DNA of 64,000 nt from Geosiphon pyriformis uo1. Lineage: Eukaryota; Fungi; Glomeromycota. The position numbers and the translations under genes are program-made. The stretch's first letter is position 1, and every line of letters begins with the position of its first letter. The notes below the pieces were generated by a model that was given only the letters and a program-made list of their open reading frames with translations, made no database searches and was not told the origin of the DNA. Positions 1 to 64,000 of the stretch are shown piece by piece. Location: contig JAAOMT010000258.1 of assembly GCA_016748015.1 (NCBI GenBank), positions 312,173 through 376,172 on the forward strand. Direction: 5' to 3'.

Positions 1-1085
1 AGTTAATAGCTAAAATTTTATTGGTAACAATAATATTATGCTATAGAAAACTCATATTTAAATATATGTATTAAGTTAACTACCAAAAACTCTTTTATTT
101 GTGAATTTAAGCAATAACAAAAATGTTTTAATGCTTTTGTTACTTAAATTTAATAGCTCTAAACAATTTTTATTGATTAGATTATATGTTTCAAAAAAAC
201 AAAGTTTTAATTTAGCAAAGTTGTTTATATTAAATATTAAGTTGTCTATTATACTTGATAAAATTAATAATGATAAATTAATTACAGTAAAAAATATTTT
301 CTATTGTGTTGATGGTTTTGAGAAAATATCTACTTTCTTAAAATTTTTAAGGATATTAGATCATTTTTTACATTAAAATTGAGCTTAAATAAAGCAAAAA
401 AATTGGTAATCTGTAAGAAAATTATGATAAATAATAATATAAAAAAACAAATAATCATACAAATTAAAAAATAATTGTTAAGAAAATTTCAGTAAATCTT
501 TTTAAATTAGCTGTAAAGTCAGTGTTTTCTAAATTTGACAAGATTGTGTCTATTAAAATACAATTTATTAGTTTTTGGCAAAAGACATTAGTGAAGTTTG
601 AATTATTAGATATTGTTAGTTTGGTTGTTTCTAATTAGTTAGTTTTCATGAGAAAAAATTGGCTTTGGTGGTTAATAATAAACAGTTGTAAATATTCAAA
701 AATTTTTATTGAGATTTGTTATATACTTTGCCAGTTGGTATTACTGTTCATAATCTTTTTGAAGTATTAGCATTATATAATAAAAAGACTTGTTTTATTG
801 GTTATAATCTAAACATATATGGATATAACAGGTATGCTGTTGTTTGTTTTGCTGATAAAGCTTTTAAAAAGACTGTTGTTAATTCTACTCTGGTTTTTAA
901 GAATGTGAATTTGTGCTGGACTGGTCTTTTTTAATCTGTTGTGCTTAATACAAACAATTTAATTATGTTTTTAGTGTGTGTTTAGTGAATAAAAATTCAG
1001 ATAATTGTTGTAAACAAGTGATCAATTTTTAAGATTAAATTTGGTTGAAAAATATATATAAAAAAAAACAAATACCAATTGTTTA
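1..1085 (+). mobile_element. Degenerate non-LTR retrotransposon ORF1 (gag/RRM-like) remnant
   Basis: Broken frames such as LYTLPVGITVHNLFEVLALYNKKTCFIGYN...RYAVVCFADK...VFKNVNLCWTGL, followed by a decayed Cys/His knuckle. They resemble ORF1 of Glomeromycotina LINE-like elements (recalled family resemblance), contain many stops, and lie upstream of and on the same strand as the RT remnant. Confidence 0.65.
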
Positions 1086-1157
1086 CTGTTATTTATAGAA
1101 ATTAAAAATTATAATAAGTAGATAAAATAGTCAATCAGAAATAGGCATAGTAAAAAG

Positions 1158-1300
1158 AAGAATTTCAGAATTTTTTTTAAAAAATTACAAGATTTCAGAA
1201 TTCTAGAATTCCAGAATTTTTTTTAAGGAATTACAAGATTCCAAAATTCCAGAATTCTAGAATTTTTTTCAAAGAAATTGAAAAATTTTAAGGAATCTTA
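1158..1300. repeat. Degenerate tandem repeat built from GAATTYYA / CAAGATTYCA units
   Basis: gaatttcagaattttttttaaaaaattacaagatttcagaattctagaattccagaatttt... recurs 2-3 times, inside a ~600-bp segment separating the LINE ORF1 and ORF2 remnants. Confidence 0.6.
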
Positions 1301-1679
1301 TATAATAAGAGTATTAAAAGCAAAAAAAAGATTTAATAAAGTTCAAATTAGTTCAAATAATATTACTTTTTTTTCTAAAAAATAGTTTTTTATAACTTAA
1401 AATGGAATTATTTCTATATTAATAAAATTATTTATTAATATTCAATCCATGTTATTATTACTTAATTAAAAAAATATTAATTATTTCCATACTATTTACA
1501 CTTTATGTTGATAAAATCTAATATTTAACTATACTGAACCAATAATTTTTGATCATAACTATTAATAGAATACTAATTTTTTATTTTTTTTTTATTTTTT
1601 TTTATTTTTTTTTGTTTCATTTATTTGTTGTTTACTAATTAATTAAAAAAATTAAGCACTAAATATTTAATATTAAAAA

Positions 1680-4500
1680 TAGTCTGGTAAAAAACCCAGA
1701 AACAATGATAAAAATTTAAAGATAAATTATTAAAAGGGCACAACTGTCAAAATAAACCAGCCACTATGCTAAAAAAAATTCACAGAAAAAACCATCAATT
1801 GAATCTCTGTTTATTATACAAAAAACTTAACCAAGATCTTTAAACTTTAAAATTTTCAAAAATCACTACTATTAACAGCTATTGAACATTAAGTTATGAG
1901 TTTGTTATTTGTTTTAATACTTTAAATAATCACCTGTAATAGTAGTTATCATATTGATATTAAGTTTGTAACCAAAACTAGCAGAATTAAAAACCAAAGT
2001 GAATTGACTTTATATCTAATGGCTAGTATTTTTATTGATAATACAATTTGAGTAAAAAGTAATTAGGCTGCTACTCAATATATTTTAAATATTACAAATA
2101 AGTTTTTCATTATTATTAATATTTTAATCAACAATAAAAAAACAGTAGCCATTTTTATTAACTAAAAAGTTAAAAATGCTTCACTATTAATAAGTGCCCT
2201 ATTAATATCTATAGCACAAAGTAAAAAATCTTATAAATATCTTGGTATTTTTTTGTCTTTTAAAAGTTTATTTAAACTTAGTTTGAAAAAAGCTTATTTG
2301 AATGTTAAGTTTTTGTCAACATAATCTTAAAAAAGACTATTTTAGATAAACAGTATTTTTATCTAATTTTGGCTGTGTTTCAACTTATTATTGATTATAA
2401 AATCTAGTTTAGTTTTGTTTTTAGAAGTTTGTACAACAAGTAAGATACACTAATTAGAAAGAGTTTAAAAATAAAAACTGGCTTACCAAAAAAATTTTCC
2501 AATAGAATTTTTTATTATTTATCTTTATATGGTTTTAAATTATTTAAGCAAATACAAACAGAAAGTAAATCAGCTTCTGTGTTGAATTTTTCAAATGCTA
2601 ATAAAGTTCTTAATCATTTATTTGATTATAAGTTTTTAGATTTGCAAATTTTGAGCTAGTTTTCTATTTATTTTTTGAAAAATTCTGTAAAGTTAAAAAT
2701 CAATTCAATTAACAATTTTTTGGCTAGTATGATAAAAAATTTTTTGGATTATAATGTTTTTTTTACTAATATTTTGTTCTTCACATTTCGGTTTTTTAAT
2801 AGTATTTTTATGTTTTTTGTCTTAGAAAATATGATGTTTTATAATGTTTTTTGCTTATCTAAAAAATTTAGTATTGTTTTTTTTGAACAATTATATGATA
2901 AAAAAGATTAGTTTTTGATTAAAAAAGTTTTTATTATTGAAAAAAGCTTAATTTTAGAGACCTAATTTCTGTTTAGTTCAAGTTAACATATAATTACTTA
3001 ATTAATTCTGCTTCTTATTTTGTTGCTTAACCAATTATCAGTGAATTCCAGTTTTTGAATATTTTTAATATTAGTAATTTTTCCACAATAAGACAATATT
3101 TTTCTAGTGCTATTTGAATATTATCAATGTTTATATAAATAGATCATTAAAAAACTTGAATATACATAAGATAAAATATAGAACAACTGTATTTTTTGTT
3201 AATTTGAATTTAAGTATTAGTGTTTTCTACAATAATAGAATTACAGATAATTGCTTTGATCTTGAAATATGTTTTGGTTTTTAATAGTGTTATGATATAT
3301 TCAAATAGTTAAGCTGCTTTAAATACATATATTGCAGAATTAAATATAGCTTTACTTAACTTTTATAATTGTTATTGGCTTAAAAGATATAGTGTTGTAA
3401 ATTTTATAAAATATAAAATGTTTGTTGTTTCTTAGCCTAAGATTAAAGACTATTTAAGTGTTTTAGATAATAAGTATGCTAATATATTAAGTAATTTAGT
3501 TTTATGTTCAAATTTGTTACTTTTTGTTTTTGTCAAGGAGTAATATATTAAAACTAATAGAGTAATAGTATTTAAAAATGTTCAGCATTTTATTTGTAAT
3601 GTGTTTAAGACTGTTCATTATGCTTATTAAAAAATTGAGTTTGATTTTAGTGTAATATGTAAAAATATTATTAAAAATGTAAATTGAGTTTGAACTTTTT
3701 TGGTTTGGCATTCTGATTTGTATATAACATCTGGCTTTATAAGTAAATTTATTGCTAATTTGTATTCATATTTTATAAAAGCATTGTATTATCATTTACC
3801 AGTTGCTGTTTGAAAATATTTATATAATAAAAAGTATCATAGTATATTATATTTATAATGTAAGAAGATTGAGCTTCTTAATCATTTTTTTACATACATA
3901 ATAAACTCTGGTGTTTACAAAAAATTACTTAATTCACATTTGGCCTAGTAAAGTTTTGTGTCAGATTTGAATTTGTTATTATTTTGTATTTTACAATTGT
4001 TTTCTTGTATGCTTTTAACAATATTATATATACTGTATTATACAAAAATTTTGTATTTAAAGAATAGTATTTGAAGACTATCTCTGTTTTTAACTGTACT
4101 AAAACTATTAACAAAAAAATTATTAAGTTGGTGTGAGATTTGGGAATAACTTATTGGATTAATGTATAATTGGTAAAAACTAAGTATAAAATATTAATAA
4201 AGAAAAAAAATTTAATTGTACATAATAGGTCTGTGTTTTCTAAAATCTGTAGTGTTGTGTTTTTGCTTTTTGATGATATTGTTAGATTGCTTGGGATTAT
4301 GGAGGCATATGGTATTAGTTTTGGTTTTTATAAGCTTTATAGATTTTTTTCTGGTATTAATTGTGTGGTTTCTGTTAAAATAAATTCATAATGTTGCTTT
4401 AATTGGTCTAAATAGCTGGTTACATATAAAAAATACATGATTTACATCTAGTTTAGATTACTTAATTTGATATATTGTGCTAGGTGACATTTGGGCTTTA
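1680..4500 (+). mobile_element. Degenerate LINE ORF2 remnant: reverse transcriptase - RNase H - Zn knuckle - 3' UTR
   Basis: ~2017-2160 reads LMASIFIDNTI*VKSN*AATQYILNITNKFF..NILINNKKTVAIFIN (RT catalytic F/YxDD decayed to FIDN). ~2235 YKYLGIFL (RT primer grip). RNase H motifs: ~3127 NVYINRSL (VYTDGS), ~3226 STIIELQIIAL (AEL), ~3301 SNS*AAL (DSQ), ~3440 KIKDYLSVLDNKYAN (KVKGHSG..GNE.AD). Decayed CxxC..H near 3850-3895. Confidence 0.8.
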
Positions 4501-6360
4501 CTTGTTAAATAATAATAAACAAAAAAAAATTTATATTTAAAATATTAAACATAAAATTATGTTATAACTATTACAAAACTAGAATTATTATGTTAATATA
4601 AATTAAATATTTATAAATACTTAAATGATATTAAATTTGATTTATGCAATATATATTAAATTAATTATATAAATAAAAACTTAAATCTAAATTAAGTAAT
4701 AAAAAAACAAATTTATTAAATTTAATAAACAATTATAAATATATAATTAACATTAAAATACTTAATTAATAAACAAATTATTATATTTAAATTTATATAA
4801 TATAATATAATATAATGTAAAATATTAAGTAAAAAGTTAATTAATTTAATAAGTATTTAAACATAAAAATTACAAACAGTAAATTAAATAATTGTAATAA
4901 TAATAATATAATATTTTAATTTGTATTTAAAAATTAGAACAATAAATAGAAAACAACAAATTTATGTACATAAATAATGTTTAATTTACATAATATGCTG
5001 TTAGTTATTAAAAAAAATCAGATTGTTCAATCAAAATTAATCCAATATTCCATGTATTTGTATATATTACTAAATACAAATTAAAAACTAATATAGCAAT
5101 TAAATATTGGAAAATTTGGCATTAATATTTTAAGAATGAATTGTTGGTTTTTTAATGTTTATGAAATCTGATACTTCAATATAAAGATTTTAATGTAACA
5201 AATAATATTCCAAAATTTCCAGGAGTTTAAAGATAGTAAATCGGTTAACTTGAAAATTGTAAATTGGTCCAAACTTTTTGATTGTGTATTGTGAACAAAT
5301 AAATGTCATCAATCAAAGGTAAGAACAAAATACAAAGAAATAAGTTAATTTGATAATGTAAAAGCGATAGAAAAATGTGGTGTTGTATTAGGCCACTTAG
5401 GGCATACATAATGTCAAATGTTTAGCCATGGTCAGTTTCTAGTTTAGGCTTTGTATTTGCCGGATAGTGTAGTTTTGATTAGCTCGAATGGCTAGTCACA
5501 TGTAGATAGCAGTTGGACTACACTCAATAAGTTTATAAATATTTATATAATAATAATAGCTTTGCTATTTTGAAAAATTAATTGCTTTAAAGCGTTATGC
5601 TTTTTAATATTTTAATAACAAAGTATAAAAAAAGGTTTTATGTTTTTCTATTTTCCAAATTTGATATAAGTCTTATTTTTTATGTAAAAATAAATTTTTA
5701 TATTAAAAGTTGTTTGCTCGACCAATATTTTCTCTCTTGTTTACAAACATTCAATTTAATAATATTTTGATTGTTGAAAAAAGTAATTACCTCCAAGATA
5801 TGTATTCTAGTTTCATGTTCTCCCGCAATAACAAAATTGGGAACCTTTTTAATTTCAAAAAGGGTAACAAAATATCAAGACATAAATTTATTATAGTATC
5901 ATACAAAAACTAAAACTCATTTACTCAATATTTAGATAAGAAAAACAATCACCAAGATAAATTAAGTATTTCCTTAATCGGCTGTGTAATTTTATATATG
6001 ACTATGATTATTTCTTTATGTAATACTCGGTGGAGGAATACTGAATCAGGGTTGGCACAAGAATTTGCCAAGCCTTTCCTTTGGTTATCATTCCTAATAG
6101 TCATCCTCTCCATTGTGGGCATTGGCTATAAATCAATAAAAAGACTAAACTTGGTTTCAATGTGAAAAACTGTATGATTTTATCCGAAAATAGAATATAG
6201 TGTGTGTAGTTTCACACATTATTTCGGGCTTGTCAAATTTTCCTCTGTTCTATAAATCAAATCTATCTGCTGTTCATTTTTCTTCACTTATCCTCCACGA
6301 TCTTTTATTTAAAGTTTTTCTTTTGAGCACGTTGTAGATATCCAAATTTCCAAATAAAAT

Positions 6361-8142
6361 ATGTCACACGGTGGTTCAGGTTTGTCTCTTTCATAATAGA
6401 GAATTATAAGGGTTGGTGTACACCTAGTGGTAATCGTTAAAGGATGGTAGACCAACTAGCAGTCTGGAGAGAGTTGCCAAGTACCTAATTGTCGGAACTC
6501 TTATGTTTAAGCGTGAGCCACTTAAAAGTTGTTATCAACTCAAACTATTAGACATTAAAAACTTTTATCGTCAGGAACTGACGCTGTTCCGTTTGCCTCT
6601 TTTTAATACGACATAATCTGACATTGGCGTTTTTTGATTTATAGTTCAATATTGCAAAATATAATTAAGAAACAAGCTCGATCGATTTTATCCTATTTAT
6701 GGCTCATACATATTCGGGATTTTCTTTTTTTATTAAAATTATTTTCTTTTTCAGACCCCAAGCCGCAATCTAGGCCAAGGAATGAGAATACATATCATGA
6801 AAGATCGCCAAATTCTCGTAACAGACAATCAAGGGCGCTTGAACATTTTCCTTCAAATTCTAAGGATAGATCTTCAAAAGTTGTAGCTCATGACCAATAT
6901 CGAAGTCGCGACGGGATTCCTTCATACTACAATGATAGCCAACGTTCATCATCTTCTTATCAACAACTTCCTGAACGTGGGTATTACCCACCAAATACAG
7001 ACTATTATAGTGATCCACCAACACCTGGCACAGTGCGTGGTAGTACTCTTCCGCTGGCTGCTTACCCACCACAAGAACAATACAATGATCAAAGTTATGC
7101 GAATCAATATAATAGGGGTCGGCCAAGTTCAAGTGAACAATATGGTCGAAGAGGTAGTGGGCATGATTATAACAATAATACCCAATATACAAGTCGTAAA
7201 TCTAGTTATCCAGCCCCATTTGATATATATGGAGATTTTAACAATTTTCGACGTGAACCTGACGATCTTGATGAACGTCAGCCAACTTCAAAATTGAATT
7301 CACCTACTTTACCGCCTGATACTGTGTCAGACGATGGGAATAATTATCCAATGAATCTTTATAACACTAGTAACACTCTAGTAGACGATTCTGCCGAAAG
7401 TCTTTCTACTAAGCCTATCAACGATCAATATAATCCAGAATCACTTGAAAAAAGCAAGCGACGGAAAAGACGCTGCTGTTGTTGTTGTTCAAGAAGATTA
7501 TGTGTCATTTTAACCTTCGTCATTCTCATTATCCTTGGTGTAACCATATTTTTTGTATGGCCCCGTAAGCCTACTGCGAAGATTTTGGATGCTACTCCCA
7601 ATAACAAAATTACTCCTGTTATTAAGCTACAGCCGGCTATTATAAAGATGGGTTTTAATCTTCGGGTGCAGATACAAAATACCGAGAATTGGGTCCCCAT
7701 AAGATTCAATAAAATTGATGTCAAGGTTGGTTCATACTAGGAAGTCTCACTTTCTAGCTTTTTATTAATTTCAATTAATAACAATCATTTGGCCTATATT
7801 TATCAGGTGTATGATTCAAACACACTTTCAACATTCACTGGTCCTATTGCTACTGGTAATATAACAGACTATTCGTTACCACCACGAACCACCACCATCG
7901 TAGTCTTCCCTCTTACTGTCGATTATATTGGCATAGCTACAGGTGATCCAACAATACAAGACTTTGTCAAGGCTTGTATTCCACAAAAGGGCGGAGGCAA
8001 GGCGAACACATTAAATGTACGTGCCGATATTAAGCTCTTCCTTTGGGGAATTAGTTGGATCTATAAACCGACCATCAGTGTGCAAATATCAGATTTGGTG
8101 TGTCCTTATGCGGCCATCGCTAATAGTATACTTACTAGCTGA
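6361..8142 (+). CDS. Type II membrane protein with disordered N-terminus, Cys-rich juxtamembrane motif and C-terminal LEA_2-like beta domain (3 exons: 6361-6379, 6755-7725, 7807-8142)
   Basis: GT-AG junctions join MSHGGS/DPKPQ... and IDVK/VYDSN... in frame. RRKRRCCCCCSRR precedes a TM helix ending FFVWPR.P, followed by a LEA_2/NDR1-HIN1-like pattern (LRVQIQNTENWVPIRFNKIDVKV...LPPRTTTIVVFPLTVDY). Confidence 0.8.
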
Positions 8143-8702
8143 GTGTGAGGGATATGAAATATATAAGGAAATCCACAGACTTTATTGTTGGTTAGAAGTG
8201 AGGTTGCTTGTAGTTGTTACTTTTCCATATTATCGCCTTCTATTCTAAACATTTTTCACTCTCAAGAAGTGTACATGCACGGAAAGTCAACAAAATTTAT
8301 TATTCTTTCGATCAAAATCATAATCTTGTAATTATCTTTGAAAAAACCATTTTCATGATTCAACAATTGGGACTTTATTTTCATCAAAGACTATCATTTT
8401 CTAAACATATCGCATAGAAATCGACTATTTTAGTCAATGAATTCTTTCTATATATTTAAATATTTGTTAAGAAACTACATATCTGCTAAAGGAAATTTGA
8501 TATCAGCTTTCGGTAGAATGAATGGGTTCTTTGATCAAAACGGTATCACTCAACATATGCCACTTCTTATCTCATATCTATTCATCATTCTACGTCACAG
8601 ATGAGGCTAAAGGTTTTTAAAGTCAGTTCATGTGACTTTAAAAAATAAACGCCCAGCAATTTTTTTCTCACTTCTAAATTTATCAATTATTGTGTTTCTG
8701 CC

Positions 8703-9321
8703 ATGGTGAGCACTATTTAAAATTTCGGTTATAAAAGAGAGAAAAAGATCTTTTAATGTATTTTTGTAACTATGTATTGGCTTGATAATTTGAGCGATTC
8801 TCTTGGGTTGAGAAAGAGTTCATATTATGAGTACCAAATAAAATGGACAAATGGAGGTTAGGTGTTATGAGCTAAGATAAGCAAGCAAAGAAAGACTTAT
8901 AAAATTCAGGCAAAAATCTATAGATGGAGTCTTTATTCTTTGTTTTACGCTATCTTTGTTCATAAATTTGCCATCCCTTAAGACTTGAATATCTTAGAAT
9001 TATAGTGAGCTTTCATTTCTGATTTCTACGCTGCTATATCAAAAAATTTATTTCTCACAACTCTCAAAAATATAGCCTTCCCATAAAACATTCCGAATTA
9101 AACGTGTACTCGGGAAAAAGCAAAGACAGAACCGACCGATTCCGCAATGGATTCGCCTGCGCACTGGTAATACGATCAGGTAATCTTCTGGCTATTATGG
9201 TTAACTTTTTACAACTCTCATCAATTGTAAATACACCACTAATTACAATTTTCTTTGCACTTTAATTTATAGATATAACGCTAAACGCCGTCATTGGCGC
9301 CGCACTAAGCTTAACATCTAA
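8703..9321 (+). CDS. RPL39: 60S ribosomal protein L39 (eL39); exons 8703-8705, 9076-9179, 9273-9321
   Basis: Spliced translation [51 protein letters not shown] is a typical eL39. ATG-only first exon (ATG|gtgag). Not in the ORF track. Confidence 0.97.
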
Positions 9322-11977
9322 TAGCACACTCCTCTCATTGGAAATATGCGCGATGATTGATTTGGTGTTTGCCTTGCTATTCTGAAAAGGTCTCTATTGT
9401 TCCAGTGACTTATGAATCTACGATTGCAAGATCATTTCGGTGCAAAAGTAATAATAATTTCTCAACAATTAGTTTCTCATATTTTATTGCTGGTAGAATG
9501 CTATAGCACTGTTGAAAGATAAGGTGGAATAGAATCTGACTTGAATTAAAATCATTCATCGCTTTTTCTAGAATGAATTTCTTCTCTTCCGATCTATGTA
9601 TTCTGCCACCCATCTTCACGTTAATAAAAAACTTGACAATTTGACAGAAAGGCAATATTTTCCCATTGGGTTACCACTAAAGTCTTTACTTTATAAAGGC
9701 CAAATAATTTTTTATTTACTACTTTTTACGACAAATTAACAACATTTCCTCAATTTTCCTAATATGATGAGTTGCATTTTTGTAATACAGCAACGTAGAT
9801 TTCAGATCTGATTGTTGGTAACTAATTTCTTAATCACGAGAAACCAGGAGGATTTTACAAAATCCTAAAAATGCTTATACCTTATCCGATGTTCACTCAT
9901 TAGATAAATTAGGTATTGGGTAATATGGTCGACCTCCCCCAATCTGGACAAAAACTCAATGTCAAATTTTTAAATAGAAAGATGGGAATTATAATAGTAA
10001 TCAACAGGAAGATACGAATGAACATGAGGAGTTGCCGGCAGTAAAATTTCTCATTGAAATATGGCCAATTGCAAGATCCCAATATACTAATAAGGCAAGA
10101 GGCCAAAATCAAGTCCAAGCATATCTTTCTCGTTAACCAATTGAATACATCCTTCCGAAAAGATGAATCCTTTCTCCTCGACAAATCTCAATAATGATGA
10201 TTAAATTTCGAGAATGGGTTTCCTAAATTTATCGATTCTAGCCGATAATCTACTATCTTGCCCGACCTATCGGACGATCACCCGAGTTAATTTTGTTATA
10301 CGACGATGAAAGGTATCTTTAAAAGCATAAAATAAGGAAGGATCTAAATGTTCGTAGTATTTAAATTTACAAAAGAATTTCCAAACTGGACACAGTTTCT
10401 CTTAATTTCATATTCAATAGAGTCTATTGTTCTATTTGATGAAATGAAATTGATTTTTAAAAAATTCTGGTATTTACCAACTTACGAGATTGACAATTCG
10501 TCTTAAATATACAATTTTTACCTATTTAATAATATTTAATTTTTTGGACATATAAATAATATTGAGAAATATAAATACTATTAAATTAATATTACAAAAT
10601 TATTATCATGTTTAAAAAATACATAAGAAACTGAATTTCATTTTTAAAATATTAATTTTGGAAGTTTTTTTAATAATTATTTTCCCAACGGATAAAATAA
10701 TATACTGAAAATTTGATAGTCATATGAGCCTATGCAACTCCTTAAACCCCTTGAAAACTATTTAAGATAGTGTGTTTTTTTAGTGACATTAAAGTTCACC
10801 TCAACGTTCACGATGGTAAAAAAACTTTAATTCTTTGGGTTGCTATATTCACTCATACTTACCCTAAAAAATTTTTAGTATAGTTATTCGTTTGATGTAA
10901 TTGTGACGATTTCCAAAGGTATGAATTGTTTGTCTTAATTTACTCATTTTCATTTATCGTGGAAATTAAGTTTAATCTTTGAATTTTTGCCGCTGTTGAC
11001 TAATTTTCGTTTAGCTAAAAAATCAAAATATCTCGTTTTACTGCAAAGAATATTTCGAGAAATTTTTTTTTTTAGCTAAAATCGAGGTTCATTATTAATC
11101 ACATATCAACCTTTAAAAATGGTTATTCGAATCTTTTATGCTTACTATTCTAAGAGATATTTTAAAAACCAATGCACTCAAAAAAGCCATTCATCGTACA
11201 AATATTTAGGAATAAAGCCTAACAAAAACTATTAAAAAGGGTTTCAAATCAAACTTCAAACTAAATTACTATACATCTTGTCATCCTAAAGGTGGTAAGC
11301 CTTTTACCTACTTATTTTATTTTTGTCGTTAAAATAATATATGATGTAATGCCGAGCAATAAATTATACATTGCACATTTTTTTTACCACACAAATCGTC
11401 ACACAATTTAGGCAATGTATCACCCAATATTGATAAAATATGTGTTGTGGCATAAACGTGCTTAATGTTCAAATATGGTCAGGTGTATAATTAAAACGTC
11501 TAGATTACACTTGTATTAATTGGGAACTCTTGGTTAAGTATGACTGTATACTTTTTAAACCCCTCAAATAAAGCCTCGGCTAGACGGTAGTGCAGCTAAA
11601 AAAAGGATGATAATTATGGTAAACAGAATGATCCTTTTCATGAAAACGACCCTCAAATATTGGAAGGTTGATAGACTTTGTCCTGTTTTAGTTTGAAAAT
11701 ATGAACTTCTTTTATCTTTCTTTTTCATAACTCTCATTTGGATTAATTAAATATCCAGTTCATATATTGAAAAGTATATTATAGCAGTGTCAAATTTATA
11801 AAAAGGAGGTTTGGAAAACCTATTATAATCACTGCGGAAAAATAATATTTTTACTTTTTTTAAAAAAAAAACTGAAACACCGAAAAATCTTCAAATTGTC
11901 ATTTTTCACAAATCATCACTATACTTTATCAGAAACCTCACAATTTAACATAAGTCTCTTAATTAAACATCTTCCAA

Positions 11978-12577
11978 ATGTCCTCACGTAACTCAACTCC
12001 AACAAAATTGGTAGCTGTCCCCTCCACAATTTCCTCACGTAATTCAAATTCAACATCATTCATAGCTGAGCCCTCCGCGAAATCCCTCAATAATTCAACT
12101 TTAACAACGTCCATAGCTGAGCCCTCTGAAACCTCAGACCCATTACTATCTTCTGATCCAAGCCCTACTGTAACTTATATACCACCCTCAGGAACTCCAA
12201 CCGTATTATTAGATACACCAACGGATGTCGATAACACGAAATTAGAGATTATTATGTACACGGTATTAGGAGTGCTGGTCGTTGGTCTTATCTTGTTTGG
12301 ATGTGGTGCTTGTAGACGAAGGATAAGTATGAAGGCCTCGGCAAAAACGGAGAAAAGTTCATCGGAAAGTGGAAATTTGAACAACAATTCTAATGAACGT
12401 TTTAATAACAAGTCGAATAATCACTTTAATAACCATTCAAATCATCATTTTAATAATAATTGGAATAACCAAAATGATAAATATTCGAATCAACATTTTA
12501 ATAACAATTGGAATAATCAAATTAATAACAATTCGAATCATTATCCATATCCGGCAACAGCTCGAGGCTATTATTAA
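11978..12577 (+). CDS. Single-pass membrane protein: S/T/P-rich repeat ectodomain, TM helix, Asn/His-rich repeat tail
   Basis: Intronless 199-aa ORF with a TATA-like TATAAAAA at ~11798. TM IIMYTVLGVLVVGLILFG is followed by CGACRRR. Confidence 0.75.
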   Translation: MSSRNSTPTKLVAVPSTISSRNSNSTSFIAEPSAKSLNNSTLTTSIAEPSETSDPLLSSDPSPTVTYIPPSGTPTVLLDTPTDVDNTKLEIIMYTVLGVLVVGLILFGCGACRRRISMKASAKTEKSSSESGNLNNNSNERFNNKSNNHFNNHSNHHFNNNWNNQNDKYSNQHFNNNWNNQINNNSNHYPYPATARGYY

Positions 12578-15500
12578 GCTTGAGGATTTGAATTATCTAA
12601 CGAGCTTACTATAGAATTAAATGGAAACTTTGAAATCTCTCTGAACTATTTGGCTAATAAAATATCTAGTTAAAGGTAATTTAGAAATTTTGAATCAGAG
12701 ACATTTCTTAAATCTTCTTTATTCTCGGCTGAAATTATTTTTAAGATGTTATTTCTATACTAAGTGGAACCAGGTTTGATAACAAATGTTTAAATGATCT
12801 CTAAAAGTTACATATATTTTATTTAATACAAACTGGCCAATTTTTTCAAAACCAATGTTTGAAAAATTATTTTAAAAACAACAACAACAACAACAACAAC
12901 ATTAAGGAGGCAAGTAATATTAATATTAAAACATTAATAAACAATTTGATTTAAACTTTTGTTTCCCATTAAAATTATTTTGGTAATTGTTTTGACCTTC
13001 TGCCAATTATTTATTAACTTGGAAAACTGTTTCGAGATTTTTATAATCTCTACTTTAATTCTATTTAATTCTGTGACTAACATAGAATTCCTTGAATATT
13101 TTTTATATTGATAGTTTTATCCGTCTAATCATTTGTTATGGAATTTCTGTTTAGTGACCGCCGCGAAAATGCACGACGGAATATTGATTTTGAAAAAAAG
13201 AATATAAATCGTCAATTATGACAATACAAATCGTAATCACTGAAATTCCTTTGTGTGCCTTAATTTGACCAACCATTCACCACGTTCGGATATGATTAAA
13301 GAAAATGATTTTCTAGTAGTACAATTTTGTAAGAGTCTAAGCATGGATTAATAATTGAAAATAAACAAACTAAATGAATTGATCATGGAATATACATGTG
13401 ATTATTCTAAACATTATAGCTAATTACTTTTAATATTTGTGATTTTGATAATAACTTGGTTTGCAAATGAACAATTTTTATTGTTTGAATTTAGACCAAA
13501 ATAAGTTGAACTTTTAGGGCTCAAAAATCAAAAGCAAAAATTTAAAATATTTTATTTAAATTAATCATTCATAAAATACTAATAGCCATTTATATTTATA
13601 TATTGCTTTTAATTTATAAATGTATAAAGATTATTAAATCATGTTACATTAAAAAAAATTATTAGTTTATTTAAATATTATATTTTTATTAATATTGATT
13701 TTTTTTAAAATAATCATGTTATTTCTAATATTTTTATTAATGAAAATTGTAAAAATATAGTTCCTTTTTCTTAAAAATTTTTTTTTTGATATTCAAAGAA
13801 AACGATTTTATTTTTATTAATAATTTCAAAGTCAAAATAAAAAAGTTATTTATTAAGTAAGATATTTTAAATTATTTTTTAACTACTTTTATTCGATTTT
13901 TTAAATAAGATTTTTATTCAGTAAAAGTCATCGCAATCATTTTTATATTCATATCGATAACAAAAGTTATATACAGTATATAATATATTATATGACATTG
14001 ATCATATTGAAAAGTATTTTTAAAGATCTGTTCGAATCAGGTCGTGCTGGATTTAAGAGAATACAAACCGAACCAACAATTTTCAAGTTAAATCCGAACT
14101 GGTTAATACACAATTCGGCATGACCTAACCTATAACATTCGGTTCTTTTAACTTTAATTCTATTGAAAATGTATAGAAGTTGTTAAAGAATAATATTCAA
14201 AAGTATGAAAACTTAATGTATTAGTTTTTTAAACAGTTTTAAATTTAATACTATAAAAAATTAAAGGAATATTAGATACAGAAAAAACTCATGTTTATAA
14301 TTAATAAAAAATTAGATATTACTTTTAATGTCTATTATATAAGTTAGAACAAACATAAAATCGTTTTTGACAAGTAAAATAAAATTGCTAAAAATGTTAA
14401 TGTTTATACAACTAGTTGCAAAAATTAATTGGGTAAAACAAACATTTTGTAAATTATTAATAATTAGCTTTATACATAGTAGTAAGGAAATATGCATGGT
14501 CAATTAGACTTTTTAAATGTCTTAATTTTTTAAAGGTTATTATTAAATATTATTATGAATAAACTATTTAAAAGATTTTATTTATTGTTTCCACTAAGAC
14601 AAAATATATAATATTGTAATATATATATATATATATATAGTTAAAATACTATCTTTGTTGGCTGTTACATAAAAAACCCAAAACAAATAAAGAATTAGTA
14701 TTCTTTACAATAATTAAAGATTATCAGATTATTATTTTTAATAATACATTTTAAACTGCGATTAGTAATTATATTTATTTTGTATTAACATATATAACTG
14801 ATAATAATACAAAAAATAAATTTTTTAACTAGTTAAAAAAACTGAATTAATTAAAATATTTTATAATTTTTACAAAACAAAGAGTTAAAAAATATTTTGT
14901 ATAAAAAATTTATAAAAAACAAATAATTATTTTATAATAATTTTAAACAATTAACATATTGTATATATAATAAATTTAAAGTATTAAATAAACTTGAATA
15001 TATAAAAATCAGCAAAAATTAAATACAATTTATGTATTTTTTATATGTTTTTTAACTTAATATTAATTTTTTTTAAGTAACCAAAAAAGAAGTAGCTTAA
15101 ACAATCAAAAACCCAATAATTTTAATTTAAAATTTTACTAAACAAATTAATAATTAGTATTTTTAGAAAAAAAAATTGCTTTAATTTTTTTATTGATTAA
15201 ATAATACTATTGATAAAATTATATATTAAAATAGAATTTGTTTTATTTTTACAGTTAATTATAATTTGCCACAGATAATTATATTTAAAACATAAATATT
15301 TGTTAATTTGTGTTTATTTAAATAAATATACTATTGTTATTTTTGTTTCAATTAAAAATAACAGTGTTATTTATAATCAAATTTAAATTAATTATTGTTA
15401 TTAATAACAATAAAACGAAACTGGTAAAAAAACCAGTATTAAATAAAAAAACAGGTCTTAAAACTGTAGTAATGTGTTCAAAAAAAGCTATTTTTTGTAA

Positions 15501-17209
15501 ATTTAATAAAAAAAAAGTTATTTTTTGTTATTTTGGCTTTTTTAACTATTTAAGCAGCAGTAAAAAAAATAACTGTAAAAATTAGTAGCTTTATTATTAG
15601 TTTAGTTTAGTGTGTTATTTTAATATTATAAAAAATGTTGTATTAATATTGGTTTTAAATTTAAATATTACAATAATTATTGATTTATTAATTTTAATTT
15701 ATACAGTATATTAAAATTAATAATTTTTTTTAAAATATATTGCAAATTGAAATTTCAATATTTTTATAACTTTAATGTTTTTAATAAAAGATTCAATTTA
15801 TTAAAAAAATATATTTAAGTTATTTACAAAAATGCAAAAAAACTTTTCTTTAAATTAATTTAATATTTTAAAAATAAATAAAAACAAAATTTCAATGAAT
15901 AATTAGTTGTAATTACTTATTATTATTGTTAACTAATTATCATATTTTTTTTAGATAATTTAATTTATTTTTTACTTTAAATTTTTTTGTTGAATTAACA
16001 TGTATTTGCAAAAATTGATTCTAAGAAATTTGCTTAATTTTCAGGATTGAAGTTTAAAATAAAAAATATTCCTTATATGTATTATTTAGTTTCTAAATTT
16101 TATTTTGAATATTCTTGTTTTTAACTTAAATATAATTTTTTGCAAATATAATACAAAATATTTCAATTTATATATTAAATAAAGCTTTATTTGAAACTTG
16201 AAACTTGAGTAAATAAATAAAAACACATTTTAAGTATTAGTATCTTGCAGCAATTTCATATTTTATAAAGATAACTTATAAAAATTGGTCATTTTTGAAA
16301 TGTTTAACTTTGGCTGTTCAATTTTATCAAAGCACAAAATTCTACATAAAAATTCGCAATTATTTTTTAAACAAAAACTCTTTATGATAAATGGGAAACT
16401 TGTGTAATGAAAAAGATATACATGTTTATCTTATTCAAATTCAAATTTTTTAGATGTGTTCAATTTTTTTCATGAATTTAAAAATGGGATTAAGATTTTT
16501 TTGAATTAATAAAAAATTGTCTGATTTTTAAAAAAAACGTCCTATTAAAAATTCAAAAGAATTGAAATTATCCTACAATTCATATTATGTATTTTATTGC
16601 GCAGTAAGTAGAGAAAAAAAATTTCATTAGTTTGTGCAAATATAAAATGTTCCACGTTGACACGTCGACAGATCTAATGCGTAAAATAAAACTTTTGGGC
16701 TTGGTCACTTGAAATACTAGTTTAGGTAAATGTATAACTAATGTTCCAATGGAATAAGACTTTCAAAATGTGTTTATGAATAAATAATATTGATAAGATA
16801 CCGCTTTGCAGTCAATTACCTCACATTCAAAAATAGAGGTAAACTTCTTTAAAAATATATAAAGATGAAACTATATATGATGGCTTATAATTATAAATAA
16901 GAACTCTTCATCTGTTTCAAACCATTTTACAATTAAAACCAATGATTTCATTTTTAATTGTTTATTGATTTCGTGGATCAATCAGAACTTGAATTCATCA
17001 ATTTTGTACATACACGCTAATTTAATCAATCGCCAAATCCAAATCTAAAAAGGGTGTTTAACCAAAGTTTTTTAAATAATAAATATAATAAATGAAAGAC
17101 TTACCATTTATAGAAATCCGGGTTTTGAGATTAATCAACTTCGATATCTTGTCTTATCTCGGATAGCATCTTGTTTCCCTTCGGAATTAAGTACTTTTCA
17201 CGTATATGA

Positions 17210-18634
17210 TTTAAGTTACAATTCTCACGAGCAGCAATAACTCTTTGTTGGAGTTCTTCTGCAGGGTCACGGCATTGTGGATCACAATGTCAATTTTTTT
17301 TGATAATTTCCCGGGAAATGATAGCAAAGCTGTATATATCGCTGTTCTTAGTATGAGGAGCCCCCTTGCAAAACTCGGGTGCAAGATATTCAAGAACACC
17401 ATAAATATTACCAGACCGTGGAGAGTAATCGGCAGGACGACAAAATCCAAGATCAGAAATGACAATTTTTAACGAGGTTTGTTTTCAAAACAAGAATTTT
17501 TTCCAGGATTTAAGTCCCCATGTACCAGTTTTGAGTCATGTTAAATCTTAGGCCACCAGCAATTTGAAAAATAATACGAAGAAATATGCCCCAAGAAAGA
17601 GTGGTTTCGTTCACCTTTAGGAAAGTTCTGAGATCCCCCATATTTTGCAAATGGTAAAATCATAACAAATTCATTGCTTTGTAATGTCTTTTGTGATTTC
17701 ATAGCATTGAAGGATGTATTTGCAAGAGGCACAGTTAAGATGAGCAATAAACCTATTTCAATGCGTTTTCTAGTATTAGAAAAAGGGAATAATAAAATCA
17801 GAAAATTTTATTAAACGAATTATCTCAAATGAATTGACATACTCTATGTTTTGGCTATTTTAAGACATTTCAAAGCCACTCTCGTAACCTCACTTCTCTC
17901 ATACTTTTGATTTTTCTTATCCCAAAATAGAATTTTGTCTCTCTCCCATCTACCTTCTTTAAAAACACCAAATCCTCCCGTTCCCACCTTTTCTAAAAAT
18001 TTGATCTAATCCAATTCAAATATTCCCTACAACTTTCAGTGTATATCCTATATACTGATCAATATTATTATTCACTAAAAATCGTGATGATTCACAAGAT
18101 CTACACTAAAAGTGGATCTTTTGATTTGCGATAGCATTCTGGACATTTCGGCAAGCCGGCTTCAAATACACTATATCACTTTTATTAGTAACACAAGATG
18201 GAGATATAGGAGATCCAGCAGAAAAATAACCAAAGTTACCACATTTAAGACACTTGAATTCATCTGAAAATTGTGCAAAGAAAGTTTCAAAATTTAAAAA
18301 CTCTCCTTTAAAATTATCCGAGCATTTTAAACCTCGATTTTGAAATTGCAAAATAAAACGTTCTAGGTCATTTTGATCCTGTAAAGTAAGACCAATGGCA
18401 TCCAGATCAGGATAATCACTTCGATAACCCAAGTTATTTATCTTTACTGCTTTCCAATAGGTTTCAAATGCTTTTTCTAGGTTTTTTGTGGTTCCCCATC
18501 CATTTTGATATCACCATCCAAGGTTTTTATCGTGCATTTTGAATTTCCCCCTCTGCTGCTTTTAAATAGAATTCAAATGATTCTAGATTTTTTGCTGTTC
18601 CCCATCCATTTCGATAATGCATTCCAATATTGGT
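17210..18634 (-). pseudogene. Disrupted 3' part of a Sel1-repeat/protein-kinase gene: degenerate Sel1 repeats, Cys-rich linker, TKL-type kinase domain
   Basis: The minus strand continues past the TAA at 18635 with TNIGMHYRNGWGTAKNLE... and NLGW*YQNGWGTTKNLEKAF, then CLKCGNFGY (ORF 18106-18432), KVGTGGFG (~17965-17990), RVALKCL (~17870), VHGDLNPGKIL (~17495-17527), ISDLGFCRP (~17435-17460) and YGVLEYLAPE...SDIYSF (~17330-17400). It carries several frameshifts and stops. Confidence 0.85.
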
Positions 18635-20005
18635 TTATGGACTCGGATGTCCCACTTTTTCCAGATCTTTCATTGTTTCCGGTCCACTTCGACAATCTGT
18701 TCCAAGACTGATTTGTCCAACTAAACTTCCCGCCTCTGTTGCTTTTGAATAGAGTTCAAATGGTTTTTCCTCATTTTTTGTTTTTCCTAATCCATTGTAA
18801 CAAAGTTCAAGAATGAATTGTGCATCTGAATCTCCCCCCTCTGCTGCTTTTGAATAGAGTTCAAATGCTTTTTCTTCATTTTTCGTTGTTCCACAGCCAT
18901 TTTTATAACAAAGTGCAAGATTATATTGTGCACTTGTATGTCCCGCCTCTGCTGCTTTTGAAAAAAACTCAAATGCTTTTTCCTCGTTTTTCGTTGTTCC
19001 ACAGCCATTTTTATAACAAAGTGCAAGATTATATTGTGCACTTGTATATCCCACCTCTGCTGCTTTTGAATAGAGTTCAAATGCCTTTTCATCATTTTTT
19101 GTTGTTCCCCATCCATTGTCGTAACAAAGTGCAAGATTAAATTGTGCATTTGAATCTTCCGTCTCTGCTGCTTTTGAATAGAGTTCAAATGCTTTTTTCT
19201 CACTTTTCGTTGTTCCCCATCCATTGTGATAACAATTTCCAAGACTGATTTGTCCAACTAAACTTCCCACCTCTGCTGCTTTTAAATAGAGTTCAAATGC
19301 TTTTTCCTCATTTTTCGTTGTTCCCCATCCATTGTGATAACAATTTCCAAGACTGATTTGTCCAACTAAACTTCCCACCTCTGCTGCTTTTGAATAGAGT
19401 TCAAATGCTTTTTTCTCACTTTTCGTTGTTCCATGTCCATTAAAATAACAAACTCCAAGATTAAATTGTGCCTTTGTGTTACCCGCCTCTGCTGCTTTTG
19501 AATAGAGTTCAAATGCTTTTTTCTCATTTTTCGTTATTCCATCTCCATTAGCATAACAAAATCCAAGATTGCATTGTGCATTTGTATTACCCGCCTCTGC
19601 TGCTTTTGAATAGAGTTCAAATGCTTTTTCTTGATCTTGTGAAGTGCCAATTCCATTATCATAACAATAACCTAAGAAGAATTGTCCAAAAGAATCTTCA
19701 GCATTCACTGCTTTCTGAAATTCCAAAAATGCTTTTGTAAAATTAGGAATAGTTCCAATCCCATGTTCTAAAGAAAAGCCGAGCAAAATAGAGTCTATCG
19801 AACGTTTTGAACTTTTATTATTCAAGTAATTGAATAAGTCTTCAGGTGTTTTCTGATTGCGCACAAGATATTTTTTCACCAAGTCAGCAACTTTTGAATA
19901 TTCGCTAGCTGGAAAAATGGCCAAATTTTCTTTTATGACATTCAATGCTCCTTCAAGCCATTCGAGAGGTGATGTTGTCTTTTCAATTGATGAAGTTGAA
20001 GACAT
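18635..20005 (-). CDS. Sel1-like repeat (SLR) protein, truncated by a premature stop before its kinase domain
   Basis: About 10 canonical 36-aa Sel1 repeats (AQxNLGxCYxNGxGTTKxExKAFELYSKAAExG). The first ATG (MSSTSS) is at 20005. Confidence 0.85.
   Translation of the reverse strand: MSSTSSIEKTTSPLEWLEGALNVIKENLAIFPASEYSKVADLVKKYLVRNQKTPEDLFNYLNNKSSKRSIDSILLGFSLEHGIGTIPNFTKAFLEFQKAVNAEDSFGQFFLGYCYDNGIGTSQDQEKAFELYSKAAEAGNTNAQCNLGFCYANGDGITKNEKKAFELYSKAAEAGNTKAQFNLGVCYFNGHGTTKSEKKAFELYSKAAEVGSLVGQISLGNCYHNGWGTTKNEEKAFELYLKAAEVGSLVGQISLGNCYHNGWGTTKSEKKAFELYSKAAETEDSNAQFNLALCYDNGWGTTKNDEKAFELYSKAAEVGYTSAQYNLALCYKNGCGTTKNEEKAFEFFSKAAEAGHTSAQYNLALCYKNGCGTTKNEEKAFELYSKAAEGGDSDAQFILELCYNGLGKTKNEEKPFELYSKATEAGSLVGQISLGTDCRSGPETMKDLEKVGHPSP
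18720..19640 (-). repeat. 108-bp coding tandem repeats with very high nucleotide identity (Sel1 units)
   Basis: The marker gaatagagttcaaatg, or close variants of it, recurs at 18747, 18852, 18960, 19068, 19176, 19284, 19392, 19500 and 19608 (108-bp spacing; one 105-bp unit). Confidence 0.9.
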
Positions 20006-23000
20006 GATTTTCAAGCAACACAAATGGATTATCAAACTTCCAATATTTTGCTGTTTCGTCTTGCTAATAAATAAGGATTTTACATTCCCGAAAAAGGCTA
20101 GGCCTTGAAGAAAGCTCAAGGTTTAAAACGGGTAAAGATCGTCCGGAACGAAATTCAAACTAAAAAATGCCCAAATAATTTTTTTTCTTCTAGATCTAAA
20201 TTCCTAAGGTTGCAGATTTCAGCGTGTGGATAAAACCAATTTAATTGAATCATTATTTAGGAACTGCTTTAAATTATATATATTAACATGAAAAAAATCT
20301 TAAAACTCAAAATTTTTATCTGTTTTAAGGGTCTTTCACCTCAATCGATAGATTTCATTAATGCCAATGAGTGCATATTTGCCAATCAACATATCGATAG
20401 AAAACTAACCCAAAATTTCGAGCCACTTGGCAAATATTTTGTATAAGGTTTTTAAGCATTTCGTTAAATACGTATATATCTGTCGAAATTTCAAAACGTT
20501 AGATAAAATCTACCTACAAGGTACGTCTTTTAGTCATGGATTGGTTTAGTTCAGGTTCCAAAGAATTGGTTTCTCAGGTTGTAATGATTTTGAAAACCAG
20601 TTCCAAGATCAGTCATTATATAAAAATATGATTATTGATCATTGGAAACTGAATTTGATGATTTAACAAGTTGAATAGATTGAGTGGCTAAATTATATAA
20701 TATAACTGGTTAATTGAATTGGGAGCTTTTAAGAGTATTAATAAATGGCATTTTTTTATCAAAGTTGGCAAAATAGTTGTGAACATTAAAAATTTATTTT
20801 CAGAATTGGGTTTTTACATAGTAAAATGATAAAATACAATATGATGTTAGCTTTAAAATAATTGGTTATTATTATTATTTTGAATGTTAATAATTATTGA
20901 TTAAATAAAAAAAATATTTTTAATTCATGCTCTAAGTTTTTCAAAATTATCAAAAAACATAATTGCATATTATCCTATATAAAATATTTTGAAATAGATT
21001 AAAGAAATGTAAACAAATCATTTAAATTTAAAGATTGAATAATATTTTTTAAAATAATATTAAAAATTTATTCATTAGTATTAATACTTGACAATTTTAA
21101 TTCAAATAAATATTGAGAATTTACATTGAAATTATTTGAACAATGTAAAAAGCTGACTATAAATACTCAAAATTTTGTAACAAATAATATGTTAAATTTT
21201 ATTCTGTAAAACAATTAAATTTAATTGTATAATAATTAATGCTTTTTATAATATATAATATAAAAAATCAATTTTTGGACAAAAATATAAATAAGTAATA
21301 ATATTATCAATTTTTTTGAATTACAAAATTAAGGATATATATTTCGTATTGATATTAAGTAAACTTTAAATTGTCAAATTTTTTGAAAAAAACTCAATTG
21401 TTGGCACTAATTTTTGCCATCAAAAATTATATTGTTTCAAAATATTCAGTCATATTCATTTCTGTATGCTGTACAGTTAGTAGAATAATATTAAGTAAAA
21501 TTCCAATTTTGTTAACATAATAAATTGTAAAACTAAGAAAAAATAATTTTATTTATTATAATCTACATATTTTGTTGTGGAAAATACTTGAAATTTATTA
21601 ATTCTTGCTTGATTTGTTGCTTTTTTTCTTTATAAATAGCAATAATTTAATTATACACAATGTGTTAATTGTGAAATATGTATTATAAATCAAAGATAAA
21701 ATTTATTTTTAATAATTCAGTTATTAATTGTATTGAATGATTACAAATAATTTTTATTTGCAAATAAATTTACTTTGCTTATTGATTTAATTTAAAACTT
21801 TATTTACATAAATTAGAAATTGAAAAAAGAATGTTAAAATAGATATAAATCAATCGCATAAACAACTTTTTATAATGACTTAATTTAAATTTGCTAATTT
21901 AAAAATAATCTCAATATCTAAAAAATCATAATAGAAAACTGTTCTCTGAAAATTAAAAAAATATATATATAGCCATTTAATTCATAATTATTGTAAAAAT
22001 CTCAACATACATTTAAAAAAATTGAGCATTATGAGCTTAGAATGAAATTTTTACAAAGTACTTTAATGTTTAAGTTCTGAAAATTTTGTAAATTAATTCA
22101 TAATACTCTCTATTCAGTCAAAATTAAAGGGTTGGTTCAAAATTTATAAATTTTAATTCATTTTTACTTAAGAATGCTGACAAGAATTTATTTTAAAACA
22201 ATAGATTCTGTTAAATTTTCTTTAAGTCTTTGTGTTTATATGAAAAAGTTAAAAGAATTCCAATTAAATCTACGTAAGACCAGAATATAACATATTAATT
22301 TATTAAAAATTTTTATGAAGCTATGAAAAACATAAACTTTGATTGTGCCAAATTTAAATCTGTGATAAAAAAAAATCTAATTTTTTAAATAATTATTTGT
22401 TTTAATTGATATTATATTTAAATAAGGTCAAATACAATTATTAAAACAAACATTCTTTAATTTCTTAATAAATTAAATTTCAATTTGAAATAATAAAACA
22501 TTAAAAGTTATAATAATTTTATAAAAGAAATAATGTTTTGTTGTCATTTAGCAAATATTTTCTAAAATTTACATAGAAACTTTTTTTTCATGGAAAATAA
22601 GATGATAACGTAGATTAGTATTAATAATGAAAAAATAATACATTGACTTTTTTTCAATAATCTACTTTATAATGACTATTAAATAAAGGTAGTACATTTT
22701 AAACAATTTTATTGTATCTAAAAATAAAAAAATCTAAATAATTTTTTTCAACTTAACTAAAAAGCTCTTTTCTCAAAATGCTTGGTCTATTTGATTAAGA
22801 AAGAAGAAAATATTTTAAATTTTACTCGTGACTGTAGAAAATTTTTTTTCGAATAATGAAGAAACAATGAACAAAAAATGAAATCCTGTTTTCTTCATAT
22901 AGTATTTAATCCAATTAAGCAATACAACAAAGATTAACAATCAAATTATTCATCCTAGAATGTGTACCAGCTGTATTGGGTTGTTATTATGACAAAAAAT

Positions 23001-26000
23001 GGGTAGAATATGAAAAGTTGATTGGGTAAAATTTTCAATTTCATTATTGACAACTTTTTAATTTATTTTAACCAACAATCACTTCATCTTTCCTTTTCAA
23101 GTAACAAAAAAAGATAGGTCTTTCAGAAATAAATTTTTTCAGAGAAATATAGTAAAAATTTATTGAAGGTGAAAAGTTTACATCGTAAGATATTTTTAAG
23201 GTAAACTTAATACTTAACTCGGGATACTAGTTTTTACTAGTTTTAGAAATCTTTGCTAGTCCACATTTCATTTTAAAAACGATGCTTGCCGAATCGTAGC
23301 ATCAATAGCAAGACCATTCCGTGCAATGAACTTTCGAATTCGATATCAAATAATAACCAAATAATACCTTGTACATTTAATCATGGCTAACTCTTGGTAA
23401 ACGAGATTTATACCTTGACAAGATTGATGACCTCTTCTAAAACCCTTTAAAAAGCCAGAATTTGAGTGTATTATATTTAATATTTGATACAGTTTCAAGA
23501 TTAGTACTTGTAAATTATATTTAGCTTTTTTCATTTTGTAAATTATATTGCTTCTATGCATTCAATTATTTTGTTTATATTACAATTTGTTTTAGTTATT
23601 ATAAATTGTTAATTCTAGTATTAAGTAATTTATCACAAATTTTTTTTAATTGTGTTGCAGTTGATGAACTTCAACATAAATTTTTGATTTGTTGAAAATA
23701 ATTTTATTTTATCTCTTAAGAAAAACCATGCATTATCGCTCATGTTCTTGAATATATGGTATCTATTAATAAAAGACTGGAATATCAACAGAATACTTTT
23801 CCATCACAATATTGCAAAAAAATTTTGAACACGATGATTCGAGTAAAAAGTTTTTATCGAACAAATTAATTTTACTTGGGAAAAACATTTCGGAAATAGA
23901 ACTTATTTAAATATATCCCAGTTACCAATCACAATGATAGTCATAAAACAAAACCAATTGCAAAGTTATTTCTAAAGTGTTTTTTTACATTTGTCATACA
24001 TTTATTTTAAATTTTATTGGGTAATTTTTTTTTAAATTTTAAATTTGCTTTTTTATTTTAAATCTAAAGCATTTCTGTATTAAATTGCAGCATATCCATA
24101 ATAAACCGAATAAATTAGCAAAATTTTTTGATTGGTCAAATTATACATGAGTTGAAATTAAGGTTTACAATTAAATCGTTTTTTTTTTTTTTTTTAAAGT
24201 TTTTTTGTGAAAAAATTTTTATATTTTAAATCAGACCCTTTTTTTATTTATTTATTTATTAATTGGATTGAATTGAATTGAATTGAATTGAATTATTTAT
24301 TACTTTTTTATTAATAAATAAATAAAATCATTTTACAAATTGTTGAAATCAAATTAAAATTTGATTTTTTAAATTTATATATACATATATATATTTTTAA
24401 TTTGTAATTTAAAATTTAAAATTTTAAAAAATTCTCCGTGAATTTAGATTTTAAAAATTTCTAAAAATATTTTTTGTACAAATAAAAAAAATAATATTAA
24501 ATACATCAACAAACATATATTACATGCATTTACACAGTATAAATCTTTTTTTTTTTTTTTTTTTAAATAAATTTTTAAATTTTCAATTCCCAAAAAGCAA
24601 ATTAAAATTTATTCATCATTTTTTGTAAAATATAGATTAAAAAGTAATTTTAATAATAACATTTTATCATCATTCAAAAGTTTTAATGCTAAAAATTTTA
24701 TTAATGTCTATTTTTTCAAGGATTATTAATTTAAAATTTAATATCAAGTTAGCAAATCTAATGAAAAAAATCAAATTTTCTACTATTTTATCAAGAAGGA
24801 GTTTTTCTATTTTATAACTTTTGAAAAAGTCTTAATCATCAAACTTTTAAGTATTATTCTTAAATTAAATGAAATTCACTAAGGTTATTAGGTAAAAAAA
24901 AAAGATTTATGAAGCATTCCGTTTGAATAAAAATATTTTTCTTAATTATTTGAAAAAATTTTTCCTCTCAAAAAACAGACCTTAAAAAGTACCAATCTTT
25001 TAACAAAATCCAATTGACAGCAAATAAGAAGTTATTTTATTTTTAATAGATAAATTTCATGTTTTGTTTTTAAAACTTACAGATAGAATTCACTTCATAA
25101 TATAAATTACAGCAGTAGTTATCAAATTCAAAAATATTTTGATAGTTATCATATATATATATATATATATATAAGAAGAGCAAAGAGTTTTGTTCAAAAT
25201 AGATTTTCAACATGACATTCAAAATACTTTGCATTTCACATGAATTTATTTTTGTTATTTAACTTTTCAATCTAATGAAAAAAAGAGATTCAATATATAT
25301 TAAATTATGGGATAATAACATGCCTAAGAGAATATAAAATAAAAGATTTCTATTGAAATTTATAAGGTAATTATAAAAAAAAATGTGATAGATTCAATAA
25401 AAAAAAATTAATGTGGTGTTTTTTTAGGAAAAGTTAAATCATACAGTATATATAAATCCAGATTTTCAATCAAAACTTGATAAATTTTTCTATAATTCAA
25501 ATTCATAATGTATGGTTCAAAAAAAGGTATAAATTTTTTTTTTGTTATAATTTTTTTTTGAAAAAGCTTTATTTGTGCAAAAAATTGATAACATTCTTCC
25601 AAATTGATCTCTTTTATAAATACATTTACATTATTACCAATCATCTATGAAGCAATTTTTTACTTTAAACTAAACACCTTTTCATTCACATAATTCGAAA
25701 TAAAGATTTGATACAATGAATGATTTCAAAATGAAAAAATTGAGGATAAAGATTGAATAAAAATTTCATAGCTTTTTGTAAATACAAGCTACTGTATGGA
25801 GTTTCTATCTATCTATCTATCTATCTATTTATCTATCGTAATTGACAATTGAAATTTTTGTGGAAATAATCTTTTTCTTACCTTTCTATATGGTCCTTTT
25901 GTTAAACAAGGAGATAATTATAAAAGCTATTTCGGTAAACATAGTGTTACAGAATAAAAAATTTGCTCAATAAATTTCATTTGTGTAATAGAATTCTTTG

Positions 26001-27619
26001 TAAATTAATTAAAATCATTTAAAACGGCAAACGTTTGAAATGGAAAAAAAATTACGTTTCTCTAAAAACCTGTGTAAGCAAAATACCTTGCATATGTATA
26101 AAGGGTTTCAATCATTTAATTCAAAAAGATTGATTACATTTTCAAGATTACAGAGAATTACAGATAAGAGTCCATTTAAATATTGGGTAGCATTTACGTT
26201 AAAAATGGTCTAGTCGCAACGGATTTGCATCTGAAAAATTTAAAAAAAAAAATTCCATGGGAAATCTACAAAGAGATACCAATTTGTGTTCAATGCCAAA
26301 CGTTAGACTATTTTAAAACTCTTTTTATTTTATTTTTAAAAAATAACAGAAACTGGCCACACAGAACATAATTTTTTTATTCGAAACTGTTCAACAGTTG
26401 CCAGTGTACACCAAGATTTTATCAGCATTTAGAGTAACAGTAAAAATAAATTTATTTTCCTTGATTTCTCTTTTGCACCACCTAGGACATTCCATATGCA
26501 GGAAATTTAGCCACATAAAATAAAATATTATCTGCTACTGCTGCTGCTGCTGAAACCAAAAGAAGAAATCTGGCTTTGAGCAATCAAATTAATCGTTTTA
26601 TTCATCAAATCAAAAAAAAATCCTTATACCTTCGGTGGTAATTGGATACGAGAAACATGTGACAAAGATTGAAAAGTTAAGAAAAAAGTCGTGTTTTGTC
26701 AAGACCGAAAAAGAACTAGTTTCTTTACGCGCGCGACATAAAATTTCGTGTGATTTTTTAATAATTGTAGAATTTTAATTTAAAAAACAAAACAAGGGGA
26801 AAAAACGTGTGATTCAAGACCATTTTCTCATGCAAGCCCCAGAAAACTTTAAGAATAAATGAGTAATTAGTGTTTCAAAAAAATCAATTTCTTTAAAATT
26901 TGGATTAATATGTTCTGGTCTCGTTTCATTTTTAGTATAGAGTCTAGTTAAAACAACGAAAGAAAATCCCTTTTTTTAGATGAGGTAAACATTCAGAAAA
27001 AGAACAGGTCTGTGATGTGATTGAAAGTTATAAGTTCGGTCCTTTTATAAATGAGCCGAAAATAGTGAGAACCTTTTTGTATCAAAATACAACAATTTGA
27101 GTCGTACAAATTTTTTCTATAATATTCCAGGTATGGTCGAGAATGAAAGGTTGGACAGTTAATCTTCATATCAAAAGTAGCAATACCCTGGCGGGCACAG
27201 GTAGCCGCAAAAAAGCGACAATTGTGTCATTATTGGATTTCCTTTTTAAGCAATTCATGGCATCATTAAAGATTTTTGTAAACGTATCTCAATCCTCAAA
27301 AAAAAAAATTTCATATTTTCGAATTCTGAATTTTTTTTAATTTTTTCTTACAAATTCACTTGGCGGCGTTATCTCAATTCTAAATCGGCTGATTTGCCAG
27401 TTTTCCCGTTGTATCACTAAATAATACACTAAGTAAAAGTTACGCAACCGGGTTTTGATCAATGAACATTTGAAAATGAAATCATGTCATGAATCGGGGT
27501 CTGAGTTGAAAATAGGAATAGCGATCTCCCACATCATGGGTCTTTGGACAAAAATAAGATGAAAGATGAAAATATTTAAAAGCGTCCAGACTTTTTATAA
27601 CAATGACATTTACCTTTTA

Positions 27620-27710
27620 ATAATCATCATCATCATCATCATCATCATCATTATTATTATTATTATTATTATCATCTCCATTGTCATTATTATCATTATC
27701 ATCATTAGAA

Positions 27711-27742
<32 letters not shown>
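27620..27742. repeat. (ATC)n/(ATT)n microsatellite plus poly-T tract directly 5' of the HMG gene
   Basis: Directly visible. It produces the spurious poly-I/poly-M/poly-F ORFs in the track. Confidence 0.9.
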
Positions 27743-27743
<1 letters not shown>

Positions 27744-27745
<2 letters not shown>

Positions 27746-28505
27746 GGATCAAAAAAATTTAATGTCCACAAAATTATTAAAAAAATCAAAAGATAAATGG
27801 TCAGTACCATGGGCACAACACATTTCAGCTCGAATTCAAAGTGAAATAATTCAAAAAAATATTCACGTTCCTCCCTTAAGCATGTCTCTTGAAAAACTTT
27901 TATCACCTACAGATAAACCTCGTCATCCAAATCCAATAAGTTGTCCACAAAACGCATACATTCTTTATCGAAAAGAAGCTCAATTTCATATTCATCGTGA
28001 GATGCCAAATTCAAATTTTATTCAAGTTTCCAAAATCGCGGGAAAAAGATGGCGAGCTGAATCGCCTCAAGTTCGAAAATTTTTTGGACTTTTGGCTGGC
28101 GTTGCTCAACTTATTCATGATGATATGGTCGCTGCGACAGAGAATAAGGCAGCCGGGTATCGAACCAAGAAGCCAAATGAAGGGAATGAATGGCGACGTC
28201 ATGCCACGTTGCCACAAGTATGGACCCGTGCTGACTACCCTCATGATATCTCATTAGAAAAGAAAAATTCAAAGGCAGCTTACTCGGTATTTTCTGTTCA
28301 AGGGGATTTTCAGGCTATAATGGAAGAATATCCTGTCGGACCTATTTCTACTTTGAAACCTTCACCTAATTCCGCATTCAAAATTGCCAAACCTTTAGAA
28401 TCTTTTGAAAAAAACAAACAAGTCCACCATCATATTTTTCATCCTTATCCTTGTTTTCGTCGAGTACCAATTCAAATTATTTTTCGTTCAGAAAGCTGTT
28501 ATTAA
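27744..28505 (+). CDS. MATA-type HMG-box transcription factor
   Basis: PNPISCPQNAYILYRKEAQ...NFIQVSKIAGKRWRAESPQVRKFFGLLA...H matches the MATA_HMG consensus (RPxNAFILYR...ISKxxGxxWxxE...). The first ATG after the poly-T tract is at 27744. Intronless. Confidence 0.9.
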
Positions 28506-28749
28506 TAACCAAGTAATGATATTTGTTTATTATAGCCAATATACCAAAAAAAATCATTATTTTGTAAAGTATTCTTTAATTTGAATAATTTAATTTGATG
28601 CCAATTTTTCAAATCTTTTTGTCACACATTTAAAGATTTTATGCGACTAACGAGTCACACCATTTGGATCAAAATAATCGTAAAATATTCTAGCGTAAAA
28701 ATTTGTAAATTCTTTATGTTTCATTTCGTTCGGTTCGATTTGTTCGTAT

Positions 28750-28816
28750 TTTTTCTGTTCTATTCTGTTCTGTTTTGTTTTGTTTTGTTCTGTTCTGTTC
28801 TGTTCTGTTCTGTTTT
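28750..28816. repeat. (TTCTG/TTTTG)n pentanucleotide repeat
   Basis: Directly visible. Confidence 0.85.
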
Positions 28817-29420
28817 GTACTTTAATGTAAATCTTTAAAAAAGTCTGTTTTTTATGTAAAAAATTTTATTCGAGTTTTTACCTTAAAACATGGAGGAAAT
28901 TTCGAATATTGCTATACTGACTAAATGTTGTCCCAAGAAGAAAATCAAGTATATAGGATCAAAGAAAGTGAAAATATTGTAAAATTAACAATAGTTGAAA
29001 TATATTACTAAAATAGCTATATTATCCAATTTACTTTGAATTGCATAGAGTTTTGATTAAAAAAATTTGGAAATTTAGGTGTTGACAAATGTTCATATTA
29101 GAAAAAAAATTAACATTGTAGCCTAATTTTATATTATATAAAGGTTAAAACCTTACTCAATTGTGCTTGATCGGCAATATAGTAAATTCGAAAGTTCTAT
29201 TCAATAACGGGATTCAGGAATAACAATGAAGCACGAAATTTTCAGCTGGGTTCCCAAGATCTTTGTCTTTTAATGACAAGAGAATGATAAAAGCAGTTTT
29301 AACAAAAAACACATTTACTTTTTTTTCCGGTAAAACAATTTTCTTTAAACATGAATAAATAAAATTTGGTATTTAGTTGTTTTTTTTCTTAAAGAGTGGT
29401 TTTTTCAATATATATATATA

Positions 29421-29522
29421 TAGTAAATAGTAAATAATAAATAATAAATAATAAATAAAATAAATAATAATAAAGTAAATAGTAAATAGTAAATAGTAAA
29501 TAGTAAATAATAAATAGTAAAT
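29421..29522. repeat. (TARTAAA)n heptanucleotide repeat
   Basis: tagtaaa/taataaa units repeated about 14 times. Confidence 0.85.
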
Positions 29523-30197
29523 ATATGTATATCAAATTTGTATCATTAAAATCGATGAATTTTAATTAAAAAAAAATTTATATTCAAACTGACTTGTACC
29601 ATTAAATTTTTCCCCAATAGACATTTTTATCACGAATTTGACTGGGAAATTTTCAAAAAAAAAAAAACTTTTTTGCTTTGAGAAACCAAAGTAAAGCCCT
29701 ATGTGTAGTAGAAATGTTTTAACAATAATAAATAAAAATTATTTTTTTTATCATCATCCTTTTTTTTACCAAAAATGTATTACGTAAATTTGGGAGTGTT
29801 AAAAAGAAATTAACCATAAATGAAACCAAATTATCCATTTATTAAAACTATTAATCTCATAAAAAGAATCCGAATATAGATGTGTATCACTGTGAGAAAA
29901 CCAAAAGTTATTCTCAATATCAAAGTTTTTCGCCTTGGATTATATCCTATGAAGCCTGTACATGCTTATACATACATGTTTTATTGTTCAAATATTCTAA
30001 ATAGAACTTTTTTTTGGAAATCAAACTTTGAAGAAATGATATAAATGCTAGTTTAAAAGTGTAGAATTTTTGTTTTACAAATTCACTTTTCTAGAAGAAA
30101 AATTTATTTTTTGAAACTAAAAATTTTGTAAACAAAAATTTCTCGTTTGAAATTTCTAATTTGAACAAATATTTTAGTACTTCAAAGAGAGAGAGAG

Positions 30198-30234
<37 letters not shown>

Positions 30235-31751
30235 AAATTAATTTTTAATTCACAAAATATTATTTAATATATTAATCATTTTTGAAATGATTTTTGCTTT
30301 AAGGATAGAAAAATTTTTTATATTCAAACAATATTAAAACTTTACAGGACATTTTTGATCTTAAATCAACAATTGTTAATTTTAAAAGGTTATATATTGA
30401 ATGATAATATGATAGAATAAATTCTCCGTTTAACAATTAAAAGTAATAAATAAGTTATTTAATCAGTGATATACGAACTCATAAAATTTTAGCTAGGTTA
30501 AAGATAAAAGATTGGATGATTAATTAATGCGCATACATACAATTTGGTTTTCAATATATAGAATTTTGTTACACTTCTTTTTCTAGACTTTTTATTTAAG
30601 CAAATCCCATTTGAAAAGCTTTTTTCACATGATAAATTATGCATACTTTTGAATAAGTTAATCTATACTATTATTAACTGAAATAAATAAAATCTTTTAA
30701 TAGCCAAAAAAGTACATGAAATAGTTTACATATATTTCATTATTTAAAATGTTAAAAGTATCAAATGATTTGATAAATTCCTTTTCCTTTTTTTTCAATT
30801 GAAATCTTATGTTAAAAGATAAAACCTGAAAACAGGAGAACAATTATTAATTGGTTTAATTCCTGATTTTTGAGTTCGTCAAAACTACAACAACTTGAAA
30901 AAAAAAAAAAAAAAATTTAATTCCAAAAAAATAAATAAATAAATCTTGTTTTAGAGAGATTTATTTATTTTAAAAATAATTATGTCTAAAATACCACTTG
31001 ATAATCTCACGCTATCATATTTTCTAAACTAATTACGTATGTATTTGTAATGGAAATTAATTTAATAGAAATGCTGATAAGGAAATTTTTGTAAAAGGTT
31101 TATTTTTAATTGAAGTTTCATGTGTGACATGTGAACATTGATTAAAGTATTAGTTTTTCCGATTTTCTATAGAAAAATTTTTAATTCATATTATGTGGAA
31201 AAAAATTTTAATGGTCATCATCCCACATTTTAATAAGGAAAATATTCAAGTCATCAGAAAAGTAGTGGTAATAAGGCGTGTGAAAAGGAGAAAAAGTGAA
31301 AAAGAGTCAAAGAAACCAGCTTATTGTCTAGCTGGTTTTGACCAATAATGAGGCAAAAAAATATCTTTCAATAACTAATTTTAAATTAAAAATTGAAACT
31401 TATACATGTACTTGTTCCTAAATTGAAATTTTAAATTTCAAATTCATGTATCATTTTTGAAATCGATCAACTTTGTACCCTTTTTCATGATTGCATATGA
31501 TATTCAAAATAAAAAAAATTTATAAAAAGCTTAGAGTGTTGTGAAAAAGATTATTCTTTTATTTCAAATAATTTAATTTTTTCCTATTTTATATTTTTAT
31601 ATTTTTGATTCATAGGTCATAATATAATCACTCATTTTAATCACCATCCTCACATTCCCTTTGATTAATTCTTTTTTCATCCTCGATTAACGTCATCATA
31701 ATTGATTTGTAGGTTGATTATTATAGCGACCCTGAATTCAGCGAAAAAAAA

Positions 31752-32396
31752 ATGGTGCGATACTCTAAAAATGAAACCCACCAAACCCTTAAATCTCAGT
31801 CCAATTATTGCACAATCTCACAGAATGAGCATAGTATCAGTCTAAATGGTGATAACGAATTTCTCCAAAAGCCTCACGATTTTAACGATTCTACTAAAAA
31901 GAATAATACAATATCCTTTCCTTCACCTCTCGAAATTCCCTTTATCTTGCCGAACAACACAATGACCTTGAAGAATTGCTTTTATGAACAGAATAAAAGT
32001 CAAGTTTTTCCCGAAATAAACTCGCAGAAAGAAATATATCACATAATTAATACGTCAACGGAAAAAAAGTTATTGTCATCTGTAATTTCTTGTCAGGAAA
32101 AGCAACATTCCCTTTCCCTTGATGAAGCTTTAAAACGACTAGTCTGGCTCAAAGAAAATAAACTAAATGGTAATATTGAAGATTCCTTTTCTTCCAATCC
32201 ATCAAATACACAAAGAAAAGTACCGTTTCGATATTCACCACCACTACCACCACCACCACCACCTATTCACGTTGACAATCTGTCATCATTTTCAAATAAC
32301 TTAATACCAACCTTTTCAGAATCTTGTCGCTCTTCTTTTTTTCCCTCAATTAATGATATTCAAGAGAGTTTTGAACAACGCTGGCTTTTAAGATAG
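31752..32396 (+). CDS. Hypothetical 214-aa, largely disordered protein with a poly-Pro tract
   Basis: Intronless ORF with raised GC in an AT-rich background and a good start context (aaaaaATGG). Contains a short amphipathic segment LSLDEALKRLVWLKEN and PPLPPPPPP. No recognisable domain. Confidence 0.6.
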   Translation: MVRYSKNETHQTLKSQSNYCTISQNEHSISLNGDNEFLQKPHDFNDSTKKNNTISFPSPLEIPFILPNNTMTLKNCFYEQNKSQVFPEINSQKEIYHIINTSTEKKLLSSVISCQEKQHSLSLDEALKRLVWLKENKLNGNIEDSFSSNPSNTQRKVPFRYSPPLPPPPPPIHVDNLSSFSNNLIPTFSESCRSSFFPSINDIQESFEQRWLLR

Positions 32397-33580
32397 GTTT
32401 TAATCAATCAAAGCTTTAAAATCGGAATAATATCATTTAATAAGAAAATCTATAAAAGATGAATGTCATCGGATCTTTTGTAAAATATTACAACTTAATT
32501 CTCAAATTTTGCAGTCAAATTTTAAAAAGTATGGACATTCAATCTCTACAGACGAATATCTACAAAATTTATAATCAATTTTTTAACTTGAAAATTAACT
32601 TTTATTGGCATCTTTAAAACATGTTAGCAATAAATATTTCAAATTTTGAAACGATAAATTTCACCAATAAAAAATTTTGGTATTTAAAGACTAAATTTGG
32701 AAGAAAAAGTTTCAAAATTTTTTTTTTGAAAAAGTATATTGGAAAAGATTTATGCTATAAAAAATTTCAAATTTTCAAGCTCTCAATACATTCTAAAAAA
32801 AAAGGAAATATGAACGAAAATAATTTTTATTAAGAAACCTATTTTAGTTTCTAGTGATACCGAGGTACATGTGAAAAATCACGCTAAAAACAGGTATTAA
32901 TTTGAAATTCAACAAAAATTTTTTAATTAAAAGTTATAATTAGGCCAATTAATCACGTAAGATTACATTTTTGAATTAATACGACAAGAAAATGAGAATT
33001 TTTTTAAAAGATTTTTTTTATATAAATTTAATTTATTACAAATAAATTATTAATGGGATATGTTCAAAAAATTTTGATATTTTTTAAATTTGAACCAAAT
33101 ATTAATTTAAAATAAAAAAATAGTTAACATGTAGGCACCAAGTATTAGATAATATGTGGTTAATGACTTTAATGAAAGGAAAAGTCATTAAAAATTAAAA
33201 CTTTAAGACAAACCCTTTTAAAGTTTTAATTTCTGTAAACCTTAAAAAAAAATATTGTGTGTTGATTAAGCAATTTTTGATGATGACAATATAAGAATAT
33301 AAACTAAAAAAAAATAAAATTTCTTATTATGTTTAAAAAAGTGTATAACTAATTTTTTTTTTTTTTTTTTTTTTTTGGAAATGTAATTTCGGCAAAAAAG
33401 ATTGGTATTTATTTTATTCTACCAATCGGACCAAAAAAAATATAAAACTTTAAATTATTTTACTTTTTATATAAAATACAAATGACTAATTTTTTTGAAA
33501 ATTATAATTTTTCAAGTTCTTGTTTGGGTCATTTTACTTTGATATTTGTGTCAATTTCGATCAGGATCTAAATTATTTTT

Positions 33581-33652
33581 CATTTAATAAAAATATACTA
33601 TTCATTTAATAAAATATACTATTCATTTAATAAAAATGTACTATTCATTTAA
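33581..33652. repeat. 21-22-bp minisatellite (CATTTAATAAAAATATACTATT) x3.5
   Basis: Directly visible. Confidence 0.85.
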
Positions 33653-34908
33653 TTTTGATGTTAAATTAGAAAAAAAAATATATATATATAGTGAAAACTC
33701 TACAAAAATAAAGTTTATTATTTTTAATATTTTTCATTTATTTTTAATTTAATCAAAATTATAGAAACAAAAAAAAAATTATATATATATATATATATAT
33801 TTAAATATTAGCATTTTCAAATAATAATTATTGTATTAGAAACAGACGTGTAAAAATGTATAAAACAATAAATAAAATTTTAATTATTATTAAATCTTTG
33901 AAGAAAAATATAATAATTATAAATATAAATATATATATTTATATTTATATTTTTAATTCAATTTTTAATCCAAAAATTTTATAATGTGTTAATTAAAAAT
34001 TATTGTGTGTAATAAAAAAATCTTTGTAAATGTTTGTGTTAAACAAAAAACTTTGTACTATTAATAATAATAATAATAAGATATTTTAATATAAAAAATG
34101 TATTTAATACATTTATATGAACCTGTCGACAAAAAAAAAGATCAATTTCAAATTATTTTTACATTTGTAAGAAAAGAAAAGAAAAGAAAAGAAAAGAAAA
34201 ATAATTGTCTACAAGAAAAATTTAACTATTGTACTTTCTAAAATCTATTATAGCTTAAAAAAATACTTTTTTTTTCGTTTACAACATCTGATGCTTACAA
34301 TTAAACAAAAAAATCAAATTAATGCAGAAAAATCTTAATAATAAAAATTGGTCATAAACCTTCTTTTTTCAGATGAAAATGTTATTTTAACTGTTTCAAA
34401 ATACAATCGCTCAATTGTACAAAAGCATATCATTTAAAGCACATAAATTGTAAACTATTTCAGTTGTGATCGATTGTTTATCTCATAGTCTCGACCTCAA
34501 TCCTATTGAAAAATTTCGGAAAAATTTTTAAGAGATATGTGGAGGAAAGAAAATTCAAAATTTAGAGTAATTAAAAATATTTATGTTTGAAAGATATTTG
34601 CTTACAAGGTTTTACTTAAATGAAATTAACAAATAAATTTATATGTAAGACAATAATTAAAATAATTGATTTTTCTATATGTGAATTTTTGAAAGTTAAT
34701 TTAATATTGTTATTTATTGCATTCGAAATTAATATATTTGAATAAAAATTTTCTGTTATATTACAATTTAATTTTGTTTTTTATAAATTAATAAACAAAT
34801 ATTAAAAATTCTCAATCAGTTTCAATCAGTTTCAATCAGTTTTGTCTCTTATTTTAAAAAAAAAAAAAAAAAAAAAAACAATAATGAAATTTATTTATGA
34901 TTATTTTT

Positions 34909-36347
34909 TTAATGTCCAAAGATAATTTGAATTAATCTTTCCCAAATATTCAGATTATGAGTCTCTAAAACATTTGAAGAAATATTCCAAGGAGCTGGAT
35001 CATTAAGACAATTTCTCATCATATATCCAAAATAAGGACCATTATTTGATAAAAAGTTTCGATTTATAAATTGACCATTACATTCCTAAAGTGATAAAAA
35101 TTGTTTTCAGAGTTTATTTTTATCCACTAAAAAAATAAAATAATCATAATTTACTGACCTGACTTTCCAAAATAATGCTAGGCATATTTTCCGGATATAG
35201 CGTCACCCCAACACACAGAAAGGCCTTCCAGTTAGCACATTCACAATTAGATTCAATCCAAACTTCTACACTAGTATGCTCATAAAAATTCCCAACCGTA
35301 CTTGATGGAAGTTTTGGTACATAATCATCCATATAAGTCACCCGTACTACACAAATAGCCTTCGATGTCCTAATGTGTTGTACAAATTCCCGATTACCTA
35401 AATGCGGTTGACCAAAAGTATATACTCTCAGAAATATATTTAGGTCCAAGTGAATCATTTCCAACATTTGTAATACTGCATAAACTAAAAAAAAGGAAAA
35501 AGCGTCACATCAAACAATAATTCCCAAGTTGATGTTCAAATAAATTTTTGGATGAAAAAAATTTACTGATAATCTTACCACCACCAGAACCATGCCCAAC
35601 GGCCACAATTGTGTTAATATTGTATTCTTTTATACCCGATAAAATAAGGCTCGTCATTTTTATGTGTATTCTCTGAAATTTTTCATAAAAGACTCTATCA
35701 ACTTTAGCTCCAATAGCATACCGATTTGTCGTAGGGTAGTCAACAAGTTCATTATTTCGAATCGACCAGTCTTGCTCATTATCAACTCTAGATCCTCTAA
35801 CTATTAGAATTAATTTTGAATCTCGTACGGCAACTCCGGCTAAAGATGATAAATAATTTGATATTTTTTTCTTTAATGATTTAATCGAAAAAATTTATTT
35901 TTCATCTCAAAAACTTACCATAAATCTCATGGCCAACCAAATTTTCTTCACCCAAACAATATGATCTCATTGCCCACCATGCGTATTCATCTATACGGTC
36001 ACGTTTTATTTCAGAAATTAGGTATTCACGTTTGATCCTATTCCCGGCAGGGATTGATCTTGCAATTGATTTAACTTTATGACTACCATTGTAATTGGTA
36101 ATCAAGATATATTTGTTAAGTTCAATTTTCTGGATGTCCTTTTCGAATAAAGTTAATTTGTTGCACAAGAAACCTGTAGCAACTTTATGAAAAGATTTTA
36201 TTTTATATTAGGAGCGAGAGAATTTTTTCTTAAATCATAGGATTCTCAAAGATTTTTACCATATGCAATAAATATAAAAAGATTTAAAAAAAAGACAATA
36301 AATAAAGTTTTTAAAAACCAATTGAAGCTGTTGCTCTTGTTTATCAT
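34909..36347 (-). CDS. Secreted/membrane-anchored class-3 lipase-like protein (5 exons: 36347-36260, 36173-35919, 35839-35579, 35484-35159, 35085-34909)
   Basis: Hydrophobic N-terminus followed by lipase-3 landmarks: SYC, LIVRGS, AKVDRVFY, IVAVGHGSGGVYA, VYTFGQPHLGNREF, RVTYMDDYVPKLP, YEHTSVEVWI, GPYFG. All junctions are GT-AG and in frame. Confidence 0.88.
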
Positions 36348-37294
36348 TTTCCAAATTTTTATGTCCAGGGAAAATTATCAATATATATATAAATATATAT
36401 ATTTGGATAGTATATGAGATATCCCCTCTTTTGTATTCGAAGTCGATAAAAAAGATTTCATAGAGCTAAAAAACTTTATAAGTCACTGAGATGAAAAATT
36501 ATCTTTTATTTTTATCACGAAATACCCCATGTTATTGTTATTTACCTAAATTTAGCTGAGAATTTTTTCGATGATTACAACTTTGAAATAATCCACGAAA
36601 ACTTTTCGAGTTAAAATATGGTAACCTCATTTTATTAATTGAAAATTTTATATATATGGCAAAGCAGAATCTTCAAAAAAAAAAAAAAATATTAATTTAC
36701 CTTAAATGACATCATCATGTGAAAATTTCTTTTGTTCCTTGATGAATTCTGGTTAAAAAGAATTTAAATTATCAGCTGAAACTATTTGCTGAAGATTAAA
36801 TATTTCTTATCTAAGAAATGAAATAGACGATTTATTTTGAATCACTTAATTTTTCAATTTCTAAATGATTGTATATGGAAAAAACAATCTTAATTGACAT
36901 ATTTGAGAAAAAACTTTTGAACAAATCGATCGATTTCCAATGAAAAGAATTTATTTCGATAGTGTGAATGAAATTTTCTAAACTTATTGGGAGTTTATTA
37001 AAAAAAACACTTTATTCAAGAGTCGGAATTTCTTTCCAAAATTTGAGTAATTTAATATCTCCATTTACAATAAATTCTTAAATGAAAATCGTCATTGTTA
37101 TTTGTCAACATCTTCTTTATTCGTGATAGTTTCAAAGTATAATTATAAAAATTAAAATTTTATTTAACTTAATTGAATCTATTATTTTATATTACATGTA
37201 CAGTATATTCAAATTCTGTAAATTATCTCTATCTGAGAAGAGAGCTCAAAATATTCCATTGAGTACATCAATTTTCAGCAGCATTTCTATTCAA

Positions 37295-38261
37295 TTAAAA
37301 ATTGTACAAAGTTATTTCGCTCGACACATCACTTTCAACTGTATCCATTTGTCTTGTATTGAATGCGCTATAACCTGGAACTTGGTTGTCAAAGGATTTT
37401 TTCCTTTGCGGGCAAATAGCTCCAAAAATCTTCTTAAAGGTTTCTGAGAAAAAAAATGTATGCAAAAAAGAATTTTTGAGTGTGTATTTCAAAGATTGAA
37501 ATAGTAATGGTGGTGAATTGAAAAATTTGCTTACCTCTTGTTAAAAATCGGTCAATTCTTAATTTACATTTTTTTCCAAGAGTACTCGGTGCTTCAAAAG
37601 ATGGTATTGATTCAAAATTTTTAGCGTTACTAACCACTGAAATATCCAGTTTCTTTTGAAAGTGCTCAATTTTCGATCGGACCACCAGATTTCTTATTTT
37701 CTTTCGACCCCGTTCACCGATCAAGACTACATCGGGCTTAATACTTTTACAAAGATCTAATAATTCGTGACGTGGATTACCTTCCAAAATTATCAGAGTA
37801 CTTGTAATCTATTCAAGGGATTAAAAATTTTTAAATCGTTGAAAATTTTCTGAAAATAATTAAAAATTACAAACTTTCATAAAACATACATTCTTGTAAT
37901 ATAATTGGCGTGATAAATTTTCCAATTGATTTCTAGCCTCTTGCTCCTTTCTTTTTTGCCATTCTGTATCCTGAAAAGGCATTTGAGACTGGATTGTCAC
38001 ATTAGGGACCATTCCTACGCCCACCATCAACAAATCAGAATATAGGAAATTCGAAACTTTAGGTAGTGTTACGACCATGACTAGAAAGACGTGATCCAAG
38101 TCTGGTTGAAGGAAATCATCCAAGGCCCATTGAAAAAGTTGTGTGGCAGGTTCAGATTCGTGATATGCGAGCATCACTCGTCGTCGTCGCATTAGTGGTC
38201 CAAGGGTGGTGTTTGATGAAGCTGCAGCCAAGTAATGACTAGAATTTTCGACAAATGCCAT
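37295..38261 (-). CDS. Universal stress protein (Usp) domain protein (3 exons: 38261-37890, 37808-37535, 37443-37295)
   Basis: RRVMLAYHESEPATQLFQWALDDFL..DHVFLVMV and ILEGNPRHELLDLCKSIKPDVVLIGERG match the Usp pattern. Splicing is in frame. Confidence 0.85.
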
Positions 38262-38368
38262 TTTTAATGGGAGTCAGATTAGATGAATATTCTTCTCTCT
38301 CGCAAGAAAAGTGTTTTGCGAGGCTATCATCTGATAAAAATTCAGAAAGACCCTTATATATATATTTA

Positions 38369-38404
<36 letters not shown>

Positions 38405-41400
38405 CGTTGATATTAAACGGAAAAGTGAGACTATAGAAAATTGGTTCCATGCAACAAATAGCCTAGTTCTGTAAATATAAACAAAATAAAAGACTAGCCA
38501 CCCCATTCATCCTTATTAAGAAAAGATTTACTAATTGTTGTGCTTTGAATTTTAAAAAAAAATCAATGTTTAAAGGGTTACTATTATTAGAAGGTTTTTA
38601 ATAATTTTGAAGCATTAATTTCGCTTAAAATATTATTCAAGTTAACTATAATTAGAAATTCAAGATAAAACTATCAACAGCATGTGAAATATAAGAAATT
38701 CTTCACTTTAGTATTTGATTATGTAGCATCTATCAAACTTTAGTCAAACAATCAGTGCAAGGTTATGCACATAATCGCACCAACTTTTGCCAAGCAAAAT
38801 ATTATCAAAGTAATGATATTGGAACGATAGATTATCCAACACACTATTTTCAGGTTATTTGAATTTTCAAATCTAATAATTTAAATTACCTAGCCGGAAA
38901 TAACATCTATTTATTGTGATAATCATTTCAAATCAGTTTCTGCCCTAAAATACGTCATAAAATAAATATTTACAATTACGTTAATATTTGGGAGAAGTTT
39001 CACTTTTAAGAAAGGTTTTAACTTCAAATATGAAAAATTAAAAATTTCACCAGAAACAATCAAAATTCTTTGGTACGAAACATTTTAAGTTTTACTTGAA
39101 ACACTGTGAGTATGGCAATATTTGGGAAATAGTCAAAGATAATATTCTTTAATATAAAATTTCAAAACGGAAAATTGTTGAATTGATGAGTTTTAACAAA
39201 CCAGTCAAATCTTAATAATCATTATCTATAGTAATCATGACCGTAATATTTTGTTCAGGATTTTCTGAAAATTCTAAAAAAGAATAATAGATTTAAGTTT
39301 TTAGAAAGTGTTAGTAACAGTAATAATAGCTCTAGATATTTTTATAATTATTTAGCGTTAAAAAAGAAAACGAAGAGTAAATGAATAATTCAAATCAGTC
39401 TTAATTAAAATATTCATTCATAATTTTTTAAAGCATAGGCATTTAAATTTTATTACAACTTTTAAAGTTAAAAATTTTTATTATCATCGAATTATTAGAT
39501 TTATTGTAACCTGAATAGTTTTTAAATTCTTGAATTATCTTGTAATTATTATTTATAATTATTTTTAATTGGATAAATTTTTAATTCACTTTTTTAGCAT
39601 GTTTTTAATTTTTTTATTTTTGCGAAAATATTAAAAGTTATTATACTAAATTTAAAATTTTATGATTTTAATTTTTTGATATTCAACATAATAATAAATA
39701 AAAAAAATTTAAATTTTAAAATAATATTATAATAATTTTTTTAATTCCATTTTGAACTTTTGATAATAATATATTATTTATTTTTTTAAAAATATATTTA
39801 ATAAATGAAATTTAATTTTTTTATTTGTGCATTTAAATTAAAAAAAAATGAAAAGTGTTTTATTTTAATATAATTTTTTTAATGGAATTTAGCTTATTCT
39901 AAAAAAAAATTTAAAATGTAATATTATACCTTATAGAATCAAAAAAAAAATTTTTAATAATTAAAAAAATTAAATAATTACAAAGATAAATTTTTTAAAT
40001 TTTTTTTTTTCTATATATTTATCAATTTTATAAAATTATTTTTGAAAAGAAATCAAAAAAGTGTTTTTAAAATCAAATACAATTTTTTTTTTATAAATTT
40101 CAATTATAATTTTTATTTTTTGAAAATCTTAATTTTTCACTTTTTATAAATAACTACTTTTCAAATTTAAGTGATTAAATGATAAATTTTTTTTTTCTAA
40201 ATATTAATTTATCAAATAATGATTCCTTAAAACTAAAGTTTTTCTGATTCGAGGCTTAGCATACAAACTTTATGGGTGATGATTATGGGAGGTTTTTTTT
40301 TTTGATAAAAGGAACAAAGTTTAAACAATTAGGCTGATTAGATTTTAGCTAAAATAACAATCCGCAGCACTTAGAAAATAAAGTCTTTAATTAAATTCAT
40401 GAATTTAAACCTACTATACTCGTATCAGCTAAAACTTTTCGTTAAATTTGGGAAATATCTAATCAAAAATTTTAAAAAATCTAATTTAGGAGGATTTAGT
40501 TTCGTACCCTAACTTAATTAGTAAAATGTGGAGCAAAAATTGAATTCTAATTAAATATATAAATATACGAAAATCACTACTTAATACTTTTATCCATTGG
40601 GTCTACTATGTTACTTTTTATTATACTAAAGAGAATTCCATGTTAGAAACCTCATTCGCAAATATTAGGAGATTTTCGTATTGCAGCTTGCTTTTTAGCT
40701 AACTATAACATAATGTTTCAATAGAGATTAACAATGTACATGTGTTATATTTGTAAGCAATGAAAAGTTGTTAACTTGAAAAGATTTAAACTTTATGTCA
40801 GATTTTTTAATAATAGGACAACTATTTCAATTTATATTTAAATTTCCAGTTAACTTTTAATCATTGAAATCACCCATTGAGGATTTGGTTAATACACAAA
40901 TATTGCAAATCTTCATATGGTAAAAAATTACAAAAATTTTAATCTTAATTAATGGTTACAGGGAAAAATTTTATTATATCACTGTTTTTATTTTTCCAAC
41001 CAAAATTTTTAATTTTTCAAGGTATTTGATACTTCCAAATAATTACCTTTTCCAAGAAAATACTTCGTCTTTCAGGAATTAGGTAATTCTAGACTCCACA
41101 CTCTGTAAAAGGATTCTAACTTTTAGCAAACAATAATAGGAGATATAGATAACCTTTTTAGTAAAAAATCGAGTAATTCTTACAGCTTTGGGTAAATATT
41201 ATTGTTATGAAAATTTATCTTTAATATCAGATTGTAAAGATGATCTTATAATTTTTCAATTAAAATCGATCGATAGATATGAGTTTCGCAATTTTTATAC
41301 AGACCAATTAAAATTCTACTAGAAAATAGCTAACACGTTAATGAAGAATAATATGAAGAATTTACTGTTGTTTTATATAATCGATCTCTTATTGACCGGT

Positions 41401-41952
41401 TTAATGAAAGGTTGAGTAAAAAATCGAGCCATTATCTTGCAAATCACTGATCGTTTTGCTACTTCAAAAATGATTTCAAATGGAGGTTTATTAAAGATTT
41501 GGAATAAATTAACACCCTTAATAATAATAATAATAACATAAAGTATTTAAATGATATTATCAGTTAATAAAACGAAAATTAAATGATAATTAAATAAAAA
41601 ATATAAATGAAAAAACAACACTCGTGTTTTATAGATTTTATTAAAATATTTTAATCTAAATTATTATTATTATTATTGTTGTTATTTTTGTTTTCAAAGT
41701 TTTTTTCGAAATTTTTGTGAAAAAAATTGTTATTAAAGAAAATTAAAGAATGAAATTAAATTCAAATATTTTTGTTACGTTAAAATTAATTTACTTTTAA
41801 ATTATAAAATAATTAACAAATGTCAATTTTTAAAATTTGTTACTTTTTTATTTTAAACTAATTATTAAACATTATTTGACTATATATTTTCTAATGCTTT
41901 TTATATTATTTAAATTAAATTCCTTATATTATTTAATTATTTCTTATTTTTT

Positions 41953-41984
<32 letters not shown>

Positions 41985-42006
41985 GTTTTTAATTTTTCTA
42001 TTTAAC

Positions 42007-42045
<39 letters not shown>

Positions 42046-43612
42046 TATTAATTTATCCATTGTGCATTAATTTTATTAAGTCATTTTATATAGTTTTATT
42101 GTTTAAAATTATTTGTTGGTTTGATCATTAATCTATTTATCAATTAACCTGTTGATCTAATTTTTATTTTGGTTATTGATTTAATTATAAATAAAACCTT
42201 ATAAAACTATAAAACAAGTTCATTTTTTATATCTTATTAAATTAATTAACAAATTATTTTTTTTGCTTTTCTGGTTTTTGTTAATAAAATTAACTTAATG
42301 TTATTTAAATAATTAATTTTTAATTTCTTGATTAAAATTAAATTAATTAACTTTATATAATTTATTATTATTTTGTTTATTATTTTATTGTCCATATTTT
42401 TATATATATATTACTATTTATTTATTTATTTTTTATTACAATTTATCATAGTATTAAATTTTACAATTAGAATTAATTATTGATTTTTTGATCTTTTATA
42501 AAACAAAAAAATAAAAATAAAAATTAATCTTTATTTATATTTTAAAAAATTACATTTTAAATAAAATTTCAAGAATAAAAAACTTGAATATGTTGTTCAA
42601 AATTTAAATTTAATGATATAAAAATTTAAAAAAAAATACTTTATATATTAATATTTTTTATTATTCTAATCAAAAAGCTTGTAGTTTTTTCTTGTTTTTT
42701 TTTTCAAAATAGTCGAAGATTGAAAAATTGGTTGCTAGAATAAAGAAAGATACATAATTTCTTTAACATTTGTACTCATTCTAATATTTATAAATAATTT
42801 TTTTTAAGATAAAATTTTTGTAAAGTATATTAAAAATATAATTAACTAAAATTTAAAATTTTTAATATACTTTAAAACTTTTAAAACACAATTTATAGAA
42901 AGTTAGAACAAATGTATTTGCATTTAAACTCATTGTTTCTCATTATTTTATTGATTTTCAAAAATAATAATTTACCTCAATCTAAAATAAATAATGCTAT
43001 TTTAAAGCTGGTAAAATTTTTAATAAGACTTTCTATATTTAAAATGTTATTAATGGATTGAATTCATTAATCGTGAAAGATTAATTTTTCATTTCAATAT
43101 GTTAATTTCTTACACAAAACCAGAATTCAGAACCATTAGTAGGTATAACTGAGAATAATTTACAAACTTTATTATTATAATTTTATGAAAATTTTCATTT
43201 TAAATTGTTTCATCTCTTTAAAATACTTGATATTTAAAAAAATTCATGCATAACCCTTTGATAAAGTTTTTTTTTTCTTGATTAGTTACTTTTAGTTTTC
43301 AATTATATTTGTTATAGTAAATAGTTCTCTTTGGTACATTTTCAATATTATGACTCGTGGTCAATATCAATAAGTTGGAATTATAAATTAAAACCTTTAG
43401 TTTTAATGTTACTTATATTTTGACTTCAAAATCAATAATCAAAAAAGTTTTAGTTTATCTGAATTGATAAAAAATAATAATTTAAGCTTCAAAATAAATT
43501 ATTAACCATATTTAATTGGTGTGGAAAGAGATTTTTTTTAGAGGTAAAATAATTTAAAATGAGACATCATCTTTTTAAATTAAATAATAAGCTAATATAT
43601 CAATATTTTTAC

Positions 43613-43730
43613 AACTACGGCCATAAATAGTGAAAAGCACCGGGATCCGTCCGATCTTCAAAGTTAAGTCACTAATAGCCCTGTCAGTACTGTGATGGGG
43701 GACCACGCAGGAATACAGGGTGCTGTAATT
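43613..43730 (+). rRNA. 5S rRNA gene, solitary/dispersed (possibly a slightly decayed copy)
   Basis: 118 nt, AACTACGGCCATA...CCGTCCGATC..AAGTTAAG...AGTACTGTGATGGGGGACCACGCAGGAATAC...GTGCTGTAATT. Helices tagtga/tcacta, ccctgt/acaggg and ctgtg/cgcag pair. Box A and box C are present, and the end runs into a T4 tract. Confidence 0.93.
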
Positions 43731-44395
43731 TTAGTAATACTTCTTCAAGGTTAATTTTTGAGATACGACCAATTTTTATTTTCTTTTGGGTCAAGTATCC
43801 CGTCCAATTTATGATTAGGATTTGTTGAAAATTAATATTGAATCAAGTCCCGATTTTATTTCTTTTACTCGTGAAAAAAAGAATGATTTAAAATGTTAGA
43901 TTTCAATTTTAATTTATCTATAATTTAAGTATGAAAGAAATGTTGAATTTAAAAGATAAATTTCAAAAAATAATTTTAAAAAATATTAACTCAATAAACT
44001 TATCAATCACATGTGTGATAACATTATCAAAAATTTCAAGAAATTTGTCCTATAAAAAAGCCAGTTAATAAGTTATTCGGATATTAAAAATATTGCAAAG
44101 TAAATTTGATTATTGTTTTTCTTATTTATCTCACATTATTGAAATTTAAGACCATATTTAATAATTCCGATCAGAAATCGTGGAGTAAAGTCAAATTAAC
44201 TTCAATGTTAATAAATTGTCAAAGTGAAATAGTCTTTCTTATTTTATTTCAATTAATAACTTAAAAAAATTAATCTATTTGTTTAAAAATAAATAATGAA
44301 GAAATCGCACAGTTGTTGACAGAGTAATTGGTTTTGCCCAATGACGATTGACATATAAAATCACTCAATTCTTATTTTTTCAAAATATTATATTA

Positions 44396-44442
<47 letters not shown>

Positions 44443-45171
44443 TTTATTTTTATTATAGCATTAACAATAGCAAATAATATAAATAATAATATTTAAATTA
44501 TTTATTTATTTTAATATAGTTAATAAATTTCTCATTCATTAAATATTTAAAAACTGTATAGTAACAAAAATAGTAACTTATTTTAGAAAAAAAAGATTTT
44601 AAAGAATTTTACACTCAATAATTTGTTAATAACTTGGTTAAAATTGTAAAAACATATATATATGAAATTCGTGAAAAAAATAAATTGCATCTTTACAAAT
44701 ATTACTATAAATTTTCTCATTATTATTATTTTTTATTAATATACATCATGATTTTTATTTTTCATTCCACAATTTAAAAAACCCAAATCCTGATTCAACT
44801 CGAATTCGATATTTTGTCTGTCGATCTTCATCATGTTCACAACCCACAGTGGCTCAGCCACTATTCAGGTATGCGCATAATATAATACTATTGTTTAAAA
44901 TGAAGCTCAGTTTTATTTATTATATATGATGACTTCTTTTATGTGTGTATTATAAATCATAGCTTCTGCTTGGCGGTGCATCATGCGACAACTGTGCCCA
45001 GAGTACGCGCAAATGATGATCAGAAGCATCAATCCGTTTTGAATAATAATTTGTAATATTACAATTATCCTGTCAGAAGTTTCAAATAGTAGTTTGAACT
45101 TATATTTTTGAAATACCCGAAATTTCACTTTAAAATTTATTTTTATCCTAGAAACAAATCACCTCATAAAA

Positions 45172-47361
45172 ATGCCACCTGCGAGTCCAATTTGGGCCCA
45201 TTTCACGAAAATTGGGCGTGTTGTTGGCTACGAACAAGAGCGAGCCAGATGTAATTATTGTGGGCATGAAATGAATGCCGCAGTAAGAGCTGCTAAAATA
45301 CATTTAGAAACATGTATAGAGGCAAGTGACGAGATTCTTCAAGGATTTTTTGGGGAAACCTGGGTGCGACGTAGACCAAATCGGTACAAAGAGCCTGGCA
45401 GAGCACATACCTCTTTGGCTAGTAATGCTCGCCTTGTTTCAACCTCAGTAGCCCCCCCATCAGCTAGTAATACCGTTTCTTACACAATTCCACAAACTTC
45501 GCGCGTTTCCTTACCACCATTAAATCGATCTAATAATTCAAATCAAAATCAAACCAAGCAATCTTTTGCTGATCGAATTTCTATAAATGAACAAGAAGAA
45601 CTTGAATTGTTATTTGCCCAATCGATATTTCGATGTGGATTGACTTTATCGCTCCCTGACTTGCAACCGATCAAAGACGTTTGGAAGCGAGCTAGGCCAG
45701 CATTTATATTACCATCGCCTAAAAGAATTTCGACTTCCTTGCTCAATCGCGTGTACGAGGACACGAATCTAGAAGTCAATGCTCGAATTCAAAATGCTGA
45801 GAATTTGTGCCTGATTTCCGATGGGTGGTAGGTTATTATAATGATACTATTTCCCCAATTTAGATTTTAAAAATTAAGGTTCTCAGAGCAATTGAAAAAA
45901 TTTTCTTTAGGACAAATATAGTTAAAAAAAACTGGACTAATTATATCCTGACCACACCAAAGCCAGTTTTTCTTTCTGCTCAGGTAACTGGATACACTCG
46001 TCAAGATGCGGATAAGATGGCTCAAGAGCTGGAAAAAATAATTAACAAGCTCGATGTATCGAGGCTTTCAGCAATAATTACAAGCACAGGATCCGTTACG
46101 AAAAAAGCCTGGCGAATCTTGGAACCCAAATATCCCAGGACAATTTTTGTTGGCTGTGTCTCACATAGTTTACATATTTTGATTCGCGATATATTGAACC
46201 TTAACTGGGCAATAGAAGTCATGAATGGTGCTCGATATATTGTCAAGCTCTTCAAGAAAGTTCCGGTTTCCGCTGCTATATTAAAACGAAACCAATTGGC
46301 TCAATATGGAAATATAATCTCTCTGAAACCTCCAAGAAAAAAGGGATGGGTTTCGAAATTTTTTTGTTTGAAATCCCTTCAAACCAATAAAGTTGCTTTG
46401 AACCTTACAATCTCTGAGCTAGAGAACACTTCAAATATAGTGGGTGAAATCAAAACAATTTGCTTGGATGATGAAAATTTTTGGAATGGAGTCGATTTAC
46501 TGGTGAAGGTCCTGGAAAAATTGATGGAAGGAATCAAATTATTTGACAACGATGAGCCACAAATGTCGAAAATATACGAATGGTACACTGATCAGTTACG
46601 ATCCGAAGGTATGTTTCTAATATTTGAAAAATGTTATTTATTTAAGGATCATATCGACACTTCCTGACCAATTCTCATTGCTCATAGATTTTGTATTTCA
46701 TCCAGTCAATAATTCTATTAGGGATATTATGGAGACACGGTGGAAGAAAATCTACCATCCAGTAATGCAAGTCGCATATCTCTTGGATCCTGAACGAATG
46801 GGTCGGCATTTGCCTCCAGATGCAATGACCACACTCGCCCAATTTATTCAGAAATATTACCCAACTGAAGGCCAAACCTTCTGGGCACAAATACTGCAGT
46901 ACAAATCTCGAACCGGGCCATTCGATAATCTTCTAGCCTGGAATACCGCAAGTACAGTTGATCATGTCACCTGGTGGCAAGGAAATTTTAAATTAGCCGC
47001 CCCAGAGCTAACCCAGGTTGCTACACGTATCCTCACAATTCCCACTGCTTCGCCTGCGTCAAAACGTAATTGGTCAGCTTTCTCATACACGGATGATAGG
47101 AAAATGAATCAAATTACAAGTAGTCAATTTACAAAGCTACTTTATATATACAGCAATTATCAAATGCAACAACCATTCAAAGTTCAAATGGAAGCTGTTT
47201 TAAACGGTGATGAAAAAATGGGCGAGGTTCAAAATCAAAAGGAGGCCGATGGAGATGAATATGAAGATTTTGAAAGTGATAATAGTGAGATAACCGATGG
47301 TGAAAAGATGAATTACGATGTGAATACCGAAGATGAAGAAGAGGTCCTTGAAAATTTTTGA
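45172..47361 (+). CDS. hAT-transposase-derived ZBED-like protein (BED finger + DUF659/RNase H-like + hAT dimerisation domain); exons 45172-45827, 45911-46608, 46688-47361
   Basis: BED finger IWAHF...RCNYC...HLETC; LISDGW/TN; GCVSHSL (CxxH); AYLLDP; TWW...PEL.QVA.RILTIP..S.RNWS. The frame is intact across two GT-AG introns and ends in an acidic tail. Confidence 0.9.
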
Positions 47362-50262
47362 AAACCATATTGGAATTGGTGAATAAAATTTTACTTTGAT
47401 ATTTGAAAAATCCGCACACAATTCGATGAATTTGATTTATAAAATACTAAATAAAAAACCAAAAATCGGGACGTTTTTGAAACGAGGAAACATGACAGTT
47501 AGGTAGGGTTCCTCTTAGGTTCCAAGCATTTTGCCTCAGGATGCCACTACAGCGTTTTCCAATAAGTTAATAAATAATTTGAACTTAAACTCTTCCTAAA
47601 ATTTATTTCTACTAATAAATTTCAATCGAAGGTCACCAGTTTAACTACTGCATTTTTAGAAATCGGCCTAATTAATTGTTTGTACCTGATAAATATAAGT
47701 CTAGTTTCCTGATGAGGGAAAACTTTTTAAATTCAGGTTTCACATATTATGATGCTGGTAGTACATACAATACTGGATTGTGTAAAAGGAGGGGAGCATA
47801 CACATAAACTATCAAAAGTATCATTTCGAATCATTTTATACAACTTATAAAGGACTTAAAACATTGATTTCTTTTGAACAGGCAACTAAGGCTATGTCTT
47901 TTAGCCATTTCTTTTGACAGGAGCAAGTGTATATTCATTTTGGACAAACCATAAACTTAGTAGCTGGTTTCGAAATTCTCTCATTGAGAGTTTTGCGTTT
48001 AGATAAACTTATTTGTTTTTGATATCTTTCGGCTAAATTTGATGGCAAAAATTGAATATGTTCAAGGATGATTGAAACAAGGCATGCTTTAATATTTCTC
48101 AAATGAGCAATAGATGATGTCCTGGTTGTTTCCTTTTATTTTCTAGTTTTATTGATTGCAGAAGTAAATAAGCAGATTATATTTTTCTGATTCTTTTTGA
48201 AAATAAAGCCTTAAAAACAGACAAAAAAAAATTGAGGGAAAATGATGTTCAATTTTTTGTAAAAGGGTAAAATTTCTCAATGCATAGCATTATTATTAAA
48301 AGACAAACAATAATGCAGATTCAGATTTTGAAAATAAGCCACTTCTGCTAAATATTAGAGCCTGCATCATAAAAGCCTGAATTGTTTGGAGAACTGGTTT
48401 TAAGATTCTTATTTTGAGCTTGAATTTGTAACTAATGATCTATGCTTCAGGAATTCATTAGGGCATAAGCATCCAGTTTTGTAAAGAAAGTCGGTATTAA
48501 TAATCTTGTTTAAAAAATTGGCCGCCACAAAAGGAAATAGGCGTATATGATTGGAAAATAAATGGCGAACAATGAAGTTGATAGCAAGATCAGTTAACTT
48601 GATAGAAATATTTCTCGCAAAAGGAAAAGCTCAAACCTAAATTCTGTCGAATGCTATATGAAAAATCCTCTAGTAAGATGATTCTTACCAAGAATTTAAA
48701 ATTTAACATTTTATAAAGAAAAAGGAAGTGTAAGCATTACCACATAATCAGAAGTAAAAGTTATTTTGGTTGCCAGTAATAGATGGCTTGAAAATGTTAA
48801 TTTAAAAGGGTCTTTCCAGAAGATAAATGCAGCATTGAAACATATTTTGAGTGAGAAGGGTTATCATATTAAAACTTCAATTTTTCTATCATGAACGTAT
48901 TTGTATCTTTTAGTCTTCTAACGAAACTATTATTAGAACAGGTTTTCAAAACGGGTATTAATAGTACCCAGGAAACAGCCAGATTCGAGAATAATAATTG
49001 TTAAAACCATGCAATCATTCCTTGGCAAACTTGGAAATGGTTGTCTGGTTTGTCAATTAGCCCTTATCTTGTGCTTTCTTTAGGATATTTTAATGGTCAT
49101 GACATACATTTTTATGATATGAAATTCTCAAAGTTATTTACATTAAGGAATCATGATAGAAACAACCCAACAAGTGAAAATTGAACGAGAGCATCCACAA
49201 TATTAGTAGCTTTAAGGTATAAACCTCGTTAGCTGTTTTATCTGTTTTCTGCTTTCAGTGTATAGTCAGTAGTTGTTTAATAGAAAGATATACGGGATGG
49301 GAGTTTTGCTTATAAAGATGATAAATTTGCTATTTGAGTTTTCAAGTGAGCAAAAATTTCTCGATAGCTATTTTCATATATTTCGATTTTTATGCACAAA
49401 ATAACCATTCAATAAAAAAAAGAATATCCTAAGCTTATTTTTCAAAAAATTTATAGCTTTTCTTATTTCGTATATGAATTTCTGGTATTGATTGAGTAAA
49501 ATTAAAAATGTAACTTGGGGTTTTGGAAAAAAATCTTAATTTCTAATTTCTTCAAGTTAAAAGTCATATAAGACTTGAAAAGGGTTTGCTTTTATCCTTG
49601 AAAATTTAACTTCCTGAATTAAAATAAATAAATTTTTTGGTGGGCTCCCTAAATAAAATATTTGTACTTAATTTGAAAACTTGAAACAAATTAATGGAAA
49701 GTTTAAAATAAAGGAAAACGTTTTCCAAAACTTGATTGAAATTGGTCGGTTTGAAAATTAAAACGTTGAATGGCTTTAATTTCCACTGTTCTATGCAAGT
49801 ATTGACGTTATTGCATCCTTATGATTAACCTGGCTTTGCGGAAAGGTTAAAATCTCGATTCGCTTTGCCTGAAGTGGATGAGTAGATTGTACTGAAATGG
49901 CGAATATTTTATGTTTAATTAAAGCGATTTGTCCTCATATCGCTTGGCGAATTAGATTCCTCTGGAAGATTACTCAAGTTGAATATACATTGGTCTAATG
50001 CTAGCGTTAATATAAAAATCTTAGGAGTCTAAATTTACCCTATTTATATGCTATCATGGGCTATATGTGTATTTTTATTTTCTTGATAAAAATGATCTGA
50101 ATTTATTTTAATATCTCTTGAATGAATATAGCTTTCAAACTGGGTTATTGTTACAAGGATTATTATGCAAACGAATTATTTAAAACGATAGAAACATAAA
50201 ATATGACGGAATGTCCTCGAATTATCGTTATAGAAAACACTTGTTAAATATTTGAAGAAAGC

Positions 50263-52075
50263 TCAAGCTTCATCAACGTACGTCTCAGCTGTTTCCTCAG
50301 AACTTCCAGTAAATACCCAATCGAAAATGGCACAGGTTTGTTGGGTAACTTCATCAATAGAGGCGTCACCATTTACCTAAGTTGTAAAAGTCGGATATGA
50401 AGAAACTATACCATTTCAAGTTTTGAATACAAAGATAATAGGATTACCTTTTGTACACGCCCATCCACATCATAATATTCAATGACTGGGAAGCTTGTCT
50501 CTTCAAAAATTTGGATTCGCCTAGATAAGCCCATGCCAAAATCAAACTTAATTTAATTTCAGCTAAAATATCTCAAAGGAATTTGGATGAGCAGTTTTTA
50601 CGTACCTTCGAATGGCTGTTAAATTATCATCCAGTCTTCCACTTGTTTCTCCTCGCTTAATTAACCGATTTACAAGAATTTCAGATGGACATTCAAAATA
50701 CAAGATAAAAGTACAATTTCCAATCTACATTTAATTTCCAAAATACAAATTAATCCATGTTTTTCGGTTTAAGTTGTAAATGCGAAAAGAACTTTAAAAT
50801 ACATACAGTAGTCTCGAATTCTTTGGCTTGATCCATAGTTCTTATATTCATAAAATTAGCAGCATTTTAGCAATAAAATAGTACATAATTTACAAGAATT
50901 TAATAAGGTTTACCTTGGAAAGCCATCAATCAAAAACCCCTTTTTATTTTCTGCTACTGCAACTTCCATTTTTTGCAGCAAAAGTCTTATTGTCACGTTC
51001 TGTTTTTAAATGCAGTGCGAGATGCTTTAGATAAATCATACTTTTATTAAATTTTAAGATATATATATTAGGAACCATACATTAGAAACAATCTTCCCTT
51101 CTTCCATGGCCTGCTTAATTTCTTGTCCTATCTCTGTACCGCTGCTTACTTCTTGTCGTAATAAATCTCCAGTCGAGATATGAGCCATTTCGTACGTCTC
51201 CACCAACTTTTCACATTGAGTGCCTATGCAATAAATTACCGTAGATTAATTTGGATAAAAATTATGCTAATTTCATTTGAATTCTCATTATGATCTTTAC
51301 CTTTTCCTGAACCAGGGCCACCTTGAAATACAAAATTTAAAAAATAAGTACCACAAAAAATAAAGAATCCTAATTTTACGAAATGAAAATACCTAATACA
51401 AATACAATTAAGCAATTATCAAATGGTAATGACTCGCGATTAATCGTCATGTCACTTGAATCTGGGCCTGATTCCTTTGAAGTATTTTCAGCTGAATTTG
51501 AAGCATCATCGAGCAGGTTTGCATCAACCGCCGCAGTCTTCCTTTTGCCGAAAAATTTCCGCGCATACCATGGGGGTTGTTGTGTTGGGGTAATCGGTTT
51601 TGGAGGCACAGTTGTTAGAGCTTCTTCCAAGGGCAAACTAAAATTTTCAAATAAAATTTGGTTAGAATAATAATTCTTATGGCTGTTTAACAATTGCTTT
51701 TTTAGAGAGCAATTCCTTGAAGTCGTGTTCAAAATTTAAATATATTACTCATTTGATTTGTTGATAGAAAAGTTCAGAAGTTATATTCTTAAATTCACAA
51801 CAAAAATGGTCATAGAGATTCCTTTCGATAAAAATCATACCAAGTGCAAAAAAATCCATATTTCAGTGAAAAAGGAAAAGCATCCGGAAGGCATTGAGTC
51901 GGTGCAGTGTCATCTTCCGCGAAATGTCCTTGATTCCTAAAAGCAATTAAAATCACAAAATAAGGTATAAAAATATTGAACTATTCATCACTAAATTATT
52001 CAGAAACTTTCTAAAACTTAGCACGACTGAGATCAATTTTTTCCAAAAAGTGATTGAATTCGATTACCGTGTCAT
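50263..52075 (-). CDS. Short-LID adenylate kinase (AK1/UMP-CMP kinase family) with ~110-aa N-terminal extension; 10 exons (52075-52068, 51936-51841, 51637-51393, 51321-51301, 51223-51081, 50999-50914, 50840-50807, 50724-50606, 50520-50448, 50376-50263)
   Basis: Spliced motifs IVFVLGGPGSGKGTQC, HISTGDLLR, GFLIDGFPR, RLIKRGETSGRLDDN, RIQIF..PVIEYY. The three 5' exons join in frame; they are less certain than the core. Confidence 0.9.
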
Positions 52076-52643
52076 TATTAAAACTGGTAATTGACGTTCA
52101 AATGGATATTGATTTCTTTATTAATATAAAGAATTCAAATATTTCCAATTATAAAAGTTATTAAGAGGCTTTTTGCGAGTAAAAAGAATAGAAATCAAAG
52201 CTGCATGAATAGCTAGTTTGAGTATCCAACGCTCCTAAATTTTTAAGAAATAAAATGTAATTAAACTATTCCATCGCACTACGGCAATTTTTGAAGAATA
52301 AAGTGGTCACATTATAACACGACATTCACATCCTGATCCAAATAGGAGAATAGAGAAGAATAAAAATCATTGGTGGTGAAAAGTAAGGGATAAAGCGAAC
52401 TTGAAATGATCACTGTTCACAAAATGTGGTGGCCAATTGTTTGTACTCATTAAACATTACGAATAATGGATCCCATCATCTTAAAAATTTTGTCGCGGAT
52501 TAGCATGTTGCATCAGCGTATTTCAAAGTGATATAGATTTTACAACCAAAAATTTACATATACTAGTAAAACTACTGAATTTTGTATCTTTTGATGTATA
52601 AAAATGAAGCAATTTTAGCTAGTGAAAAAAAAATATAGCTTAT

Positions 52644-55060
52644 TCAGCCTACCGAAGCACGATGCTTAGCAACACATTGAGTACTACAGTACCTCCATTG
52701 CATTCGTTCAAATGGTACTTTGCCAGCCAACGAAGCGTTACACTCTTCACAAACCAACCCAACGTTAATGTCATGATTGCTGTTTTTCGTATTTGATATC
52801 AAAACGCTTTCACTATTACCACGATTAGTAAGTTTTGCAAATCTTACTTCCGCAGCACGAGCTCTTTTCTCACGCTCAATTCTAATTTTCATTTCGGGTG
52901 TTAAATTCGTATCGGTTATAACTTGGGAGATCGATTGAGCTATGAAGGTTTGTTTTGGGATTGTTGATGTCTCAGCAATGTTTCCTTCATCTTTATCTTT
53001 TTTCATGTGATCATCCTCCTTAATTATTTTCTTTTTACGCTCTTTATCTTTCTTTTTCTTTTCCTTTTCCTTCGCCTTTCGTTCTTGTTCTTCTTCCAAT
53101 TCTTTTGTCAAGGGACTTGGAACGTGAGCTGCACTCCAGTCCCATTTCTCCATCTGTTCAGCCATGTATCGACGAAAGGCATTTCTTGTTTCTTTATTTT
53201 GTGCGATGTCATATGGCGTTTTATTTTGCGCCGAAATTACTGTCGGATCGAGGTTTAAAGTTAGGAAATAGGAAACAATCTCTGGTTGACCAGCAAATGA
53301 TGCCAGATGAAGGAAGGTTGGAGTAGCTTTGAACTCTTCATCTTCAAGTGTAAGTTTTGGAGAAATTGAAAACTTTTGCATGTGCGTGATTAAAAGATCC
53401 AGTTTTCCTTTACGAATTAAATCGATCAATTTTTTAACTCCATTAAGATCGGTTTCTTGAATTGGATCTTGTTTCACTGTTTTAGCCTTTGATAGACCAG
53501 TTGTCTTTGCAGCCACTTCTACCTTTCGAGCAAGTGCCTCTGCAGGATCTTGGACCAAGGGGATTTGCTTTAATGATTCTGTACTCACTTCAAAAATTTT
53601 GAGAGTAGTAAGCTTTGCGAAGCTACGTTTAAGCTCCTTCAAAGTCTTACAGGCACATAACGAAATAAGCTTGCAATTCATAATAAAAATTGACTTTTAA
53701 CTAGAACTCACATACCGGTCGCTTTGTTGAAAATGGGAAGGAACGGATTCTAGAGTCAGCTTGAAATTGGAATAAATTGAGTTTGAATTTTAATCAGTAA
53801 GAACCATGACAGGTGTATAAAATACCTTTTTTCATAACTGCTCCTTCATACCCATATATGATCTTTTTGTTAGCACTAGGGGCGTATACGAAAATGCATT
53901 CACTTATTTCAATCCATTTCTTCCAGGTCGCCAACAAATCACGTATTTCCTGTGAAAAAGAATATAACAATTCAGGAAAATTCTTGAAAAATGCTATAAA
54001 TAAATCAAACAATCTTGAAACCTGCTGTAATTTAGCTTCGTTGAATCGGCGCAAATCAGCTCCTGCAGATTTTGCTCCACTTTTGGCGTTATCATGAGCA
54101 GATTGCGCTCCACCTTGTTTCTTCCTCACTTTTATAAAAAATGAATTATAATTTAATTGAAACAAAATATGTATTGAATTGTCTAAATCACAACCTACCT
54201 GTATAGCGCTGAAACCTTTTATGCACAATTGGTTCCATCCCAGCATCTTTTCCAGTCCTGTACGGGTTCAAAGAGCACACCAGCCCAGCAAAATAACCCC
54301 CACTTAGCATAATCATAGTCCAAATACGCTTAGTTCCTGCATTGCTATCTTTTATTTGTGCATTTTTCAAGAATTCCACCGAGTTACCATGTCTGTAATC
54401 TGGAAATATTTGTTTATAGATGCCGAGATGAATTTCAACGGGGAGAAATGGTTGAGCCGAAAACCAAAGGTAGGGTGAATCATAATGCTGAAGATTTTCT
54501 TTTTCAATCTCTTTTGTGTCATGTACAAATTGATGTTTTTCAAATAGAGCTGTCACGGCGTCGTATGATGTTTGTATAGAGATATTAGGTTTTTCGGAAT
54601 CAGTATCACTTGAACTATCAGTCAATTCTGTGCAGAGAAAAGATTAATTCAATGAAAAATCCTTTTTTAAGAATGCACAGAAACATTAACAAAAAGGCGA
54701 ACCGGCAAGCATTTCCTCGAATTCTTCTTCAGAGACAGGTTTAACTACACTCTTGCTGACTTTTCGTCTTAAATTAAACCTATGCCAATCGGTTTGAAAA
54801 TGTTCTCTATATTCTTCGGCTGTTTCAAACCTGATTTCACCACAGGCACTACATGCAGACCCGCTAACATCTGTGTTTGCAATCCCCGATTGAACCTCTT
54901 TATCGATTTGAGGTTCCATGTTAGCTTGATGAGATTTTAGTGCATTGAGGATTTCAGATGATAAATTGAAAATGTTTAGATTTTGGGCGAGTAATGGGTG
55001 GATTTTTGGGGCGATTGATGACTGACTTTGCTGTTGTTTTTTTTCGTTTTGGTCTGCCAT
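52644..55060 (-). CDS. VMS1: Vms1/ANKZF1 ribosome-quality-control peptidyl-tRNA release factor (6 exons: 55060-54703, 54627-54199, 54128-54022, 53949-53826, 53759-53716, 53645-52644)
   Basis: C2H2 finger CSAC...REHFQTDWHRFNLRRK; VLRF1 domain MLSGGYFAG...HKRFQRYTVRKKQGGAQS..D...SAGADLRRFNE; FPFSTKRPT; ankyrin repeat; coiled coil; VIM-like REKRARAAEVRF; C-terminal CEEC...YCSTQCV..HR. Confidence 0.95.
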
Positions 55061-56869
55061 TTTGACTTTGATTTGACTGTTAAAAATTGAGGTTCAAAAT
55101 ACTGATTGTGAAAAGTAGTGATTAAGATATTTATCAATGAATAACATATGTGTAACATAAACTTACTTTTGAAAGGTTTCTGAATTTTTTCGAAAGAAGA
55201 CTTCTTAAAATTAAAACACAATCGAGCTCCTAGAGCAAAAGCCTTTTATACATGACAACTTTTTACTACTGCGGACAATGACAGATAGTGTAATGTGGCG
55301 CTGGTGCATGAGACTGATCAACTCTGATATAGGCAGGGAATTAAAAGCCGCAGTATTTCTGATCTTAAAATGGGTATCACTCTAAATTTTCAAGTTTCTT
55401 GAAGCAATCAAAGCAAAGAAATATTCTGCGGCCCTGATGCCCTCATTCACAAAGCAAAGCAAAAGAATTGATCTGAAGATATCGTTTTAAATGCAACTGT
55501 TTCAAAAAGACTTGCCGAAAGGACTTTGAGCTACATCTTGCTTCCTCTACCTTTCATATGACACAATTAATCAAATAAAATATGGTCAAAAACCTAAATG
55601 ATAAAGAATCTATCAACAGATTGAAAAACATAATTTCCTTAGAAATATCAGTTCATCTTTTTATCTACCAGCACTATATGTTCTGATCCAGAAAAAATTA
55701 TAAATATCGACCAAAAGGATCCTTTTAGTTTTTTTGGAGCGAAAGAAGTGCCGATTTTGTGTGGCTTAAATCAGCATTTTTCCTCAGAGGAGGAAAAATC
55801 AGCAATAAATGATCTTAAAAATGGTCTTTATTCAAAGGTCGTCTAGGATAAATGGATATTGGTATGGAACTGTAAAGCATATGCATCTGGCGCTACAAAT
55901 ACAGTGTTTTGCTTTTGACAAGCAAGTGATTCTGATGCATCCATATTTTTCTAGCATTTAACTTTTGACATCATCATTATTTTAATAGACAAGATTTTTT
56001 GCATGCTGTATTCCCTTACCATGATAGAACAATATTTAATCATTTCTTCATTATTCGCATAGTTATCATTATATTCAGTATTTGCTAATTTGACTTCGTC
56101 CATTACACAGTACAAGATATATCCACTCTTTCAAGTTTTATGTAAGCTTAATTTATTAAATATTGTCGTAAAAGCTAACGAATACTGAATGGTAGGCTAA
56201 TACTTAAATCAATTATCTGCGAATTCGTAATTCAAATTTAAATATAATAATTAGCTTACGATTGGGAGCTAAAATATATTAGCATGTATTAGATAATAAT
56301 GTTTATTTTTAAAGAAGCAGAAAAAAGTTGAACATTATTTCTATGGAATAGTATAATGTGTAAAATTTTTAGGAAATTATGATTTACAGAAATCAAAAAT
56401 ATATTCATAAAATTATTAAGTAAAAAAACTTTTAAATATATATACAAAATATTTTTAAATATTTTAAAAAAAGCTAAATTTGGTTTAATTAATTAATTTC
56501 AAAAAAGTTTTGATAATTTAATTTATAACATATGATATAAAATGAAAATTTCAAAAAATTTATTCATAAATCAGAATACTCAATATTTTATTTAATAAAT
56601 ATTAAAGGAATTTTAATTTAATAAAAAACCTAATTTTATTCAAAATAAAAAACTGTAAAAAATAAAGTAAAATTTTAAGATATAGAGCTTTAAAGCTTCC
56701 GAGTACATGTATTGAGTAAAAAAAAATAAGTCATTATTGAAAGATCTACTCCACTTGGTTAAAATACACATTATTAGGGTGGTTTTTATCAACTTTAACC
56801 CTGAAATCCTTGTCTGTTATGTCTATATTGAATCCATAGTTTATCCGCTAGTGCTTTAAAATAAAAGTT

Positions 56870-57808
56870 ATGTCACAAAATGTCTCTCAAATGAACCATC
56901 TGCTTCTCGATCCCCATCTTCTAAAAAACACCTACATAATCCTTCGCCATGGTCATTCAAAAGCAAATGAAGCCAGACTTGTAGTCTCAAAATTCGAAAA
57001 CGGTGTTCCTTCTAACGGTGTTGGCCCATCAAACGAAGGATGGGGGTTAACAACGTTAGGAAAGCAGCAAGTTTTGAGTGCTGCCCAATCCCTATACAGC
57101 CATCTAGATTCCTTGTCACAAAAATACAGTATAGATTATGGGAGCAATGCAAAGATCAGAGTTTCAATTCATTCATCCCCGTTTCTTCGAGCCGTTGAAA
57201 CTGGAAATATTGTGCATCGCTTTTTTAAATCAAAGCAACTGCTTTTGAATAAACCAGAGAATTCAGAGTTCTTGGATATTGATGAAAAAATTATAATCAA
57301 TAATGATTTAAAAGAACGCGATTTTGGGGAATTTGAATTGAAACCTGACATGGCTTCGTATTTGACGGTGTGGGATATTGATAATGCTCTCTTTTCTCGA
57401 TTTGAAAGTAACCAAGACAAGCAGGAGTCCGATTTAATTGACCACAAACTTTTTGGGGATTTGCAAGACAAGTATAAAGAACTAAGCGTGGAACGCTGTG
57501 ACTAAGTATTACGCCGAATCTATGGAGTTGTATCAGAAATCGAAAAAGAAAATTTTTTAAAAGGAAACGATAAAAAATCCAATTTTCTAAATGAGCAATT
57601 GGACCAAAAACGCGTTATAGTCTTTATAAGTCATGGTGACTCTTTGCAGATTCTTCAGACAGCTTTTGCAAAATTTGATAATTCGACAATTTTTGGGAGT
57701 TCGGCGGGAGAATCAACTCCAAAAAACTTATTTCTTAACGCATACGCCCATCGAAAGCTAAAGCATCTGCAAACGGCTGAATGGCGTGTACTGGAGTGGC
57801 GAAACTGA
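56870..57808 (+). pseudogene. Histidine phosphatase / phosphoglycerate-mutase-like gene interrupted by a single in-frame TAA (57503-57505)
   Basis: LRHGHS.AN, GLT.LGKQQ, SSPFLRAVET and LKERDFGEFE lie before the stop. The same frame continues VLRRIYGVVSEIE...VFISHGDSLQILQ...HR..HLQTAEWR to TGA at 57808. Confidence 0.85.
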
Positions 57809-57999
57809 ATTTAAAATGCTCTATAGCCAGTTAAACAATTTACAAATAGCTAGGATCTTTTAAGAGCCAGGTATAAACCTACAACAATATTAAACGGGTT
57901 AAAATAACTTTCTATTTTTAGGGAGATTGAACGAAAAACTATTATTTATTAGCTTTTTAGTCGACAGTATTTTCTCAATAACATTGAGAAACAAATGAA

Positions 58000-59423
58000 T
58001 TAAAATATTTCGGCTGATAAGCCCAAGGTTGTAGATTTCCGTTTTTTAGCAGCTGAATCACTTTTCTTTGGTGGAACAAGCTTGGCCAATAATTCAGCCA
58101 AAAGTTCACTTGCTTGTGGATAAAATGCCAGATTTTTCATGATATTCTCATATCCAGGCGTACCTCGCACATCCTCAAAATTTTCTTGGACGTAATTCAT
58201 GGTATGCGTTTTTAGATCATCCCACTTCCAAGCCTCACGAAACAAGAATTCGGCTGCGGTATTAATATTTAGATCCTTGCATAGTTTTGCCTTTGCTCTT
58301 TGACGAAGATCTTTGACCAAATACTTGTCCGCAATGGCAAAAAGGGCAATAGGTGATTTTTGTGGCTTATTAACCTCAAAACCAATTTGATCTGTATAAA
58401 AAAACTGGAGCATAGCTAAAACTGTATCATGATCGAAATCCTGAATTTCGATTACCGCTTTAAATTGTGAGTCGGTGGGTGAATCAGCTGAAGATTCTCG
58501 CGACGAAGAATTTTCAATAGTTCCGTGGCGATCGATCATGACATTATTAGATTCAGCCCATTCACCTTCAAAGATTGCTCGAAAATAGTCTGATCGATTT
58601 CGAAGAATGTAGCTATTGCAAAATATACTTTTTTCTTTGACACTGATTTTGACGTCGGCCACTTCTATTTGATCCAAAGAAGATGCCCATGCATTTATTA
58701 ATTCTGATGGGGGATTTTGAGTAGGTCTTGTGATTGTATGTTTGAACTCTACTTGATTTAAAGTAACGCCAATTATCACATCATGTGGAAGGTCAGCGTT
58801 TTTGAAGAAACGGGAATATCCTATTTTATCAAACCGAGATTAATTGAGAAGCAAAACCTTATGAATTCAGATTTATATTGAATGAAATACCTCGCACTGA
58901 TCTTTCCCCTAGAGAATATTTATCTTTGAGTTCCAACGTCTTTTGTTTGATAATTACACTAAATTCAAAATATTCATCAGATAATTTTTAGGAGAAATCG
59001 CTTCTCTAAATCAATTGAATGTATACTCACATCGGCTCTGATGCATCTTTCAAGAAAAGCTCAGCAATGTATGGATTTCTTTCCTCCCAGATTCCTGTTG
59101 AGTATTGTTCTCTAGAATTTGGTATGGCATAAAGATACATCGAGCAAAACTCGGGATCTGCAGTTGAACACTAGCGGCATTATGACATCAAAGAGATATG
59201 AGAGAATATTTTTATGGAGGCTTCCCTTGAAAATTGATTAACCCAGGTTTTCTTTTCCGCCAAAACTCTAGATCATATATACCGGTTTAAAAACCAACTG
59301 CCAGAGGATATCAGCAGCAGTGGAAAAAATTGGACTATATATCTTTCCTTCCACCTTAGATATATCATTCAATGTGAATTCAAAACATCCTTTGGCAATG
59401 ATATTGTTTTCTGCCATGTTCAT
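58000..59423 (-). CDS. MATH-BTB/POZ (SPOP-like) Cul3 adaptor; exons 59423-59283, 59170-59031, 58958-58891, 58820-58000
   Basis: MATH: FEFTL...YSPIF....WQLVFKP...CSMYLYA...RGYSRF. BTB: ADVKISV..IFCNSYILRNRSDYFRAIFEGEWAE...IEIQDFD..VLAMLQFFYT...LFAIADKYLV.DL. Confidence 0.9.
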
Positions 59424-59693
59424 CTTTCCCCGTACCTATCAATAAACTAGTTGGCAAGGTTAAACAAAAATTTGAAAAAAAATCCCGAGTGACCTAATGG
59501 TGTTTTGTATTAGGCCTCTCACCTTTTGTATTCCCGAATTTGTTGATAATTCCTTTGATGATCATGCGATAAGCCCTGAAAGGTCAACAACGTGCAGTCG
59601 GCAATTGCCAAACAAATATGATAAATTAGGCCATTTATGGCGCTTGGTACATAAACGATAACAATTTGAAGTTTTGATGATTGTGGTATTATA

Positions 59694-59894
59694 TGGGACG
59701 TGCTGCGACAAAACCAAAGTGACGCTTTAAAACTTATCAATAAGATAATGGGAAATATGATTAACTTTTTATTCGTTAATTATATGGGGCGTGCCACAAC
59801 AAAAACTAGACAAAGTGACACTCTAAAATTTGATCAATTTCATTTACCAATAAGATAATAGGAAATATGAAAAACTTTTTATTCGTCATTTATA
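59694..59894 (+). repeat. Two tandem ~90-110-bp units, each = variant transposon end + conserved AT-rich block
   Basis: TATA|TGGGACGTGCTGCGACAAAACC----AAAGTGAC (59694) and TATA|TGGGGCGTGCCACAACAAAAACTAGACAAAGTGAC (59785). Each is followed by CAATAAGATAATRGGAAATATGAWWAACTTTTTATTCGT. Confidence 0.85.
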
Positions 59895-60384
59895 TAGGGT
59901 GTGTTGGAACAAAACCAGACAAAGTGAACATCTGACTTTGGTTATTTAAAAGGTATTATCTTTATCTTTTCGCTGGCTTCCTCTGAGAACTCAGAATAGC
60001 ATTTCTTTTATCCCGGCTGTCACTAAGATAGTTTGAATTAGTCATAAAGGAGATTTTCGCCTTGAATTACTTTTACTTCAGAGCTGGGCATGATGTTGGG
60101 CCGTCCAGCAAGGAAAGAGATGCAAACGCGGCGGTGAATATTGCTCTTTCCGAGGCCTCCATCATCCTCTCGTCTGACCACTAACCACTTCCTCCTTTTC
60201 GCCGCGATGTCAATCACACAAGGTACAACCTTGCAAACAAATTCCTTTCAGTCGTGACACCAGAATTGGTTCCCCACGACCCCATTCGAGAATGAATATG
60301 ATAAGGATATTTTGAATTTTTTAATTTTCCTGACTTCTTTATTACACATGTTCACTTTGTCTGGTTTTGTTCCAGCACGCCCCA
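59895..60384 (+). mobile_element. Non-autonomous TIR element carrying a Fanzor/TnpB 3' remnant (TA-flanked, 37-bp TIRs)
   Basis: The left end 59895-59931 (TAGGGTGTGTTGGAACAAAACCAGACAAAGTGAACAT) is the inverted copy (34/37; three transitions) of the right end 60348-60384. TA lies on both outer sides (59893-94, 60385-86). An internal frame carries RDANAAVNI. Confidence 0.88.
60080..60295 (+). pseudogene. Fanzor/TnpB-like RNA-guided nuclease C-terminal fragment (RuvC-III)
   Basis: RAGHDVGPSSKERDANAAVNIALSEASIILSSDH*PLPPFRRDVNHTRYNLANKFLSVVTPELVPHDPIRE*. RDxNAAxNI (60116-60142) is the TnpB/Fanzor RuvC-III signature. One in-frame TAA at 60182-60184. The segment is a GC-rich island. Confidence 0.8.
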
Positions 60385-60402
60385 TAAGTCTGTGTACAAT
60401 AC
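60296..60402 (+). ncRNA. Putative Fanzor omegaRNA (scaffold to the right end at 60384, guide from flanking DNA)
   Basis: Positional inference only: TnpB/Fanzor omegaRNAs derive from the element's 3' end and read into the flank. Here 89 nt separate the stop codon from the element end. Confidence 0.45.
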
Positions 60403-61335
60403 GATATGTATAAAAATGAATAAAAACATATTTTTTCATAAAGTTCTAAGACACAATGAATATTCGAAAAACATAGAAAGATATAGCAAACTTCACTATT
60501 GGCAATATTCTAGAAATCATCTTAAAGCTGTGTAATTTTGATTTTTAGACAATAATGATAATTTATTTAAAAATGGAATATTCAAATTTTTTTTGGAGTT
60601 TTCTTATTTTTATTTGTAATTTTATATAAAATTCCTATCTTGTTTTTTCTACATGTAATTTCATAAATTTTATATCAAATAATAATTAAACAACTATACA
60701 ATAATTTAAATGAAACTTTTTTCACAATTTTTTTTCAATAAAGCATGAATAAAATTTAAATATGTAAATTAACAATCACTTGTTAATCAATTTTTTAAAT
60801 AATATGTTGAGAATATACTTTAATTTTTTAAAATTGAAAGAAAACTGCCTATACTCAAGTAATTAAGGCATTCAATTAATGTTATTCATTTTTATTCTAT
60901 CCTTGTGTATTTTTAGATTTAAACATTTTTAATGCCATGTTCACTAAATTGAAGATCTAATGTAGTATATATGACATAATAAACTAGCATCACCTTATGA
61001 TCAGTTGACAATGTTTCATATTTTGATGAAACGCGAGGAGCCAAAGAATATCAGTAAATTTTAGTAACGAAATATCAGGATTTGTTTGTAACAGGTGATG
61101 CAACACGATTGAAATCAAAAAATGAAAATTGCACTCCATGAACCACTGATGTGCTCCTGCAGTCAACTTTAAATTTGTGTACTTTGTCTTGAATAAATAT
61201 CATTCACTCATTTATTGCTACAAAACATTTTAACCTTCCCTCCCGTTTCTTTTTCCCAAAAACTGACACTCCTTTATCAAGCCTAGTTTCTGGGCGCTAT
61301 GATTTGGTATCTTTTATTTTATTAAATACCTGCTA

Positions 61336-63713
61336 ATGATGAAGTATATTATGAGTTCCAAAGATCACAAATCTCAAAAACAACAAATATCCTCCTCTCT
61401 GCCAGCAATCGAACTCTTTGATGATGATTTTGATTTCTCTGGTGAGGATAGCAACAATAACGAAAACAAAAATAATAATGAAAACAGTGATTATTTTTTC
61501 ACGCGTCAAATATTAAAACTTGGGGCAAGCCTTCGACCAGAATTAGGAGGAAATATTTTTAAGAGTAATGTGGCGGGAAGTCCTACTGCTATTGATGATT
61601 TTGCAATGTTCATTGGGCCAGAAGTTGGTTGGGATCAACAAGCTTTCTCAAACTCCAGCTATGCTTCCAGTTCCACTACATATGATAAAAGCTTTGAGAG
61701 CGAACAAGAAGATTTTGATGATGTTATTTTTCCAGATTCAACTTCGGATTCTTCTTTTTCTTTAACCAGCTGCTATCAACGTTCGTCAATATTTCGAGCT
61801 ACATCGGAATATGACTCAGAAGAATTTTGGTCTGGCCTAGATCCTCAGGAGGTTGAAAGTATTTTTTCTGTAAAAAAAATTCATCAAAATTCAAACATCA
61901 CCCCCTGTTATGAGACAGATGATAAATTATTTGAACAAAGTTTTTCCGGCATGAGTAAACCTCAACCAAATTTACCGAGAATAAATGTGAAAAGTCCAGG
62001 AATCGTGCAACCAAAAACCACTATAAGTTTTTCACAACTTTTAAAATCCACAAACGATACATTTTCCAATTCGGATAAAGCGAAATCATCCAAAAGTCTA
62101 CTGAGCCCTTCAGAAAGTCAAAAAAAGTTTTCAACTTCCAAAATTTCCTTATCAAAATTTCACAAAAAACCAAATATTATCAAAAATGATGCCTTTAACG
62201 CTTTCCATCCAAGCCAAACTTCCCGCAAAGATTCTCAACTGGGCAAAATTTCTCCCACAAAATCATCAAAGGGTTCAGCAAACTTAACGAAATCAAGCTC
62301 ACAAGGACCTTCTGTAAGAAATTCTATTGAGCCTAATTATCCTGAGCGAGGCAAATTCAATAAAACTACGGAGATAATAAAAACAAACAATACCTTGAAA
62401 CTTGAGAGAAAATCAATTGGTTTAAATTCTAAACTGAATTTCCTTGACACAAGCTCACTGCGCATACCATCATCGAAGAAGTTAAATTTAAAAGGTTAAA
62501 TCAATAAAAATTCCTATTTTGAAATCTAATTGCATTCTACTTATTGCTGAATTTTTCAATTTAGAGGACGAAAGAAAAACTGATGAGTTAAAGGATTTTT
62601 CATTTTTGGGCCATCGAAAACATTCAAAAAACATTTTTTCGCACCGCAATTCTAAATCCCTGTCAAGCGCTACTTCATCCAATACTGGTGAATATATTCA
62701 TTCCCTTCTGCTCCATTTATACAAATTTCTCCTAAAATTTCTAAAACATTAGGAAACCCAGAAAACTTACCTTTAATCAGAGAAAATGTCGAAGAAAACT
62801 CACTATCCTTAGAATCTTTTGTTCAAGATCGAAGTCCGAGTTCAAAATGGGTAAATATAACTTGGAAATAAGTTTTAGAAAGCTTCTATTTTGCTTATAT
62901 TGCTTTCAATTAAAATATAGAAGTGGCGAAGAAAACCAACCTTGATTCGGAATTTGAATTCTAGCAAGAGACCCAAGGGTAAATTTTCCACAAAGTCAAA
63001 ATGATTTTACTCAAAGTGAAATTCAAATTTAATTGAAACACTAAAAATTTCATTCCAAATTTAAAGTCATCGGTGAAATGACATACAATCCGGACTTCCA
63101 ACGATGGGATGGTAATGAGTCTATCCTAAAAGAGTTTGAATTTGATAAAAATTACTCTCAATTTCGAATACAACGTCCCGCTTTGATATCTAACACTCAA
63201 TCTATGAAATCAACACACATTATTGGGAATATGATTTTTGACTCTGAAAAAATGTGTTGGAAATGCAATGCAAAAGATTCTCTCGATGATGATATATTAA
63301 AAAACTTTGATGATAATGAACATGATGATTGGGATTTTAGAAAAGATATTGTGTTTGAGCGGCAGAATTCAACTGGTAGCAGTCAGGATTTTGAGGTGGG
63401 CTGTGAGTTCGATGTTACGCCCGCATTTTTATCTAGTTTAATGACAGCAGAGAGGCAACACGGTAACGAAATGTCCAGATGGTACCCTGCGGCTGGATCA
63501 CTAAGAAATGAACAACGGTTCGGGTTACGAGATCCTAATATCCAGCGGGGGTATTTATATGATATTCGAATGGTAATTAGTATTGTTTTCAAATATGTCA
63601 ATTTGTTATGATTGTTATTTCATAACTCCTTGTACCTTTAGGCTTCTTCAAACCGTCGAAACAAACCTAACCGTTATAATGTGACACCACGGGATGGCCG
63701 ATCAAAAAAATGA
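61336..63713 (+). CDS. Byr4/Bfa1-like septation-initiation/mitotic-exit GAP scaffold (exons ~61336-62494, 62565-62687, 62753-62850, 62921-62978, 63067-63572, 63642-63713)
   Basis: C-terminal repeated motifs KPTLIRNL..VIGEMTYNP..QRWDGNE..L..F, RPALISN...IGNMIFDSEKMCW and EFDV...AERQH...W are typical of the Byr4/Bfa1 family. The N-terminus is acidic and Ser-rich, and splicing is in frame. Confidence 0.8.
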
Positions 63714-64000
63714 TCATATATAATTATGAATATCAATAATCAATAGCATTAACCTATTTTCAATTTTAGTAGTTATAATCCAAATTGCAATTTATAATTT
63801 TTGTACAATGTAAAAATATTTTTGGAAGCAATCTTCTCTAATTCATCAAATACTCTCCTGGAGGCTCATGTGCCTTAATTCATTGCAATCATACATATTT
63901 ATAAAAATAAATTATTTTTATTTATTGGTTAACACAAATGAATAAATTTCTGTTGCTAATTTATTTATTGTATAATGAGACAAATAATTTAATGATTTAT

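Follow-up and report, generated by a model that had tools for sequence, protein, structure and literature searches.

The closest described systems include the Spu-1 ghost elements of Spizellomyces punctatus, which are protein-less Fanzor1 derivatives of ~550 nt in a fungal host, bounded by TIRs and keeping the RNA region of the right end (Saito et al. 2023, PMC10432273). The element described here is alike in these respects and lies in a window of 64,000 nucleotides, the whole stretch of DNA that was analysed, from the fungus Geosiphon pyriformis (contig JAAOMT010000258.1). It differs from the Spu-1 ghosts in having a TIR of the Sola type with an AWWT target duplication, a cognate transposase and a retained coding remnant. 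Moreover, its scaffold lies over the end of the ORF, no intact nuclease was found in the genome, its copies are old and any guide activity is putative. For SpuFz1 itself we know of no transposase.

The Sola2-Fanzor1 chimeras of dictyostelids (DFa-1/2/3 and PPa-1/4/5; Bao and Jurka 2013, PMC3627910) likewise carry Fanzor1 at the 3' side of a Sola transposon, generate 4-bp AWWT duplications and have deletion derivatives without transposase. Compared with these, the present family has a fungal host, a TIR of 36 bp rather than 12-22 bp and TGA at tryptophan positions of its transposase. PpFz1, SpuFz1 and GtFz1 provide the closest solved structures (Xu et al. 2024, PMC11423790); they share the rearranged RuvC-II beside the zinc finger, and their omegaRNAs equally place a 7-bp stem and a short stem beside the guide. 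Protein identity to these enzymes is, however, only ~15%, and neither that study nor the other Fanzor literature searched mentions an intron in a Fanzor omegaRNA. Finally, in IStrons, which combine a group I intron with a TnpB omegaRNA, splice signals similarly overlap the transposon end and the guide-RNA scaffold, according to the preprint (bioRxiv 2023.11.20.567912).

Very probably the element is non-autonomous and MITE-like, derived by deletion from a composite Sola1-like transposon with Fanzor1 at its right end; it would be a dead copy whose living parent would make an omegaRNA with an intron. Judged from sequence, the family probably joins a Sola1-like transposase written in genetic code 4 to a nuclear Fanzor1 whose guide RNA contains a spliceosomal intron. 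We take the window copy itself for an ordinary fossil, and the interest lies in the family.

The element and its composite parent

Inverted repeats of 42 nt with 90% complementarity were found in the window at 59893-59934 and 60345-60386, and the TIR-like pattern gave four matches in the window where 0.01 were expected. Comparison with the family set the element at 59896-60383 (488 bp), with 36-bp TIRs of a Sola1-like family at 59896-59931 (plus strand) and 60348-60383 (minus strand). The two repeats differ by three substitutions, all in the left arm. The TIR-bounded mini-transposon of the first-pass annotation is therefore real, with these revised dimensions, and the repeat quoted for it is that of the right arm only.

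A search of the G. pyriformis genome (128.3 Mb, 792 contigs) gave ~30 good matches at the DNA level for the element and 58 matches for the TIR. At 50 ends the four bases outside the TIR conformed to AWWT in 44 cases, being ATAT in 38, AAAT in four and ATTT in two. Identical 4-bp flanks were present in nine of the 11 two-ended elements, the pairs including ATAT/ATAT, ATTT/ATTT (L033) and AAAT/AAAT (L041), which is at odds with a strict TA duplication of the Tc1/Mariner type. From sequence alone the terminal T may be assigned to the TIR or to the duplication, with strict TA excluded either way. The AWWT target duplication is a hallmark of Sola1 (PMC3845634) and also occurs in the Sola2-Fanzor chimeras (PMC3627910). 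In the window copy it reads ATAT on the left (59892-59895), adjoining the inner left TIR, and ATAA, one change from ATAT, on the right (60384-60387). The TA previously noted on both sides is present, but as the middle of these four bases, and the Spu-1- or Mariner-like duplication deduced from it gives way to one of the Sola type. The alignment of copies that had been proposed for defining the ends yielded both the 36-bp TIR and the AWWT flanks.

To the left, positions 59695-59895 (plus strand) consist of two degenerate tandem left-end units of 91 and 110 bp, each made of a TIR and ~70 bp and preceded by ATAT, and the outer left end of the element may lie at 59695. The same TIR-plus-70-bp unit adjoins copies L010 and L024/L029, which suggests a sub-lineage with repeated left ends. 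Since these units recur beside other copies, the left flank is not host target DNA. The TAM that had been read from it comes from this repeated end of an element; across the family, the target on the 5' side ends in AWWT and in most cases in ATAT.

Inside the TIRs, a conserved left segment of ~165 bp (59932-60097) is common to family copies only, and was absent from the intact Fanzor loci and the long transposase-bearing copies compared. It is followed by a Fanzor1 C-terminal remnant on the plus strand (60098-60295), which contains the RDANAAVNI frame recognised from the outset, with the RuvC-III Asp codon at 60119-60121, and from which the second half of the zinc finger is deleted. The native stop codon (60293-60295) lies 89 nt from the right end, as in intact relatives and as originally stated; the stop within the peptide quoted alongside (60182-60184), however, is a premature CAA>TAA change 200 nt from that end, where other copies keep CAA. 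As in a ghost element, the window copy retains both ends and the right-end RNA region, has lost the nuclease ORF and is one of many copies. Its location is an intergenic region of 1.85 kb that separates two divergent genes, a transcribed BTB/POZ gene (57694-59450, minus strand), in which three spliced introns were seen, and a transcribed, spliced gene without Pfam match (61300-63000, plus strand).

Short fragments of 40-85 aa gave no match on their own in Pfam or in a PDB search, and the fragment search that had been recommended failed in this form. A profile of natural fragments found 37 proteins of Fanzor type (best E 3e-41), and the family profile matched SpuFz1 (9e-6) and PpFz1 (4e-5) in the PDB. 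In two intact loci from metagenomes, L051 and L052, the RuvC exon is open and encodes each of the three catalytic motifs; both loci end in the same right TIR and are 85% identical at the DNA level to window positions 60115-60386 (~270 nt). Relatives with RuvC-I, RuvC-II and this TIR thus exist, whose absence the first-pass annotation would have counted against its reading. Intact relatives (L051, L052, L058 and L059) carry GTDPG, NEYNTSKTCPFC, CVHPRC and RDANAAANI, so that the RuvC-I Asp, the RuvC-II Glu ~six residues before a C4 zinc finger and the RuvC-III RD of Fanzor1 were all found in relatives, and RuvC-III only in the window copy. An AlphaFold model of the protein (pLDDT 78) had PpFz1 or SpuFz1 as its top six Foldseek matches, with PpFz1, SpuFz1 and GtFz1 ranking first. 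By these matches the family protein is a Fanzor1, and RNA-guided, TAM-dependent cleavage is its predicted function. The profile, DNA and fold matches also uphold the view that this genome of the Glomeromycotina has a transposon family carrying Fanzor1, of which the element is a member with an internal deletion.

The genome-wide TIR search, likewise suggested earlier, recovered transposase-bearing elements with the same TIR. The elements bounded by this TIR are 5-9 kb long, and most encode a DUF7869/DDE transposase (DUF7869 E 1e-17, DDE match weak). The genome has 121 matches to this transposase, of which many contain a single TGA. In otherwise open frames TGA occupies tryptophan positions and is exchanged from copy to copy with TGG, as under the Mollicutes code; such loci are L031, L033, L034, L035, L041 and L049 in G. 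pyriformis and L054:250-1941 in Jimgerdemannia. By eye, ORFs beside the TGA-bearing transposase resemble Mollicutes-related endobacterial proteins. We tentatively take the transposase to belong to Sola, and within it to Sola1, on its motifs and on the contrast with printed Sola2 proteins. Its motifs DNAGGQNKN and GHTKFKCD are unlike the Sola2 proteins printed in PMC3627910 and Sola1-like in look. As far as such features can tell, the parent is a Sola1-like transposon. Neither the transposase nor the TIR was found in GTDB genomes, and no Fanzor in IMG/VR; direct evidence of an endobacterial copy is therefore lacking.

The layout of the parent was pieced together from three loci. L054 (Jimgerdemannia) shows a minus-strand transposase and a plus-strand Fanzor together with the right TIR, while the left TIR of this composite was not captured; L036 (Geosiphon) has the left TIR, cargo, transposase and the first part of Fanzor; and in L049 (Geosiphon) the left TIR and the transposase are found with the middle region that is shared. 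Together they give the order (left TIR), cargo ORFs, Sola DDE transposase (minus strand), Fanzor1 (plus strand), right TIR. Because of these composite loci and the shared right end, we regard the mini-element as an internal deletion derivative of the Sola-Fanzor composite. The derivative, of ~550 bp, retained the left TIR, ~175 bp of left segment and the last ~335 bp of the Fanzor unit; it reached tens of sites and then decayed. The Sola transposase would have moved it in trans, through the shared TIRs, into AWWT sites.

Fanzor1 in the composite uses the standard code and has an intron-like interruption in its coding region. A code-4 reading of Fanzor itself was considered and rejected, tryptophan being TGG throughout the open Fanzor frames. 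Transposase and Fanzor remnants in the composite orientation, located by coordinates only, were also noted at G000:C555:119086-127038 and G000:C436:93209-94657, which suggests further composites on these contigs. A ~240-aa ORF, or first Fanzor exon, lies upstream of Fanzor (L060:633-1361, L059:4668-5360 and L054:3750-4500); it is conserved among composites and has no Pfam match.

The predicted omegaRNA scaffold and its candidate intron

Across 15 relatives, identity at third codon positions climbs from ~0.5 to 0.73-0.78 within the final 30 codons of the Fanzor ORF. The last ~90 coding nt fold into three hairpins in which 96% of cells are paired, with three compensatory pairs, a covariation that comes from few, related sequences and is modest evidence. 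Folding of this region gave z-scores between -2.2 and -4.2 for 11 of the 12 relatives, in which the segment after the stop codon scored about zero, and -2.3 for the window copy. Conserved RNA hairpins within the end of the ORF, as predicted by folding, are a family-level feature that is new here. In the window the predicted omegaRNA scaffold spans 60203-60300 (plus strand), with hairpins at 60219-60233, 60250-60281 and 60283-60294; the second has a 7-bp outer stem, and the third is damaged in this copy by a 3-nt deletion. The seven-pair stem resembles SL1 of the solved Fanzor1 RNAs (PMC11423790). The omegaRNA had first been placed at 60296-60400, but conservation and structure lie upstream. 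The 89-nt post-stop segment was rejected as the scaffold: it reached a z-score of -2.3 for the window's exact cut only, and -0.9 to +1.1 for other cuts and in intact relatives.

In intact relatives, an ATATG after the stop codon can pair with the last TIR base and the ATAT duplication. In solved Fanzor complexes the 3' copy of the duplication belongs to the scaffold and the 5' copy to the TAM (PMC13565253), and the pairing fits this scaffold role of the 3' duplication. The earlier start of the guide at TAAG is set aside on the same structural grounds. We infer a TAM ending in AWWT and a guide that is predicted to start at 60388, the would-be guide position being the host flank at 60388-60402 (plus strand). 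In the living parent, the omegaRNA would be made from the 3' end of the Fanzor transcript and would run from the three hairpins in the last ~90 coding nt through a terminal stem, formed by ATATG with the end of the TIR and the ATAT duplication, to the guide. By analogy with SpuFz1, a TAM ending in AWWT would lead to cutting of empty sites and restorative homing. Such homing can be tested here, since this fungal Fanzor1 comes with its cognate transposase and the AWWT TAM can be predicted.

Five bases after the stop codon, all 13 relatives compared have GT, followed by A or G at +3, A at +4 (13/13) and G at +5 (12/13), and conservation drops beyond. Beyond this donor-like site the sequence is variable and AT-rich, followed by a branch-like CTGAC and by a YAG that leaves eight bases to the end of the TIR; L056, L058 and L061 have perfect TACTAAC branch points. 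The segment is 56-124 nt long, compared with 65-112 nt for host introns in the window. The sequence marks of a U2 intron (GTRAG, branch point, YAG and a variable, host-like length) are hence present in the relatives. In the window copy, the candidate intron as read from these relatives spans 60301-60375 (plus strand), with CTGAC at 60330-60334 and an acceptor AG that ends at 60375, inside the right TIR; its donor is mutated from GT to AT. We think it likely that the post-stop segment, lying inside the terminal stem, is a real spliceosomal intron in the family.

Removal of the segment creates a junction hairpin of 5-7 bp in the close family, in L056, which is without this TIR, and in the distant L075 (GCA_000723665, presumably Lichtheimia). 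Only removal makes the stem of L056 and L075 contiguous. Compared with random joins, the junction hairpin gave values of 0.04-0.17 in six of seven loci and 0.57 in L068, which are marginal and not independent. Among other distant relatives, L077 has GTAAGT ten bases after the stop, no clear GTRAG donor was found after the stop in L072 and L073, and L078 has an intron in the coding end instead.

A somewhat unlikely alternative is that the segment is never spliced and forms a long variable loop closed by an ATATG(G)/(C)CATAT stem, giving an omegaRNA of ~190-230 nt in which GTRAG is kept for protein or RNA contacts. The terminal pairing could form unspliced too, the acceptor lies within the TIR and would be conserved anyway for transposition, and Fanzor1 omegaRNAs tolerate dispensable stem-loops (PMC11423790). 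No spliced terminal junction was seen in the RNA run X2, in which the transcribed copies are L002, without a donor, and L022, without an acceptor. The published 71-nt omegaRNA of PpFz1 (PMC11423790 Table S3), recovered unspliced from yeast, has CAG-GTAAGC just after its 7-bp stem, at a similar position, a donor-like site that may be due to chance. Against a loop, however, position +3 varies between A and G only, as in donors read by U1, with no matching change on a partner strand. The perfect TACTAAC sequences, the host-like lengths and the stems of L056 and L075 likewise argue for an intron.

Were the segment spliced, its removal might instead inactivate or regulate the guide, as in IStrons, or serve the 3'-end processing of the mRNA only, the unspliced form being the one that works; we hold this to be improbable. 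Introns in the 3' UTR near stop codons are a common regulatory device. In bacterial IStrons, splicing and guide formation compete for the same sequence (bioRxiv 2023.11.20.567912). The interior of the segment, however, has no conserved sequence or fold (z about 0), and its removal leaves a compact, well-folded scaffold (spliced z -1.0 to -3.8 in relatives).

If the segment is a spliceosomal intron, as we favour, splicing may even be needed for a working guide, a step that we take tentatively. An omegaRNA with such an intron would mean that, for this clade, guides are wrong when they are deduced from genomic sequence or produced in yeast or bacteria. It could explain failed or weak Fanzor reconstitutions, and it offers a compact scaffold of ~105 nt. 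With rather less than even confidence, we also propose that in this Mucoromycota Fanzor1 clade the spliceosome matures the guide, the terminal stem between the ORF-overlapping scaffold and the TIR end, target duplication and guide closing only once the short post-stop intron is out, and that the Sola transposase, in the Mollicutes code, is expressed in an endobacterium, with the nuclease and the guide in the fungal nucleus.

Decay and expression of the copies

Copies of the mini-element are 6-12% diverged from their consensus. Divergence in the coding remnant is 0.062, 0.063 and 0.068 at the three codon positions, with no position bias. Among copies, divergence was 0.050 in the scaffold, 0.055 in the left segment and 0.071 in the coding remnant, and the scaffold region is not clearly better preserved than the left segment. 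No intact cognate Fanzor was found among the best-scoring genome candidates, every long match having several stops; these searches score the best candidates only, from which an intact gene could have escaped. The window copy has the donor AT, the right duplication ATAA and the 3-nt deletion in the third hairpin, and is very probably dead, a fossil.

One of three public runs (X2) was judged to be RNA, because spliced host introns were seen on both sides of the element. Its contigs, in which small RNAs are not visible, include none of the window copy. The copy L002:1501-1983 (G000:C338) matches a 2189-nt RNA contig (depth 248) and is probably carried in a host transcript. Another copy, L022:1487-1831 (G000:C784), matches an RNA contig (depth 235) and occupies, in sense orientation, the 3' end of an Atf1-like bZIP gene. 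It is annotated as the last 70 residues of that gene (KAG9284042.1, Geosiphon pyriformis), which is either real exonisation or an annotation artefact.

It is very improbable that a Fanzor made elsewhere takes up the omegaRNA of the window element and is guided by it to cut in trans, a role that the first-pass annotation had allowed for. Ghost omegaRNAs of S. punctatus do work with SpuFz1 (PMC10432273), the scaffold region in the window still folds (z -2.3) and the two copies above are transcribed within longer RNAs. However, no intact cognate nuclease was found among the scored candidates, the scaffold has diverged much like the left segment and the coding remnant, as in neutral decay, and the copy has no RNA contig in X2. 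In addition, the would-be guide has eight other TAM-adjacent matches in the genome at two mismatches against five for the control, not clearly above background. That the element is an ordinary MITE with a chance RuvC-III-like peptide can be dismissed: the short fragments do lack Pfam matches of their own, but intact Fanzor loci that share its TIR are 85% identical to it across 270 nt of DNA, and the profile and fold matches also speak against a MITE of this kind.

Spread of the family

Over the Fanzor part of the mini-element consensus, identity is 88-89% with a contig of Morchella conica and with several contigs from metagenomes, and 85% with Jimgerdemannia; the transposase regions of Geosiphon and Jimgerdemannia are also 85% identical. 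The Morchella locus (L053:7405-9103, ML119161.1) lies on an ascomycete contig of 321 kb and is a deleted copy of the Fanzor unit with 89% identity to the consensus from Geosiphon. Taken with a transposase in an endobacterial code, the close relatives found in Geosiphon, Jimgerdemannia, Entrophospora and the Morchella contig suggest that this OMEGA system spread horizontally among soil fungi. Such transfer is the likely explanation, and contamination of the Morchella assembly may be the alternative. In a small tree, the Geosiphon copies group with the Morchella copy with moderate support.
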